Shown one piece after another: positions 1-64,000 of a stretch of DNA of 64,000 nt. A program made the translations under genes and the position numbers. This DNA is from an uncultured bacterium. GTDB lineage: Bacteria > Krumholzibacteriota > Krumholzibacteriia > LZORAL124-64-63. Position 1 is the stretch's first letter. Every line of letters starts with the position of its first letter. Where the stretch lies: positions 128,001-192,000 of the forward strand of contig CAVSZB010000008.1 in NCBI GenBank assembly GCA_963732385.1, read 5' to 3'. The notes under the pieces were generated by a model that saw nothing but the letters and a program-made list of their open reading frames with translations, did not search any database and had not been told where the DNA came from.

Positions 1-2511
1 AGTTCCGCTGTCGATCTGCAGGGACTCGAGGTAGGCGACCGCGGCGTCGTCGCCGCGTCCGGCTTCGAGATAGAAGCGCGCCAAAGCGAGGCATTCCGCT
101 GCGCCCAGCAGGCGGCGCCCGGCGAGCTGCCGCACCGAGTGCAGCACCTCCTTCTGCCGCGCCGGATCGCAGCGCAAAGCCCGGCCGTACGCACGCAACG
201 CCTCCTGCATGTCCCCGGCGGCGCCGAGAACGTCGCCGAGCAGCTTGTGCGCGCGCGCCAGACCGGGGTCGGCCGCGAGCACGGCGCGCAGCAGGTCCGC
301 CAGCACGGTCAGGGGCGGATCGGCCAGTTGCAGCGCCAGTTCACACTCCGTCATCGCGTCGGCCGGGTTCCCCTCCTCGCACAGCAGCCGGGCCCGGAAC
401 GCGCGCAGATGGCCGATCCGCGCGGCCGGCAGCGCCTGCTCCGCCCGCGGCAGCAGCTCGCCCAGCCGGCGGAAGCGCCCGGCTGTCGCCAGCCCGTCGA
501 GGTAGGGCATCCAGATCTCCGCCCGCTCCGGCTCGGCCGCCAGCAGACTCTCGAAGAACAGGCAGACTTCCTCCACCCGGGCGGTGTCCCGCTCGAACAC
601 CGGACTCAGCAGCGCCATCGCCTCGTCCAGTCGGTCATCCACCCGCAGCAGGCGAGCGCCGGCCAGAGCGACATCTCCCCGTCCGGGGTGGAGCCGGGCG
701 TGGGTCAGCAACAGGTTCAGTACCCGTGTCTCGAGGTCGGGGCGCGTGGCTGTCAGCGTTGCCAGATCGTGCAGCCCCCCAGTTTCGTCGCCGCCGAACA
801 GACACGCCGCGGCACGTGGCAGGACATAACTGACCGCGGTGATTTCGGGTCCCGCCAGCGCTTCGCGCAGGGCCCGCGCCTGGTCCGGGTCGGCGATCGC
901 TGCCGTGACGAGCGAGTCCGCCAGCTCCTCGAGTTCAGCCGGTTCCGCGGCGGTTGCGGTGGCGAGCCAGGGACGCAGGAGCGCCCCGTCGCCGCGCCGC
1001 GCCAGCGGACCGATCAGCGCGGTCAGGCAGGCCGCAGCCGGCGTGACAGCAGCGAAGGCGGCGCGCGTCAGGTCGCACAACTCTCGCCAGGGCTCGTCGG
1101 TGAGATCGTCGCTGCTCCTCCAGAGCAGAGGCAGGCGCGCGTTGACACCGGCGGCGTCGCCGGTCGCGACGTGCAGTCGCACGAGCGCCGGCAGCCAGCG
1201 TCGCAGGTCCGCTGTGGACGCGATCGTGGTCGCCGCGGCGATGGCCAGCTCGCCGGTCAGCGGATCGCTGACGAGCTCAGGTTGAGTCGGCGGCAGCCCG
1301 AGCCGCTGCTCGATGGCCCGCGCCAAAGGCGCGATCCGTGTTTGCCCGAGCGCCGGTCCGCCGGCAAGCAGACGGTCCAGGTTTTCGGCGTCGTCCGTGG
1401 TGATCGCCAGTAGTGCGGCGTTCGCCGTCACTGACGGTGAAGCCGACACCTCCAGATAGGAGGCGAGCAAGGTCTTCAATTCGGCGGCGTCCAGCCAGGG
1501 GCGGGTGCGCAGGTGTTCCAGTGCGGCGCCAAGCGCGGGACCGTCTTCAGCGCGGGCGAGCAACTCCAGCCGGAGCAGCGCGTAGGGGCGCGCTTCCGGA
1601 CCGTCGGCTTCGGCCGAGGGGGAGAGCAGGTCGATCAAAGAAGCGGCTCCCTGCGGATCGCGCGCCACCGCTTCGCGGTAGCGGGTCACGGCCTCCTCGT
1701 GGCGGCCCGCGAGTCGCGCGAGATGGCCACGGGTGCGCAGCAGCGCCGTGACGTCCGTGAGCAGCGGGGTGATTTCCACCACGATTTCCTCGACGGCGCC
1801 GATCAGTTCGCGATCCCGCTCGGCGGCGGCAAGCAGGGCCGACAGTCCTTCCAGAGTTCGTCCATCGCGGGCCCGCGCCTCCCCCAGCAGTGCGAGCAGG
1901 CGGGGAGGGATCTGCTGCGAGCGCGCGCGCCGGTCGAGCAGCGCCAGCAACGCGCTGCGCGCCTCATCGTCGGCGCGCACCAGGTGTGTGCCGTGGGCAG
2001 CGGCGCCGTCGAAGTCCTTGAGCGCGAGGGCGAAATGGAAGCTCCCCCACAGGGCGAGCCGGCGCGAACTGCCATCACTGCCGTTCGCCAGTCCGCGGTG
2101 CGTGTCGAGGCTGGCCAGCTTGGTGGCGTAGCGTTCGAGCACCTGGCGCAACTGGGCTTCCGCCAGCGGCTCCAGGATGAGCGACGCCTCCTCGTGCTCG
2201 CCGCGCGACAGATGATCCTCGAACAGGAACTGGGCGCATGGCAGGTTGGCAGTTGCGCGGAAGTTGTCTGTCACGACAGCCAGCGCGTCGGGATGCAGAT
2301 CCGGATACTGCCGGAGCAGGGCGCGCAATTCCGTCAGTCCCGCATGCGCGTCCCCGAGATCGAGACAGGCTCGCGCCAGTTCGATCCGGTAGGGCGGCGT
2401 GTCGGGGTGTTCCTGAACCCACTCGGCCAGTTTGCGCCGCGCCCGGGCGAGGTCGCCCTTGACACGCAGCGACTCCGCCTTCTGCAGATTGCGTTCACAG
2501 TTCCTGTCCAT
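1..2511 (-). CDS. Large TPR-repeat protein, partial (runs off the window start, at least 837 aa)
   Basis: ATG at 2511 (MDRNCERNLQKAESLRVKGDLARARRKL...). The frame translates as TPR-like helices at both ends (...ECLALARFYLEAGRGDDAAVAYLESLQID). It is absent from the ORF track, consistent with no stop inside the window. Confidence 0.8.
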   Translation of the reverse strand, partial: MDRNCERNLQKAESLRVKGDLARARRKLAEWVQEHPDTPPYRIELARACLDLGDAHAGLTELRALLRQYPDLHPDALAVVTDNFRATANLPCAQFLFEDHLSRGEHEEASLILEPLAEAQLRQVLERYATKLASLDTHRGLANGSDGSSRRLALWGSFHFALALKDFDGAAAHGTHLVRADDEARSALLALLDRRARSQQIPPRLLALLGEARARDGRTLEGLSALLAAAERDRELIGAVEEIVVEITPLLTDVTALLRTRGHLARLAGRHEEAVTRYREAVARDPQGAASLIDLLSPSAEADGPEARPYALLRLELLARAEDGPALGAALEHLRTRPWLDAAELKTLLASYLEVSASPSVTANAALLAITTDDAENLDRLLAGGPALGQTRIAPLARAIEQRLGLPPTQPELVSDPLTGELAIAAATTIASTADLRRWLPALVRLHVATGDAAGVNARLPLLWRSSDDLTDEPWRELCDLTRAAFAAVTPAAACLTALIGPLARRGDGALLRPWLATATAAEPAELEELADSLVTAAIADPDQARALREALAGPEITAVSYVLPRAAACLFGGDETGGLHDLATLTATRPDLETRVLNLLLTHARLHPGRGDVALAGARLLRVDDRLDEAMALLSPVFERDTARVEEVCLFFESLLAAEPERAEIWMPYLDGLATAGRFRRLGELLPRAEQALPAARIGHLRAFRARLLCEEGNPADAMTECELALQLADPPLTVLADLLRAVLAADPGLARAHKLLGDVLGAAGDMQEALRAYGRALRCDPARQKEVLHSVRQLAGRRLLGAAECLALARFYLEAGRGDDAAVAYLESLQIDSGT

Positions 2512-2550
2512 ACCCCGCCCTCTCGCCCGGAGGCCTGTCATCCCGGTAAA

Positions 2551-2577
2551 GGATCGGACGCTGGAAGCCCGCCTTGA
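2551..2577 (-). promoter_or_regulatory. Putative sigma-28 (FliA-type) promoter upstream of the TPR gene
   Basis: Minus strand TCAA-N15-TCCGATCC versus consensus TAAA-N15-GCCGATAA; the same pattern occurs at 13554-13580. Confidence 0.45.
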
Positions 2578-2655
2578 GCGCGGCGCGCACCGGTTCGGAG
2601 CCGATCCGACGAGAAATTGGCTTCTGCTCCCGAAATCACTTATCGATAGAGGATC

Positions 2656-3339
2656 ATGCAAACCCCCATCACCCTCCTGGTGCTGCTCTTTTCCGTCGTG
2701 ATTCACGAATGCGCCCACGGGTGGACCGCGGAACGCTGCGGTGATGGCACGGCCCGTGAAGAGGGGCGCCTAACGCTCAATCCACTGCGGCACATCGATC
2801 CCGTCGGCACCATTCTGGTGCCCCTGATCCTGGCGCTGCTGCCTGGCGGGATGGTATTCGGATGGGCCAAGCCGGTGCCGGTCAACCCCTGGCGCCTGCG
2901 GGACATGCGGCGTGATCAGGCGCTCGTCGCTGCCGCCGGCCCCGTCAGCAATCTGTTGCTGGCCGCCGTCTGCGCCCTGCTTCAGGGATTGCTGGCGGGA
3001 CTCGCCGGCCTGCCGACGGGCCCTCTCGGAGCGGGGCTGTTCGCCGATCTGAAGCTGTTCCTTTTTCAGCTGCTCGGCGCCGGCATCTATATCAACGTGC
3101 TGCTGGCTCTCTTCAATCTGATCCCGCTGCCTCCGCTCGACGGCAGTTGGATCGTGCTGCGCTGGCTGCGCGGAGAGGCCGCAGTGGCCTACGACCGGCT
3201 CCGGCCGTTCGGCTTCTTCATCGTTCTCATCCTGATGAACTTCGGCCTCGGGGGGGCTCTGAACCGGGTTGTCATGGTGGTGGCTGGGCGCTACATCGAT
3301 CTGGCCAACTTCGTCCTTCGCCTAGTCCGCTCTATTTAA
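2656..3339 (+). CDS. Site-2 protease (peptidase M50, membrane zinc metalloprotease)
   Basis: HECAH (HEXXH), NPLRHIDP, GWAKPVPVNP and NLIPLPPLDG motifs; hydrophobic segments. Confidence 0.95.
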   Translation: MQTPITLLVLLFSVVIHECAHGWTAERCGDGTAREEGRLTLNPLRHIDPVGTILVPLILALLPGGMVFGWAKPVPVNPWRLRDMRRDQALVAAAGPVSNLLLAAVCALLQGLLAGLAGLPTGPLGAGLFADLKLFLFQLLGAGIYINVLLALFNLIPLPPLDGSWIVLRWLRGEAAVAYDRLRPFGFFIVLILMNFGLGGALNRVVMVVAGRYIDLANFVLRLVRSI

Positions 3340-3341
3340 TC

Positions 3342-3361
3342 CCTTGTGCCGTCGAGATTGT
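3342..3361 (+). repeat. Terminal inverted repeat at the transposase 3' side
   Basis: ccttgtgccgtcgagattgt, 19/20 match to the reverse complement of 4545-4564. Confidence 0.85.
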
Positions 3362-3406
3362 TGCCGAGCTTAGCCATAAGCATATGTAGCCACTTTCGAA
3401 TCACGC

Positions 3407-4513
3407 TCAGAACGCATACTTCAGTTCATGCCGCCTGTTGCGCCCCAGTACCGGCGTGATCACCAGCCGTTCATAGTACTCCGCCCACCTCTGCGGCAAC
3501 TTGATCCGGGTCCGGAACAGCCGTTCTTTCAGCACCTCCTCCACTCGCAGCGGTCGATCGAGCATCCCCTTGAGCATCGCCGGCGTCTGTCGACACCGCT
3601 TTTCCCGCCGGTAATTCAGGTAGTTGCGCCAGGTCAGGAAGATCACCATCCGCTCCGACGAGCCCTGCCGCCGCTTCGACGCTGCGATCGTCTCCCGCTT
3701 GTGGTTGGCCTGGGCGTGCCGGAGGATCAGGTCGAGCAGGTTGATCTCGAACAGCAGGTTGTCCGCGTCCCGCCGCTGCGTTGATGGCGTGATGAGGTGA
3801 TGGATCAGGCAGTCGAGCCCGCGGAAGGCCCGCGGATAGGCGCGGTGGTCGTCACTCCTGAGTGTCACCTCCGATTCGTGGGTCAGGACGGTTTCGAGCA
3901 GGTGGCGGACGTCCTTCTCGACCGCCCTGGGGTCGGGTCGGCCGAGGCGCAGTTCGAGCTGTTCGCGGCGGCGTTTCTGCTGGTCGGTCATGCGACCCTT
4001 GCGGCGCAAGGGGCTGTCGGAGAAGTACCAGAAGAAGCTGGTGTCGGCCTCGGCGAGCAGGTGGTGGTGGAAGGGGTGGTACTGGCTGAACTCGTAGGAC
4101 TCGAAGCCGTCCAGGACGAGGTCACCCTGAGGACGGACTCCGGCGATGAGCTGGGTGTGGAACAGCATGCAGTGGCGTCCGATGCGGGCGATGAGGCGAT
4201 CGATGGTGGAGGGTGCGGCGCGGACATCGCGAGCGATCTGACGGTTGGCCATGCCGCCGACGGTCTTCAAGAAGATGAGTTGGGGCAGATCGGGACGTTT
4301 GAGCCAGTAGGTGGAGGCGAAGGTCTGTGAACTGAAGGAGCGGTGGCAGTGCAGACATGTAAACCTCTGGACACGGTGGGGGGCGATGAGACGGGCGAAG
4401 AAGCCGGCGCGCTTGAAGCGCCAGCCTGAGGTCAAGGTGTTGTGGTGCAGACAGTTGGGGTTGGGACAGAAGGGCGGGAGGAAACAGGTTGAGGGGTGAT
4501 TGAGGGCGTCCAT
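3407..4513 (-). CDS. IS1-family-like transposase (Zn finger + HTH + RNase H-like domain), 368 aa
   Basis: CPNPNC...CLHCHRSF Zn finger; NRQIARDVRAAPSTIDR HTH; acidic motifs LVLDGFE and LRSDDHRAY; RETIAASK region; C-terminal TPAM motif. ATG 4513 lies inside the inverted repeats. Confidence 0.8.
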   Translation of the reverse strand: MDALNHPSTCFLPPFCPNPNCLHHNTLTSGWRFKRAGFFARLIAPHRVQRFTCLHCHRSFSSQTFASTYWLKRPDLPQLIFLKTVGGMANRQIARDVRAAPSTIDRLIARIGRHCMLFHTQLIAGVRPQGDLVLDGFESYEFSQYHPFHHHLLAEADTSFFWYFSDSPLRRKGRMTDQQKRRREQLELRLGRPDPRAVEKDVRHLLETVLTHESEVTLRSDDHRAYPRAFRGLDCLIHHLITPSTQRRDADNLLFEINLLDLILRHAQANHKRETIAASKRRQGSSERMVIFLTWRNYLNYRREKRCRQTPAMLKGMLDRPLRVEEVLKERLFRTRIKLPQRWAEYYERLVITPVLGRNRRHELKYAF

Positions 4514-4526
4514 GGACGGGATCTGT

Positions 4527-4541
4527 GCAACGGGGACGCCA
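4527..4541 (-). promoter_or_regulatory. Putative sigma-54 -24/-12 promoter directly upstream of the transposase
   Basis: Minus strand TGGCGTCCCCGTTGC (GG-N10-GC), between the inverted repeat and the ATG. Confidence 0.5.
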
Positions 4542-4544
4542 GAG

Positions 4545-4564
4545 ACAATTTCGACGGCACAAGG
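4545..4564 (-). repeat. Terminal inverted repeat at the transposase 5' side
   Basis: acaatttcgacggcacaagg, reverse complement of ccttgtgccgtcgaaattgt. Confidence 0.85.
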
Positions 4565-4604
4565 ACCTGGCTGCAACAGGGCGGTGTTCCGGGCGGAAGA
4601 GCAC

Positions 4605-4628
4605 AGCCCTCCGCCGGGGCGGAGGGCT
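4605..4628. terminator. GC-rich hairpin, possible terminator for the small lipoprotein gene
   Basis: agccctccgcc-gg-ggcggagggct perfect inverted repeat; no clear U-tract. Confidence 0.4.
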
Positions 4629-4708
4629 CGCTCAGCAGGACTTTTCCACGTGCGCGCGGTGGGGTTGCCGGTTCGGTTCGGGAGCCGGTGATCCTCTGTC
4701 GCGGGCGG

Positions 4709-4897
4709 CTATGGCGTTTCACCTAAGTTTTCGGCGGCCCGGATCAGGTGCTGATTGACGGGCAGGCTCGGGATGGACGGCGACGGAGTCGGAGCAATTT
4801 CGATGGCGGTGGGAGCCGTGGTACTGCTGCCGCAGCCGGCGGCCAGGGCGAGGGCGGTCAGGGCTGCCAGCATGGCGAGGGCCTTCTTCAGTGACAC
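4709..4897 (-). CDS. Small putative lipoprotein (62 aa)
   Basis: AGGAGG RBS and GTG start; MSLKKALAMLAALTALALAAG-C lipobox followed by a Pro/Ser/Thr-rich tail. Confidence 0.7.
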   Translation of the reverse strand: MSLKKALAMLAALTALALAAGCGSSTTAPTAIEIAPTPSPSIPSLPVNQHLIRAAENLGETP

Positions 4898-5009
4898 GTC
4901 TGGTCCTCCTTCGGATCGCGTGGTGGTGGCGGAGGCGGCGGGGAGGGGATGATGCCGGGGACAGGTTGTGGTTCTGGCCCCTCCCTGCCGCATGCCGGGG
5001 CGCCCGGCT

Positions 5010-5024
5010 GCAAGGGCGGTGCCA
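5010..5024 (-). promoter_or_regulatory. Putative sigma-54 promoter for the small lipoprotein gene
   Basis: Minus strand TGGCACCGCCCTTGC matches TGGCAC-N5-TTGC. Confidence 0.65.
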
Positions 5025-5294
5025 CCGCACACGGGCCGCTATGCATCTTGTTCCATGGCAAGACAGTACAGGGCATGGCCCGGTCTTGAAGGAATGCGTG
5101 GCTGCCTCGTGGTTGCTTATGATGCCTTGCTGTCCTCTCACCTTGCCCGTTGCGGATCGTCCGATCTTGCAAACTGCATGTCGATCGGGGACCGGGCACA
5201 AAGCCCTTGACACCAGCGGGGTTATAGGGGAAAGTCCGTATGCCGGGACCGGGCAGGGTTCCGGGCGGTCGCCTGTCGCAAGGAGGGGAACGCG

Positions 5295-5573
5295 ATGACA
5301 AAGGCTGATATCGTCGAGGACATCGCCCAGCGAACCGGTCTGACGAAGAAGGAAGTCAGCGAAACCGTGGATCTCTTCCTGACCAAGATCAGCGACCTGC
5401 TGTCGGAGGGGAAACACTTGGAAATCCGCGGCTTCGGCACGTTCAAGGTGAAAGAGCGCAAGGAGCGGATGGCGCGCAATCCCCGCACGGGCGATGCCGT
5501 GCCGGTCCCTTCCCGTCGCGTCCCGATCTTCAAGGTCTCCAAGATGCTCAAGGACAAGGTGGCTCTGTCGTGA
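5295..5573 (+). CDS. HU/IHF-family DNA-binding protein
   Basis: MTKADIV...GFGTFKV...ARNPRTG...PIFK signature; AGGAGG RBS. Confidence 0.97.
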   Translation: MTKADIVEDIAQRTGLTKKEVSETVDLFLTKISDLLSEGKHLEIRGFGTFKVKERKERMARNPRTGDAVPVPSRRVPIFKVSKMLKDKVALS

Positions 5574-5677
5574 TCTGACCGTCCCACCGGCCGTGGTGCG
5601 GTGGTGAGGCTGCAGGGATGACAGAGAGCCTGCGGGTCGGACCGGGCGCGCGGTGGTGCCGGTGCGTCCGCGGAGGC

Positions 5678-6709
5678 ATGACCATGGCGTGGCTCGACCT
5701 GCGGAGCGACACGGTTACCCGCCCTTCGGCGGGCATGCGGCGCGCCATGGCGGAGGCGGAGGTCGGCGACGACGTTTTCGGCGATGACCCGACCGTCATC
5801 CGTCTCGAAGAACGCGTGGCCGGATTGCTCGGCAAGGCGGCGGCGCTCTACGTGCCGAGCGGCACCATGGGCAATCAACTCGCTCTGCGCGCGCAGACCC
5901 GCCACGGCGACCAGATCGTCTGCGAGGCCGGAGCGCATATCGTCCGGTACGAAGCCGGGGCTCCGGCCGCTCTCTCGGGCCTGCTGGTCACCACGGTGCA
6001 TGACCCCGACGGTGTTCTCCGCTGGGATCTGGTTGAGCCGGTGCTCAACAACCCGGCCGATCTGCACGCCGCGCCGCCCTCGCTCATCACCTTGGAGAAC
6101 ACCCACAACCGCGCCGGCGGACGGATCGTGCCGCAGGCGTTGGTGGAGGAGGCTGGTGCGCGGGCGCACGAACGCGGGCTGAAGGTCCATCTCGACGGTG
6201 CACGGCTCTGGAACGTCCACGTGGCCGGAGGGCTGGCGCTCGATCGCCTGGCGGCGCCGGCCGACACCGTGAGCGTCTGTTTCTCCAAGGGGCTCGGCGC
6301 GCCGGTGGGTTCCGCGCTGGCCGGTCCGCGCGACACGATCGCGCGCGCGCGGCGGATCCGGAAGCAGTGGGGCGGCGGCATGCGGCAGGTCGGCATTCTC
6401 GCTGCGGCCTGCCTCTACGCGCTCGACCATCATCTGGAGCGGCTGGCCGAGGACCATGACCATGCGCGGGCGTTGGTGGAGAGGCTGGAGAACCCGCGGC
6501 TGCGCCCGTTGCACCCGGTCGAAACGAATATCGTGATCCTGGGCGTGCAGCCGCCCGCGACTGCGGAAGGTCTGCTCGCCCATCTGCGGGCGGAAGGAAT
6601 CCTCGCCGTGCCGTTCGGTCCGGACCGGGTGCGCTTCATCCCCAATCTGGACGTCGACGCCGCGGGGATCGCGCGCGTCATCGCGGCGCTCAACGCCTGG
6701 CGCGGCTGA
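5678..6709 (+). CDS. ltaE: Low-specificity L-threonine aldolase
   Basis: DLRSDTVT, GDDVFGDDP, PSGTMGN, LENTHN, HLDGAR, SKGLGAPVGS, GGGMRQ motifs; start 5678 or 5684. Confidence 0.95.
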   Translation: MTMAWLDLRSDTVTRPSAGMRRAMAEAEVGDDVFGDDPTVIRLEERVAGLLGKAAALYVPSGTMGNQLALRAQTRHGDQIVCEAGAHIVRYEAGAPAALSGLLVTTVHDPDGVLRWDLVEPVLNNPADLHAAPPSLITLENTHNRAGGRIVPQALVEEAGARAHERGLKVHLDGARLWNVHVAGGLALDRLAAPADTVSVCFSKGLGAPVGSALAGPRDTIARARRIRKQWGGGMRQVGILAAACLYALDHHLERLAEDHDHARALVERLENPRLRPLHPVETNIVILGVQPPATAEGLLAHLRAEGILAVPFGPDRVRFIPNLDVDAAGIARVIAALNAWRG

Positions 6710-6739
6710 GCGGCGCCTCCCGGCGGGAAGGGCGGAATC

Positions 6740-7564
6740 ATGCACGACAATGCGCATCCCGGCACGATGGACGCCTGGACCGTGTCGCCGGAACAGGCGG
6801 CGGCGATCGCGGCGGCATTTGTGGCCGACACGGTCGCGGCGTCCGGCGCGGCGGGCGTCGTGGTCGGCCTCTCGGGCGGCATCGACTCGGCGGTGGCGGC
6901 GGCGCTCGCGGTGCGCGGGCTCGGCGCGTCGCGGGTGCGGGGACTGCTGCTGCCGTACGTCACCAGCGCTCCCACCTCCCTGTCCGACGCGCGGGCAGTG
7001 GCCGCGTGCCTCGGTGTGCAGACGGAACTGCTCGATATCACCGCGGTGGTGGACGCCCTGCTGCAGCGACTGCCCAACACGAATCGGGTTCGGCGGGGCA
7101 ACGTGATGGCGCGCGTGCGGATGATCGCACTCTTCGACCTGTCGGCGCGCGAGAGAGCGCTCGTGCTTGGCACCGGCAATCGCAGTGAGATCCTGCTCGG
7201 CTACACGACCCTGCACGGCGATGCGGCCTGCGGTCTCAACCCGATCGGCAATCTCTACAAGACGGAAATCCGCAGTCTCGCCGCCCATCTGGGGTTGCCC
7301 GAGGCGGTCATCTGCAAGCCCCCGAGCGCCGACCTGTGGGTGGGGCAGGCGGACGAGGAAGAACTGGGATTCACCTATGCCGAGGTCGACCGGCTGCTGC
7401 ATCACCTGGTGGACGAGGAGTTGGGAGACCGCCAGCTGGCGGCGCTCGGCTTCGCGCCCGATCTGGTATCGCAGGTGCGCGCCCGGGTGCGTGCCATGGC
7501 GTTCAAGCGCCGCCTGCCGCTCATGGCCGACTTTCCCGGCCGGTTGTCGCCGGCGGACGGCTGA
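6740..7564 (+). CDS. nadE: NH3-dependent NAD+ synthetase
   Basis: GLSGGIDS, GNVMARVRM, GTGNRSE, GYTTLHGD, KPPSADL, QADEEELG. Confidence 0.95.
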   Translation: MHDNAHPGTMDAWTVSPEQAAAIAAAFVADTVAASGAAGVVVGLSGGIDSAVAAALAVRGLGASRVRGLLLPYVTSAPTSLSDARAVAACLGVQTELLDITAVVDALLQRLPNTNRVRRGNVMARVRMIALFDLSARERALVLGTGNRSEILLGYTTLHGDAACGLNPIGNLYKTEIRSLAAHLGLPEAVICKPPSADLWVGQADEEELGFTYAEVDRLLHHLVDEELGDRQLAALGFAPDLVSQVRARVRAMAFKRRLPLMADFPGRLSPADG

Positions 7565-7569
7565 GTGTC

Positions 7570-8316
7570 GTGGCCTCCCTGGAGTTGCCGGCGATCGACT
7601 TTCCGCCCGGCGGGTGTCTGTTCGTGGCGACACCGATCGGCAACCTCGACGACATGACGCTGCGCGGGTTGGCCGCGCTCGCGGCGGCCGACACGGTGTA
7701 CGCGGAGGACACCCGGCGCACACGCCGGTTGTTGTCCCGCTATGGGCTCCCGGCCCGCCTGGTGAGCTACCACGACCACAGCCGCGCCGGCGTGGTGGAA
7801 GGCATCGTGGAGCGCCTGCGCGCGGGCGAGCGGGTCGTGGTCGTGAGCGACGCCGGCACGCCGGCCATCTCCGACCCGGGCTTTTCGCTGCTGCGCGCCC
7901 TGCGCGCGGCGGGGTTGCCGTGGTCGACGGTGCCGGGACCGTCGAGCGTGTTGGCGGCGCTGTTGCTGGCCGGCTTTCCCACCGACCGGTTCCTGTTCGC
8001 CGGGTATCCGCCGCGGCGGCCGGGGGCGGCGCGGCGCTTTCTGCAGGCGGCGCTCGATGCCGGCTGCACCACGGTGGTGCTCGAATCGTGCCACCGCGCG
8101 CGCGCCACGCTCGGCATGGTGGCAGAACTGGCGCCGGGTCGGGAAATTGCGCTCGCGCGCGAGATCACGAAGGTCCACGAGGAGACGCTGCGCGGCACCG
8201 CCGCGCAAGTGCTCGGGATGATGACGGGACCGCGGCTCAAAGGCGAACTGGTGCTGGTGCTCCGCGGCGGGGACGGCGCGGACGACACGGCCCCGGAAGA
8301 TCCGGACGGGGAGTAG
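7570..8316 (+). CDS. rsmI: 16S rRNA C1402 2'-O-methyltransferase
   Basis: VATPIGNL, AEDTR, SDAGTPAISDPG, PGPS, REITKVHEE; start approximate. Confidence 0.93.
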   Translation: MASLELPAIDFPPGGCLFVATPIGNLDDMTLRGLAALAAADTVYAEDTRRTRRLLSRYGLPARLVSYHDHSRAGVVEGIVERLRAGERVVVVSDAGTPAISDPGFSLLRALRAAGLPWSTVPGPSSVLAALLLAGFPTDRFLFAGYPPRRPGAARRFLQAALDAGCTTVVLESCHRARATLGMVAELAPGREIALAREITKVHEETLRGTAAQVLGMMTGPRLKGELVLVLRGGDGADDTAPEDPDGE

Positions 8317-8320
8317 CGTC

Positions 8321-8956
8321 GTGGGCATGGCGGAGATCAAGCAGGGGTTCCGCGCGGTGGTGCGTCCTCTCGTGCATGCGCTCGACCGGCTCGGTGTTTC
8401 GCCGCTCGGCGTGACCCTCGCCGGCCTCGCGCTCAGCGCGGCGGCCGCCGTGGTGATCGCCGGCGGGCGGCTGCGGCTGGGGGCGTTGCTGCTGACGCTC
8501 GGCGCCGGGCTCGACATGGTCGACGGCGACCTGGCGCGCCTGCAGGGGCGCGCGTCGAAGCAGGGCGCGTTCCTCGATTCCAACCTCGACCGTCTGGCCG
8601 AGGCGTTCGTCTTCCTGGGGCTGCTCTGGTTCTACCTCACCGCCCTGCCGCAGCCCCGCCCGATCACCGCGATGCTGGCCATGGCCGCGGTCGTCGGCTC
8701 GCTCACGACCAGTTACGCCCGGGCGCGCGCCGAGGGACTCGGCACGACCTGCGGTGAGGGTATTTTCCAGCGGCCCGAGCGCATGGTTCTCCTGCTCGTG
8801 GGACTGCTGCTGGGCTGGAGAGGGCTGGAGTGGGTCATCGGGGCTCTGGCCGTGCTCAGCCTGGCCACGACGGTGCAGCGCATCATCCACGTCAGTCGTA
8901 AGCTTGCGGTCGAGGCGCCGGCCGACCGACGCGGGCGGGGGAGGCGAAAGTCATGA
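8321..8956 (+). CDS. CDP-alcohol phosphatidyltransferase (PgsA/PI-synthase-like)
   Basis: DMVDGDLAR...GAFLDSNLDR motif; SYARARAEGLG. Confidence 0.92.
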   Translation: MGMAEIKQGFRAVVRPLVHALDRLGVSPLGVTLAGLALSAAAAVVIAGGRLRLGALLLTLGAGLDMVDGDLARLQGRASKQGAFLDSNLDRLAEAFVFLGLLWFYLTALPQPRPITAMLAMAAVVGSLTTSYARARAEGLGTTCGEGIFQRPERMVLLLVGLLLGWRGLEWVIGALAVLSLATTVQRIIHVSRKLAVEAPADRRGRGRRKS

Positions 8957-9624
8957 CGCCAGGGACGGCCCGGCCCGATCGTCAGCCGGGCCTGCTGATC
9001 ACCTTCGAAGGCCCCGAGGGGAGCGGCAAGACGACGCTGGTGCAGGGCCTGACCGAGCGTCTCGTGAATTGCGGTTGCGAACCGGTCGTGGTCCGGGAGC
9101 CGGGGGGGACCGACGCCGGCGAGGCGATCCGGCAGGTGCTGCTCGATCCCGGCGGCGCCGAGCTGTGCGCGGAGGCGGAACTGCTGCTGATGGTGGCCAG
9201 CCGCGCCCAGCTGGTGCGCGAAAAGCTCAAGCCGGCCCTTGCCGCGGGGATGATCGTGCTGTGCGATCGCTTCGCCGATGCCTCGGTGGCCTACCAGGGC
9301 TGGGGGCGCGAGCTGGGAGTGGACGCCGTGCGCCAGGCCAATGCCTTCGCCCTCGACGGGCTCATGCCCGACCTCACCTTCCTCTGCCTGCTCTCCCCGG
9401 AGGAGGGACGTGCCCGGCTGGCCGGTCGCGATCGCGAAGCGGATCGTCTCGACCGCGAAAGCCTCGCTTTCCACCGTCGGGTCTACGAGGGTTACCTGGA
9501 GATGGCCGGCTCCGGGGACCCCCGTTTCCATGTCATCGACGCCACTCGTCCGCCGGCCGCGATGCTGGAACAGGCGCTGGTCCGCCTGCACAGCCTGGAA
9601 CACGGTTTGCTTAAATACGTTTAA
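8953..9624 (+). CDS. tmk: Thymidylate kinase
   Basis: FEGPEGSGKTT P-loop, REPGG, CDRF, AYQG. Confidence 0.96.
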   Translation: MTPGTARPDRQPGLLITFEGPEGSGKTTLVQGLTERLVNCGCEPVVVREPGGTDAGEAIRQVLLDPGGAELCAEAELLLMVASRAQLVREKLKPALAAGMIVLCDRFADASVAYQGWGRELGVDAVRQANAFALDGLMPDLTFLCLLSPEEGRARLAGRDREADRLDRESLAFHRRVYEGYLEMAGSGDPRFHVIDATRPPAAMLEQALVRLHSLEHGLLKYV

Positions 9625-9690
9625 GCCCTTTATGTAATTGGCGAAATCCAGGGTGCCCGCGGCCCTCACCCCCGCCAGAAAGTCGGTATC

Positions 9691-11448
9691 ATGCTCATGG
9701 ACAGCGAGTTGCGCGCGCCGGTTCGTCGCCGACGCTCACCTGTGCCGTTTGCCACCGTCGCGCTGCTGCTGGCTCTGCCGCTGTTGCCGGGAGGGGGGAC
9801 TCCCGGGGCCGGGGAGGTCGTCAAGACCCCCATGCAGCGCGAAACCGAGGCGCTGAACCTGATGGGTCGGGTATTCGAGTACGTCTACAAGAACTATGTG
9901 GACGAGGTCGACCCGCAGAAGATTTCCGAGGCGGCCGTGCGCGGCATGCTGGCCGAGCTGGACGAGCATTCCCAGTTCCTGCCGCCCCAGAACTACGAAG
10001 ACCTCATGTTGTCCACCGAGGGTGAATTCGGTGGGCTGGGCATCACCATCGTGATCCGCGATCACTATCCGACCGTGGTTTCGCCGATCGAGGGGACGCC
10101 GGCCTTTTTCATGGGCATCCAGGGTGGTGACCAGATCGTCGACATCGAGGGCAAGCCCACGTACGACTGGAAGAGCGATCAGGCGGTGAAACTGCTGCGC
10201 GGCGAGCCCGGCACGCGCGTCAGCCTGAAGATCCGCCGCGAAGGGGCGCCGGCGGCGCTGCCGTTCACGATCACGCGGGACATTATCAAGGTCGAGAGTG
10301 TGCCGTACGCCTTCATGATCGGCGACGTCGGCTACGTGCGCATCCAGAACTTCTCCCGCACCACGGGATCGGAACTGCGGACGAAGCTCGACGATCTCGA
10401 GAAGCAGGGCGCGAAGGGGGTCATGCTCGACCTGCGCTGGAATCCCGGCGGCCTGCTCACGGCGGCCAAGGAGGTCGGCGAGCTGTTTCTCGACCGCGGC
10501 AAGCTGCTGGTCTTCACGAAGGGGCGGTTGCAGCAGCAGAACGTCTCCTACTACAGCGAACCGCGAGGGCAGGTGCACAACAGGTTGCCCATGGTCGTGC
10601 TGGTCAACGGCTCCTCGGCCTCGGCCAGCGAGATCGTGGCCGCCGCGCTGCAGGACCACGATGCCGGGCTGATCGTCGGCAAGACGACCTTTGGCAAAGG
10701 CTCGGTGCAGACAGTCTATCGGCTCGACGAGGAGTCGGCCCTCAAGCTGACCACGGCCAAGTATTACACGCCCTCCGGCCGGTCGATCCACAAGGACCGG
10801 CACAAGGACGACTCGGACCTCGACCTTGTCGACGGCGATGCCGTGCCCGAGCCATCCCCCGCGCCCGGGCTGCAGCCGGCCGATCCTGAGGTTCCACGCC
10901 ACGAGAAGGAGCAGTTCAGGACCGACATGGGCCGCACCGTGTACGGCGGAGGCGGGATCACCCCCGACGTGGAGATCGACCAGCCGCTGCTGAACGACTA
11001 CCAGGTCGCTCTCGAGCGGGACGGCGCGCTGTTCAGCTTCGCCACCCACTACGCCGCGCAGCACAAGCTCACGCCGGAGTTCAAGGCCGACCCGGCCGTG
11101 CTGGCCGACTTCCGTGGCTTTTTGGGCCAGCGCGAAAAGTTCCCGGAGTATCTGAAAGAGTACAGGCTGCGCCCGGCCGCCGCCGATTCCCTCTTCGACG
11201 TCAACCGCGACTATCTGGCGCGCGGCATCCGCCGCGAGATCATGCGTCGCGGCTTCGGCGCCCAGGCGGCCTACAAGGTCGCCATCGAGGAGGACACGCA
11301 GCTCCACGAGGCGCTCAACCTGTTCAAACAGGCGAAGACCCTGCCGGCGCTGCTGAAGTACGCGGCCGAGTGGAACGAGCGGCAGCTGCAGCAGGCCAGG
11401 GCTGCGGAGAAGGATCAGCCGGTCGTGCCGGTGGAGAGCAGGCAGTAG
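9691..11448 (+). CDS. C-terminal processing peptidase S41 (CtpA/Prc-like) with PDZ domain
   Basis: GLGI PDZ motif, DLRWNPGG, SASASEI, TFGKGSVQ, GGGITPD; N-terminal hydrophobic signal. Confidence 0.95.
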   Translation: MLMDSELRAPVRRRRSPVPFATVALLLALPLLPGGGTPGAGEVVKTPMQRETEALNLMGRVFEYVYKNYVDEVDPQKISEAAVRGMLAELDEHSQFLPPQNYEDLMLSTEGEFGGLGITIVIRDHYPTVVSPIEGTPAFFMGIQGGDQIVDIEGKPTYDWKSDQAVKLLRGEPGTRVSLKIRREGAPAALPFTITRDIIKVESVPYAFMIGDVGYVRIQNFSRTTGSELRTKLDDLEKQGAKGVMLDLRWNPGGLLTAAKEVGELFLDRGKLLVFTKGRLQQQNVSYYSEPRGQVHNRLPMVVLVNGSSASASEIVAAALQDHDAGLIVGKTTFGKGSVQTVYRLDEESALKLTTAKYYTPSGRSIHKDRHKDDSDLDLVDGDAVPEPSPAPGLQPADPEVPRHEKEQFRTDMGRTVYGGGGITPDVEIDQPLLNDYQVALERDGALFSFATHYAAQHKLTPEFKADPAVLADFRGFLGQREKFPEYLKEYRLRPAAADSLFDVNRDYLARGIRREIMRRGFGAQAAYKVAIEEDTQLHEALNLFKQAKTLPALLKYAAEWNERQLQQARAAEKDQPVVPVESRQ

Positions 11449-11461
11449 CCGTCGGCGCGGA

Positions 11462-13492
11462 TCAGGCGGGCGCCGGTTCGGGGACGATCGCCGTGGCGCC
11501 GGCCGCAGCCTCTGCGAGCGCCCTGTCCAGGGCGAGGGCGTCGATCGGCTTCGTCAGATGAGCGTCCATGCCGGCCTCGATGGCTCGCGCCCGCTCCGAT
11601 TCCAGGGCGTGAGCCGTAAGCGCAAAGATCGGCGTGCGGCTGGGGCGACCCGCTTCGGCCGCGCGGATGCGGCGCGTCGCCTCGTAGCCGTCCATCTCCG
11701 GCATCTGGATGTCCATCAGCACGGCATCGAATTCCCCGACGGACCACGCGGCCAGCGCGGCCGCGCCATCGCCCACCAGGTGGACGGAGTGCCCGCGCCG
11801 CTCGAGCAGCCGACGCACGAGCAGCTGGTTGACGGCGTTGTCCTCCGCGACAAGCAGACGCAGCGGCTCGGCCGGCGGAGCGTCGACGTCGGCGGGGGGC
11901 GGAAGCGCGGCAGCGATCGCTGCGCCCGCCTGGGGTGTTGCAGCCTGTATCGTGAAATGGAAGATGCTGCCGCGCCCGACCTGGCTGATCACCCCGATCT
12001 GCCCGTCCATCGCCTCGACCAGCCGCTGGGTGATGGCCAGACCGAGCCCGGTGCCCCCCTGGCGGCGGGTCAGGGTGCCGTCGACCTGCATGAAGGAGGC
12101 GAAGATCGCCTGCTGCTGGTCGGCCGGGATGCCGCAGCCGGTGTCGTGAACCCGGAAGGTCAGTGTGATTGCGGTCGGCGGTTCGGCGCTCACGGGGGTT
12201 TCGGCGCGGTCGACCTCCACGTTCACGCCGCCGCGCTCGGTGAACTTCAGCGCGTTGCCCACGAGGTTGTAGAGCACCTGCTCAATTCGTCCGGGATCGC
12301 CGATCAGGGTCGCGGGCAGGTGCGGGTCGAGCCGGGTCGCCAGCGTGAGTCCCTTCTGGGTCGCAAGCGGCGCCAGGGTGCCCAGCGCGCGCCGCACGCA
12401 GGCGCGGGGATCGAACGGCGCCCGGCGCAGATCGAGACGGCCCGCCTCGATCCGGGAGAAGTCCAGCACATCGTTGATCACCCGCTGCAGCATCTCGCCG
12501 GAGGTATGCACCAGGTCGAGGTGCTGCCTCTGTTCGGCGGTCAGTTCCGTGGCCAGCGTGAGCTGGGTCAGCCCGAGGATGCCGTTGAGCGGGGTGCGGA
12601 TCTCATGGCTCATGTGGGCCAGGAAGTCGCCCTTGGCGCGGCTGGCCGCTTCGGCGGCCTCGCGGGCGGTCAGCATTTCCGCGCCGGTCCGCTGCAGCTG
12701 TCCGGCCATGTCGTTGAACGCGGTTGCCAGATCCGCTGTCTCGTCCCGGGAGGTCACCACGATACGCGTGGCGAGATCGCCGGCGCCGATCGCGCGGCTG
12801 CCCTGAGTGAGGCGGCGTAGCGACGCCGTAAGCGGCCGGGCAATGCCGACGCCGAGGAACAGGGCGATCAGGATCGTCGCCCCGCCGGTCAGCCCCACGG
12901 CGACCAGCGAGCGATGCCCGGCAGTGGTCAGAGCGTCGCTGCTGGCCCGGATTTCGGCTGTTTCGTGGCTCCGGGCGTGATTGACGGCCAGCAGGAACGC
13001 AAATTCCTCCCGCTCGAACTGCTCCTTGGCGGCCAGGAACGGCTCACCTGTGAAGCCGCTGTCCACCAGTGCCGCGATCGCCCAGCCGGCCTCGCGAAAC
13101 TTCCCGACCCGTGACCGGATGGCCCGCACGTGCTGCAGATCGGACGCATCGACGCGCGACACGAGCCATTCGTATTGAACGAAGGCCCGTTCCATATCCT
13201 CGCACCCATCGCCGATCAGGCGGCGCTCCTCGTCCTCCTGGTCCGCATCCGGTTCGACGCCGCCGAACCGGGCCTGCGTGCGCAGCAGGGCGAACTCGGT
13301 GACCGACGCCACGACGCGCAGCCCGCCGGCCCGCAGGTCATCGAGCGCCTTCAGGCTGGGGATCGTATCGGACGTGATGCTCATGGCGGACCGACGGGCG
13401 TTGCGGGTCGCGGCGAAGCTCCAGTAGGTCATTGCGGCGGCGGTGACGGCCACGGTGACATATCCGAGCAGGATCCTGGCGCCGAGCTTCAC
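11462..13492 (-). CDS. Membrane hybrid sensor histidine kinase (periplasmic sensor-HAMP-HisKA-HATPase-REC)
   Basis: Two TM segments, SHEIRTPLNG, NLVGNALKF, DTGCGI, GGTGLGL; receiver AEDN...MDIQMP...TKP. Confidence 0.95.
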   Translation of the reverse strand: MKLGARILLGYVTVAVTAAAMTYWSFAATRNARRSAMSITSDTIPSLKALDDLRAGGLRVVASVTEFALLRTQARFGGVEPDADQEDEERRLIGDGCEDMERAFVQYEWLVSRVDASDLQHVRAIRSRVGKFREAGWAIAALVDSGFTGEPFLAAKEQFEREEFAFLLAVNHARSHETAEIRASSDALTTAGHRSLVAVGLTGGATILIALFLGVGIARPLTASLRRLTQGSRAIGAGDLATRIVVTSRDETADLATAFNDMAGQLQRTGAEMLTAREAAEAASRAKGDFLAHMSHEIRTPLNGILGLTQLTLATELTAEQRQHLDLVHTSGEMLQRVINDVLDFSRIEAGRLDLRRAPFDPRACVRRALGTLAPLATQKGLTLATRLDPHLPATLIGDPGRIEQVLYNLVGNALKFTERGGVNVEVDRAETPVSAEPPTAITLTFRVHDTGCGIPADQQQAIFASFMQVDGTLTRRQGGTGLGLAITQRLVEAMDGQIGVISQVGRGSIFHFTIQAATPQAGAAIAAALPPPADVDAPPAEPLRLLVAEDNAVNQLLVRRLLERRGHSVHLVGDGAAALAAWSVGEFDAVLMDIQMPEMDGYEATRRIRAAEAGRPSRTPIFALTAHALESERARAIEAGMDAHLTKPIDALALDRALAEAAAGATAIVPEPAPA

Positions 13493-13553
13493 GCGGCCTC
13501 TCCCGGAGCGACATGGCGAGGCCCGGGCCGCAGGCTGCGGTCCGGGTCCCTCG

Positions 13554-13580
13554 TTATCGGTTGCCCCGGGGCGGAATTGA
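13554..13580 (-). promoter_or_regulatory. Putative sigma-28 promoter for the hybrid kinase
   Basis: Minus strand TCAA-N15-ACCGATAA, close to TAAA-N15-GCCGATAA. Confidence 0.55.
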
Positions 13581-13614
13581 GTCTTTCCGAGTCGCGGATC
13601 GGACGAAAAGCGGA

Positions 13615-16344
13615 CTAGATCTGGAACCAGTTTGTGATTTTGAACATCACGATGTGGTCGCCCGGCGCGTCGAGCAGCGATCGCGTGTCGCGGCCGAGGC
13701 GAAAATCGCCGGGGTCGTCCAGGTTGACGCGATCCTGGGTCCAGACCAGGAAGGCGGTCGAGCCGGGCCGGTATTCCCAGCGCAGCACCACGTTCGCTTT
13801 CAGCGACTTGAAATTGAAGTCGGGGTCGTCGAGCGCGAACGGCGTCACGGGGCCGGCGCCGTCGGGGTCGATCGTGTAGGCGCGGGCGGACGGGTCGTAG
13901 GTCATGGTCGAACCGTTGTCCTGGCCGTAGCGGTTGAATTCATGCGTACCTGGCCGCGCCAGTTCCATCGGGCCGCGATAGCGCCCGGCCGCGAACAGGG
14001 GCTGCAGGTACGACTGCAGCGTCAGGCGCGGCGTAAAGGTCCAGTCGATCCGGGTGACCAGGCTGAACTCGCGGTAGTCGAGGTCTGCGAAGAGGTAGCG
14101 CGCGCCGCCGGTGGCGGTCATGGCCGGGTCATCGACGCGGTCCACCCACTGCGCCCGATCGTGCGTGAAGACGAGCGCCGGACCGCACGACAGGCGCACG
14201 GCGCTGCGCGGCCGCCATGCCAGGGCGAGGGAGGTGTTGTATCCTTCGCTGTTGTTGTCCGCGCGCCAGATCCCTCCCTGCGATTCCGCCACCAGGTTGC
14301 GCCGCGAGTCGGAGCAGAGGTACCAGTTCAGCTCGAGGTTGGCCGGCAGGAGCATGTTCGGCCCGCCCCGGGTGGCGCGCGTGCTGTTGCGCTCCGGATT
14401 GTAGAAGAGCTGCGTTTCGAGATGCCAGTAGTTGGCGAAATCGCACCAGGCGAAGTTGCCCACTCCCCTGGCGTCAGGCACGCCGCCGAAATCCCAGGTG
14501 CGGAAGGCGGCCAGGGTGACGGAACGGCCGCGGAACGCTCCCTTCGGCTCGAGCCACCGATAGCCGGCGGCCAGGTGCCAGTTGACGTTGTCGGCGCGTC
14601 CCTGATAGCCGAGATCGCTGATCTCGTAGCCGGGCGACACCGCGCCCAGCGCTGTGTTGAGCGTGAAGGAGCCTGATTCGCGGTTCAACATCGCGCGGCC
14701 GGCCCAGCCGGTGAGCGAGGTGCGCGCGGGATCGTACGCGAGATGGTCGCCGTCCGGGCGCTGCAGGTAGTGCCGCGAGGAGCGTTGGATCGCGTCGATG
14801 GCCGCCGGCTCGCCGGTCACCCGGCTCGCGCTCAGGAAGCCCTTCACGGCCCAGACGCGGCGCTCGTCGAGGGCGAGCCAGCCGTCGAGGCCGGCGCTCT
14901 GGGCGCTGCGCGTGAGGCCGGCGGCCGCCAGCGGGTCGTCGAGCTCACGCCGGACGCCGGTCAGCATGGCGCCGAGCCCGCTGCGCCCGTCGTCGCGCGC
15001 CCGCTTCAGCCGCAGCACCGTGTAGCCGGCGCCCGGCTCGACGAGCTGGTCGGCGCGGGTGTCGTCGAGCGCGAGGCGGGCCTGCTCGCGCGCGGTGACG
15101 GCGGCCAGCAACCCGAGGTCGGTGCGGCCGATCCGCCCGCTCAGCTTGGCGGCCCCGAGGATGGTCGTCGCCCCGGGCGCGTCGGCGTAGTCGTGCGCGC
15201 CGAGGTCGAGCTGCGGCGCCCGTCCGATGCGCCGGCTGTAGAACGGCAGGGGTTCGGTCCAGTTGAAATTCCAGCTGTTGTTGGTCCCCTCGCGCCCGAA
15301 CCGGAACAGATTCGCCTGCTCGACGAAGAACGGCCGGCGCTCCTCGAAGAAGGTCTCGAAGTCGGACAGGTTCACCACCGCCGGATCCACCTCGACCTGC
15401 CCGAAGTCGGGGTTGACGGTGGCGTTGAGCGTGAGCTGGTTCGACAGGCCCCACCGCAGGTCGGCGCCACCGGCGCCGTGGACGCGCGAGCCGTCGTTGA
15501 ACGGATCGCCCGGCGCCGCCTGCAGGTACTCGGCCCGACCCGCGCCATACACCAGCAGCTCCCGCCGGCTGGAAGGGGCGATCCCGCTGATGCCGACCAG
15601 GTCGGGATAGCGCCGCACCGCGCCCCCCTCCTCCCGCGGCCGGAAATAGAGGTCCTCCCGCTCCTGATAGCGCAGGATGCGCCGGCTGAAGTTGATCCCC
15701 CACACCTGCTCGACCCGCTCGGGAAAGTTCAGCTGTGCGAACGGCACCCGGAATTCGACGGTCCAGCCGTCCCGGTCAATGCGGGTGGCGACCTGCCAGA
15801 TCCCGTCCCACGACGGATCGTCCCACCCGTCGTTGTAGATCGCCGCATCCCCGATGGCCCCCGCCGGATTGACCCCGAACAGATACCCGGTGCGGTCGTC
15901 GTTGAACGTGTCGAGCACGATCACCAGCCAGTCCGAATCCGGCCACGAATCGCGCCGTCCCAACCGCGACACGATCGAATCCGGCGCGCTGTCCCACAGC
16001 CGCCCCCCGATGTACAACGCCTCGTCGTCATAGACCACCCACCAGTCGGTCTTCTGCCGCGGCGCACACCCGTTGTTCGGCTCGTTCTGCACCAGCGCGG
16101 GTCCGGAAGGCCGCTGCCAGTCCGCCTCGTCGAGCACGCCGTCGATCCGGAGAGGAGCGGTGGCGCGGTAGGCGCGCACCGAGGCGGCCGGGCGGACGCG
16201 GACGGTGTCGGCGCAGTCGCGGCGGGGGGCGGGGGGCTGGGCGATAGCGCGGGGGGCGGGCGAAAGGAGGGCGGCCAGGAAAAACGCAGTCACGGCCAGG
16301 GCGAGGCGGGACGGAATTCGGGGGATCGGAACGCGGGACAGCAT
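13615..16344 (-). CDS. Exported CBM9-like + DUF5916-type outer-membrane beta-barrel protein (909 aa)
   Basis: Signal peptide; IDGVLDEADW...GWTVEFRVPF; TVNPDFGQVEVD, FFEERRPFFVE, FYSRRIG; C-terminal LRWEYRPGS...KITNWFQI. Start moved from 17331 to ATG 16344. Confidence 0.85.
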   Translation of the reverse strand: MLSRVPIPRIPSRLALAVTAFFLAALLSPAPRAIAQPPAPRRDCADTVRVRPAASVRAYRATAPLRIDGVLDEADWQRPSGPALVQNEPNNGCAPRQKTDWWVVYDDEALYIGGRLWDSAPDSIVSRLGRRDSWPDSDWLVIVLDTFNDDRTGYLFGVNPAGAIGDAAIYNDGWDDPSWDGIWQVATRIDRDGWTVEFRVPFAQLNFPERVEQVWGINFSRRILRYQEREDLYFRPREEGGAVRRYPDLVGISGIAPSSRRELLVYGAGRAEYLQAAPGDPFNDGSRVHGAGGADLRWGLSNQLTLNATVNPDFGQVEVDPAVVNLSDFETFFEERRPFFVEQANLFRFGREGTNNSWNFNWTEPLPFYSRRIGRAPQLDLGAHDYADAPGATTILGAAKLSGRIGRTDLGLLAAVTAREQARLALDDTRADQLVEPGAGYTVLRLKRARDDGRSGLGAMLTGVRRELDDPLAAAGLTRSAQSAGLDGWLALDERRVWAVKGFLSASRVTGEPAAIDAIQRSSRHYLQRPDGDHLAYDPARTSLTGWAGRAMLNRESGSFTLNTALGAVSPGYEISDLGYQGRADNVNWHLAAGYRWLEPKGAFRGRSVTLAAFRTWDFGGVPDARGVGNFAWCDFANYWHLETQLFYNPERNSTRATRGGPNMLLPANLELNWYLCSDSRRNLVAESQGGIWRADNNSEGYNTSLALAWRPRSAVRLSCGPALVFTHDRAQWVDRVDDPAMTATGGARYLFADLDYREFSLVTRIDWTFTPRLTLQSYLQPLFAAGRYRGPMELARPGTHEFNRYGQDNGSTMTYDPSARAYTIDPDGAGPVTPFALDDPDFNFKSLKANVVLRWEYRPGSTAFLVWTQDRVNLDDPGDFRLGRDTRSLLDAPGDHIVMFKITNWFQI

Positions 16345-16415
16345 CTTTCCTGGACTCCCGGACGGTGGGTGCTGACGGGCGCGCGCGCCGGCGGCGCGGC
16401 GGGTCGAACTGCCGT

Positions 16416-16444
16416 TAGACGATTCACGGCAATGGATGGTTGCA
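16416..16444 (-). promoter_or_regulatory. Putative ECF-sigma promoter for the DUF5916-type gene
   Basis: Minus strand TGCAAC-N17-CGTCTA (AAC...CGT pattern) in the intergenic gap. Confidence 0.45.
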
Positions 16445-16472
16445 GGGCGGGCCCGTCCCGGACGGGCGCGGG

Positions 16473-19400
16473 TCAGTAGCGCTGCTGCCACCGCAGATCG
16501 AGGCCCGAGGCCTCCTCGTTCTGACCGTAGGTGGAAATCAGCTTGAAGAGGCGGCTGAGCGTGTATTCGAGGGTCATGAAGTAGGATCCGCTGCGCTCGA
16601 GCGATTGGTGGTATTTCAACAGCAGGCGCGGGTTGATGAACTTGCCCAGCACCAGGGTGCTGCCGCCGGCGGTGTCCGACCCGATCTGCACCTGGTCGAC
16701 GCCGATCCTCCCCGACACGCTGTTCTGGAACCCGGTCGCGCCGAAGAGGAGGGCCAGCCCCTGCAGGTTCCGGCTCAATTGCTGGACCGGCGACTGCTCC
16801 CCGTTCAGGCTGACCCGCTGGTCGGTGTCGAGTTCGTTGAGCGGCCGCCCGAAGAGCAGGAAGGCCATGATATCCGCCTGGATCATCTCCGGCTCCGATT
16901 CCAGAACGATCCGGGGCTGTTGGGAACTGCCGGTGACCTTGATGCGGACCCGGGTGCCGTCGATGTCGGCGACCAGCACCAGGTCGACCGACGGGTTCAA
17001 GGGGATGCTTCCCGCCAGATCGAACCCGCCGCTCTCCACCGTGAAGGTGCGATTGAAGGCCCGCAGGGTTCCCTCGACGACCCGGAGCCTGCCCCGCAGC
17101 ACCGGCGCGGGCCGGCCGCTCCCGTCCAGGCCTCGGACGATCCGGATGTCGCCGGCCAACTCGGCTTCCAGTCCGTAGCCGATGACCTTGAAATTCCCCG
17201 GGATGAGCACGTGCAGGTCCAGGTCCGGGACGAAGAGCGGGGAGACCTCCGGCACGGAGGCGTCGCTGCGTCGCCACGTGGCCCCGGCCGGGCCCGACGA
17301 GTCGGCGGCGGCTTCCCGGGCGGCCGTCCACAGGGCGGCGGCGCCGCTCGCCGGGTGCAGAAGGGGCTGGCTCTCCTGCAGGCGGATCAGGCCGCTGGTG
17401 ACGGTGGACTCGCCAGCCAGCCGCGGATCGACAAGCCGGCCCGTCACGCCGATGTTCCCCGTCAGGTCCAGGCGGGAGCGGTTCGGCAGGTTCACCCGCA
17501 GACCCCGGGTGCGGATCACGCCGCTGATCGCGCTGTCGGTCGCCGGCGCCGCCGTCGCTGCGGCGCGGGAGACCGCCACGCCTGCTCCCACCGTCAGGTT
17601 GCCCTCCAGCGAGACGTCGGTGGGCAGGAAACCGTTGATGAAGGCGAGCGGCAGTTCCTGCTCGTTAAGGTCGAGCCGGCCGTGGCCGGCCGCCGCCGGG
17701 AACCAGCGCCCGCTGGCCGCATCGATCCGACCGGGCCAGGTCAGCGAACCGCTCACCAGGCGGGTCTCGCCGATCCCGAAGGTCAGGTTTCCCGCCAGCC
17801 CCGCCGTGTCCCCGGCGGCGAGGTGGAAATCGAGATCGATCCGGGCCTCGGGTTCCTGGTTGCGCGGGATAAGGCGCACGCCGGCGCGCCCCTGGAACAC
17901 CGGCGCCCTGCCCGCGGCGGTGCCCAGGTTCGACAGGTCGGCCACGCCCGACACGGCAAGATCGGCCCCTTCGTCCGCCGACCAGAATGGCGAAGGGAAC
18001 AGCGATTCCAGCCATTCCCTGGACAGCAGCAGATCAAGACCCGCCGCGAGCATGAGTCCCTCCCCGGCGAGGCTTGCGTCGAGGTCGAGACTGCCCGGGT
18101 CTCCCCTCAGGTGCAGCGTGCTGACGGAAAGATCCCGCGGTCCCGGCCCGCTGCGCAGCGTGAAGGGGGACGCCGCGTGGATCTCCTGACCCGCCGCCGT
18201 GAACACCAGCGTGTCGATCGTGGCGGTTCGCACGGTATCCCCGGCGGCGGAGCCCCGCAGCCAGCCGGTTGTCTCGGGAGCCCAGACGTGCAGGAGGAAG
18301 TCCCCCGCCGGGATGCCGCCGGTGGAGAGGGGGCGCCCCGTCCACGCCACGGCGAGCGAATCGACTGCTACGGAGCCGAGACGTACGCCACCCCGCGCGC
18401 GTGCGCGAACCTGCAGTTCGCGGGGCGAGCCGACGAGGGTCGCCTGGAACTCCGACAGGTCGAAATCCTGGGTCAGGAGGTGACCGTTCAGGTTCCCTTC
18501 TCCCTGCAGATCCCGCCACGGTCCCGAAATCCGCAGCCGGGAGACCAGGCCCAGGTCGGTCACGCGCAGGCTGTCGGGCAGGAGCAGATCGAGCAGGCCG
18601 GTCCCGTCCATTGTCAACGTCACCGCGAGGTCGGCCTGCGCGGTGTCCAGGTCGCCCGAGGCGAGGATGCCCGTGCCGCGCAGCGCCACCGCCAATGAAT
18701 CGACGCGCAGGTGTCCCAGGGCCCGGGACCGCGGGGCCACCTTCGCGTGGCCCACCAGCAGGCCACGGTCGAGCCATGGTGTGCGGCCAAGGTCCACGCG
18801 CAGGTCGGCACTCAGTTCTGACCATGAGCCGTCGAGCCCGCCCTCCAGATCGAGGTCGATCCGGCTGAAGGCCGCGCGGTCGATCCCCGCCGGCAGTCCG
18901 GCGGCGGCCCGGGCGACCCCCGGCAGCTGCCACACCGAGGCGATGGTGCCCGCCGCGGTGGCCGTGGCCGTGATCCGCGGGTCAGCCAACGGCCCGACCA
19001 CGGCGCCTGTCGCCTTGAGCCGCCCCCGGACGCCGGCCAGCAGGCCCGGAGCCAGCAGCGCGGGAAATTCCAGGTCCTGAAGGTCGGCGGTGACGCGACC
19101 GTCGATGGTCGCGCCGTCCCAGGCTCCCGAGGCCTCGAGAGTGGTCCCGCGCCACTGCAGACCGAGGGCATCCACGCGCAACTGCCGGAGCCGGGGTTGC
19201 GGCCGCAGGCTGACCAGCGCGGACCCGCGCCCCATCCCGCGCCGCAGGTCGGCCGAGGGGTCCAGGTCCAGCTCGGCGTCCAGCCGCAGGTCGGTGGCGG
19301 TGCCGTGGCACTGCAGGCCGAGGCGTCCCGCGAACTCCCGCATCACCATTCCGGGCAGCGGGTTCTGCAGGGGGACCGGCACCCGGGCGTGGAAATGCAG

Positions 19401-20252
19401 TTCGGCGGCGAGGTCGCCAACGTCGTCCCGCCAGGATCCGCGGACCGACAGATCCAGCGGTCCGGTCTCCACCTGCAACGAGTCCGCGCGGAAGACAAAC
19501 GCGGGCAGGCGGCCCACGAGCGAGTCGAGGGTCACCGCCCGCGTGGCGGCATCGTACGTCGCGGCGGCTCGTGCGGAGGCCAGATCCACCGTCCAGAGCG
19601 GAGCGATGCGCGATTCCGCCCGCCCGCTCAGGCTCCGCACGACCAGTTGCGGCGTCCCGCCGGCCAGCACGGATGCGGACCCTGTCACGGCCATGTCGGC
19701 GGCCACGATCCCGTCCGGCAGCAGCAGGCGGTCCACCGCCACGTCGAGTCCGCGCACCCGCAGCGAGGGCAGCGTCGGCACGCTGCCGGCGCGCAGGAAC
19801 GGAACCGGCGCCACGCCTTCGGTCCGGGCCGGCATCATGGCCAGCGGCCGCAGGAGCTGCTGGATCCCCGGCAGGTCCAGCCGGGACGCGGTGGCTGTGA
19901 ACTGCTCCACCAGCAGGTCATGGCCGCGCAGCCCCCGCAAGTCGATCCGGACCACGGCGGATTCGACCACGGCCAGGGTGTCGATGGTCGTGCCGTCGGC
20001 AGCGGGAGCGGTCCAGACCAGATCGCGCCCCGCGAAGCTGTCCAGGCGTGGCCAGGACCAGTGCCCGTGGAGTTCGCCGGGCAGTGTGCGGAGGGCCCGG
20101 CCGAGTCCTGCGCCGAGCCAGACGCCCCGCAGCGACGGGAGCAGGAACGAACCGACCAGCAGCACGACCGTCCCCACCGACCCCACCAGGACGAAGCCGA
20201 TCGCTCTGCGCACGGCCTTCCAGGCGGGCCTCGGCACGCGCCCGCCTACCAT
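16473..20252 (-). CDS. tamB: Translocation and assembly module TamB (DUF490-type C-terminus)
   Basis: N-terminal membrane anchor, long beta-rich body, C-terminal LESEP...DIMAFLLFGR...GKFI...LEYTL...GLDLRWQQRY; overlaps the tamA stop. Confidence 0.85.
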   Translation of the reverse strand: MVGGRVPRPAWKAVRRAIGFVLVGSVGTVVLLVGSFLLPSLRGVWLGAGLGRALRTLPGELHGHWSWPRLDSFAGRDLVWTAPAADGTTIDTLAVVESAVVRIDLRGLRGHDLLVEQFTATASRLDLPGIQQLLRPLAMMPARTEGVAPVPFLRAGSVPTLPSLRVRGLDVAVDRLLLPDGIVAADMAVTGSASVLAGGTPQLVVRSLSGRAESRIAPLWTVDLASARAAATYDAATRAVTLDSLVGRLPAFVFRADSLQVETGPLDLSVRGSWRDDVGDLAAELHFHARVPVPLQNPLPGMVMREFAGRLGLQCHGTATDLRLDAELDLDPSADLRRGMGRGSALVSLRPQPRLRQLRVDALGLQWRGTTLEASGAWDGATIDGRVTADLQDLEFPALLAPGLLAGVRGRLKATGAVVGPLADPRITATATAAGTIASVWQLPGVARAAAGLPAGIDRAAFSRIDLDLEGGLDGSWSELSADLRVDLGRTPWLDRGLLVGHAKVAPRSRALGHLRVDSLAVALRGTGILASGDLDTAQADLAVTLTMDGTGLLDLLLPDSLRVTDLGLVSRLRISGPWRDLQGEGNLNGHLLTQDFDLSEFQATLVGSPRELQVRARARGGVRLGSVAVDSLAVAWTGRPLSTGGIPAGDFLLHVWAPETTGWLRGSAAGDTVRTATIDTLVFTAAGQEIHAASPFTLRSGPGPRDLSVSTLHLRGDPGSLDLDASLAGEGLMLAAGLDLLLSREWLESLFPSPFWSADEGADLAVSGVADLSNLGTAAGRAPVFQGRAGVRLIPRNQEPEARIDLDFHLAAGDTAGLAGNLTFGIGETRLVSGSLTWPGRIDAASGRWFPAAAGHGRLDLNEQELPLAFINGFLPTDVSLEGNLTVGAGVAVSRAAATAAPATDSAISGVIRTRGLRVNLPNRSRLDLTGNIGVTGRLVDPRLAGESTVTSGLIRLQESQPLLHPASGAAALWTAAREAAADSSGPAGATWRRSDASVPEVSPLFVPDLDLHVLIPGNFKVIGYGLEAELAGDIRIVRGLDGSGRPAPVLRGRLRVVEGTLRAFNRTFTVESGGFDLAGSIPLNPSVDLVLVADIDGTRVRIKVTGSSQQPRIVLESEPEMIQADIMAFLLFGRPLNELDTDQRVSLNGEQSPVQQLSRNLQGLALLFGATGFQNSVSGRIGVDQVQIGSDTAGGSTLVLGKFINPRLLLKYHQSLERSGSYFMTLEYTLSRLFKLISTYGQNEEASGLDLRWQQRY

Positions 20253-22099
20253 GGGTACCCCACGCCGAAATAGGCCAGGGCGGACGGCTCGTCCGCAGAG
20301 ACGGGGCCAAGGTTCCAGGCGTAACCGATGCGCACCGGGCCGAGGGGCGTGCGGAAATCCAGGCCGGCACCGGCCGCAGTCTCCAGATCGGCGAGCCGGA
20401 CATCGCCCGGCCGACGCCAGACCTGGCCGGAGTCGAGGAACACGATGGCCCCAAGAATCCAGGTCACGGGAAGCCGGGCCTCCATGCCGGCCAGCAGCAC
20501 GGCATCGCCTCCGAGCGGCAGGCCGTCGGCATCGCGCGGCCCGAGTTGGCGCCGGCCGTAGCCGCGCATGCTGCTGTAGCCGCCGGCGAAGAAGCGGCGA
20601 TTGGGCAGCAGCGCCTCGGCCTTTCCCAGCGGCTCGGCCCAGCCTGCCCGGGCACGTCCGGCCAGGATGGCGCCGCCGCCGAGGCCGTGGTACAGCGAGA
20701 GATCGCCCTGCATGGAGAGGTAAGGCGACCCGGAACCGCTGATGGGTGGCGACCAGGTGGAGGTCAGCTTCCCGAACCCGCCCGCGCGCGGGTAGAGGGG
20801 ATCGTCGGTCCAGTCCCATTTCCGGTCGGCCCAGATCTCAAGCAGGCTGCCCTCCCGATCGACGATGGACTGGTCGACCGTACTCCTGAGCGTCAGAGAC
20901 ACGCGCGAAAGGGACACGCCTGCATTTGCCAGGTCCCGTCCCCGCGGCCGCAGGCTCTGGGTCAGGGCCAGTCGCCATTCCCGGGAGACGAAGGCGTCCT
21001 CGGATTCGCGCCGCCATTCGGCGCTCGCACGGGTGCGGGCGCGGGGCGAGAGCCAGCCGAACCAGCTCAGGCCGCCACCGGCGTTCTGGGTGTGGGTCGC
21101 CAGGGCGGCGTGGGCGTCGAGCCCCTGACCACCGCCCAGCAGGTTGCGATGCGCCCAGCCGACCCGCGCCATCCATGGGTTGTCCGACCACGTGCCGACG
21201 CCAGCCTCCACCAGGCGCATGTCCGCGTTCTCGACCGTGGCCACCAGGTCCAGCCGCCCCGGGCCCTGCGGAACCACATCAAGGGTGACCTGGCGGAAGA
21301 GCTGGCTGGAGCGCAGATCGAACGCGGCCTCTTCGAGGCTGGATTGTGCGAAGGCGGTGGGGGGCACGATGTTCATCAGGCGACGGGTCAGCGGCGCCAG
21401 GTCGGGACTGCAGCCGGCGACGGTTACGCCGGTGATGTCGTAGCGGTCGCCAGGAGTGACGGCATACATGACGGCCACGCCGCTGGCGCTGATGGGGCGG
21501 GCCGATACGTCCACCTCGGCCAGCGCGAAGCCCCCGTCCCGCAGGAAGCGCTGCAGGAAGGCGCGTGAAAGCTCGATCCTCGCGTCACGGAAGCGCTCGC
21601 CACGTCGGCACAGTTCCCTGGAGGCGGAATCGGGTGGGGCCAGTCCGGCGGGCCAGCCCTGCAGCTCGGTCGCCATGACTCTGACCGGAGGGCCCGGCTC
21701 GATGCGCAGGGTCAGGCCCAGCCGTTTCCTGCCGCTTTCCGGGGAAGCCACCGGCGTGACCTCCGCCGCCGGGTACCCCTCGTGCGCCATGAAGAGCCGG
21801 ATCCGGTCCAGGTCCTCCGCCAGCAGACGGCGGCGGAAGGCCGGCAGGACCGGGCCGCGCAACAGGCGGTCGCGGCCGGCCAGCGCCAGTCCCCCCTTCA
21901 ACTCCCTGTCCAGATCGGAAGGTGCGCCCTCCAGCCTGAGCCAGGCGATTTTCCAGCCTTCGTAGCGGCGCCACTCCCGCCCCGCGGGCGTCCCGGCCGC
22001 GGACGGAGCGACAACCATGACGCCAAGCGACAGCGTCGCAATCCCGAGGATTCCGCGCAGCAGGCGAGTCGCCGGTCGCTGTCGGGGAGCATTGGACAT
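20246..22099 (-). CDS. tamA: Omp85-family TamA/BamA-like protein (POTRA domains + barrel)
   Basis: Signal peptide, POTRA-like repeats, FFAGGYSSMRGY, TPLGPVRIGYA, YFGVGYPW; adjacent to tamB. Confidence 0.88.
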   Translation of the reverse strand: MSNAPRQRPATRLLRGILGIATLSLGVMVVAPSAAGTPAGREWRRYEGWKIAWLRLEGAPSDLDRELKGGLALAGRDRLLRGPVLPAFRRRLLAEDLDRIRLFMAHEGYPAAEVTPVASPESGRKRLGLTLRIEPGPPVRVMATELQGWPAGLAPPDSASRELCRRGERFRDARIELSRAFLQRFLRDGGFALAEVDVSARPISASGVAVMYAVTPGDRYDITGVTVAGCSPDLAPLTRRLMNIVPPTAFAQSSLEEAAFDLRSSQLFRQVTLDVVPQGPGRLDLVATVENADMRLVEAGVGTWSDNPWMARVGWAHRNLLGGGQGLDAHAALATHTQNAGGGLSWFGWLSPRARTRASAEWRRESEDAFVSREWRLALTQSLRPRGRDLANAGVSLSRVSLTLRSTVDQSIVDREGSLLEIWADRKWDWTDDPLYPRAGGFGKLTSTWSPPISGSGSPYLSMQGDLSLYHGLGGGAILAGRARAGWAEPLGKAEALLPNRRFFAGGYSSMRGYGRRQLGPRDADGLPLGGDAVLLAGMEARLPVTWILGAIVFLDSGQVWRRPGDVRLADLETAAGAGLDFRTPLGPVRIGYAWNLGPVSADEPSALAYFGVGYPW

Positions 22100-22160
22100 G
22101 GCACCTGCATCATAACGGCTTGGCGGCCGGGATGCCCACAAATGCGAGCGCCGGGCCTCC

Positions 22161-23375
22161 TCAGATCCGCGCCAGCGCCTGCCGCAGGTCCGCGATGATG
22201 TCGTCGACGTCCTCCAGGCCGACCGACAGCCTGACCATGGCCGGGTCGATGCCCACCTTCTTCAGGTCCGCCTCGCTGTAGGTCGAGTGGGTCATGGTGG
22301 CGGGGTGTTCGATGAGGGTGTCGACGTCGCCGAGGCTGACGGCGAGGGTGCAGAGCTCGACGTTGTCCATGACCACCTTGCCGGCGTTGCGGCCCCCCTT
22401 GACCAGGAAGCTGATCATGCCGCCGAAGCCGCGCTGCTGGCGGGTGGCGAGGTCGTGCTGGGGGTGGGTGCGCAGGCCGGGGTAGGTCACCTCGGTCACT
22501 TTGGGGTGGTAGGAGAGGAAGTTGGCCACTTCCATGGCGTTTTCGCTGTGGCGGTCCATGCGGACGGGGAGGGTCTTGAGGCCGCGCAAAAGAAGCCAGG
22601 CGTTGAACGGGGAGATGATGCCGCCGAGGTCGCGCACGGTCTCGAAGCGGGCCTTGAGGATCCAGTCGGCCTTGCCGACGAGGATGCCGGCCACCGTGTC
22701 GCCGTGGCCGCCGATGTATTTCGTGGCGCTGTGCAGGACGATGTCGGCGCCGAGGTTGAGCGGGTTCTGGTAGTAGGGGGTGCAGAAGGTGTTGTCGACC
22801 AGCATCGGGATGCCGGCCTGGCGCGCGATCTTCCCCACGGCTTCGATATCGGTCAGCACCAGCGTCGGGTTGGCGGGCGACTCGACGTAGATCAGTTTCG
22901 TCTTCTTCGTCACGGCGCGGGCGAAGTTCTGCGGGTCGCGCGCATCGACCTCGGTCACGGTGATGCCGAGCTTCGGCAGGGTGTGCGTGAAGAGCTGGTG
23001 CGTGCCGCCGTAGAGGGTGTCGCCGGAGACGATGTGGTCGCCGGCCTGGCAGCAGGTCAGCACGGCCGTGGTGCAGGCGGCCATGCCGCTGCCGAGGGCC
23101 AGCGCCGCCTCGCCCTGCTCGAGATTGGCCATTTCGGTTTCGAGCGCGGCCTGCGTCGGGTTGCCCAGGCGCGTGTAGAAATAGCCGCTCTCGGTGCCGG
23201 CGAAGATGGCGGCGCCGTGGTCGGCGCTCTCGAAGGCGAAGGTCGAGCTCTGGAAGATCGGGGTCGAGACAGCGCGAATCGGCTGGTCGGTCTCGTGCTT
23301 GTCCAGATGCTTCTTCCCGTGGATGCAGAGCGTGGCGAACTTGTACTTGTGCGCGCGGTCCTTATGGTCGCTCAT
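22161..23375 (-). CDS. Methionine gamma-lyase-like PLP enzyme (Cys/Met metabolism family)
   Basis: PIFQSSTF, YTRLGNPT, SGMAA, LYGGT, VDNTF, HSATKYIGGHGD, AVSLGDVDTLIEHPATMTHS, RLSVGLED. Confidence 0.88.
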   Translation of the reverse strand: MSDHKDRAHKYKFATLCIHGKKHLDKHETDQPIRAVSTPIFQSSTFAFESADHGAAIFAGTESGYFYTRLGNPTQAALETEMANLEQGEAALALGSGMAACTTAVLTCCQAGDHIVSGDTLYGGTHQLFTHTLPKLGITVTEVDARDPQNFARAVTKKTKLIYVESPANPTLVLTDIEAVGKIARQAGIPMLVDNTFCTPYYQNPLNLGADIVLHSATKYIGGHGDTVAGILVGKADWILKARFETVRDLGGIISPFNAWLLLRGLKTLPVRMDRHSENAMEVANFLSYHPKVTEVTYPGLRTHPQHDLATRQQRGFGGMISFLVKGGRNAGKVVMDNVELCTLAVSLGDVDTLIEHPATMTHSTYSEADLKKVGIDPAMVRLSVGLEDVDDIIADLRQALARI

Positions 23376-24562
23376 CGCGCCCCCCCCTTCCGGCCGCGCA
23401 TCGGTGGCGCCGCGGCCCGCAGGGTCTCCACCTGGGTCAGCTCCTCCCACGGCAGGCCGGCGCGCCCGAAGTGGCCGCCCACCGCGGTCGGCGCGTAGAT
23501 CGGCCGGCGCAGGTCGAGCGCCTCGATGATCCCGGCGGGGGAGAGGTCGAACCGGGAGCGCACGATGTCGGTCAGCTTAGCGTCGGGCAGGACGCCGGTG
23601 CCGAAGCTGTCCACCTGGACGACGATCGGTTCGGACATGCCGATCACGTAGACGACCTCCACCGTGCAGCGGCGCGCCAGCCCGGCGGCCACGAGATGTT
23701 TGGCGACCCAGCGCGCGCCATACGAGCCGCTGCGGTCCGGTTTGGTGGGATCCTTGCCCGAGAAGGCGTTGCCGCCGTGCGGACAGGCGGCGCCGTAGCT
23801 GTCGACCGTGATCTTGCGACCGGTCTGCCCGCAGTCGGCCCGCGGGCCGCCGTGGGTGAACGAGCCGGTGGGGTTGATGTGGACCCGCGTGGCGTCGTCG
23901 AGCAGGCCGGCCGGCCCGAGCACCGGCTTGATGACCAGTCGGAGCAGGTCGCGGCGGATGAGCGTCTGGGCCGCCTCGGGGCGGTGGTGCGCCGAGACGA
24001 CCACGTCGGCGGCGCGGCGCGGCCGCCCCTGTGCGTCGTAATCGATGGTCACCTGGGTCTTGCCGTCGGGATAGAGGTAGGGCAGGCGCCCCTCGCGGCG
24101 GACGGCGGTGAGGCGGTCGGCGAGCCGGTTGGCGAAGAAGGCAGGCGCCGGCATGAGCACGGTGCCGCCCGGCAGGGCGGCCGCTTCGTCGGTGGCGTAG
24201 CCCACCACGATCCCCTGGTCACCGGCTCCCTTGCGGTCCACGCCCATCGCCACGTTGGGCGACTGCTCCTCGATCATCACGACCACGGCGCAGCTCTGGT
24301 GGTCGAAGCCGGTGGAGGGGTCGTCGTAGCCGACGGCAAGAATCGTCCGGCGCACGACCGCGGCAAGGTCGACATAGCACTTCGTGGTGATCTGCCCGGT
24401 GACGACCACCATGCCGGTGGTGACGATCACTTCGCAGGAGACGCGCGCGAACCGGTCGTGGGTCAGGATCGCGTCGAGGATCGAGTCGGCGATCAGATCG
24501 CACAGCTTGTCCGCATGTCCCGCCGTGACGGATTCGGCCGTCAGGAGTCTGCCCGTGCCCAT
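23372..24562 (-). CDS. metK: S-adenosylmethionine synthetase, divergent copy
   Basis: ESVTAGHADK, GAGDQG, PDGKTQV, TGRK, FSGKDPTK.DRS; several substitutions in invariant motifs; GGAGG RBS. Confidence 0.9.
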   Translation of the reverse strand: MGTGRLLTAESVTAGHADKLCDLIADSILDAILTHDRFARVSCEVIVTTGMVVVTGQITTKCYVDLAAVVRRTILAVGYDDPSTGFDHQSCAVVVMIEEQSPNVAMGVDRKGAGDQGIVVGYATDEAAALPGGTVLMPAPAFFANRLADRLTAVRREGRLPYLYPDGKTQVTIDYDAQGRPRRAADVVVSAHHRPEAAQTLIRRDLLRLVIKPVLGPAGLLDDATRVHINPTGSFTHGGPRADCGQTGRKITVDSYGAACPHGGNAFSGKDPTKPDRSGSYGARWVAKHLVAAGLARRCTVEVVYVIGMSEPIVVQVDSFGTGVLPDAKLTDIVRSRFDLSPAGIIEALDLRRPIYAPTAVGGHFGRAGLPWEELTQVETLRAAAPPMRGRKGGAR

Positions 24563-24619
24563 GATACCTCCCGCCGGCGCCAGGCGGGCGCCGAAAGCGC
24601 TTGAATTCGGCCGGGTCTT

Positions 24620-24645
24620 TGAAACAATGGCCCGTGGCCTGCGTT
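24620..24645 (+). promoter_or_regulatory. Putative ECF-sigma (SigW-like) promoter for the ABC operon
   Basis: TGAAAC-N16-CGTT, 55 nt upstream of ATG 24700. Confidence 0.45.
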
Positions 24646-24699
24646 GTACGCCGGCATTGCCTGTCGCCGAGGTCAACCCCGGAACCGGACCGGTCAATC

Positions 24700-25640
<941 letters not shown>

Positions 25641-25642
25641 GG

Positions 25643-26497
25643 ATGCCCGTCTACGAACGGGGCTATCGGCACTGGGAGCCGTCGGGGCGGCGCGAGGCGG
25701 CGCCGTGGTGGGTCATCGCCCGCCGCGGCATCCTGGCGCCGCTGCGCACGCGCCGTTTCCTGGCCCTGCTGCTGCTGGCCTGGGTGCCGGCGGTGGTGAA
25801 GGGGGTCATCCTGTACTTCTCGTTCCAGGCGGGCGACCTGATGAAACTGCTGGGCGGTTCGTGGGCGTCCGTCGATGCGCCCGGCTTCTTCGCCTTCCTC
25901 GAAAAGCAGCGCAGCTTCGTGTTGATCGTGCTGGCGATCGTCGGCACGCCGCTCGTGTCGCGCGACCGCAGCGAGAACGGGCTCGCGCTCTACTTCGCGC
26001 GGCCGCTGACGCTGCGTGACTACGTGCTGGGCAAGCTGCTGATCGTGCTGTTCTACTTCCTGATCGTGACCCTCGCGCCGGTGCTGCTGCTGGCGTTGTT
26101 CGGCTACCTGGTCACCTCAGGGGCGACCGGGCTGGACATGCTGCTGCTGACGCCGCTGCGCGCCACCGTCTACTGCCTCCTCGCCGGCACCAGCCTGGGC
26201 CTCGTGCTGCTGGCGCTTTCGGCGTCGGGTAGGCGGACGGTATTCATCGCCATGAGCTGGCTGATGCTGTTCGCCGGCAGTGCGCTGGTGGCGAAGATCC
26301 TCGCGCTGTTCGGCGGGCCGTGGATGCAGCTCCTCGACGTCCCTGCCCAGTACGACCACGCCGGCTCGCTGCTGTTCGGCGCGAAGGCGCCGCTGGAATA
26401 TCCGCGCGTGATCAGCTTCCTGCTGATCGCCGGCTACACGGCCTGCGCCTGGGTCGTGCTGCGGCGGCGGATCCGTCCGGTGGAGGTGGTGTCGTGA
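25643..26497 (+). CDS. ABC-2-type transporter permease
   Basis: Multiple TM segments; DRSENGLALYFARPLTLRDYVLGK; operon context. Confidence 0.88.
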   Translation: MPVYERGYRHWEPSGRREAAPWWVIARRGILAPLRTRRFLALLLLAWVPAVVKGVILYFSFQAGDLMKLLGGSWASVDAPGFFAFLEKQRSFVLIVLAIVGTPLVSRDRSENGLALYFARPLTLRDYVLGKLLIVLFYFLIVTLAPVLLLALFGYLVTSGATGLDMLLLTPLRATVYCLLAGTSLGLVLLALSASGRRTVFIAMSWLMLFAGSALVAKILALFGGPWMQLLDVPAQYDHAGSLLFGAKAPLEYPRVISFLLIAGYTACAWVVLRRRIRPVEVVS

Positions 26498-27450
26498 GCC
26501 CCGACATCGCCCGGCCCGTCACCGCCGCGCCCCTGGTCCTGCAGGCGCGCCGGGTCAGCAAATGGTTCGGCGAGGTGATCGCGGTCAACGACTCGAGCCT
26601 GACCGTCGGCCCCGGCGTGACCGGCCTGCTCGGCCTGAACGGGGCTGGCAAGACGACGTTGTTCAAGCTGCTGTCCGGCCTGATCGAGCCGAGCCAGGGC
26701 GAGGTGCTCATCTTCGGCCAGCGGTTGCGGCGGGAGGTGGGGCTGTTCCGGCGGATCGGCTTCTGTCCCGAGAGCGAGGCGATGCACGACTGGCTCACCG
26801 GGCGCGAGTTCGTCTCCCTGATGCTGCGGCTGATGGGCGCGCCGGGCCCGGAGATCGCGCCGCGCACGGCGGCGGCCCTGGACCGCGTGCACCTGGCCGA
26901 CGCCGCCGACCGGCGCATCGGCTCCTACTCCAAGGGCATGCGCCAGAAGATCAAGATGGCGCAGGCGCTCGTGCACGACCCCGATATCATCTTCCTCGAC
27001 GAGCCGCTCAACGGCATGGATCCGGTGGCGCGGCACGAGATCATCGCGCTCGTGAAGCAGCTCGGGGCGTCCGGCAAGACGGTGCTCGTGTCGAGCCACA
27101 TCCTGCCGGAGATCGAGGAGATGACCCGCAGCATCGTGCTCATCCACCATGGCAAGGTGCTGGCGGAGGGGGATGTGACCGAGATCCGCGACAAGATCCA
27201 CGATCACCCCACCATCGTGGCGCTGAGCGCGCCGGAGCCGCGCCGCCTGGCCTCGTTCCTGGCCGGGCGCGAACTCGTGATGGGGGTCGAACTGGACGAA
27301 CGCGGGCGCGTGGTGGCGCGCACCGACCACGCGGTCGCCTTCTACCGCGCCCTGCCGGGCTGGCTGCTGGCGGAGAAACTGGCGGTGGACGAGATCGAGA
27401 CGCTGGACGACAGCCTGCAGGCGGTGTTCGACTACCTGGTGGGCGACTGA
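26494..27450 (+). CDS. ABC transporter ATP-binding protein
   Basis: GLNGAGKTT, YSKGMRQK, FLDEPLNGMDP, SSH; GTGA overlap with the permease stop. Confidence 0.95.
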   Translation: MSPDIARPVTAAPLVLQARRVSKWFGEVIAVNDSSLTVGPGVTGLLGLNGAGKTTLFKLLSGLIEPSQGEVLIFGQRLRREVGLFRRIGFCPESEAMHDWLTGREFVSLMLRLMGAPGPEIAPRTAAALDRVHLADAADRRIGSYSKGMRQKIKMAQALVHDPDIIFLDEPLNGMDPVARHEIIALVKQLGASGKTVLVSSHILPEIEEMTRSIVLIHHGKVLAEGDVTEIRDKIHDHPTIVALSAPEPRRLASFLAGRELVMGVELDERGRVVARTDHAVAFYRALPGWLLAEKLAVDEIETLDDSLQAVFDYLVGD

Positions 27451-27478
27451 GCGCGCGGAGCGCGCGGGGAGGCTCGGC

Positions 27479-28342
27479 GTGGGCTTGCTGGCGAAGCTGA
27501 CGGGCGCGGGCGGGACGGTGCCGGCGGGCGAACGGCAACTGCCGCTGGCCACCGGGGCGTTCTGGATCGGCTGGTACTCCTATCGCGAGATGGCCCGGCG
27601 GCGGCGTCTGGTGGCCATGGGCGCTGTCATGCTGGTGCCGGTGCTGATGTGCCTGGCGTGGCGTCTGCTCGACCGCGACGGCGCCGTCTCCGCCTCGCTG
27701 TTGCTGGCGAACCTCGGCGGGATCGTCTACGTGCCGTTCATGACCGCGCTGGTCTCTTTGGCCTTTGGCGTGTCGGCGATCGGCGAGGAGGTCGAGGAGG
27801 GAACGATCCTCTACTACTGGACCCGTCCCGTCGGCCGGGGCGCCATCCATCTCGGCCGCCTGGTGGCGGCGCAGACCGTGGCGGCCACGCTGCTGGCCGG
27901 GTCGCTCGCCCTCTGTTTCGCGGTCATCACAGCCGGCAACTTCGGAGCGCTCACGGCGAAGTTCGTGCATGCGTACCTGGTCACGGTGGGCGTGGTCGTG
28001 CTCGGCGCGTTCGTCTACACCGCCATCTTCGCCGCCATGGGCACCGGTCTGAAACGCCCGATGCTGGCGGCCCTGCTGTTCGCGTTCGGCTGGGAGACGA
28101 TGACCGGCAACATCCCGGCGCGCATCCAGCAGTTGACGGTGGTTTTCCACCTGCGCAACCTGATCGGCAATACCGAGGCCGGCACGCGCAGCGTGCCCAA
28201 CCTGCTGCTCGAACTGCTGCGCCAGGTGCAGCACGAGGCGCCGGTGCCTGGGTGGCGGTCGGTGCTGGTGCTGCTGGCGACGATGATTCTCGCCGGCCTG
28301 CTCGGCGCCTGGCTCCTGCGTCGCAAGGAGATCTTCCGCTGA
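27479..28342 (+). CDS. ABC-2-type transporter permease
   Basis: TM segments; EVEEGTILYYWTRPVGR. Confidence 0.88.
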   Translation: MGLLAKLTGAGGTVPAGERQLPLATGAFWIGWYSYREMARRRRLVAMGAVMLVPVLMCLAWRLLDRDGAVSASLLLANLGGIVYVPFMTALVSLAFGVSAIGEEVEEGTILYYWTRPVGRGAIHLGRLVAAQTVAATLLAGSLALCFAVITAGNFGALTAKFVHAYLVTVGVVVLGAFVYTAIFAAMGTGLKRPMLAALLFAFGWETMTGNIPARIQQLTVVFHLRNLIGNTEAGTRSVPNLLLELLRQVQHEAPVPGWRSVLVLLATMILAGLLGAWLLRRKEIFR

Positions 28343-28344
28343 CC

Positions 28345-28986
28345 ATGCCTGCCCGCGGCGTTGAGCCCGGTCCGCTGGACCGCTCGGGCGCGCACTGCCC
28401 CGGCGTGGTGGTGCCGGTTGCGTTCTTCGCCCGTCCCACGCTCGAGGTGGCGCGCGATCTGATCGGCTGTGTCGTCACCACCGGCCACGGCGCCACGCTC
28501 ACGGCGGGCCGCATCGTCGAGACGGAGGCGTATCTGGGCGAGGATGACCCCGCCTCGCACGCCGCCCGCGGCCCTACGCCGCGCGCCTCCATCATGTTCG
28601 GTCCGCCCGGCGTGGCCTATGTCTACCTGATCTACGGCCTGCACCACTGCCTCAACTTCGTCACCGAGCGGGACGGCACGGCCGGCGCGGTGCTGATCCG
28701 GGCGCTCGCTCCGGTGGCGGGGCGGGAGGTGATGGCCGGTCGGCGCGCGGCCGGTGGTCGTCTGCCGCGGCCGTCCGCGCTGTGTGACGGTCCGGGCCGG
28801 CTCTGTCGCGCGCTTGGCATCGACCGGACGTGGAACGGCGAATCGGCGCAGGGGCCGCGCCTGCGGGTCCTGGCGCGCCGGGGGGCGCCGCCCCACATCG
28901 TGATGACGCCGCGCATCGGCGTGCGGCGGGCGGCGGACCGGCCGTGGCGTTTCGTGGCGGAGGCGGATGCCGCGGCGCCGGTTTGA
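28345..28986 (+). CDS. 3-methyladenine DNA glycosylase (MPG/AAG family)
   Basis: GRIVETEAY, DPASH, AYVYLIYG.HHCLN, AVLIRA, GPGRLC, PRIG. Confidence 0.93.
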   Translation: MPARGVEPGPLDRSGAHCPGVVVPVAFFARPTLEVARDLIGCVVTTGHGATLTAGRIVETEAYLGEDDPASHAARGPTPRASIMFGPPGVAYVYLIYGLHHCLNFVTERDGTAGAVLIRALAPVAGREVMAGRRAAGGRLPRPSALCDGPGRLCRALGIDRTWNGESAQGPRLRVLARRGAPPHIVMTPRIGVRRAADRPWRFVAEADAAAPV

Positions 28987-29011
28987 CACCACGCAAGACC
29001 GGTGCTAGCGT
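28983..29011 (+). promoter_or_regulatory. Putative sigma-70 promoter for the M16 peptidase pair
   Basis: TTGACA-N17-TAGCGT with an extended -10 TG. Confidence 0.6.
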
Positions 29012-29135
29012 GCGCCTGCGCCCCGTTCGCGCTATCTTGAGACCCTTCCCCGATCGTGTGTTTGTCCGCCCGGCCCGCCCCCGGGCGACTTCTGGCCGCC
29101 CCCGCCTTGCGGGGGCCTTCCCGACGGAGGCTTTC

Positions 29136-30674
29136 ATGCCCGGTACCAAACGACCGTGCGGCGCGGTCCTCGCCGCTCTCGCCCTGCTGCTGGCGGCCGT
29201 TCCCGCGCTGGCGGGCGACTACCGCGACCTGGAGAACCAGGTGGAGGAGTTCAGCCTGCCCAACGGCCTGCACTTTCTGGTGCTGCGTCGCCCCGAAGTG
29301 CCGGTCTTCTCGTTCAACACCTATGTGGACGCCGGCAGCGTGAACGAGGTGCAGGGGATCACCGGTCTTGCGCACATCCTCGAACATATGGCGTTCAAGG
29401 GGACGCCGGAGATCGGCACCTCCGATGCCAAAGCGGAAGCAAAGGCGATGGCGGCGGAGGATGCCGCTTTCGCCGCGCTGCGCGTCGAGCGGATGCGCGG
29501 GGCGCTGGTAGACTCGACACGCCTGCGCGAACTGGAGCAGGTCTTCGCCGACGCCCGCGACGCCGCGCGCAAGTTCGTCGTGAGCAACGAATTCGGGCAG
29601 ATCGTCGAGCACAACGGCGGCGTGGGTCTGAACGCCTCCACTGGCGCCGACGCCACCAATTACTACTACAGCCTGCCGGCCAACCGCCTCGAGTTGTGGG
29701 CCTATCTCGAGAGTTCCCGCATGGCCCACCCGGTCATGCGCGAGTTCTACACGGAGAAGGACGGCCCGGTCACCGAAGAACGGCGCATGCGCACGGACAA
29801 CAGCCCGATCGGCATGCTGGTCGAACAGTTCCAGAACCTGGCCTTCAGCGCGCATCCCTACCAGCACGCCACGATCGGCTACATGTCGGATCTGAATTCG
29901 ATCTCCCGCGCCGACTGCGAGGCGTTCTATCGCGCGAATTATGTCGGCAACAACATGGCCGTGTCCGTCGTGGGGGACGTGGACCGCGCCGAGGTGGAGC
30001 GGCTGGCGCGCCGGTATTTCAGCCAGGTGCCGGGCCCATGTCCGGTGCCCGAGGTCGTGACGGTCGAGCCGGTCCAGAAGGGTGAGAAGCGGCTGGTCGT
30101 GGAGCACTCCGCGCAGCCGTTCATCTTCATCGGGTTCCACAAGGGCGGCGCCAACGATCCGGACGATTCGGTGTATGACGCCGTGGCCAGCATCCTGGGC
30201 CAGGGGCGCTCGAGTCGTCTCTTCAAGGCGCTGGTGAAGGAGCAGAAGCTGGCGGTCCAGGCGATGTCGTTCGCCGGATTCCCCGGCACGAAGTACCCGG
30301 ACCTGATGCTGCTGATCGCCGTGCCGGCCAAGGACGTCACGGCGGCGCAGTGCGAGACGGCCATGCTGGCCGAAATCGACCGGATGGTGGCGGACGGTGT
30401 CACCGCGGACGAGCTGGCCGGCGTGAAGGCCCGCGCGCGCGCCGATTTCATCCGCTCGCTGCAGAGCAACCAGGGTCTCGCGAACCAGCTCAATTCCTAC
30501 CAGATGCTCACCGGCGACTGGCGCAACATGTTCCGCCAGGTCGACAAGATCGACGCCGTGACCCTTGAGGATGTCCGGCGCGTGTCGCGCGAACTCTTCA
30601 AGGTCAGCAATCGCACGGTCGCGGCCATCGAGACGGCCAGGAGCGGGGACAAGGCCAAAGGCTCGGCGAACTGA
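29136..30674 (+). CDS. Exported M16 (insulinase/pitrilysin) zinc peptidase, catalytic subunit
   Basis: Signal peptide; GLAHILEHMAFKG (HXXEH), NAST, EERRMR; GGAGG RBS. Confidence 0.93.
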   Translation: MPGTKRPCGAVLAALALLLAAVPALAGDYRDLENQVEEFSLPNGLHFLVLRRPEVPVFSFNTYVDAGSVNEVQGITGLAHILEHMAFKGTPEIGTSDAKAEAKAMAAEDAAFAALRVERMRGALVDSTRLRELEQVFADARDAARKFVVSNEFGQIVEHNGGVGLNASTGADATNYYYSLPANRLELWAYLESSRMAHPVMREFYTEKDGPVTEERRMRTDNSPIGMLVEQFQNLAFSAHPYQHATIGYMSDLNSISRADCEAFYRANYVGNNMAVSVVGDVDRAEVERLARRYFSQVPGPCPVPEVVTVEPVQKGEKRLVVEHSAQPFIFIGFHKGGANDPDDSVYDAVASILGQGRSSRLFKALVKEQKLAVQAMSFAGFPGTKYPDLMLLIAVPAKDVTAAQCETAMLAEIDRMVADGVTADELAGVKARARADFIRSLQSNQGLANQLNSYQMLTGDWRNMFRQVDKIDAVTLEDVRRVSRELFKVSNRTVAAIETARSGDKAKGSAN

Positions 30675-30716
30675 CGTCGGCCGGGCCGCCGCGCGCGGCC
30701 GGAGAGGAATCACGAG

Positions 30717-32852
30717 ATGAATCGCAACCGGATGACCCTGGGGAGCCTGCTGCTGATCACCCTCTGTATCGCTGCCGCCGCGCCGGCGGATGCGGGCAGG
30801 GGGGGGGCGCGGCCGTGGGAAAAATTCAAACTGGCGCCTCTGGGCGAGGTGCAGATTCCGGTCTACGAGCGCATCGTGCTGGCCAACGGCATGGTGCTCT
30901 ACATGGTCGAGGACCACACGTTTCCGCTCATCGAAATGTCGGCCACGATCCGCGCCGGCGCGCTCTATGAACCGGCGGAGAAGATCGGGCTGGCCGATAT
31001 CACCGGCAGCGTCATGCGCACCGGCGGCACGCCGTCGTGGTCGGGCGACGCCATCGACGAGGCGCTCGAGGCGATGGGCGCCGAAGTCGAGACCTACATC
31101 GGCGACGAGTCCGGCGGCGCCTATCTTTCGGCCCTCAGCAGCGATTTCGACCAGGCGCTCGCCATCCTGGCGGAAGTGCTGGCCGCGCCCCGTTTTGACC
31201 AGGTCAAGATCGACCTCGCGAAGAAGGAGCAGACCTCGGGGATCGCGCGGCGCAACGACGATCCCATGACCATCGCGCGGCGTGAGTTCGCACGCATCAT
31301 CTATGGCGCTGATCACCCGCTCGGCCGCCTGACCGAGTACGAGACGATCAACGCCATCAGTCGCGACGATCTGGTGAAGTTCCACCGCGATCACGTCGGC
31401 CCCGACCGCACCTACATGGTGGTCATTGGCGATTTCCAGCCGGCCACGATGAAGGCGAAGCTCGAGCAGGCGTTCGCCGGCTGGGCCCGGGCGGCCGTCC
31501 CGCTGCCGGCCGATCCCGTCATCCCCGAGTTCCCGGCGACCGTGAACATCGTCGACAAATCCGACCTCACGCAGTCGACGGTGCTGCTCGGACACCTGGG
31601 CATCCGCGCCAGCGATCCCTCGTACGCGGGCCTCCAGGTCGCCAACCGGATCCTGGGCGGAGGCTTCGCCTCGCGGCTGTTCGTCGAAGTGCGCAGCAAC
31701 CGCGGCTATGCCTACTCCACGGGCAGCCAGTCCGGCACCGGCTGGCGTTTCCCGGGCGTGTTCGTGGCATTCGTCGGCACGAAGTCGGGCTCCACGCAGG
31801 ACGCCACGCAGGTGATCATCGACCAGATCCGGCGCATGACGACGGAGCCGGTCACCCCGGAGGAGCTGCAGCGCGCGAAGGACAGCATCCTCAACGCCGA
31901 GGTGTTCAACTTCGACACGAAGCGCAAGATCCTCGACCGCGTGGTGCTCTACGAAATGTACGGGTACCCGGCCGACTTCCTGCAGAAGTACATGGCGGCG
32001 GTGAAGGCGATGACGCCGGCGCAGGTTCTGGCTGCGTGTCGCGCCGTCTGGAAGCCGGAGAACCTCTCCATCCTGGCCGTGGGCAATCCCGCGGACTGGG
32101 ACGGCGACCTGACCGTGTTCGGACCGGTCAACAGGGTGGACATCACGATTCCCGAGCCGAAGATCGCCTTCAGCGTGCCGGCCGCTACTCCCGGGTCTCT
32201 CGCGAGGGGGCAGGAGCTGCTCGCGAAGGCGGCCGGCGCGATCGGCGCGAAGCCGCTCGCCGGTCTGAAGGGGTGGCATCGCAGCCAGAAGCTGTCGGCC
32301 ACGATCCAGGGTATGGCGCTCGACTTTGGCATGGAGGATACGGCAGTCCTGCCGGACCGGATGCGGATCGTTCAGACGACACCGTTTGGCACCATGACCC
32401 AGGTGATCAATGGCCAGGGCGGCTGGGCCGAGTCTCCCAACGGGCGGAAGGTCATCGGGGCCGAGGAGGCCGCGAAGGCGCGCGAGACGATGGAGACCGA
32501 GATGCTGCGCGTCCTGCGCGACCGGGCGTTGCTCACCTGCCAGGCCCTCGATCCGGCGCAGGTCGACGGGCGGATGTACGAGCGGGTCTACGTGACCGGC
32601 GCTGGCGGGGACTACCTGCTCTACTATCTCGACCCGGCCACCGGACTGCCGGCGATCGAGGAGACGAAGGCGCAGTCGATGGTGACGGGGGCGCCGGTCA
32701 CGCAGCAGACGGTGTATGGCGAGTACGGGGTCTTCGGTGGCCTGAAGCTCGCGAAGACTGTCACCATCAAGCACGATGGCGAGGTGTTCGCCACCGGATC
32801 GCTCGAATCGTTCGAGGCGAATCCGGCGGTCACGGCCGAGACCTTCAAGTAG
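30717..32852 (+). CDS. Exported M16 peptidase non-catalytic partner subunit with a C-terminal extension
   Basis: LANG...VEDH start, no HXXEH, ILGGGFASRL.VEVR..RGYAY; extra beta-rich tail of about 230 aa. Confidence 0.87.
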   Translation: MNRNRMTLGSLLLITLCIAAAAPADAGRGGARPWEKFKLAPLGEVQIPVYERIVLANGMVLYMVEDHTFPLIEMSATIRAGALYEPAEKIGLADITGSVMRTGGTPSWSGDAIDEALEAMGAEVETYIGDESGGAYLSALSSDFDQALAILAEVLAAPRFDQVKIDLAKKEQTSGIARRNDDPMTIARREFARIIYGADHPLGRLTEYETINAISRDDLVKFHRDHVGPDRTYMVVIGDFQPATMKAKLEQAFAGWARAAVPLPADPVIPEFPATVNIVDKSDLTQSTVLLGHLGIRASDPSYAGLQVANRILGGGFASRLFVEVRSNRGYAYSTGSQSGTGWRFPGVFVAFVGTKSGSTQDATQVIIDQIRRMTTEPVTPEELQRAKDSILNAEVFNFDTKRKILDRVVLYEMYGYPADFLQKYMAAVKAMTPAQVLAACRAVWKPENLSILAVGNPADWDGDLTVFGPVNRVDITIPEPKIAFSVPAATPGSLARGQELLAKAAGAIGAKPLAGLKGWHRSQKLSATIQGMALDFGMEDTAVLPDRMRIVQTTPFGTMTQVINGQGGWAESPNGRKVIGAEEAAKARETMETEMLRVLRDRALLTCQALDPAQVDGRMYERVYVTGAGGDYLLYYLDPATGLPAIEETKAQSMVTGAPVTQQTVYGEYGVFGGLKLAKTVTIKHDGEVFATGSLESFEANPAVTAETFK

Positions 32853-32922
32853 GAATCATGGCCCGGAGGGGAGCGGCTCCGCAGGGGGCCGCGCTCATTT
32901 CAGCGGTGCGGCATCACTGCGA

Positions 32923-32951
32923 TTGACCGGGCGGAGATGGAGTGGTAGCCT
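32923..32951 (+). promoter_or_regulatory. Putative sigma-70 promoter
   Basis: TTGACC-N17-TAGCCT with an extended -10 TG. Confidence 0.5.
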
Positions 32952-33154
32952 AGATTCGCGCGGGCGCCTGAGGCGCCCGCGCGATCGGAAAGATGGGCCG
33001 CTTCACGGTCACCGAGGGCAATCCAAGGTTGCGCCGCCTTGAGCTCGAGTCCTGGGTCGTCACCTATGAAGCAGCCTGGGTATATTGTATCATATTTCAC
33101 GATACTTTTCCTGAATTATTGATAGAACGGTATAATCTCCGCTTTAGCGATCGT

Positions 33155-34837
33155 ATGCTGGATGCTCTGCGTCGTGGCAACAGACCGGCGTCGCTAGTGC
33201 GTATGGGGCTTTGCGCCGGTGCTGCGGTCCTGCTGGTCGCGTTCCTGCTGGTCGTTCCGGCTCTGGCGGGGCCCCCCTCGACCCCTTCGTCCAATTCCTC
33301 CTGCGTCGAGCCCGACCTGCGCGATGTGCCGTGGACGGTGTTGCGACGGCTCACGCTCACTGCCGGTCTCGCCGGGCCCTCCTTCGGCCCTCTGGCGCGT
33401 TCGGAGCTGACGGCGTTGTTGCGCGCGGCCGGGCCGGCGCTTGACGATCCCGACGAGCGCGCCATCGTGGCGCGGTTGCTGGTCGCCTGGACCGACCCGG
33501 ACGACACACGGTCGCTGCGGGTCGGAACGCGTTTGCGTCTGGCGCAGAGCGATCTCGGTACGGTCGCCACGGGTGAGGCGGGACTCGCGAACCCCCCCGG
33601 GCTGTCACTCGGTCTCGAACCAGCGTTGTCTGGCGCCGCGGGCCGGTGGTGGGGTGCGGTGACGCCGCGTCTGACCGGCCGCCTCGCCGCGACCGGACGG
33701 ATTCCGCCCGCGTCACTACTCTACGCCGACTGGCCTCTCGCCACGGGCGCGCCGGTGTGGCGTGATGCGCGGCTCGCGGGCGATGCCTGGCGCCTGACGT
33801 GGCCGCGCGCCGTGGCCGGGGTGCGGCTCGGGGGTTGGGCACTCTCACTCGGCTGGAGTCCGGCGCGCGACGGTCCGGGCGAGGGGGGAGGGCTGCTCCT
33901 GGACGCGACCGGTCCCGCGTTTCCGGCGCTGACGCTGCGGCGCGCGGCGCCGTTGGTCTGGCGCGGGCCGCTCCGACCGTTCGCGCCCGACGCCCTGCTC
34001 GTGCGCTTGGGGCGGGTCTCGGAGCAGACGGTGAGGATCGGTGACGGCTGGTCGATCGACGAACCGCGCCGCGACGAACCGTGGTTCGGGCAGTGGCTGC
34101 TGGCGTGGACGCCCGTCCGCTGGCTGACTGCCGGAGCGTCGTTGAGCGCGCTGGCCCTGCCGCGCTCCGGATCGCTCCTGCCGGACCTCCTGCAGGTGGC
34201 GGTGCCGGTGCTCTCGACCACCCGCACGGAGATGGAAAGGGGTCCGGTCACCGACCGGCTGTTCGCCGTGAATCTCGAGGGGCGCTGGCGGCGGGCGCCG
34301 TGGCCGCTGTTGCCGTCCGCGGCAGGACGGGTCTACTGGGAGTACGCCGGCGAGGACTTCAATCCGCCCGGCGTCGTGCCGCTGTTGCCGCAGATATCGG
34401 CGCCGGCGTCGGTGGCCGGCTTGGAGCTGGTCGGGGCCCGCTGGGACCTGGCCGCGGAGTACACGGAGCTGGAGCATCCCCTGGTCCTGTGGTACGGCCA
34501 CGCTGTCATCACCGATGGCTACACCCACCGGGGTTGGCTGCTCGGTCATCCGCTCGGCGGCACGGGGGCGTCGTTCGCCGGGGCGCTGCGCTGGCGGCCG
34601 CGCCGCGCCGGCCTCGAACTGGCGTTGCGCGGCGAGCGCGCCACCGCCGGTCGTCGCGGGCTGACGCCGTCACACTCCGTGCGACGTACCTGGGAGCTCG
34701 ATCTGCGTCCCGCGCACGGATTGGGCGCCTGGGGTCTGGAGGTGGCGCGGGTGGAGGAGCGGGTCTCGCCGTACGCTCCCGACGCGGCCGGCGCACGCAC
34801 GGCATGGTGGCGGGCGGCAGTCGTGCTCCGGCGCTAG
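33155..34837 (+). CDS. Wzi-like (capsule assembly) outer-membrane protein; start uncertain (32993, 33155 or 33203)
   Basis: Signal peptide; beta-strand pattern; RVYWEYAGED and GYTHRGWLLGHPLGG resemble the Wzi family. Confidence 0.6.
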   Translation: MLDALRRGNRPASLVRMGLCAGAAVLLVAFLLVVPALAGPPSTPSSNSSCVEPDLRDVPWTVLRRLTLTAGLAGPSFGPLARSELTALLRAAGPALDDPDERAIVARLLVAWTDPDDTRSLRVGTRLRLAQSDLGTVATGEAGLANPPGLSLGLEPALSGAAGRWWGAVTPRLTGRLAATGRIPPASLLYADWPLATGAPVWRDARLAGDAWRLTWPRAVAGVRLGGWALSLGWSPARDGPGEGGGLLLDATGPAFPALTLRRAAPLVWRGPLRPFAPDALLVRLGRVSEQTVRIGDGWSIDEPRRDEPWFGQWLLAWTPVRWLTAGASLSALALPRSGSLLPDLLQVAVPVLSTTRTEMERGPVTDRLFAVNLEGRWRRAPWPLLPSAAGRVYWEYAGEDFNPPGVVPLLPQISAPASVAGLELVGARWDLAAEYTELEHPLVLWYGHAVITDGYTHRGWLLGHPLGGTGASFAGALRWRPRRAGLELALRGERATAGRRGLTPSHSVRRTWELDLRPAHGLGAWGLEVARVEERVSPYAPDAAGARTAWWRAAVVLRR

Positions 34838-34882
34838 ATTGGCGCCAGCCTTCGCCACGAGCGGAGGCGGAAGGAGATCGCC

Positions 34883-35452
34883 ATGCCGAAGCCGCCCCTG
34901 CTGCCCGTGCCGGACTGGACCGCCATCTTCGCGTCGGGCCGTCCCTTCGCCGCCTGGATCGGGGATGGTGAAGCGGAGGAGAACCGCCGCCGGATGGCAA
35001 CCGATGCCGAAACGCTGTCGCTGACGGCGGCGGACATGGCCCTGTTGCGGGACCTGCCGCGTCCCGTGCATGTGGTCGCGATCGCGGAGGACTGGTGCGG
35101 CGACGTAGTGCGGCATGTGCCGGTGCTCGAGCGGCTCGCCCGCGCCACCGACCGGCTGCGCGTGCGCTACATCGCCCGCGCCGACCACCCCGATCTTTTC
35201 GTCCGCTACCTCACGAACGGCGGCGAGGCCATCCCCAGGTTCATCTTCCTGAGCGACCGCTTCGCGGAATGCGGGAACTGGGGCCCGATGCCGGCCGGCT
35301 GCCGCGAACGGATCGCCCGTGGCAAGGCGTGCGCCGACGTGCCGGCGGCGCGACGGCTGGTGGCCGCGGCCTATGCCGCCGACCCGGGCCGGCGCGAGGT
35401 CGTCACGGAACTGCTGCACCTGGTCGGGATCGCCTCGGCAACGGCTCCGTGA
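34883..35452 (+). CDS. Thioredoxin-fold protein (single-Cys WCGD type)
   Basis: AEDWCGD, YLTNGGEAIP, WGP; AAGGAG RBS. Confidence 0.85.
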   Translation: MPKPPLLPVPDWTAIFASGRPFAAWIGDGEAEENRRRMATDAETLSLTAADMALLRDLPRPVHVVAIAEDWCGDVVRHVPVLERLARATDRLRVRYIARADHPDLFVRYLTNGGEAIPRFIFLSDRFAECGNWGPMPAGCRERIARGKACADVPAARRLVAAAYAADPGRREVVTELLHLVGIASATAP

Positions 35453-35479
35453 GGCGGGTGGCGCGCCGGTCGGGAGGAC

Positions 35480-36535
35480 TCAGCCCTCGCGCGAGCCGAA
35501 CGCCGTCACCTCGTTCCGGTTGCTGCCGAGGCGACGCAGCTGGAACTCGGCGCCGCTGTCGGCGAGCAGGCGTTTGAGCCGCTCCAGCCGTGGGTAGTCC
35601 TCCTCGCCCCGGAACTTGACGGTCACCACGAAGCGCCGGCACCACCTTTCCCGCAGCCACTGCGCGAGCAGTTCCATGGTCCGTTCCGGGAAAGCCACCA
35701 CATCCGACAGCAGCCAGTCCACGGGCCGGTCGGCCGGCGCGTAGCGGAAGGCGTCGCCACGCACGAAAGTCAGGCGGGGATGCGCCATCAGGTCGCTCCT
35801 AAGTGGTGCGCGGTCCACCGCCGTCACCGCGGCGCCGCGCGCGAGCGCCACGTGCGTCCACCCGCCCGGTGCCGCGCCCAGATCCACGACGACTTCACCC
35901 GCCGTCACGCGCCGCCCGAGATGCATCTCCGCCTCGAGCAGCTTCCGGTAGGCGCGCGAAGGCGGCGCCGGATCCTCCGGCGGCGACACCACGCCGCCGG
36001 GAAAACGGCTCAGGCAGCGGCGCCAGCGCAACCGCGCGGCCGGTGCGCTCGCCGCGAACCAGCCGTGCCGAGGGGTCAGCAGCGCGTACTGGACGAGCCA
36101 TTCGTCGGGTGCGAAGGGGAGCGCGGGGTCGCTGGTCAGGGCGGTGGCCAGGCGTCGGCGGCGTCGGCGCAGGCGGGCCAGCGTCTCCTGCGCGATCAGC
36201 GCGGCGCGCGCCGCCCGCACCGGCGAACCGGGCCATTCGACGCCGAAGACATGCAGCCGCCACGGCCCGTCGTGTTCCGCGAGCGTCTCCGCCACGCGCG
36301 CGGCGAGCGCGTCGGCGGCGAGCTTCACCGACAGCGCGGGCAACGGTTCCGGATCGGGCAGCACCTGGGCGGCGAACGCGAGCGCTGGCGATGCCGGCGT
36401 GTCGGGCACGGCCGAGGCCAGCACCCAGCCGCGATCGGGAATGCGTCGCTGCGCGCCGGGCAGGGTCCGGCCGATCTCCTCCGCCAGGATCGTCTCCCAG
36501 TCGGGGGCGCAGGCGGCAAGCAGGTTCGGCGTCAT
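35480..36535 (-). CDS. RlmM-like 23S rRNA ribose methyltransferase (FtsJ fold)
   Basis: PSRAYRKLLEA, VDLGAAPGGWT, AVD, GDAF, DWLLSD. Confidence 0.85.
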   Translation of the reverse strand: MTPNLLAACAPDWETILAEEIGRTLPGAQRRIPDRGWVLASAVPDTPASPALAFAAQVLPDPEPLPALSVKLAADALAARVAETLAEHDGPWRLHVFGVEWPGSPVRAARAALIAQETLARLRRRRRRLATALTSDPALPFAPDEWLVQYALLTPRHGWFAASAPAARLRWRRCLSRFPGGVVSPPEDPAPPSRAYRKLLEAEMHLGRRVTAGEVVVDLGAAPGGWTHVALARGAAVTAVDRAPLRSDLMAHPRLTFVRGDAFRYAPADRPVDWLLSDVVAFPERTMELLAQWLRERWCRRFVVTVKFRGEEDYPRLERLKRLLADSGAEFQLRRLGSNRNEVTAFGSREG

Positions 36536-36581
36536 GACGGGATAATAGGGGAGCGGCGCCGGCGCGGCGAGCACGCGCGCA

Positions 36582-38087
36582 TCATGGCGCGGGCGCGTCC
36601 GGCGCGGGCAGCGCCCGCACGATTGGTGCCCGGGCCATCTCCGGCACCCGCTCACGCACCGTCTCGATCGCCGCCGGCAGCGGCAGCCAGACGCCGGCGC
36701 GGCCCGACAGCCAGAGCAGTGCGCCGTTGTCGCTGAACAGCGGACCGGGTGGGAGCAGAGCCGCCTCCGCCACCGCGCGGGCGGTGAATGGCCGGGCGGC
36801 GATCGCCGCGCTGCGCGCCGATTCCCAGCCCGGCATCCGCGCCGGCGCGGCCAGTTGCACCACGAACGCCGCGCCCACGAGCGCGCCGGTCAGCCCCGCC
36901 GACGTCCAGGTCGGACGGCGGGCGCGCAGCCAACCCGCAGCGCCGAGCCAGATCTCCAGCCCGAGCACCGGCAGCAGCGGGGAAAGGTGGCGCAGGGAAT
37001 GCGACAGCGCGGCGTACTGCAGGACGAGCAGCCCCGTGGTGAGCAGCAGCAGGGCGAGGGGCGACGCGGTGCGGCGCGTGCCGACGCCCCCGCGGCGCGC
37101 GAGCAGCAGGCCCGCGGCGAGCCAGAGCGGCCAGGGCAGCCAGCGGCCGGCCCGGGCCGTGAAGTAGCGCACGCCGGTGGCGGTCTTGTGCATCAGCAGT
37201 GCGGGGTCGTGGCGGAGCGTGTCCAGGAACGGTTGCGGAGTGAGTTGCCGGTAGACATCCAGACCGGGCCAGGCCGGCGTCTCCTTCACCGCCTCGCCGT
37301 AGGTCTGCAGGGCGAAGAGCGGGTCGCCGGTCAGGCGGGCGTTCCGGAGGCCCCAGGGGGCGAGCAGCAGCAGCCAGACGGCCACAGTCGCCAGTGTCGT
37401 CCGCCGCGCGCGCAGCCGGCCACGCGCCGCCATCCAGAGCACGGGGAGCCACCAGAGATCCGCTCGCACCAGGGTTGTCGCGGCGGCGAGGGCGCCGTCG
37501 ATCATGGCGGACGACACGCCGGCGGTCGGAGTCGGCGATCGCGTCGCCGCTCCGGCGCCCTCCCGCAGACGCCACCAGAGCAGCGCCAGCAGCAGCGCGG
37601 TCGGGGTTTCGCTCTGGGCCCAGCCGGTCGTCATGGCGAGCAGGGGGCTCGCCATGAGCAGCGCGAGCCACGGCGCCGCCGCCTCAGGTCGTCCGGCCCG
37701 GCGCGCGGCGCGCACGCCGCAGGCGGCCAGCAGGGCGAGCAGGAAAAGGTGCATCAGTTGCGCGGCGAGCACCGCCGCCTCCCGATCGCCGCGCGCGGCG
37801 AGCACCGGGAGCGTCAGCAGAAGAGGATAGCCGGGCGGCCGGTGGATGAGCGGCTGGGGCACGCGAGCCGCGAACGGGAAGGCGAACGACAGCGGGTAGG
37901 CCAGGTCGCAGAGGAATCCCTCGCCCAGGACGAGGTGGCTCGCCACGCTGAGATTGTCGTAGAGGTCGGAGGTGGGCTCGGGGGGGACCGGAGGGTGGAT
38001 GACAGCCCAGACGCACCCGAACACCAGACCGGCGGCGAGCGGCCAGAGCCGATTCGCGCGCCGTGTTGCCGCGCCGGTCGGCGCCAT
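36582..38087 (-). CDS. Polytopic membrane protein, probable GT-C glycosyltransferase (ArnT/PMT-like)
   Basis: Many TM segments; D..D..SVA..LV.GEG, RPPGYPLLL, SE, PWGLRN. Confidence 0.6.
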   Translation of the reverse strand: MAPTGAATRRANRLWPLAAGLVFGCVWAVIHPPVPPEPTSDLYDNLSVASHLVLGEGFLCDLAYPLSFAFPFAARVPQPLIHRPPGYPLLLTLPVLAARGDREAAVLAAQLMHLFLLALLAACGVRAARRAGRPEAAAPWLALLMASPLLAMTTGWAQSETPTALLLALLWWRLREGAGAATRSPTPTAGVSSAMIDGALAAATTLVRADLWWLPVLWMAARGRLRARRTTLATVAVWLLLLAPWGLRNARLTGDPLFALQTYGEAVKETPAWPGLDVYRQLTPQPFLDTLRHDPALLMHKTATGVRYFTARAGRWLPWPLWLAAGLLLARRGGVGTRRTASPLALLLLTTGLLVLQYAALSHSLRHLSPLLPVLGLEIWLGAAGWLRARRPTWTSAGLTGALVGAAFVVQLAAPARMPGWESARSAAIAARPFTARAVAEAALLPPGPLFSDNGALLWLSGRAGVWLPLPAAIETVRERVPEMARAPIVRALPAPDAPAP

Positions 38088-38095
38088 GGGGCGCC

Positions 38096-38668
38096 TCAGC
38101 CGCCGCGGCTGCCGGGTTTGACCGGTGCCGAGCCGGCGGCGCAGAGCGGGCAGGCGTCGGCGGTCCAGGCCGCGACGCTGACCCGGGCCAGCGCGCGGAG
38201 CGGCACTGGCAGCCCGGCCGTGCCGCCGGTGCGATCGACCACCGCGGCCACTCCACTGACCACGCCGCCGGCCGCCTCGACCACGCGCGCCACTTCGAGC
38301 GACGAGGTGCCGCGAGTGACGACATCCTCCACGATCAGCGCCTTCTCGCCCCGCTCGATCGCGAAGCCCCGGCGCAGGGTCATCTCTCCCCCCTGCCGTT
38401 CGGTAAAGAGAAAGCGGCGGCCGAGCGCGCGCGCCACCTCGTGCCCGATCAGGATCCCGCCGAGCGCGGGCGAAACGACCACGTCGAGGTCGAGCGAGGC
38501 GTGCTGATCGGCCAGCATCCGGCCGAGTTCCCGCGCCAGCTCGGGGAACTGCAGCACGCGGGCGCACTGGAAGTATGTGTCGCTGTGCAGCCCGCTGCTG
38601 AGCAGGAAATGGCCGCGGTGCAGGGCTTCCAGTTCGGTCATCAGTTCGAGCAGTTCGTTTTCGGTCAT
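38096..38668 (-). CDS. pyrE: Orotate phosphoribosyltransferase
   Basis: GHFLLSSGLHS, LRRGF, IVEDVVTRGTS. Confidence 0.95.
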   Translation of the reverse strand: MTENELLELMTELEALHRGHFLLSSGLHSDTYFQCARVLQFPELARELGRMLADQHASLDLDVVVSPALGGILIGHEVARALGRRFLFTERQGGEMTLRRGFAIERGEKALIVEDVVTRGTSSLEVARVVEAAGGVVSGVAAVVDRTGGTAGLPVPLRALARVSVAAWTADACPLCAAGSAPVKPGSRGG

Positions 38669-38669
38669 G

Positions 38670-39422
38670 TCAGCGCTCCGGCAGTTCGGCCACGATTGCG
38701 CGCAGGGCGGCGGCCGGATCGGCCGCGCCCGTGATCGGGCGCCCCACGACGAGGAAATCGGCGCCGTCTGCGCAGGCGGCGGCCGGTGTGGCCACCCGCC
38801 GCTGGTCGTCTTCGCCTGCGGTCGCGGGGCGGATCCCCGGCGTGACCGCGAGCGGCGCCGCGCCGAGCGCCGCGCGGAGCCGCGGCAGATCGGGTGCGGC
38901 GCACACCAATCCGTCGCAGCCGCAGTCCCAGGCCAGACGCGCGAGGCGCACTACGCGCGCGGTGAGCGGTTCGGACGAGGGGGCGATCTCGTCCAGCTCC
39001 TCCGGTGCGAGGCTGGTCAGCACGGTTACCGCCAGCAGCGCCGGACGGGGTTCGCCGCCCCCCGACGCGGCCGCCAGCGCCTCGGCGGCCGCGGCCAGAC
39101 CGCGTCGGCCGGCCGCCGCGTGCACGGTCACGAAGGTGGCTCCGAGACGCGCGGCCACGCGGGCCGCGCCGGCGATCGTCTGCGGAATGTCGTGCCATTT
39201 GAGGTCGAGGAAGACCTCGCGCCCCTCGGCGCGCAGGCTCTCGATCACGGCCGGACCGGCCGCCGAGAACAGTTCGAGGCCGACCTTCACCAGCCGGCCG
39301 TCGGGTCCGAGGGAACGCGCAAGCGCGACGGCACGCGCGGCGTCGGGCACGTCGAGGGCAGTGATGACGCGCGCGCGCGACGGGCGGGCGCGCAGATCAG
39401 CCAGCAGTCGGGACCGGTCCAT
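38670..39422 (-). CDS. pyrF: Orotidine-5'-phosphate decarboxylase
   Basis: ALD, KVG, FLDLKWHDIP, VTVLTS, TPGIR, DDQRR, VVGRPI. Confidence 0.96.
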   Translation of the reverse strand: MDRSRLLADLRARPSRARVITALDVPDAARAVALARSLGPDGRLVKVGLELFSAAGPAVIESLRAEGREVFLDLKWHDIPQTIAGAARVAARLGATFVTVHAAAGRRGLAAAAEALAAASGGGEPRPALLAVTVLTSLAPEELDEIAPSSEPLTARVVRLARLAWDCGCDGLVCAAPDLPRLRAALGAAPLAVTPGIRPATAGEDDQRRVATPAAACADGADFLVVGRPITGAADPAAALRAIVAELPER

Positions 39423-39552
39423 GACAATCGCTCCGGTGGCCAGGGAGGCGGCAGGGCGATTTGCCTTGCTCGCGCGTGCGCATTTGCTTATACCCTTTGC
39501 CCTGACCGTTTGGCAATTTCATTCTCCCCGTTCCGGCCCGGGAGGGTTCTCC

Positions 39553-40812
39553 TTGCTTGACCGCAAGTTCATCCGCGACAACGAGGAAACCGTCAGGCGG
39601 GCCGTTGCGCTGAAGCGAGAGACGGTCGACATCGAAGCCTACTACGCTCGGGATGCCGCCCGGCGCGCTGCGCTCCGTGAGACGGAGGACCTGCAGGCGG
39701 CCGCCAATACCGCCAACAGGGAGATCGCCGCGCGCAGGAAGGCGGGCGACGATGCCGCCGAGGCGATCGTGCGGATGCGGGAAACCAGCGATCGTCTCAA
39801 GGAGTTGCGCGGCGTGGCCGCCACGCTCGAGGCAGAGGTCGAGGCGCTGTATCTGCGCATCCCCAACGTGCCGCACGAATCGGTGCCCGAGGGCGGGGAG
39901 GATTGCAACTGCGTTTTGCGGACCTGGGGTGAGCCATGGCTACCGGAACAGCCGGTCCGGCCGCACTGGGAGATCGGCGAGTCTCTGGGCATTTTCCATC
40001 CCGACGCCGCCGCGAGGATGTCCGGATCGGGCTTTTTCATTCTTTCCGGCGACGGCGCCCGGCTCGAGCGAGCGCTCATCAACTTCATGCTCGACGTCCA
40101 CCTGGAGCAGGGATATCGCGAGCTGATCGTGCCCTATCTGGTGGGACCGGCGGCGATGACCGGTACCGGCCAGCTCCCGAAACTCGCCGACGACATGTAC
40201 CACCTCGAGGCGGACGATCTGTACCTGATCCCCACCGCCGAGGTGCCGGTCACCAACCTGCACCGCCAGGAGACCCTGCGGCGCGAGGATTTGCCGCTGC
40301 GCTATGTGGCGTTTTCCCCCTGTTTCCGGCGGGAGGCGGGCTCGGCCGGGAAGGACACGCGCGGCATGCTGCGCGTGCACCAGTTCCATAAGGTGGAGAT
40401 GGTCCGTTTCGAACTACCCGAGGATTCCTGGGCCGCTCTGGAGACGTTGACCGATGACGCGGAGGAGGTGCTGCGCCGGCTCGAACTGCCGTACCGCGTG
40501 GTGCTGCTCGCCGCCGGCGACCTCAGCTTCGCGGCGGCCCGCTGCCATGATATCGAGGTCTGGTCGGCCGGGGTCGGTAAGTGGCTCGAGGTCTCTTCCT
40601 GCAGCAATTTCACCGATTTCCAGGCCCGTCGGGCCGGCATCCGCTGGAAGGGGCCCGACGGCGGCGGGCTCGTCCACACGCTCAACGGTTCGGGTCTGGC
40701 GCTGCCGCGTGTCGTGGCGGCTTTGCTGGAGAACGGGCAGACCCCCGCCGGCCGCGTGCGCGTGCCCGTGGCCCTGCGTCCCTACCTGGGTGGCTGCGAA
40801 CTGCTCGGCTAG
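39553..40812 (+). CDS. serS: Seryl-tRNA synthetase
   Basis: TTG start (MLDRKFIR) after GGAGG; IPTAEVP, CFRREAGSAG, RVHQFHKVE, EVSSCSN, HTLNGSGLA. Confidence 0.97.
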   Translation: MLDRKFIRDNEETVRRAVALKRETVDIEAYYARDAARRAALRETEDLQAAANTANREIAARRKAGDDAAEAIVRMRETSDRLKELRGVAATLEAEVEALYLRIPNVPHESVPEGGEDCNCVLRTWGEPWLPEQPVRPHWEIGESLGIFHPDAAARMSGSGFFILSGDGARLERALINFMLDVHLEQGYRELIVPYLVGPAAMTGTGQLPKLADDMYHLEADDLYLIPTAEVPVTNLHRQETLRREDLPLRYVAFSPCFRREAGSAGKDTRGMLRVHQFHKVEMVRFELPEDSWAALETLTDDAEEVLRRLELPYRVVLLAAGDLSFAAARCHDIEVWSAGVGKWLEVSSCSNFTDFQARRAGIRWKGPDGGGLVHTLNGSGLALPRVVAALLENGQTPAGRVRVPVALRPYLGGCELLG

Positions 40813-40833
40813 GCCGTTGCGAGGAGGCGCTCC

Positions 40834-42111
40834 TTGTTCCCATGGCCTGCCCGCATTTTCGGTCTGCGCCGGCGTCAGCTGTTCACCATCTATGTCCTGG
40901 CCGGCAGCATTGGGATCGTGCTGGCGGTGACGCTGTTCACTCTGCGCGTCTCGCGGCAGGTCGAGCAGCAGTCGCGCCTGGCCACCCGGCTGCTTTCCAG
41001 TCTGGCCAGCCGGTCCCTGGGCGAGAATACGCCCGCGAGCATGCAGGAGATCATGCTCGCGGTGAACGAGATCCAGGTGCCGTTCATCATGACGGACAAC
41101 GCGGGCCGCCCCCTGCAGTGGAACGCGCGTGTCATCGGCGTTCCGATGCCCGAACGGCTGGCCGATCTGTATGCCGTCGACCCGGCGCACCCGGGCGATC
41201 CGGGTCTCCGCCGGATCCTGAAACTGGTGCATGAATATGATCGCGATCACGAGCCGTTCGCGATCGTGGAACCGGCGAGCGGGCGGCGGATCGGCACGCT
41301 GCACTATGGCAGTTCCGCGCTCAGTCGCCAGATCCGCTGGATGCCGTATCTTGAACTGGCGCTGCTGGCCGCGTTCTTCCTGCTGATGGTCTGGGCGATG
41401 ATGATGAGGAAGGAAGGGGAGCAGCAGCGCCTCTTCGCCGGCATGGCCAAGGAGACGGCCCATCAGTTAGGCACGCCGCTCACGGCGATGATGGGGTGGC
41501 TGCAGATCCTCCTCGATCGCCATGGCGACGACGATGAGGTGATCACCGAGCTCGGCCGCGACGTCACGCGGCTGACCAAGGTGGCCGAGCGTTTCAGCCG
41601 GATCGGTTCGCAACCGCGGCTCGATCCGGGCGATCTGACCGAGACGATCCGCTCCACGCTGGTCTATTTCGAGCGTCGGCTGCCGCATCTCGGTGGACGG
41701 GTGGATCTGCGACTCGAGGGGGCGATCCGCAATCGGGTGCGGTTCAACCGCGAACTGTTCGAGTGGGTGCTGGAGAACCTGATCAAGAACGGGATCGATG
41801 CGCTCAAGGACGGCCGCGGCACCATTGCGGTGCGGCTCGAGGACGGGCCTGGCGCAGGCGTCACCGTGCTCGTGTCCGACACCGGCGGCGGCGTGCCGGC
41901 CGGGCTGCGCAACCGCATTTTCGAACCGGGATTCACGACGAAGACGCGTGGATGGGGCATGGGCCTGGCGCTGGTGCGCCGCATCGTGACCCAGTACCAC
42001 GGTGGCAGGATCCAGGTCGTCGCGAGCGGACCGCGTGGCACGACCTTCGCCATCACGCTTCCCGGAGAAGAGGAGACCGACCGTGCCGTTCAGGATTCTG
42101 TGGGTCGATGA
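40834..42111 (+). CDS. Membrane sensor histidine kinase
   Basis: Two TM segments; GMAKETAHQLGTP H-box; ENLIKNGIDA, DTGGG, PGFTTK, GMGL. Confidence 0.93.
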   Translation: MFPWPARIFGLRRRQLFTIYVLAGSIGIVLAVTLFTLRVSRQVEQQSRLATRLLSSLASRSLGENTPASMQEIMLAVNEIQVPFIMTDNAGRPLQWNARVIGVPMPERLADLYAVDPAHPGDPGLRRILKLVHEYDRDHEPFAIVEPASGRRIGTLHYGSSALSRQIRWMPYLELALLAAFFLLMVWAMMMRKEGEQQRLFAGMAKETAHQLGTPLTAMMGWLQILLDRHGDDDEVITELGRDVTRLTKVAERFSRIGSQPRLDPGDLTETIRSTLVYFERRLPHLGGRVDLRLEGAIRNRVRFNRELFEWVLENLIKNGIDALKDGRGTIAVRLEDGPGAGVTVLVSDTGGGVPAGLRNRIFEPGFTTKTRGWGMGLALVRRIVTQYHGGRIQVVASGPRGTTFAITLPGEEETDRAVQDSVGR

Positions 42112-43639
42112 CCAGATCGATGAACTGCGCGCCCACTTCGTCTTCCTGACGGAGAAAGGATACGCGGTGGAGGGGGCGGCCAACGGCCGCGATGCGCTCG
42201 CCATGATCGTGCACAAGCCCTACGATGCGATCCTGCTCGACGAAATGATGCCAGGCCTGGGGGGCCTGGAAACCCTTGCTGAGATCAAGAAGATCGACGA
42301 GACCGTGCCGGTCATCATGGTGACCAAGAGCGAGGCCGAAGATCTCCTCACCCGCGCGATCGGCAGGCGCATCGACGACTATCTGGTCAAACCGGTTTCG
42401 CCGGTGCAGGTCCTTTCGGTCCTGAGGAAGACGCTCGAGGGGCGGCGCATCCGCGGCGAGCAGGTCACCCGCGACTACCTGGCCCACTTCGGCGAGGTCG
42501 GTGACCGGGTCGCCGCCGCGCGCCTGCCGCAGGACTGGGTCGATCTGTACGTCGATCTGACCACCTGGGGCCTGGAACTGTTCACCTACAGCGATCTCGG
42601 TCTGCGGGAGACGCACGCCGAGCAGATGGCGGCCTGCAACCAGGCGCTGGCGCGCTACGTGCGTGAGCGTTACCGCGGCTGGGTCAACGGCGAGGCCGAC
42701 GCGCCGCTGCTGTCGCCGAAGCTGTTCGCCACCTGGGTGGCGCCGGAGATCGCGGCGGGCCGGCAGGTCTTCTGGATCGTGATCGATTGCATGCGTCTCG
42801 ACCAGTGGCGTTTCGTCGAGCCGCTCGTGGAGCCGTACTTCCGCATCGAGAAACGGTACTACTGGTCGATCCTCCCCTCCGCGACCCCCTTCTCGCGCAA
42901 CGCGCTGTTCAGCGGGCTTTACCCGCTGGAACTCGCGCGTCGCTATCCCGACTGGTGGCAGGGATCGTCGCAGCAGGAGCATTCCAAGAACGCCTTCGAG
43001 GAAGAGCTGCTGGGGGAGCAGTTGCGTCGGCTCGCTTCGCCGGCCGCCGACAGTTACAAGTACTACAAGGTGTTCGATGCTCGCGACACCGACAACCTGC
43101 GCCGGCAGATCGGTTCGCTGGGCGGCATGAAGCTGGTCGCCGCCGTCTACAACTTCCTCGACATCATGGCGCACGGCCGGTCACAGTCGGCGATCCTCAA
43201 GGAGCTGGCGCCTGACGAGGCCGCGTTCCGCTCGCTGATGTCGAGCTGGTTCGAGCACTCGTCGCTGTTCGAGGTGCTGAAGCAGGTGGCGCGGCGCGAC
43301 TGTACGGTTCTGCTCACGACCGACCACGGTTCGATGTTCTGCCGCCGGCCCAGTCTGGTGAAGGGCAACCGTGAAACCAGCACGAACGTGCGCTACAAGT
43401 ACGGCGACAACCTGGCGGTGGACGAAAAACAGGTCTTCCTGTTCAAGAACCCGGAGCACTACATGCTGCCGAAGCAGTCGCCGATAGAAAACTACGCCAT
43501 CACGACCGAGAACTACTATCTGGTCTATCCCACGAATTTCCACGAGTACGAACGGATGTATCGCCAAAGCTTCCAGCACGGAGGCATCAGTCTCGAAGAA
43601 TTGATCTGTCCCTTTGTCGTTCTGCGGCCGCGCGGTTGA
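42083..43639 (+). CDS. PorX-like response regulator (REC + PglZ/alkaline-phosphatase-like domain)
   Basis: ILWVDD, LLDEMMPG, VTKSE, YLVKP; VIDCMRLDQW, ILPSATPFSRNALFSG, YNFLDIMAH, TTDHG, FQHGGISLEE. Confidence 0.9.
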   Translation: MPFRILWVDDQIDELRAHFVFLTEKGYAVEGAANGRDALAMIVHKPYDAILLDEMMPGLGGLETLAEIKKIDETVPVIMVTKSEAEDLLTRAIGRRIDDYLVKPVSPVQVLSVLRKTLEGRRIRGEQVTRDYLAHFGEVGDRVAAARLPQDWVDLYVDLTTWGLELFTYSDLGLRETHAEQMAACNQALARYVRERYRGWVNGEADAPLLSPKLFATWVAPEIAAGRQVFWIVIDCMRLDQWRFVEPLVEPYFRIEKRYYWSILPSATPFSRNALFSGLYPLELARRYPDWWQGSSQQEHSKNAFEEELLGEQLRRLASPAADSYKYYKVFDARDTDNLRRQIGSLGGMKLVAAVYNFLDIMAHGRSQSAILKELAPDEAAFRSLMSSWFEHSSLFEVLKQVARRDCTVLLTTDHGSMFCRRPSLVKGNRETSTNVRYKYGDNLAVDEKQVFLFKNPEHYMLPKQSPIENYAITTENYYLVYPTNFHEYERMYRQSFQHGGISLEELICPFVVLRPRG

Positions 43640-43667
43640 CCGCGGTCCGCTTTTTGCGGAGAGCGCT

Positions 43668-44180
43668 TTGTCTCAACTCATCCCGGATCCGGTGGACTTC
43701 ACGGCGCTCGGCGCGACGGTCTCTCCCGCGGAGACCGCCGCGCTCGGCGTGCGCGCCGCCGGCCTGCTGGGCGGTGGAGAGGCCCTTTTCCTGTGGGGCC
43801 CGCTGGGCGCCGGCAAGACGTTGTTCGTGCAGGGGCTCTGCCGCGGGCTGGGAGTGACCGACGAGGTGGTCTCGCCCACCTACAATCTGGCCTGTCGCTA
43901 CCGCGGGCGGCTCCTGGTCCACCACCTCGATTTCTATCGCATCGGCCCTGGCGCCGACCTGGCCGACATCGGTGTGGACGGCATGCTCGAGGATCTCGAC
44001 GCGGGCGACGCCATCCTGGTGGCCGAGTGGCCGCTCCCGCTCGTGCCACACGTGGCGCGGCGGCTGGAACTGCTGGTGGTGCCGGGCGCGGGGGCGGCGG
44101 ACCGTCTCTGGTTCGCGCGGGGCGTTCCGCAACTGCCGCCTGCCTGGCGGACCCTGCTCGCGACGGCGCCGCCATGCTGA
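43668..44180 (+). CDS. tsaE: t6A biosynthesis ATPase TsaE
   Basis: GPLGAGKT, SPTY, HLDFYR, AEW. Confidence 0.93.
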   Translation: MSQLIPDPVDFTALGATVSPAETAALGVRAAGLLGGGEALFLWGPLGAGKTLFVQGLCRGLGVTDEVVSPTYNLACRYRGRLLVHHLDFYRIGPGADLADIGVDGMLEDLDAGDAILVAEWPLPLVPHVARRLELLVVPGAGAADRLWFARGVPQLPPAWRTLLATAPPC

Positions 44181-44995
44181 CGCTCGCTCTCGACACCGCC
44201 ACGGCGTGGGGGCGGTTCGCGCTGGCCGAGGATGGTCGCCTGCTCGCCAACCTGCCTCACAACGTCACCGGAAGCTATGCCGACGCGCTGTTGCCGCTGA
44301 TCGGACGGCTGTTCGAGCAGGGGGAGCGGCGGCTGGAGGAGGTCGGCGCCGTCGGGGTGACGTGCGGCCCCGGCAGTTTCACCGGCGTGCGCATCGGTCT
44401 GGCGACGGCGAAGGGGCTGGCGTGGGCGCTGGGCGCCCGGCTGGTGCCGGTGCCGACCCTGGCGGCGATGGCGGCAGCCCTGCTCGACGAGTGGACCGAC
44501 CGTGACCTCGCGGTGCCGGCGCTCGACGCGCGACGTGGCGAGGTGTTCGCCGCGCTCTACCGGCGGCGCGGCGCCTGGGTCGAGGCGGTGGAACCGCCCG
44601 CCGCGCGCCTGCCCGACGCCTGGTGGGCCTGCCTGAGCAGCCGGCTGTCCGGTGGCACGGCGTCGGTGTGGGGCGGTAGCGGCGTCGAACTGTTGGTCGG
44701 GCAGGGGCCGTCGCTGCGGCCCGGACTCGCGGCCCGCGGTGAGCCGGAGCCGCGTGCCTGGTCGGCCGCGCATCCCGACACCGCCCGTGCCCTGGCGCTG
44801 GCGATGGGCGATCCGACCGCGCAGTTGCCGGCGGTCCACCCCTTCGCTGCGGTGCCGCTGTATCTGCGGGCGTCCGAGGCGGAGGTCAAGCGGCGGCTCG
44901 ATCTCACGCCGGGCGCGCCCGACTGGGCGTGCGAGGCTTCAGGGGGCGAGCCGGGCGAAGCGGCCCCCTCACCGCCGGACGAGGCCACCCGATGA
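44174..44995 (+). CDS. tsaB: t6A biosynthesis protein TsaB
   Basis: LALDTAT, GPGSFTGVRIG, LDARRGEVF, PLYLR. Confidence 0.93.
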   Translation: MLTLALDTATAWGRFALAEDGRLLANLPHNVTGSYADALLPLIGRLFEQGERRLEEVGAVGVTCGPGSFTGVRIGLATAKGLAWALGARLVPVPTLAAMAAALLDEWTDRDLAVPALDARRGEVFAALYRRRGAWVEAVEPPAARLPDAWWACLSSRLSGGTASVWGGSGVELLVGQGPSLRPGLAARGEPEPRAWSAAHPDTARALALAMGDPTAQLPAVHPFAAVPLYLRASEAEVKRRLDLTPGAPDWACEASGGEPGEAAPSPPDEATR

Positions 44996-45468
44996 CCGAA
45001 GCCGGCGACAGGCTGCGGGTGCGCCCCGCGCGGGCGGATGATCTGCCCGCCGTCGAACGGATCGAGAACAGCAGTTTCGCCGACGCCTGGCCGCGGCCGG
45101 CGCTGGCGGAGGAACTGCACCCCGACTCGCTGCGGTTGCCGTTGGTGGCGGAGCGCGACGGCGAGGTTGTTGGCTATTTGATGGCCTGGCGCGCGGGCGA
45201 CGAGCTGCACATCCTGAATCTCGCCGTGGACGGGGCGGAGCGCCGGCGGGGCATCGGGGAGCGGCTGCTGGCGGAGGCGATCGCGGAGGGGGTGGCCCGG
45301 GCGATGGCGCTGGTCACCCTGGAAGTCCGCGAGAGCAACGAGCCGGCGCGCCGCTTCTACGCAAGCCATGGTTTCGTAGCCATGGGGCGCAGGCGGCGTT
45401 ACTATCGTGACAATGGCGAGGATGCGATCGTCATGACGCTCCCCTTGCGCGGGACGGCGCCGGACTGA
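44992..45468 (+). CDS. rimI: Ribosomal protein S18 alanine N-acetyltransferase
   Basis: HILNLAV, RRRGIG, LEVRESN, YYRDNGEDA. Confidence 0.92.
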   Translation: MTEAGDRLRVRPARADDLPAVERIENSSFADAWPRPALAEELHPDSLRLPLVAERDGEVVGYLMAWRAGDELHILNLAVDGAERRRGIGERLLAEAIAEGVARAMALVTLEVRESNEPARRFYASHGFVAMGRRRRYYRDNGEDAIVMTLPLRGTAPD

Positions 45469-45567
45469 CCGGACCGGCGCGCGGCGAAGGGTTGTCCACC
45501 GGCCGCCGAAAGGTTACCGTTGCCGCGCCATGACCGGGTGCGGACCGGACGGTGCGAGGAGGCAGGC

Positions 45568-46446
45568 GTGTCCTGGCTGAATCAGGCCAAAAAAGGCATC
45601 AAGGTAGTCGGGGAAAAGAAAGAGATCCCCGATAACCTGTGGCAGAAATGCCCCGGCTGCGGGGATGTCCTCTATCATCGTGAACTCGAGCGCAATCTCT
45701 GGGTGTGCGGGTCGTGCAATCACCACCTGCGCATCACCTGCCAGCAATACCTCGATCTGCTGCTCGACGGCGGCTCCTGGCAGGAGACCCACCGCGGTCT
45801 CACTTCACGCGATCCGCTCGAGTTCAAGGACTCCGCCCGCTATCGCGACCGTCTGCGTGCCTCGATGAAGAAGACCGGGCGCGAGGAGGCGGTCATGGTC
45901 GGGCAGGGCCTCATCGACGAGGTGCCGGTCCAGTTGGGCCTGCTGGATTTCGAGTTCATGGGCGGCAGCATGGGGTCGGTGGTGGGGGAGAAGCTGTCGC
46001 GTCTGTTCCGCGACGCGCTCGCGACGCGTACGGTCGCGATCGTCCTGTCGCGCTCCGGCGGCGCTCGCATGCAGGAATCGCTGCTTTCGCTAATGCAGAT
46101 GGCCAAAACCAGCGCCATCCTCTCCCGTCTGCGCCGCGACGGCGTGCCGTTCATCTCCATCCTGACGAATCCGACCACCGGCGGCGTCACGGCGAGTTTC
46201 GCCGTGCTGGGCGATGTGCTGATCGCCGAGCCGGGCGCCCTGATCGGCTTCGCGGGGCCGCGGGTCATCCAGCAGACGATCAACAGCGAACTGCCGGAAG
46301 GTTTCCAGTCCTCGGAGTTCCTGCTCGATCACGGCCAACTCGACCTGATCGTCAACCGCCGGGATCTCAGGGCGCGCCTCGGCGAGATCCTGCACTGGTT
46401 CACGGACGGGCGCGACGTTTCGGTGCGTCAGCCGTTCCGCGGCTGA
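45568..46446 (+). CDS. accD: Acetyl-CoA carboxylase carboxyltransferase beta subunit
   Basis: WQKCPGC...CGSC Zn finger, FMGGSMG, SGGARMQE, TGGVTASF, GFAGPRVI; GAGGAGG RBS. Confidence 0.96.
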   Translation: MSWLNQAKKGIKVVGEKKEIPDNLWQKCPGCGDVLYHRELERNLWVCGSCNHHLRITCQQYLDLLLDGGSWQETHRGLTSRDPLEFKDSARYRDRLRASMKKTGREEAVMVGQGLIDEVPVQLGLLDFEFMGGSMGSVVGEKLSRLFRDALATRTVAIVLSRSGGARMQESLLSLMQMAKTSAILSRLRRDGVPFISILTNPTTGGVTASFAVLGDVLIAEPGALIGFAGPRVIQQTINSELPEGFQSSEFLLDHGQLDLIVNRRDLRARLGEILHWFTDGRDVSVRQPFRG

Positions 46447-46454
46447 GGGCCGTC

Positions 46455-47861
46455 GTGGCCGCGCCGCGCGCCGCAGCCCCGCAGCCGGAGCCTTCGGCCG
46501 GTGAGCCAGGCGTGCAGACGGCCGGCCTGCCGCCGTTCATCCCGGACAACCCGGACCTCGACTGGCTGTTCCGGCTCAACCTCTTCGGCATCCAGCCCGG
46601 CCTGGAGCGGATCGAGGCCCTGCTGGCGGAGCTCGGGCACCCGGAGCGGGCGCTGCGCACGATCGTGATCGCCGGCACCAACGGCAAGGGCAGCGCCACG
46701 CGCCTGTTGGCGGCGCTGCTCGGCGCCGCCGGGCACCGGGTCGCGTGCTACACCAGTCCGCACCTCCTGCGGGTCTACGAGCGTCTGGAGCTGGACGGCG
46801 AACCTTGCGATCCGGGGCGGTTCGCCGCCGCGGCGGCGAGACTGCGCCCGGCGATCGAGCAGCACGGCGCGAGCTGGTTCGAGGCGCTGACCGCGATCGC
46901 GTTCGATCTCTGCCGCGAAGCCGGCAGCGAGGTGCTCTGCTGCGAAGCGGGGGTCGGCGGACGGCTCGACGCCAGCAATGCGCTGCCGGCCGTGGCCACG
47001 CTGTTGACGAGCGTCGCGATGGACCATGAGCAGCTCCTGGGCGACACGCTCGCGCGGATCGCGGCCGAAAAGCTCGGGCTGCTCAAGCCGGGCGCGCCGT
47101 TGTTCTGTGCCGTGCCCGAGGCGCTGCGCGCGCAGGTCTTCGCGGCCGGGGTGGAGGCCGGCAGTCCGGTGCACTTCCTCGACGAACAGACGGTGATCGC
47201 GCCGCGGGACGCGGCCGGCCGCTGGGATCTGGTCACCCGGCGCGGCGTCATTGCCGACCTGCCGCCCCTGGCAGCGCCGTGGCTGTGCCGCAACGCGGCG
47301 TTGGCGCTGCTTTGCGTGGAGGATCTGGCCGCGCGCGGTCTTGTGCGCGCACCGGCCGATCCGGCCGCGGCGCTGGCGGGGGCCTTCCTGCCCGGACGGC
47401 AGCAGCATGTCCTGACGGCGCCCGACTGGATTTTCGACACCGCGCATAACGGCGAGGCGCTGCACGCGGCCCTCGACACGTTCCTGGCCCGGCCGGTAGA
47501 GGGGCGCCGCCTGGTTCTGTTCGGGTCGATGCGCGAGAAATCGCTCGACGATGGCGTGGGGGAACGGTTGCGTCGCTGCGCTCACGTGGTGGCGGCGCCC
47601 GTGGCGCTGCCCCGCACCCGCACGGCGGCCGAACTGGCGGATCTGTTGCGTGGCTGGGGGTTAGCCGAGCCCGAAGTGGCGCCTGATCTGGGTGCCGCGC
47701 TGGCCCGGCTCGGACGCCTCACCGCCGCCGCCGATGCCGTACTGGTCACCGGCTCCTGTTTCACGGTGGCGGAGGTGCTCTGGCGGCTCGGCTACGACGA
47801 CCTGCGCGAGACGCGTGTGCCGCGTCAGGCGCGGGAACTGCCGGCCCGTGCGGCCGGTTGA
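46455..47861 (+). CDS. folC: Folylpolyglutamate synthase/dihydrofolate synthase
   Basis: AGTNGKGS, YTSPHL, EAGVGGRLDASN, DH, DTAHN, VTGS; start approximate. Confidence 0.92.
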   Translation: MAAPRAAAPQPEPSAGEPGVQTAGLPPFIPDNPDLDWLFRLNLFGIQPGLERIEALLAELGHPERALRTIVIAGTNGKGSATRLLAALLGAAGHRVACYTSPHLLRVYERLELDGEPCDPGRFAAAAARLRPAIEQHGASWFEALTAIAFDLCREAGSEVLCCEAGVGGRLDASNALPAVATLLTSVAMDHEQLLGDTLARIAAEKLGLLKPGAPLFCAVPEALRAQVFAAGVEAGSPVHFLDEQTVIAPRDAAGRWDLVTRRGVIADLPPLAAPWLCRNAALALLCVEDLAARGLVRAPADPAAALAGAFLPGRQQHVLTAPDWIFDTAHNGEALHAALDTFLARPVEGRRLVLFGSMREKSLDDGVGERLRRCAHVVAAPVALPRTRTAAELADLLRGWGLAEPEVAPDLGAALARLGRLTAAADAVLVTGSCFTVAEVLWRLGYDDLRETRVPRQARELPARAAG

Positions 47862-47886
47862 CGGCAGTGACGGAAGGAGACGGTGG

Positions 47887-48858
47887 TTGAGCCTGGAACT
47901 CGTGCTCGGCGCGGATACTGGCGGCACGGCGGTCAAGTTCGCCGTTTGTGACACGGATGGCGCGGTCGTGGCGTCCGGCGAGACGGCCACGAACGCGCAC
48001 GATTCGCGCGAGACCCTGTCCCGTCTGGCCGCCTCCGCCCTCGCGGCGCTGCCGGACGGCGGCCGGCTCGCGGCGGTCGGCGTGGCGTGCGCCGGCATCG
48101 TGGGCCCGCGCGACGGACACCTCGGGCGCTCCCCCAACCTGCCCGGCTGGCAGAACCGGGATCTGGCCGCCGACGTGCGCGCTGTCTTCGGCGATCTGCC
48201 GGCGGCCTTCGTCAATGACGTCAACGCTGCCGTCTACGGCGAGTGGCGCCAGGGCGCCGGCCGGGGATTCCGGCACCTGGTCATGATCGCGCTGGGCACC
48301 GGCGTGGGGGGCGGAGTGATCTGCAATGGTCGTCTGCTCACCGGCGCGCGCGATGCCGCCGGGGAGATCGGCCACATGGTGCTCGATCCCGCAGGACCCC
48401 TGTGCAACTGTGGCAATCGCGGGTGTCTCGAAGCCTACGCCGGCGCGGCCGGATTGGGGCGGCGCGCCGCCGAACTGGCGGCGGCGCCCGGCGTGGCCGG
48501 TCCGGCGTTTCGGGCGGCGGTGGGTGACGGGACCGGGCGCGCGGAGCTGGCCGACCTGCACGCGCTGGCCGCGGCGGGCGACGCCACCGCGCGCGAACTG
48601 TTCGCCTGGGCGGGGCGCGCCCTGGGGCAGGCGGTAGCCAATTGCGTCAACGTGCTCGACCCCGATGCCGTGATCATCGGCGGTGGCGTGGCGCGGGCCG
48701 GGAGCTTCATCCTGGGTCCGTGCGCCGAGACCGCGCGCCGTCTGATCATGGCGGAAGCGAGCCGCGAGGTGCCGCTGCTGCCCGCCGCGCTCGGCACGCT
48801 CGCCGCCGCGCGCGGCGCCGCCGCCCTGGCGGCCGACCGGGGCGGGGACAGTCCGTGA
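47887..48858 (+). CDS. ROK-family sugar kinase (glucokinase-like)
   Basis: DTGGT, NDVNAA, LGTGVGGG, GEIGHM, CNCGNRGCLE. Confidence 0.93.
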   Translation: MSLELVLGADTGGTAVKFAVCDTDGAVVASGETATNAHDSRETLSRLAASALAALPDGGRLAAVGVACAGIVGPRDGHLGRSPNLPGWQNRDLAADVRAVFGDLPAAFVNDVNAAVYGEWRQGAGRGFRHLVMIALGTGVGGGVICNGRLLTGARDAAGEIGHMVLDPAGPLCNCGNRGCLEAYAGAAGLGRRAAELAAAPGVAGPAFRAAVGDGTGRAELADLHALAAAGDATARELFAWAGRALGQAVANCVNVLDPDAVIIGGGVARAGSFILGPCAETARRLIMAEASREVPLLPAALGTLAAARGAAALAADRGGDSP

Positions 48859-51800
48859 TCCGGACGCCCGGTCAGCGCTCCATCGGGCCGCTGCTGGCGC
48901 TCTCCCTGAGCGTGCTGCTTTGTGCTTTTCCTCCCGAGCGGGGGCCGGCGCAGGAGCTCCCGCCGGTCCCGACGGCTGACAGTGCGGCCGTGGATTCGAC
49001 CGGACGCGGCGGAGGGGGCGCCCCGACCCTGCCCGGATTCACCCGCATCCGGTCCCGGGGACCACTTGTCTACCGGGTGCAGGACGGCGAGCCGGTCACG
49101 ATCCTGACCGACAGTGTCCTGGTCGAACGTGACAGCCTGGCCGTTTCCGCCGATTCCGCGTTCTGCTACCGAGCGCTCGAGGTCTACGACTTCCGTGGCA
49201 ACGTGATAGTGGTGAGCGGCGACATGGTGCTCCACTCCCGGCGCTCCGTGCTGCGCCGTCTCGAGGATGCCGCCGACAGCGAGGGCGAGGTCCGGATCGA
49301 GGAGAAGGGGGTCGTCGGCACCGCCACCCGAGGCGAATCGCGCGCGGGGGGTGCGCTGACGCGTCTGATCGGCGAGGCCCGTCTCGTGTCGCCGGAGTAC
49401 ACCGTCTGGGCCGATACGATCGTCCAGTACCGCGACGACGACCGCGGCGAGGCGTTCGGCAACGTGCGGTTGCTCGATCCCGCCTCCCGGACCTTCGTTA
49501 CGGGCGGGCGCGCCGTGTTCCGCCGGCACGAGGGGACCGCGGTGGTGGACCGCGGCCCGTCGCTTACCACGCGCGAGCGCGGCGAAGGCTCCCTCGCGGG
49601 GACCTCCCGCCTGATGCGCTTCCAGCGCGAACCGGACCGCATCGTCATGATCGACTCCGTACGGATCAGGCAGGGGCGTCAGCAGGCTCTCGCCGACACC
49701 GCCGTCGTGCTGGGGCGCGAACGGGTGCTGCTGCGCGGCAACCCGACGCTGCACGACGGCGAGCGCACGACGATGAGCGGTCGCGAGATCGAACTGCTCT
49801 ACCGCGACGAGGCGCTCGATCGTGCCCTGCTGCGCGGCGCGGCGCGGATCGAGGACACCCAGCCCGACAGCCTGGCCCGGCTCTTTCCGGGGCTGCCCGC
49901 GGCGAATGTTCTCGAGGGGGACACCATCACCGTGGAGATCAGCGCGGAGGAGATCCGGCGCACGACGGTCCTCGGTTCGGCGCACAGCCTGTACGTGCCC
50001 GAGGACGTCGCCGACGAGATCGCGTCGAACGATGTCAAGGGTGACACCATTGTGATCGACTTCCGGCGCGGCAGGGTGGACGTCGTCCAGGTGAGCGGCA
50101 GCATGTCCGGGATCTACAGCTTCGTGCGGCGCGAGAATCTCGTTGCGGCGCCAGTTGATTCCGCGGCGGTCGACTCGACGGCGACGACCAGCAGGGTTTC
50201 GACCGCTCCAACCGTTCCGGCCGGTCCGGTCGCGGGGAGCGCCGCCGCCGCTGACACGAACGGCACCCCGGTGGTCGTCCCGCCTGGCGGGGCCGATTTC
50301 GCCCGGCGGCGCGAGACCGTCGTCTACTCGGGGCATGCCGCGGTCTTCCGTCTGGGCGAACGCTCCATCGACGTCACGCGCGACGCCAGTCTCGACTACG
50401 GCACCCTGAAGCTCGACGCGCGGCACGTCCGCTTCGACACCGTGCGGCGGGAGCTGTACGCCGACGGGGACCCGCTGCTGGAGGATGACGCCCAGAAGAT
50501 CGCCGGCGATCAGATGGGCTACAACTTCGGCGTGCGCTCCGGCGCGGTGCGTGACGGCGTCACGACCTACGATGGCAGTTACTACACCGGCCGGGAGATC
50601 AGGCGTTTCGCCGACGGCACGCTCAAGATCCGCTCCGGCCGGATGACCTCGTGCAACCTGGCGCGGCCGCACTACCACTTCTGGGCCGACAAGATGAAGA
50701 TCCGGATGGGCGACAAGGTGGTGGCGTCGCCGATCGTAATGAAGATCGGCGAGGTGCCGGTCTTCGCGCTGCCGGTGTACTTCAAGTCCCTCAGGAGCGG
50801 CCGCCGCTCGGGGATCCTTTTTCCCAATTTCGGTTTCGGCTGGACCTCCCGTGAGGGACGCTTCGTCCGCGACTGGGGCTACTACTGGGCGACCAACGAC
50901 TATCTCGACTTCACCCTGCGCGGCGATTACAACGAGAAGCGCAACCTGGCCATGCGGCTGACGAATCGCTACGTCAAACGCTATACCTATACCGGAGGGT
51001 TCGACTGGTCGCGCAGCAACGGACTCGGCAGCGGCGTCCGAGTTGATGAGTGGCAGTTGCGCTGGAATCACAATCAGGAGTCACTCTTCGATGTCTACAC
51101 CCTGCGCGGAGACGTCCAGCTGGCCAGCCGCACCCTCACGCGCAACGACCTCACCAGCGACGTGAATCGTGACGTGATCAGTGGGCAACTGCACTCCACG
51201 GTTTTCGTCAGTCGCAACTGGCAGAACGCAAGCGGCTCGCTCAACCTGACGCGCGACCAGCAGGTCAACGCCGCCGACGACAATCCGGCGACCGACAACG
51301 TTCTCGCCACGGCCACCCTGCCTCAGATGAACGTCAGCTTCCGCCGTCGCTCCGTCCTGGCGCCGCTGCCGGCCGGAAGCCGGGGATCGTTGGCGGGCGA
51401 TCTGCTGCGCGCCGCCTACTTCAGCCACTCCTACTCCGCGAGCCGGCAGGCCACGTCGCGGGAGCTGACGGATCAGCAGGTCACCTCCGCGAAGGGCAAT
51501 CTGGCCGTCGAATGGCGTCCGCCGCGACTCGGCTTCCTCAACCTGAACTCCGGCGTGACCGCTTCGCAGTCCTGGCAGCGCAACGCGCGGGAAGGCCGCG
51601 CTTTCGCCGGCTGGGACACGCTGCTCGTCGCCCCCGACAGTTCCGTCATCAGCGAGACCTACCGCGACGTCAGGGAAATCGTCGAAAACACGCTGCCGTC
51701 TCTCGGCATCAACACATCGGCCAACACCACCTTCTACGGCCTGTTCCCGGTCCGGCTCGGCGCGCTGCAGGCGATCCGGCACACGCTGGCGCTGTCGGCC

Positions 51801-52778
51801 AGCCACGGTTTCCGGCCGGCGCTGGGCGACAAGCAGACGCGCAGCTCCGTGTTCAGCTTCTCCATGGACAACCGCTTCGATGTGAAGCTGCGCGGCGATG
51901 CCGATACGCAGGCGCGGGTCGAGGCGGGTGGGTCGCATGATTCCCGTTCGGCGGTGGCGGGCGGGGGGGGGAGTCCCGGTCGCGACAAGGGCACGGGGCG
52001 CAAGCTCGATGGCGTGCTCGACTGGCGCCTGTCGGCGAGTTATGACCCGAACGCCAGGTCGGGTCGCGGCTGGTCGTCGTTGAGCAGCGGCATTCTGATC
52101 AAGCCCGGGCAGAGTCGTAACCTCAATTTCCGGCTCGACAACAGCATCGATCCGTACCGGTGGCGCATCACCTCCACCCGCGTCACGTACGGGTTGAACC
52201 TCTCCGGGCGGCTTGATAACGGCGCCCAGGCCGGGCCCGCGCCGGAACGGGTCAACGCGGGCATCGACCGGCTTGGCGCGTCGGCCGACACTGCCGCCGC
52301 GTCGGGCGCCGAGCGTCTGCCCGATTCGCGGCCTGACGACTCCTGGTCGGACGAATTCGCCGGGTTCCCCAGGCCGGGCGGAGAAGGCGCCGGCAAGGAT
52401 CCCACGGAAGGGGGACGCTACGTCCCCTGGAGTCTGAGCACCTCCATCTCCTACAGCAGCACCGCGAGCGCTTATAGTTCGAGCCTCAGCAACAGTTCGG
52501 CGCGCGCGAACGTTTCGCTTTCCGCCAGCCCGACGCGTGGCTGGGATCTGACCTGGTCCGCCTCGTACGATGTCAGGCAGGGGGTGACGCTGCAGAACTG
52601 GGGGCTTGTCCGCGATCTGCACTGCTGGTCCCTGGAATTTTCGCGCATGATCAGTCAGTTCGACACGCAGTTTGGCTTCCGGATCTTCCTGAAATCGATT
52701 CCAGCCATCGAACTGCGACAGGGGGTGGGAGATCTCCAGCGGGCGGCCGGCGTCCTGGGGGGGGGCATGATCCCGTGA
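48855..52778 (+). CDS. lptD: Large LPS-assembly protein: N-terminal OstA/LptA-like repeats fused to an LptD-like protein (1307 aa)
   Basis: Signal peptide; repeated ADS/AFGNV/LRGNP jellyroll-like segments; low-complexity linker; TSC...PHY, RRSGILFP, GYYWA, RDLHCW LptD-like motifs. Confidence 0.82.
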   Translation: MIRTPGQRSIGPLLALSLSVLLCAFPPERGPAQELPPVPTADSAAVDSTGRGGGGAPTLPGFTRIRSRGPLVYRVQDGEPVTILTDSVLVERDSLAVSADSAFCYRALEVYDFRGNVIVVSGDMVLHSRRSVLRRLEDAADSEGEVRIEEKGVVGTATRGESRAGGALTRLIGEARLVSPEYTVWADTIVQYRDDDRGEAFGNVRLLDPASRTFVTGGRAVFRRHEGTAVVDRGPSLTTRERGEGSLAGTSRLMRFQREPDRIVMIDSVRIRQGRQQALADTAVVLGRERVLLRGNPTLHDGERTTMSGREIELLYRDEALDRALLRGAARIEDTQPDSLARLFPGLPAANVLEGDTITVEISAEEIRRTTVLGSAHSLYVPEDVADEIASNDVKGDTIVIDFRRGRVDVVQVSGSMSGIYSFVRRENLVAAPVDSAAVDSTATTSRVSTAPTVPAGPVAGSAAAADTNGTPVVVPPGGADFARRRETVVYSGHAAVFRLGERSIDVTRDASLDYGTLKLDARHVRFDTVRRELYADGDPLLEDDAQKIAGDQMGYNFGVRSGAVRDGVTTYDGSYYTGREIRRFADGTLKIRSGRMTSCNLARPHYHFWADKMKIRMGDKVVASPIVMKIGEVPVFALPVYFKSLRSGRRSGILFPNFGFGWTSREGRFVRDWGYYWATNDYLDFTLRGDYNEKRNLAMRLTNRYVKRYTYTGGFDWSRSNGLGSGVRVDEWQLRWNHNQESLFDVYTLRGDVQLASRTLTRNDLTSDVNRDVISGQLHSTVFVSRNWQNASGSLNLTRDQQVNAADDNPATDNVLATATLPQMNVSFRRRSVLAPLPAGSRGSLAGDLLRAAYFSHSYSASRQATSRELTDQQVTSAKGNLAVEWRPPRLGFLNLNSGVTASQSWQRNAREGRAFAGWDTLLVAPDSSVISETYRDVREIVENTLPSLGINTSANTTFYGLFPVRLGALQAIRHTLALSASHGFRPALGDKQTRSSVFSFSMDNRFDVKLRGDADTQARVEAGGSHDSRSAVAGGGGSPGRDKGTGRKLDGVLDWRLSASYDPNARSGRGWSSLSSGILIKPGQSRNLNFRLDNSIDPYRWRITSTRVTYGLNLSGRLDNGAQAGPAPERVNAGIDRLGASADTAAASGAERLPDSRPDDSWSDEFAGFPRPGGEGAGKDPTEGGRYVPWSLSTSISYSSTASAYSSSLSNSSARANVSLSASPTRGWDLTWSASYDVRQGVTLQNWGLVRDLHCWSLEFSRMISQFDTQFGFRIFLKSIPAIELRQGVGDLQRAAGVLGGGMIP

Positions 52779-52796
52779 TCCGGCAACTGCGCGGGG

Positions 52797-52825
52797 TTGC
52801 TCGCCGGCCGGCGTGCTCTTATAAT
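52797..52825 (+). promoter_or_regulatory. Putative sigma-70 promoter for the selenoprotein gene
   Basis: TTGCTC-N17-TATAAT. Confidence 0.6.
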
Positions 52826-52959
52826 CCCCTCCGTGGGAACTCTGACCTCCCGCGTGCGGTTGAAGCGCGTCGGCGGTCGTTTCCCCGCCGGCGCCGATCG
52901 CCGGGCTGGCTTGCATTGAAGGGATGTTCATCGTGAGCGACGGCGTGAAGGGGTGTGCG

Positions 52960-54321
52960 ATGGACCGGCCCGGGGGCCTGCCTGTGACGCACCTTGCCCT
53001 CGTCCTGCTGGCATTGATCAGTCTTCTCGCGGCTTTCGCCAGCGTCCCCGCGGCCCTGTCGGCTGCGCAGGGAACGCTCGAGCCGATCGTGATTCTCTAT
53101 CACAGCGATGTTGGGGGAAAAGTCGAGCCGTGTGGCTGACACAGCAGCCAGCGTGGCGGGTTGGCCCGGAGGGCCACCCTTCTTGACACCGTTCTGAATG
53201 AGGGCGCCCCGGTGTTGCTGGTCGATGCGGGCGGGCTGTTCGGTACGCGCAACAAGCTGGAGCGCGACCAGACCCGCTTCGTGTGCGAGGTCACGGCCGG
53301 TTTTGGCTACGACGCCATCGGCCTCGGACAGGCCGACCTCAACTACGGCCTCGGTTTTCTGCGCGAGATGATAGAGAAGAACCGGCTGCCTTTCACCAAT
53401 GCGAATGTGCGGGACAAGGCGACGGGCCAGCTTCTGCTGCCGCCCTGGCTGGTCGTGCAGAAGGGTGGCGTCAGGTTCGGCATCGTGTCGGTGCTCGACC
53501 CCGTCGAGCCGTTCATCACCATGACGGCGCAGGACGAGGCCTATCAGGTCGATGATCCTGTGGCGACTCTGCGCACGGTCATTCCGGAGCTGCGCAAGCA
53601 GGCGCAGACGATCGTCCTGCTGAGCCACCTCGATCTGCCCCGCACCGAGAGCCTGCTCAAGGAATTGGCCGGTGTGGACATCGCGGTGGTGGGGCATACG
53701 CACCAGGCCGTGCCGATGCAGCGGATCGTCGGCAAGTCGGTCCTGCTGGCCGCCGGCTTCGAGGGGCGCACCATCGGCCGGCTCAGCGGTCAGTTCGACC
53801 AGGACGGCGTCATGCAGAACTTCCAGGTCAAGCTGATCGAACTCGACGAAAAGATCGCCGACGACGGGGTCATCCTCGAGAAAGTGACCCAGTTCAAGCA
53901 GAAGCTGGAAGAGACCCGCCAGTCCCTGCGCGGACGTCATCAGCAGGTCAAGGGCTCGGCGACGGAGCAGTTCCTGACCCAGAACGAATGCCGCAAGTGC
54001 CATGCCGATATCTATGCGAAGCTGGAGGGGTCGCGCCACAACGCGGCGCTCGCTTCGCTGGCCAGGAAGGGGATGTCGCAGGAGCCCGACTGTCTTGCCT
54101 GCCACACGACCGGCTACGAGTACAAGGGGGGCTACGATGAGAAGCCGCCCGCCAATCGCCTGCTGAACGTGCAGTGCGAAGCTTGTCACGGCTACGGGTC
54201 GCTGCACCGGCGCGACGGTCGCTGGAAAGCCGAGGCGCGCAGTACCTGCGTGGCCTGCCACGATCAGACGAACAGCCCGAAATTCGACTTTGCGACGTAC
54301 TGGGAAAAGATCAGGCACTGA
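52960..54321 (+). CDS. Exported selenoprotein: UshA/5'-nucleotidase-like domain (C-G-U) fused to a tetraheme cytochrome c (about 453 aa; UGA at 53137-53139 read as Sec)
   Basis: Track ORFs 52924-53139 and 53161-54321 share a frame and read YHSDVGGKVEPCG-U-HSSQRGGLARRAT; SECIS-like hairpin downstream; heme motifs CRKCH, CLACH, CEACH, CVACH; start 52960 or 52984. Confidence 0.87.
53158..53179 (+). promoter_or_regulatory. Putative bacterial SECIS element
   Basis: GGG-T(bulge)-TGGCCC-GGA-GGGCCA-CCC hairpin; G-starting apical loop begins 28 nt after the in-frame TGA. Confidence 0.7.
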
Positions 54322-55132
54322 CGCGACGCCGGCCGCTGCCGGTCGGCGCAGCCCCGCGCGGGCGGCCCTGGCGGCCGCCTGCGCTTTTTGGCTCGCCGGC
54401 AGCGCGCCCGCGGCCGCGCTCGACCTCTTTACCCTCTGGCGCCAGCCGGAATTGCCACTGAGTCTCGTGCCGGGGGCATGGGCGGACTATCGTTCTTCCA
54501 CGCTCGAGGGGGGACAGCAGGCGACCGCCGCTGTTCGCATCCAATGCGTGGGCCGCGCGGCCGACGGCGCCTGGGAGATCGAATTGCTGCCTCTGCTCGA
54601 TCGCGCCGTGGGGCGCGTCCCCGAAGCGGGAGAGGGATGGCTGCTGCTGCTCTCCGATCGCGTGGCGCGTCGCGAGGGCGATCTGGCCGATCTGGTCCGC
54701 AAGGTTGTGCACTGGCAGGGCGGGCGGGCGACCGAACTCGCCCCGGCGCAGTGGCGCGAGGATCCGCTTGTCTCTTCGTCGTTGCGGGCCGCCTTCCGTC
54801 CGCAGACCACGCGATCCGCGGGCGAAAGCGTGCGGGTCGTGGGGGGGCGGGACCTGCTCTGCCGCCAGTACGATCTGGCCGCCGCCGAAACAACCCGCGT
54901 GATGCTGCCCCGGGGCACGCTCGTGCAGACGACCCGCCGCGAGATTTCGGCGGCGGTCCATCCCGAGGTGCCGTTCCTCGGGCTGGCGTTCGCCACGGAA
55001 CGAATCACGACCGAATCCCAGGTCGAGCCCCCCCGCGCCGGCCGGCGCGATCCGCCGCCGGCGGTCCGGTTCGAACTGATGGAACTGGTCGCCTTCGGCA
55101 GCGATGCGCGTCGGACGCTGGGGGCGCATTGA
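54290..55132 (+). CDS. Hypothetical exported protein; start uncertain
   Basis: Signal-like RRSPARAALAAACAFWLAGSAPAAA followed by a beta-rich body; fills the gap between neighbouring genes. Confidence 0.65.
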   Translation: MRRTGKRSGTDATPAAAGRRSPARAALAAACAFWLAGSAPAAALDLFTLWRQPELPLSLVPGAWADYRSSTLEGGQQATAAVRIQCVGRAADGAWEIELLPLLDRAVGRVPEAGEGWLLLLSDRVARREGDLADLVRKVVHWQGGRATELAPAQWREDPLVSSSLRAAFRPQTTRSAGESVRVVGGRDLLCRQYDLAAAETTRVMLPRGTLVQTTRREISAAVHPEVPFLGLAFATERITTESQVEPPRAGRRDPPPAVRFELMELVAFGSDARRTLGAH

Positions 55133-55158
55133 CCCTGCACCCTTCCCCGTGGTAGAAT
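55129..55158 (+). promoter_or_regulatory. Putative sigma-70 promoter giving a leaderless mRNA
   Basis: TTGACC-N18-TAGAAT with an extended -10 TG; ATG follows 5 nt later. Confidence 0.55.
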
Positions 55159-55163
55159 TGACC

Positions 55164-56009
55164 ATGTTCGCGCTCCACCGACTCCACAATCTGCGCACTG
55201 CGGCCCATGCAGCTCTGATCGAGGCCGACTGGCCGCTCACCTCGGAGGCGCTGGCCAGCCGGCTTTTCGGGGCTCATCGCCACGAGGACCCGGTGGCCGC
55301 CATCATCGTGCGGCATCTTCTGCAGGGCGATCCCCGCTTCGTCCGCACGCACGCCGGACGCTGGTCCGCGGCGGGGGCCCCGCATCTGCGCGGTGCGCTC
55401 GACGACACCGTGTTCACCGTTGTCGACCTGGAAACCACCGGCAGTGTGCTCGGTGTGGATGAGATCGTCGAGATCGGCGCGCTCACCGTGTGCGGCGGCC
55501 GCATCGTCAGCCGGCTTTCGACTTTGGTGCGGTCGCGTCGGCCGATGCCTCCCTGGGTCCGGCGTCTGACCGGGATCCGTACCGCCGATCTGCGCGATGC
55601 GCCCACCTTCCCCGAAGTGGCTCCCGGGCTGCGCGAGATGCTGGCGGGTGCGGTCTTCGTCGCCCACGACGTGCGCTTCGACCTGCCGTTTTTGCGCTGG
55701 GAATTTTCCCGCCACGGGCTGGAGTTGCCCGAGATGCTCGGTGTATGCACGTTGCAGCTTTCGCGACTGCTCTGGCCCGATCTGCCGAGCCACCGGCTCG
55801 GCGACCTTGCGCGCGATCTCGACGTGCCGCACGGGCAGCCGCATCGGGCAGGCGCCGACGCCGAGGCCACCGCGGGCATCCTGCAGCAGGCGCTCGCCGG
55901 CGCCGCCCAGCACGGCCTGAGCGGATTGGGAGATCTTTTCACGGCTTCGTTCGTCGATGATGACGAGGTGGTCCCCGACGCCGCGATCGCCGCCGAGGCC
56001 GCCGGCTGA
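55164..56009 (+). CDS. DEDDh 3'-5' exonuclease (DnaQ/PolC-exo-like) with an extra N-terminal domain
   Basis: VVDLETTG, IVEIGA, LTGI, FVAHDVRFD, HRAGADA. Confidence 0.9.
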   Translation: MFALHRLHNLRTAAHAALIEADWPLTSEALASRLFGAHRHEDPVAAIIVRHLLQGDPRFVRTHAGRWSAAGAPHLRGALDDTVFTVVDLETTGSVLGVDEIVEIGALTVCGGRIVSRLSTLVRSRRPMPPWVRRLTGIRTADLRDAPTFPEVAPGLREMLAGAVFVAHDVRFDLPFLRWEFSRHGLELPEMLGVCTLQLSRLLWPDLPSHRLGDLARDLDVPHGQPHRAGADAEATAGILQQALAGAAQHGLSGLGDLFTASFVDDDEVVPDAAIAAEAAG

Positions 56010-56033
56010 GCCGAGCCGCGGCAACTGCCTGTC

Positions 56034-56062
56034 TTGACTCCCGCCACGACATGCGATAGGAT
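56034..56062 (+). promoter_or_regulatory. Putative sigma-70 promoter
   Basis: TTGACT-N17-TAGGAT. Confidence 0.6.
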
Positions 56063-56145
56063 GCGGCCCGTTCGCAGCCTTCGTCCGCGCGGCAGAATGG
56101 AAGCGCGGCGGAGGCGGAATGTCGGGCGCTGCCAAGGAGGCGGAT

Positions 56146-56328
56146 ATGGGGCTGACCCCTGTGGAACAGGATGTTCTCGTTCGGGAGAAAAATTTCGTGA
56201 AGTTCGAGCGGTTGCTAGCCAGAGCCGAAGCAGAGGGCCGTATTGACGGGCCGCAGAAGTGCCTGGTCTGCGGGATGCGCTACCTCAATAAGGGGGATGC
56301 GGATTCCTGCTGCAGGATCGCCCCGTGA
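56146..56328 (+). CDS. Small Cys-rich protein (60 aa), putative Zn finger
   Basis: AAGGAGG RBS; CLVCGMRY...ADSCC. Confidence 0.7.
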   Translation: MGLTPVEQDVLVREKNFVKFERLLARAEAEGRIDGPQKCLVCGMRYLNKGDADSCCRIAP

Positions 56329-56362
56329 GGGTGTTGTTTCGCGCGTATTGCCCCGGTTCTCC

Positions 56363-56875
56363 ATGTCCCCCGAGACGCTGATGATCGAACAGTATTGTTC
56401 CGTGTGCAAAGCGGTCCTCGAGATGTCGGTCGTGCAGACGTCTGATGGCGAGGAGGACGGTGTGCTATGGCTGCGCTGCCCGCGCTGCCACGGTTTCCTG
56501 CCGAAGATCAGCGACAATGTCGACCAGCCACACGGCTCCGCCGAATCGCCGCCCGAGATCGGGGAGACACCCGCAGAGCTGCCCGAGCCGATCTTCGGGG
56601 AAGCGATGCCCGCTCCCGACCTGCCGAAGAAGCCGGAGGTCGCCGGGGAAGACCTGTCGCCACCGCCGATGCCCGATTTCGATCCGGAGACGGCGATACC
56701 GTACCGGCCCTGGAACAGCTTCGATGTTGGCGCGGTGATTCGCCACCTCGCCTGGGACGATTATGGGATCGTTATGGCGAAGGAGATCCTGCCCGGCAAT
56801 CGTCACGCCGTGAAGGTGCAGTTCGAAAAGGCTGGCGTGGTCCGTCTCATCGAAGACAGCGGCGATCGGCCGTGA
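56363..56875 (+). CDS. Hypothetical protein: Zn ribbon, Pro/Glu-rich linker, SH3/Tudor-like C-terminus
   Basis: YCSVC...RCPRCH; C-terminal F.VG.VIRH..W..GIV...V.F..GVVRL; start 56363 or 56381. Confidence 0.72.
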   Translation: MSPETLMIEQYCSVCKAVLEMSVVQTSDGEEDGVLWLRCPRCHGFLPKISDNVDQPHGSAESPPEIGETPAELPEPIFGEAMPAPDLPKKPEVAGEDLSPPPMPDFDPETAIPYRPWNSFDVGAVIRHLAWDDYGIVMAKEILPGNRHAVKVQFEKAGVVRLIEDSGDRP

Positions 56876-57765
56876 TCTGCCGGCCGGACGGTGGCCGGAG
56901 GCGGTTCTTGCCCGCCCTCTGCCTGTTCTCAGTCATCCTTGGTGCCGCGGCGATCAGCAGAGCGCAACTGCCTCCGCGCGAACCTCTGCCCTGGGATATT
57001 CTCGCTCCGCCCTCCGGACGGCAGGCCCTGGTGCTGGATGCCGCGCGATTCACCGACCCGCATGTCGGTTGGCGCGCGCAGCGGCTGGGGTTCACCGCGT
57101 TCTGGCCACGTGGTCCCGCCGGGTGCCTCTTCCTGCGCACGGCCTGGTACGCTCTCGACACCGGCGAGGCTTCCGTTACGACGCGCTGGCCGCATCTGGC
57201 AGTTCCCGGCGATGGGACCGCGCCGGGCGGCGACACGGCAGTCGGCTGGGGCAGCCCGGAGGTGGGCTGGCTCTCCTCACTGCGGTTGGACAGCCACGGC
57301 GCCTGGCAGTACGCCTTCGCCGCGGCGCTGCCTCTCGGTCGGGACGAGCTATATCCGTTCGCCTCCACCAGCCTGCCCTTCCGCTTCCAACTGCGCAGGA
57401 CGGTGCGTCTGGGCGGGCGGCTGGAGGCCGGCGCACTCGCCGGACTGGTGTTCGTGCTCGATTCGGGGCGCGACCGGCTGCTGCCGGCGGCTTACCCGGG
57501 TGGGACGTCTGCCGCGCTGGATCTGGTCTGGCGCCAGTCGCAACGGCACGCGCTGACGATCACTCTTGCCGCGGAGTCGGGCGGTGGGGCGCTGGTCCTC
57601 CAGCCGTCGCTCGCCTGGCGTATACCGGCGGGAGGGTGGCGGGAATTGACCCTCGGCCTGCGGCGGGATCTCGCCGCCGCCGCCGACCGCTCCTACACCA
57701 CACAGGCGTGGCTCTCCTGGACGATTCGCCCGGCTCCGGCCGCTCCCCCCGCCGTCGCAAAATGA
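56872..57765 (+). CDS. Hypothetical exported, beta-rich protein
   Basis: GTGA overlap with the upstream stop; signal peptide RRRFLPALCLFSVILGAAAISRA; alternating beta-strand pattern. Confidence 0.6.
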   Translation: MICRPDGGRRRFLPALCLFSVILGAAAISRAQLPPREPLPWDILAPPSGRQALVLDAARFTDPHVGWRAQRLGFTAFWPRGPAGCLFLRTAWYALDTGEASVTTRWPHLAVPGDGTAPGGDTAVGWGSPEVGWLSSLRLDSHGAWQYAFAAALPLGRDELYPFASTSLPFRFQLRRTVRLGGRLEAGALAGLVFVLDSGRDRLLPAAYPGGTSAALDLVWRQSQRHALTITLAAESGGGALVLQPSLAWRIPAGGWRELTLGLRRDLAAAADRSYTTQAWLSWTIRPAPAAPPAVAK

Positions 57766-57830
57766 ACTGTCGGTGAGCCCGGCCCGGTCCGGACGCTGCC
57801 CGTCGCATCCCGGGTCGCAGGGCCGCGGCA

Positions 57831-57862
57831 TTCCCTTCCGTTCCCTGCCGTTTCCCGCGCCG
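57831..57862 (+). repeat. Three tandem 10-11-bp imperfect direct repeats, candidate enhancer
   Basis: ttcccttccg / ttccctgccg / tttcccgcgccg, about 60-90 bp upstream of a sigma-54 motif. Confidence 0.4.
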
Positions 57863-57919
57863 TGCCGAGGCGGCGGATCGCTTCGCGGCCGCAGGCCGGC
57901 GCACGCCGCGTCCGCGCCG

Positions 57920-57934
57920 TGGCATGCGCCTTGC
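57920..57934 (+). promoter_or_regulatory. Putative sigma-54 -24/-12 promoter
   Basis: TGGCATGCGCCTTGC (TGGCA...TTGC, GG-N10-GC), 71 nt upstream of the 58006 start. Confidence 0.65.
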
Positions 57935-58005
57935 CGATTCGGCCGCGACAACCGCTGTGATCGCGCATCTTCGAGCCTGGCATCGTTGCGGAAGGACCCT
58001 CCGCT

Positions 58006-59148
58006 TTGGCGCACATCTTCCTCATGGGAGATTCGACGCTTGCCGAGCAGGTGCAGACCTGGCTTCTGCGCTGGGGGCACAGCGTGAACCATGCCGCCAG
58101 CGAAGCGGCGCTGCAGTCAGGCGGTTCTCTGCGCCGGTCCGATGCCATCGTGGCGGTCTGCGACGGCCACGGGGTGGAGGGGCTTTGTCCGGCGGCGTTG
58201 GCGACCAGGGAGGGGACGGCGCCGGTGATCCTGGTGGGGCGGTCCGGCAGCGTCTGCCGCCACACCGATTCTCCTCTCGAACATGTGCCGGATCCCGGTC
58301 GCGGCGGACGCCGGTTGCGGCGCGCGCTCGGCTACTGCCTGCAGCGGGCGGAGTTGACGCGTCGCCATCTGGCCGAGCTGACCGGCCATCACGAGTATGT
58401 GCAGTTTCTTGGACACGAACTGCGCACGCCGATCACTTCCGCGCTGGCCGCGCTCGAAATTCTCGCCGGCGAGGGCACGGTCGGCACGGAGCCGGGCAGG
58501 CGCGAGGCCGACTTCGTGAGCATCGCGCTGCGCAACCTGAAGCGCCTGCGGGAAACCCTGGAATGGACCGATGACTATCTCGACTCCCGCACGTCGGTGC
58601 TGGCTCCGCGGTGGCGCGAAGCGCGACTGGGCGAACTGGTCACCCAGGCGGTCGGTCTCGAAACGCCGCGGCCGGACATCTCGCTGGTTTTCGAGGCGGG
58701 CGCCGAATCGCTGCCGGTGGTCAGCGATGGTCACCTCCTGCGCGGTCTCCTGCAGCAGGTCTGCCGTACGCTGCGTTACCATGCCCCGGGCGCGCATGTC
58801 ACACTGCGCATCAGCGCGCGCGTCGGGATTGACGAGGCCGCCCCCTGGCGCGGTGGTTCGCCGGCCGAATTCGTCGTCGCGCTGCATGTCAGCTGGCCGC
58901 CGGACAGCCGCGGGCCGGCTCAGGTCTGCCGCACCAGTCTCGTCGAGCCGGGCGAGGGGCCGCAGCAGGAACTTAGTCGTCTCGTTCGCCTGACCGTGTC
59001 GCGCGAAATCCTCGCCCTGTTCGGCGCGCGCCTGACCCTGCCCGCCCTCGAGGACGGCGCCCCCACGCTGCAGGTCGTTCTGCCTGCGGCGCCCCCCGGA
59101 GTGATCGCCGTATTCAGTTGCGTTTCCCGCCCCGCCGTCTGCGCTTGA
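58006..59148 (+). CDS. Degenerate histidine-kinase-like protein (pseudo-receiver, intact HisKA, degenerate HATPase)
   Basis: FLGHELRTPITS H-box; no recognisable N, G1 or G2 boxes; N-terminus is receiver-like but lacks the usual acidic pocket. Confidence 0.7.
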   Translation: MAHIFLMGDSTLAEQVQTWLLRWGHSVNHAASEAALQSGGSLRRSDAIVAVCDGHGVEGLCPAALATREGTAPVILVGRSGSVCRHTDSPLEHVPDPGRGGRRLRRALGYCLQRAELTRRHLAELTGHHEYVQFLGHELRTPITSALAALEILAGEGTVGTEPGRREADFVSIALRNLKRLRETLEWTDDYLDSRTSVLAPRWREARLGELVTQAVGLETPRPDISLVFEAGAESLPVVSDGHLLRGLLQQVCRTLRYHAPGAHVTLRISARVGIDEAAPWRGGSPAEFVVALHVSWPPDSRGPAQVCRTSLVEPGEGPQQELSRLVRLTVSREILALFGARLTLPALEDGAPTLQVVLPAAPPGVIAVFSCVSRPAVCA

Positions 59149-59194
59149 AGAAGGCCGCCGGTGTCCCTATGCTGCCGGGGGAGGGGGCAGCGCC

Positions 59195-62100
59195 GTGGCC
59201 CAGCCTTTCGAGGGTCGCTTCCGACTTGCCGACCGTCTGGCCGACTGCGGGCGTCTGCCGCGCTATTGTGTCACCGGTGTGACGCTGGCGGAGCCGGCCG
59301 AGGCGATCGCCCTGAGCGAAACGGGTCGCTGGGCCGGTCTGTTGGAGACCGTCTGGCTGCGCGTCGCGCGCCTGGACGCACATCCCGCGGCGGCCTGTGT
59401 CCCGTTCGCGGCCGAGCAGGCCGGCGATACCCTGCTGCTGATCCATCCGGTCCTGCCTCCCGACGCCTGGGAGGACCACGCGCGTGGCCTGCCGGCGGAC
59501 ATCCTCCTTACCGGGATCGCCACGCTGGTGCGCTGGTTGCTCGCGGGGCTGGCCACCCAGGTCGGCTGCGGGAACCTGCGTCTTTCCGCGCTGCGCTCGT
59601 CATCTGACGGACCGCTCGCCTCGCCGGCGGCTTGGGCTGTGCCGCTGCCGCTGCTCGCGGTTCGCGGGCTGCCGGGGCGTCCGTGGCGGGGGCTGGTGGC
59701 CCGGGGATGGAGCGGCGAGGCGGTCCTCGACGCGGGACTGCTCTGCCATGACCTCGCCGGGCTGCTCGGGGAGCGACTCGCCGAGGGACTCCCGGACGGA
59801 TCCCTGCGGGATGGGCCCACGGACCGATCCGTCCTGACGCGAGTGCGCGACGGGCTGGTCGCCTGCTCCGTCGAGGCGCGTGTCGGCGGAGAGGTCGGTC
59901 CGCTGGGCTCCGGACTGGCGGATCTGCTGGCGCTCGTCACCGGAGCGGACGCTCCGTCCCGCGTGCTGCGGAGCGCGCGGGCACCGGTGCGCGATAGCCT
60001 GACCGCTGCTCTGGCCGCGCTTGGCCGGAGGGAAGACGGGGCCTGCCTGTTCCTCGAAGGGGGAGTGGAGGAGGGGGTTGTCGACAGGATCGCCACGGCG
60101 CTCTCCGCCACCGCGGAATTGACCGTGGCCAGGGGATTGGTTTCCGAACAACCGGCGCCATGTCCACCGCGCGCGGGGCGACAAGGAGCCGAGGCGTGGC
60201 TGGTCGTATGCGACGACCAGGCCCAGCCGCCGACGGCGGCCCGACGCTGGCTCGCCGGGGTGCCCGCCGGTCGCCGGCGCCGCGTGCTCTGGCTGGGGAC
60301 GGGGGAGGGGGCGCCGGCCGGCCATCTGCTGCGTCGCGACCTGACCGCTCGTTGGCGGCTGGCCCGGCTGGACGAACCGCTGTCCGGGGAGGCGAAGCCG
60401 TCGTCTCCGGAGTCTGCGGTGGCGCCTGGCCTGGCGCCGCTGATGGAACCGGGGGAGCGGGTGCTGCTCGGGATGGTCGCCGCGGCCGGCATCGATCTGC
60501 CGCTGCCGCTGTTGGGGCGCGCCTCCGGTCTGCAATCGCGCGAACTGGGCGTTGCGCTCGCGCCGCTGGTGGCGCGCGGCCAGCTGGTCTGGCGCGCGGT
60601 GCGGGCGAAATGGATGCGCGCGGAGAAGACCTGCACCGTGGCGGTCACGCCGGCCGGACTGGCCAGGGCCGCCGCGGACCTCGTTGATGTCGAACATCAT
60701 CGCGGTTGTCTGGCGCTTCTCCTGCATCATCTGCCGCCCGGCCGTGGCGCTGATGATCGCTGGCTGCGTTTTCATCTGCTGGCAGCGGCCGGGAATTCCG
60801 CTGGTGCGGCACGGGAGTTGGCGGCCCTTCTCGCGATCCCGTCCGGTGCGCAGGACGATCATGCCACGGTGGCGGCCTGCGCCGCCGCGCTCGCCCCTGA
60901 GTTCCCCTGCCGGCTCGACCCGGTCCTGTTGATTCGCGCCTGCGGGCGGCTGGGGCGCGCCTGGGAGGAGCGCGGTCAACTCGGCGAGGCCCGCGCTGTC
61001 TACGAGCGGGGGCTGTCGCTCGCGACGGGGCTGGTCGACGGCCACACTGGTGAGGAAGAGGCCGAGGCGCTGGCGGAACTGGCGATCGCGTATGCCGACC
61101 TGCTGGACAAGCGGGGCGAGTTCACGGTCCTGAACGATCTGCTGCGGCGCGTGGTCGACGGCTGCGGCGGCAGCCTGCGGCCGCCGCTGGCGGCCCGGCT
61201 GCAGTTCGAAATCGCCTGGTCTCACCACCGGATGGGACGGCACGAGGTCGCGCTGGAGATTTGCCAGGCGTTGTTGCGCCAACTCGACATCGAAGAACGT
61301 TCGGCCGAGGCGGGGGACGTCCACAATCTGATCGGGCTTGTGCGCTATGAGAGCAGTCGCTACGAGGAAGCACGCATCAGTATCCAGAAGGGCCTCGTTC
61401 TGCGCGAACGCGCGGGTGACCCGGCCGCGGTGGCGCGCAGCTGCAACAATCTCGGCCTCGTGCATCGGGCGCTGGGCGATCTGGCCCGCGCAGAAGCCTG
61501 CCTGCAACGCAGTCTGGCCATCAAGAACACGGCAGGGGATCTGCCCGGCGTGGCGAGTTGTTTCCTTAACATGGCGTACATCGCACTCGACCAGGAGCGG
61601 TTCGAGTCGGCGCTCGAACGGGGTCGACAGGCGCTGGATATCAGCCGCGAGCAGGTGCTGCGGCAACTCGAGGCGGAAATCCTGCTCCTGCTGGGGGAGG
61701 TGGCGGAGGCACAGGGCCGGTTCGCCGAGGCCACCGGGGAGTATGCCGGCGCGCGCGTAATCGCCGAGGAGATAGGCGACGCCGATCAGTGCCTGGCGAT
61801 CCTGCGCCACCAGGCGGGGCTCGCTCTGCGCGAAGGTGAGGCGACGCAGGCCTGGTCGACCTTCCGGGAAGCGGAGGCGCTCGCGCCGCGTGTGCCGTCG
61901 CAATTGCAGCGCGCGCTGTTGCGCCAGCTGGCGGGTGATCTGCACACTGCCGCCCACCGGCACGTGGAGGCTGCGACGGCCTACCAGGAGTGCGCCCACG
62001 CGCTCGTCGCGCTCCATAAGACAGAACTGCAGATCGGGGCGAAAACGCGCGCAGCCCTCGCCCTGGCCCGCGCCGGAGATCTGCAGCGCGCGCGGGACCT

Positions 62101-63676
62101 GTTCGGGGAATTGCGGCGAGGCACGCTGGACATGCGGCTTTCGGCCCTGCCTTCCGAGTTTCACGAGCTGGAAAAGCTGCTCGGCCAGACCGGCGGCGAG
62201 GATTCGGGGGCTACAGCGCATGCGGTCCTGCTGCGCGGCCTGCTCAACCTGCCCGCCCTGGAGGCGCAACGGCCCGGCTTTCCAGCCTGCGCGCGCCGCG
62301 TCGTCGAGCTCCTGCACGTCGCCGGTTCCTTCGCTGCCGTCGGGTTTGTGCATCTGGCGCCGACCGGGGAGGAACTCGGTCGCTGGGAGCAGGGGGATCC
62401 GTCCGGGGCGGAGGGCCTCACGTTCGTGGCGCGCGATGTCTGGCCGGACGGCGCGGAGATCGTGGGCACGGGGGTCCTGGCCGAAAATCCGGAGCGGCCC
62501 GGCCGGCGTGGGGCGATCAGTTCGGAAGAGGCTCGGGGGGCGTTGACTCTGGCGACTGTGGTTCTGGCCGCCTGCCGGGCCCGGATCGAGGAGGGGCGGC
62601 GACAGAGCGCCTCGCCCGTCTCCCCGGCGCCGGTCTTGCAGGCTGCCGCCTCCCTTCCGGGGGTGGCGTTTGTCGGCACGAGCGAGGCGCTGGCCGACCT
62701 GCGCCGGTTCGTCGACAAGGTGGCGAATCTCGATGTGCCCGTGCTTATCCTCGGCGAAAACGGCGCGGGCAAGGAGTTGGTCGCGCGGCTGATCCATTCG
62801 CGTGGCGCCCGCCAACGCCACGGCTTCGTCGCGGTAAATTGCGCCAGCATTCCCGCCACCCTGCTCGAGAGCACGTTGTTCGGGCACGAACGGGGCGCTT
62901 TTACCGACGCCGTGGCACGGCGGATCGGCGAATTCGAGCAGGCAGGCTCAGGCACGATCCTCCTCGATGAGATCGGCGAAATGCCGGCCCCGCTCCAGAC
63001 GAAACTGTTGCGTGTCCTGCAGGAGAAGGAATTCCGCCGCGTCGGTGGCAGCGAGACGCTGCGCCTGCGTGCCCGCGTGCTGGCAGCCACGAATCTCGAC
63101 ATCGGGACCGCGGTGGCAGACGGCCGTTTTCGCGAGGATCTCTACTACCGCCTGGCGGTGTTGCCGGTGCGGGTGCCTCCGCTGCGCGAACGGCCGGAGG
63201 ACATTCCGCCTCTTTTGCGCCATTTTCTCGAGATCTATGCCGCGGAATTTGGCGTCCCGGTCTGCGAAATCAGCGCCGAGGCGCTCGATGTGCTCGTGTC
63301 CGCCCCCTGGCGGGGCAATGTCCGGGAACTGCAGAATCTTGTCCGGCGGTTGCTCATCTTCGCCGAGGGGCGTCCCATCCGTCGCGGCGACCTGCCGGTC
63401 TCCCTGCAGCCGTCGGGCGCTGAGCCGCCGGGTGTTGGCGAGGATCTGGCGGAGATCGTGGCGCGGCTGGTCCGGGTACGCAACCTGGGCGTGGCCAGCC
63501 CGTTGCTGCCGAGACTGCAGGGCATGCTGGCCCGGCAAATGGTGGCGTGTTGCGCCAGCAAGGCGGAAGCTGCGCGACGCCTCGGTATCACCGCGCCGAC
63601 GCTCTACGAATGGCTGCGTAGGGAGGGCGCGCCGGAGGCGGGGCGTCCGCGCCGGCAGCAGAGGGCGGAAGGTTGA
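59195..63676 (+). CDS. Giant sigma-54 enhancer-binding protein (degenerate N-terminal/STAND-like region, TPR array, AAA+, Fis-type HTH), 1493 aa
   Basis: GENGAGKE, VNCASIP, LFGHERGAFTDA, LLDEIGE, FREDLYYRL, WRGNVRELQN, KAEAARRLGITAPTLY; TPR_12-like repeats (SCNNLGLVHRALGD). Confidence 0.9.
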   Translation: MAQPFEGRFRLADRLADCGRLPRYCVTGVTLAEPAEAIALSETGRWAGLLETVWLRVARLDAHPAAACVPFAAEQAGDTLLLIHPVLPPDAWEDHARGLPADILLTGIATLVRWLLAGLATQVGCGNLRLSALRSSSDGPLASPAAWAVPLPLLAVRGLPGRPWRGLVARGWSGEAVLDAGLLCHDLAGLLGERLAEGLPDGSLRDGPTDRSVLTRVRDGLVACSVEARVGGEVGPLGSGLADLLALVTGADAPSRVLRSARAPVRDSLTAALAALGRREDGACLFLEGGVEEGVVDRIATALSATAELTVARGLVSEQPAPCPPRAGRQGAEAWLVVCDDQAQPPTAARRWLAGVPAGRRRRVLWLGTGEGAPAGHLLRRDLTARWRLARLDEPLSGEAKPSSPESAVAPGLAPLMEPGERVLLGMVAAAGIDLPLPLLGRASGLQSRELGVALAPLVARGQLVWRAVRAKWMRAEKTCTVAVTPAGLARAAADLVDVEHHRGCLALLLHHLPPGRGADDRWLRFHLLAAAGNSAGAARELAALLAIPSGAQDDHATVAACAAALAPEFPCRLDPVLLIRACGRLGRAWEERGQLGEARAVYERGLSLATGLVDGHTGEEEAEALAELAIAYADLLDKRGEFTVLNDLLRRVVDGCGGSLRPPLAARLQFEIAWSHHRMGRHEVALEICQALLRQLDIEERSAEAGDVHNLIGLVRYESSRYEEARISIQKGLVLRERAGDPAAVARSCNNLGLVHRALGDLARAEACLQRSLAIKNTAGDLPGVASCFLNMAYIALDQERFESALERGRQALDISREQVLRQLEAEILLLLGEVAEAQGRFAEATGEYAGARVIAEEIGDADQCLAILRHQAGLALREGEATQAWSTFREAEALAPRVPSQLQRALLRQLAGDLHTAAHRHVEAATAYQECAHALVALHKTELQIGAKTRAALALARAGDLQRARDLFGELRRGTLDMRLSALPSEFHELEKLLGQTGGEDSGATAHAVLLRGLLNLPALEAQRPGFPACARRVVELLHVAGSFAAVGFVHLAPTGEELGRWEQGDPSGAEGLTFVARDVWPDGAEIVGTGVLAENPERPGRRGAISSEEARGALTLATVVLAACRARIEEGRRQSASPVSPAPVLQAAASLPGVAFVGTSEALADLRRFVDKVANLDVPVLILGENGAGKELVARLIHSRGARQRHGFVAVNCASIPATLLESTLFGHERGAFTDAVARRIGEFEQAGSGTILLDEIGEMPAPLQTKLLRVLQEKEFRRVGGSETLRLRARVLAATNLDIGTAVADGRFREDLYYRLAVLPVRVPPLRERPEDIPPLLRHFLEIYAAEFGVPVCEISAEALDVLVSAPWRGNVRELQNLVRRLLIFAEGRPIRRGDLPVSLQPSGAEPPGVGEDLAEIVARLVRVRNLGVASPLLPRLQGMLARQMVACCASKAEAARRLGITAPTLYEWLRREGAPEAGRPRRQQRAEG

Positions 63677-63683
63677 TCAGGGC

Positions 63684-63712
63684 TTGCTCCGGACGAAGGT
63701 CGATCGTAGAAT
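63684..63712 (+). promoter_or_regulatory. Putative sigma-70 promoter
   Basis: TTGCTC-N17-TAGAAT. Confidence 0.55.
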
Positions 63713-63753
63713 GCACCCGGGGAAAGCACGTTCTCTGGCCGAGGAGGTCAGTG

Positions 63754-64000
63754 ATGTCCATGCGTGCCTGCAGCTCCGCGCTCCTGTTGTCTTTGCTGCT
63801 GATGGTCGGTCATGGCGAGGCTCACGCCGCCCTGTCCGCCGACATGGTGACGCTCGCCCCCGGCACGACCGCGGTGCGGCTTGGCGAGGCCGTTTTCGTG
63901 GTGTCGACAGATCGCACGATCTCGCTGTCCCTGGCATTCGTTACCGGGGATATGCTCGATGGGCTGGTCGTGCTTCGCGATTCATCGCCGGCGCTGGTGC
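63754..64000 (+). CDS. Exported hypothetical protein, partial (runs off the window end)
   Basis: GAGGAGG RBS; MSMRACSSALLLSLLLMVGHGEAHA signal peptide; frame open to the end of the window. Confidence 0.65.
   Translation, partial: MSMRACSSALLLSLLLMVGHGEAHAALSADMVTLAPGTTAVRLGEAVFVVSTDRTISLSLAFVTGDMLDGLVVLRDSSPALV

Follow-up and report, generated by a model that had tools for sequence, protein, structure and literature searches.

A UshA-like, very probably selenocysteine-encoding gene of Krumholzibacteriota in which a nucleotidase-like domain is followed by a c554-like tetraheme cytochrome

The gene and its surroundings

The window, that is, the whole stretch of 64,000 nucleotides analysed here, comes from an uncultured bacterium of the phylum Krumholzibacteriota, whose genome is assembled to 3.82 Mb in 9 contigs and is 95.8% complete. 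Translation of 52960-54321 on the forward strand yields 453 residues with a single internal stop, TGA at 53137-53139, which places the candidate selenocysteine (Sec) at residue 60; the read-through protein has the stop context ILYHSDVGGKVEPCG*HSSQRGGLARRAT. This agrees with an earlier note, made from the sequence alone, which had described two open reading frames sharing one frame and parted by that lone TGA. Beyond the TGA, the read-through protein contains LLVDAGG, GLGQAD, LLSH and GHTH, followed by four CxxCH motifs at C344, C378, C406 and C430. An in-frame ATG at 52924 is a second possible start. The features of the locus are listed below.

48855..52778, forward strand: lptD (PF19838), the upstream neighbour, not part of the protein
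52797..52825, forward strand: sigma-70-like promoter candidate, TTGCTC-17 nt-TATAAT, read from the sequence
52960..54321, forward strand: the whole gene, 453 aa, an NF041198 UshA-like (seleno)protein (translation, profile match, AlphaFold2 model)
52960..53067, forward strand: predicted signal peptide or N-terminal anchor, residues 1-36 (hydrophobic stretch by eye, also in relatives)
53071..53922, forward strand: metallophosphoesterase fold of the 5'-nucleotidase/SoxB type, lacking the catalytic His and with an eroded metal-2 site (G92, Q124, H223, H246; VIA-align, column counts)
53131..53139, forward strand: C58-G59-U60 motif with the TGA at 53137-53139 (translation, relatives, distant homologs)
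53158..53179, forward strand: bacterial SECIS-type hairpin with a GGA apical loop at 53168-53170 (fold, contrast of TGA and Cys genes, rules of PMC13188914)
53866..53928, forward strand: long linker helix joining the two domains (helix at model residues 266-286)
53953..54318, forward strand: cytochrome c554-like tetraheme domain, CxxCH at 53989, 54091 (heme 2), 54175 and 54247 (PF13435; 1bvb, E 4e-9)
54356..54389, forward strand: terminator-like hairpin and T run just 3' of the gene (terminator search)

The signal-like hydrophobic stretch, judged by eye, comprises residues 12-36 and is missing from the open reading frame 53161-54321 taken by itself. The earlier claim of one polypeptide exported by read-through is supported by this N-terminus, with the same by-eye judgement, and by relatives. 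Standard gene callers do split the gene, as had been foreseen: the CxC region is missing from 117 of the 120 closest database proteins. Two database homologs at about 51% identity bear the name Candidatus Krumholzibacteria or Krumholzibacteriia, and several database copies of the family are named as nucleotidases; copies cut at the UGA and nucleotidase names together keep the family hidden. A search of sequencing runs returned relatives and no reads of this strain (best word share 0.12), and the RNA-library contigs that cover the gene demonstrate neither expression nor this strain. A 91%-identical relative (L010:6001-7363) keeps the TGA and carries frameshifts elsewhere in the gene, which are probably assembly errors.

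Upstream, lptD precedes the gene in 18/18 main-ortholog loci examined in the phylum and in 0/25 loci outside it; because of this, and because the gene appears to have its own promoter, the link to lptD may be inherited synteny. A -10-like hexamer, mostly behind TTGCnn, lies upstream in 20/44 TGA-type loci versus 1/44 in-gene control windows; a consensus promoter scan did not list the candidate at 52797..52825, whose -35 element has 3/6 matches. The terminator-like site is weak evidence alone, with 3 such sites in the region against 2.2 expected. Within LptD itself (window 48855-52778 and orthologs), a T-S/T-C cysteine occurs in 18/18 loci and an LHCW cysteine in 16/18, and these cysteines likely form a disulfide pair.

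Downstream, the forward-strand open reading frame 54290-55132 has no Pfam or NCBIfam match and is kept behind the gene in 9 loci; its start is uncertain because the terminator-like hairpin overlaps its 5' part. Two further forward-strand frames, 56363-56875 and 56872-57765, likewise have no Pfam or NCBIfam match, the first carrying two CxxC pairs in a zinc-ribbon-like arrangement, and 59195-63676 (forward strand) encodes a sigma-54 activator of 1493 aa that has TPR repeats and, N-terminally, a long region without assignment.

Selenocysteine and family membership

The earlier note had proposed a search for selA, selB, selD and tRNA-Sec, and all four are present in the genome: SelA (372 bits), SelB (317) and SelD (340) score above their respective cut-offs, the SelD gene carries a TGA of its own, and a tRNA-Sec with anticodon tca is found. 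SelA occurs in 200/208 genomes of the phylum. An alignment of homologs at the TGA column, also proposed there, gives a pattern of TGA and Cys. Specifically, PCG-TGA together with four CxxCH motifs occurs in 30/30 relative loci (the 29 best plus L009, with the window's own locus also in the set), which is beyond chance; the TGA-bearing relatives are about 49-87% identical. By hand count, 132 of the 150 phylum matches listed carry one TGA; a further 124 matches fall outside that list. In 102 distant database proteins (at least 405 aa and at least three CxxCH, selected from 149 matches), the Sec column holds Cys in 94, a gap in 6, Thr in 1 and Ala in 1, with neither Trp nor Arg in any of them.

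Additionally, the hairpin at 53158-53179, whose GGA loop lies about 28-29 nt past the UGA, satisfies the bacterial SECIS consensus given in the accessible part of PMC13188914 (a loop of 3-9 nt with G first, 16-37 nt past the UGA). Its 5-bp core is kept in 30/35 distinct TGA genes versus 1/18 Cys genes. CGG serves as the loop codon in 31/35 TGA genes, as compared with 234/914 Arg codons elsewhere; these genes are related and therefore not independent, duplicates were removed, and the search pattern missed some loci. The folding energy of the hairpin is unremarkable (z -1.64; 12/200 shuffles equally stable). This ordinary energy, together with the missing reads of the strain, is what could be held in favour of a true stop or a sequencing error, in which case the gene would be split or a pseudogene. 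Such a reading is hardly credible against the same TGA in all 30 relatives, Cys in that column elsewhere, the complete Sec machinery of the genome, and a codon constraint on the hairpin that is confined to TGA genes. Read-through at the UGA is supported by the sel machinery, the alternation of Cys and TGA and the conservation of the hairpin in TGA genes, and the in-frame UGA very likely encodes selenocysteine.

Internal stops were flagged in Planctomycetota matches as well; in the 15 loci checked none was internal and all genes are Cys-type, and this candidate was dropped. Three other Planctomycetota loci do carry a TGA copy. In these (L106:6467-9316, L108:7205-10067 and L115:7129-10061), tandem paralogs, TGA-type then Cys-type and with four CxxCH each, stand behind an ECF sigma factor gene, and the TGA copies are without the hairpin core seen in the window's phylum. 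A genome-wide scan for more Sec genes was dominated by chance matches and is left out of the counts. Outside the window, upstream of 312915-313820 on the reverse strand of contig C8 of this genome (G000), a thioredoxin-like FFTDW-TGA-SYC (UxxC) marks what is probably another selenoprotein gene that gene callers have split.

The read-through protein passes the curated cut-off of the NCBIfam family NF041198 (UshA_like_PCGU) with 283.8 bits against 275; the score is marginal, as relatives fall on both sides of the cut-off (one close relative at 276, others at 250-263), and the split frame 53161-54321 alone reaches 228.9 bits. The PCG-U/C motif of the family is present near the N-terminus as EPCG-TGA. 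Protein and family share the PCGU motif, the nucleotidase-like domain and the C-terminal multiheme domain; they differ in length, the model having 519 positions against 453 aa here, and roughly profile positions 270-347 are without a match. The match bears out the earlier statement that UshA-like proteins with CxU are a described bacterial selenoprotein family, which is listed as COG0737 UshA-like, CxU, in PMC2398784 and also in PMC9312934 and PMC13188914. In the accessible parts of these three papers the family appears with just its name and motif, and hemes or a mechanism are absent. A second UshA-like family, NF049981, matches at 37.6 bits, under its cut-off of 140, and has the motif CxxU rather than the CxU found here.

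The fusion to a heme domain that the earlier note had singled out is present in the read-through protein, yet it is no new feature, because NF041198 profile positions 348-518 already align with the heme domain (117 bits). The gene is very likely a genuine selenoprotein gene that belongs to a catalogued family, and its architecture is not new. The literature search (most subscription papers lying outside its reach) returned no paper joining selenocysteine, a multiheme cytochrome and a nucleotidase, none joining c554, a nucleotidase and multiheme proteins, none devoted to this protein by its title or the opening of its abstract, and no tested function for the UshA-like CxU family; the word 'cytochrome' is absent from the accessible part of PMC10454023. 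A metagenome scan with the family alignment gave no usable pattern.

The gene is matched in 201/208 genomes of the phylum and in 124/125 of good quality. Look-alike clusters occur in Planctomycetota, Verrucomicrobiota, Acidobacteriota, Bdellovibrionota, Myxococcota and Nitrospinota, and family members are present in Singulisphaera and Paludisphaera, both aerobes. Cys-type members in cultured Planctomycetes make the family testable without selenium machinery.

The nucleotidase-like and cytochrome domains

Modelled by AlphaFold2 with Cys in place of U, residues 38-453 give a mean pLDDT of 95.1 and a pTM of 0.90. In this model, residues 38-321 superpose by VIA-align on 3ivd (Z 35.0), UshA 1ush (33.7) and SoxB 2wdc (32.6). 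The motif erosion described in the earlier note (DxH to DVG, GD to GG, GNHE to GQAD) matches the alignment to the 5'-nucleotidase 2z1a, and neither the catalytic His column nor the metal-1 His column is conserved across the family. The claim that the protein is not a nucleotidase is accordingly favoured by these columns, which point to a loss of catalysis. The erosion of metal ligands, on the other hand, stands for this copy but is not family-wide: the metal-2 set (D, E or D, H, H) is intact in 97/120 close homologs, 16/21 TGA loci and 36/81 Cys homologs, and down to at most one ligand in 35/81 Cys homologs. Judging from the alignments, full loss of the metal ligands appears to be special to the window copy and some branches. 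The metal-2 columns are kept or lost as a unit, which indicates one optional metal site beside a constant CxC/U and hemes; CxC is found in 92/102 distant homologs, whereas metal ligands vary.

These columns bear on a reading in which the site has been rebuilt and the protein is either a hydrolase that depends on a metal or a protein that binds one: D92/E124/H223/H246 would hold one metal, the CxU would add ligands or redox gating, and the hemes would serve as sensor or wire. The frequency of the intact set argues for it, as does the coevolution signal, in which the four metal-2 columns make up five of the ten strongest pairs (Neff 125). This reading is nevertheless improbable: the Cys homologs with at most one ligand retain CxC and hemes, the window copy itself has G92 and Q124, and the catalytic His column is unconserved.

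At the C-terminal end of the fold, 5_nucleotid_C (PF02872) has no match and the PF13435 cytochrome takes its place. The C-terminal domain of nucleotidases closes over the metal face; with an equivalent closure, the cytochrome would approach the loop carrying the CGU motif. Residues 332-453 superpose by VIA on residues 1-180 of c554 1bvb (Z 10.8, rmsd 2.6, 120 aligned, 30% identity), and a Foldseek search with the cytochrome domain returned nothing at E <= 0.001, the top match being 1ft6, also c554, at E 3.6e-3. MccSep is missing from the structure-search lists for this domain, and there may yet be a likeness to it.

Three His residues outside the motifs are conserved among 103 aligned sequences, His360 in 103, His416 in 97 and His453 in 94, and no fourth conserved extra His is found in that alignment. 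His360 aligns with c554 His27. Because three conserved extra His stand against four hemes, and by analogy with the heme ligation of c554 carried onto His360/His416/His453 and heme 2, heme 2 (C378-H382) is likely an open site without a His distal ligand. In the same genome, WWD-motif proteins that we take to be of the CcmC, CcmF and CcsA kinds could serve heme attachment. By home-made gene calls, the genome encodes 27 proteins with at least two CxxCH, one of which has 42 motifs in 1041 aa; the reverse-strand gene at 21185-24310 of contig C7 (G000) is listed among these multi-CxxCH proteins. Between the two domains, coevolution analysis gave no convincing pair in a shallow alignment (Neff 125).

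Proposed function and comparison with known systems

The reading that we favour, at somewhat less than even confidence, is an exported thiol-disulfide oxidoreductase that is wired through its hemes and has proteins of the envelope as partners. In this scheme, the UGA read as Sec would give one exported polypeptide of nucleotidase-type fold and tetraheme cytochrome, and the nucleotidase fold would be a scaffold holding the C58/U60 loop on heme 2. One of C58/U60 would lie at or near the heme 2 iron, with Sec as the nucleophile, as in MccSep, and His360, His416 and His453 would complete three bis-His wire hemes, as in c554. The partners may be CxC/CxxC envelope domains (DUF1573, DsbA-like), and thiol oxidation would be the likelier direction, the electrons then passing via the hemes to periplasmic cytochromes; these two steps are the least secure.

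The evidence for Sec, the heme-attachment proteins, the conservation of CxC, the presence in 124/125 good genomes, the near-absence of DsbB (0/61 good genomes of the phylum) and VKOR (1/61), and links to DUF1573 and DsbA-like domains all favour a thiol-disulfide function. In particular, a DUF1573-type gene lies upstream in 11/25 loci outside the phylum, every one with CxC and one of them Pfam-confirmed, and in a set of 12 homologs chosen for their length, 6 are fused to DUF1573 and 3 to a DsbA-like domain, which in one of these three has CPHC. DUF1573 too appears among the UGC selenoprotein families in the accessible part of PMC13188914. In three proteins of about 1200 aa (P0122, P0126 and P0128), the family module forms the C-terminal part and the middle is thioredoxin-like (CPYG, CPHC or CIHC); near the N-terminus, P0126 and P0128 carry another CxC and P0122 a second UshA-like domain.

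Against a thiol-disulfide function stand the metal-2 set kept in most close homologs, needless for pure thiol exchange, the 0/25 lptD count outside the phylum, the single DUF1573 match of this genome, which lies on another contig, the inter-domain coevolution result, cytochrome-less paralogs, and two tests of a disulfide role. In this genome, with a crude exported set and home-made gene and signal calls, exported proteins show no even-Cys bias (87 even/128 odd, 0.405, vs cytoplasmic 288/380, 0.431; p = 0.53). Nor is VKOR excluded in Planctomycetota, where it occurs in 16/43 genomes with the full-length protein versus 12/58 without (p = 0.08, the wrong direction for exclusion; 101 genomes, the 43 hand-picked by match range, 8 N-domain-only matches dropped). 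With both tests negative, a role as bulk substitute for DsbB or VKOR is not supported; the protein may instead act on particular partners. The cytochrome-less paralogs (L081:6617-7573, L082:6761-7699 and L083:6834-7790) have a signal-like N-terminus and CxC (CHC, CDC and CGC), end before the cytochrome, and have no multiheme gene within their 14-kb loci, so the CxC motif can persist without fused hemes.

The same Sec/Cys-on-heme chemistry could instead act on a small sulfur or selenium species such as polysulfide, thiosulfate, persulfide or selenite, like MccSep, TsdA or SoxAX, with Arg70/Arg71 and the retained metal site binding the anion. R70 and R71 are found in 79/103 and 75/103 aligned sequences, SoxB is the best NCBIfam match after NF041198 (77 bits), and 6-7 loci of the phylum have genes resembling cystathionine beta-synthase/gamma-lyase in the vicinity of the family gene. 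MccSep, by the accessible part of PMC13510729, acts on polysulfide, which it reduces at a heme 2 of His/Cys ligation next to a Sec, with an Arg for the anion, and no MccSep scores above cut-off in this genome, which leaves that role vacant. We nevertheless consider a small-molecule substrate unlikely, though by no means negligible: 46 loci yielded no conserved neighbours with a role in sulfur respiration, and the observed fusions are to protein thiol domains. The gene is, moreover, near-universal in the phylum and present in the aerobes Singulisphaera and Paludisphaera.

The proposed thiol-disulfide oxidoreductase can be extended to a broader and more doubtful claim, namely a second, independently built selenium-heme enzyme class. 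Here, a dead nucleotidase fold would set the CxU pair on an open c554-type heme, linking envelope dithiols directly to cytochromes as a soluble, quinone-free source or sink of disulfides, encoded by a core gene of a phylum almost without DsbB and VKOR.

Compared with UshA/CD73 5'-nucleotidases and SoxB, the protein shares the N-terminal fold and linker helix (Z 32-35) but lacks the catalytic His and the metal-1 His, has a cytochrome in place of the C-terminal substrate domain, and scores far under the cut-offs of their profiles. With Nitrosomonas cytochrome c554 (1bvb/1ft6; PF13435) it has heme-motif spacing and fold in common, yet it covers the same span with about 60 fewer residues, is fused to a CxU domain, and reaches 39 bits with the CycA profile against a cut-off of 400. 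What the analysis adds is the c554-like heme domain with three extra His, the optional metal site, the near-universality in the phylum and the thiol-redox links.

The closest working model is the polysulfide reductase MccSep/ExtKL (NF040886), which, as far as the accessible part of PMC13510729 goes, is likewise a c-type multiheme protein of the periplasm that contains Sec. Its active site combines a heme 2 with a Cys ligand and a Sec supplied by another domain, and this Sec attacks the S-S substrate beside the His/Cys heme. Unlike the window protein, which has four CxxCH and an N-terminal Sec and scores 10.7 bits with NF040886 (cut-off 250), MccSep has five hemes, carries its Sec in an Ig-like domain at the C-terminus, far in sequence from the Cys, and has no nucleotidase fold; it is a mechanistic analogue from another family. 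Should the CxU indeed lie on heme 2, the protein would follow MccSep as the second catalytic design that pairs Sec with heme, and it would be a candidate for how some bacteria handle envelope thiols without DsbB or VKOR.
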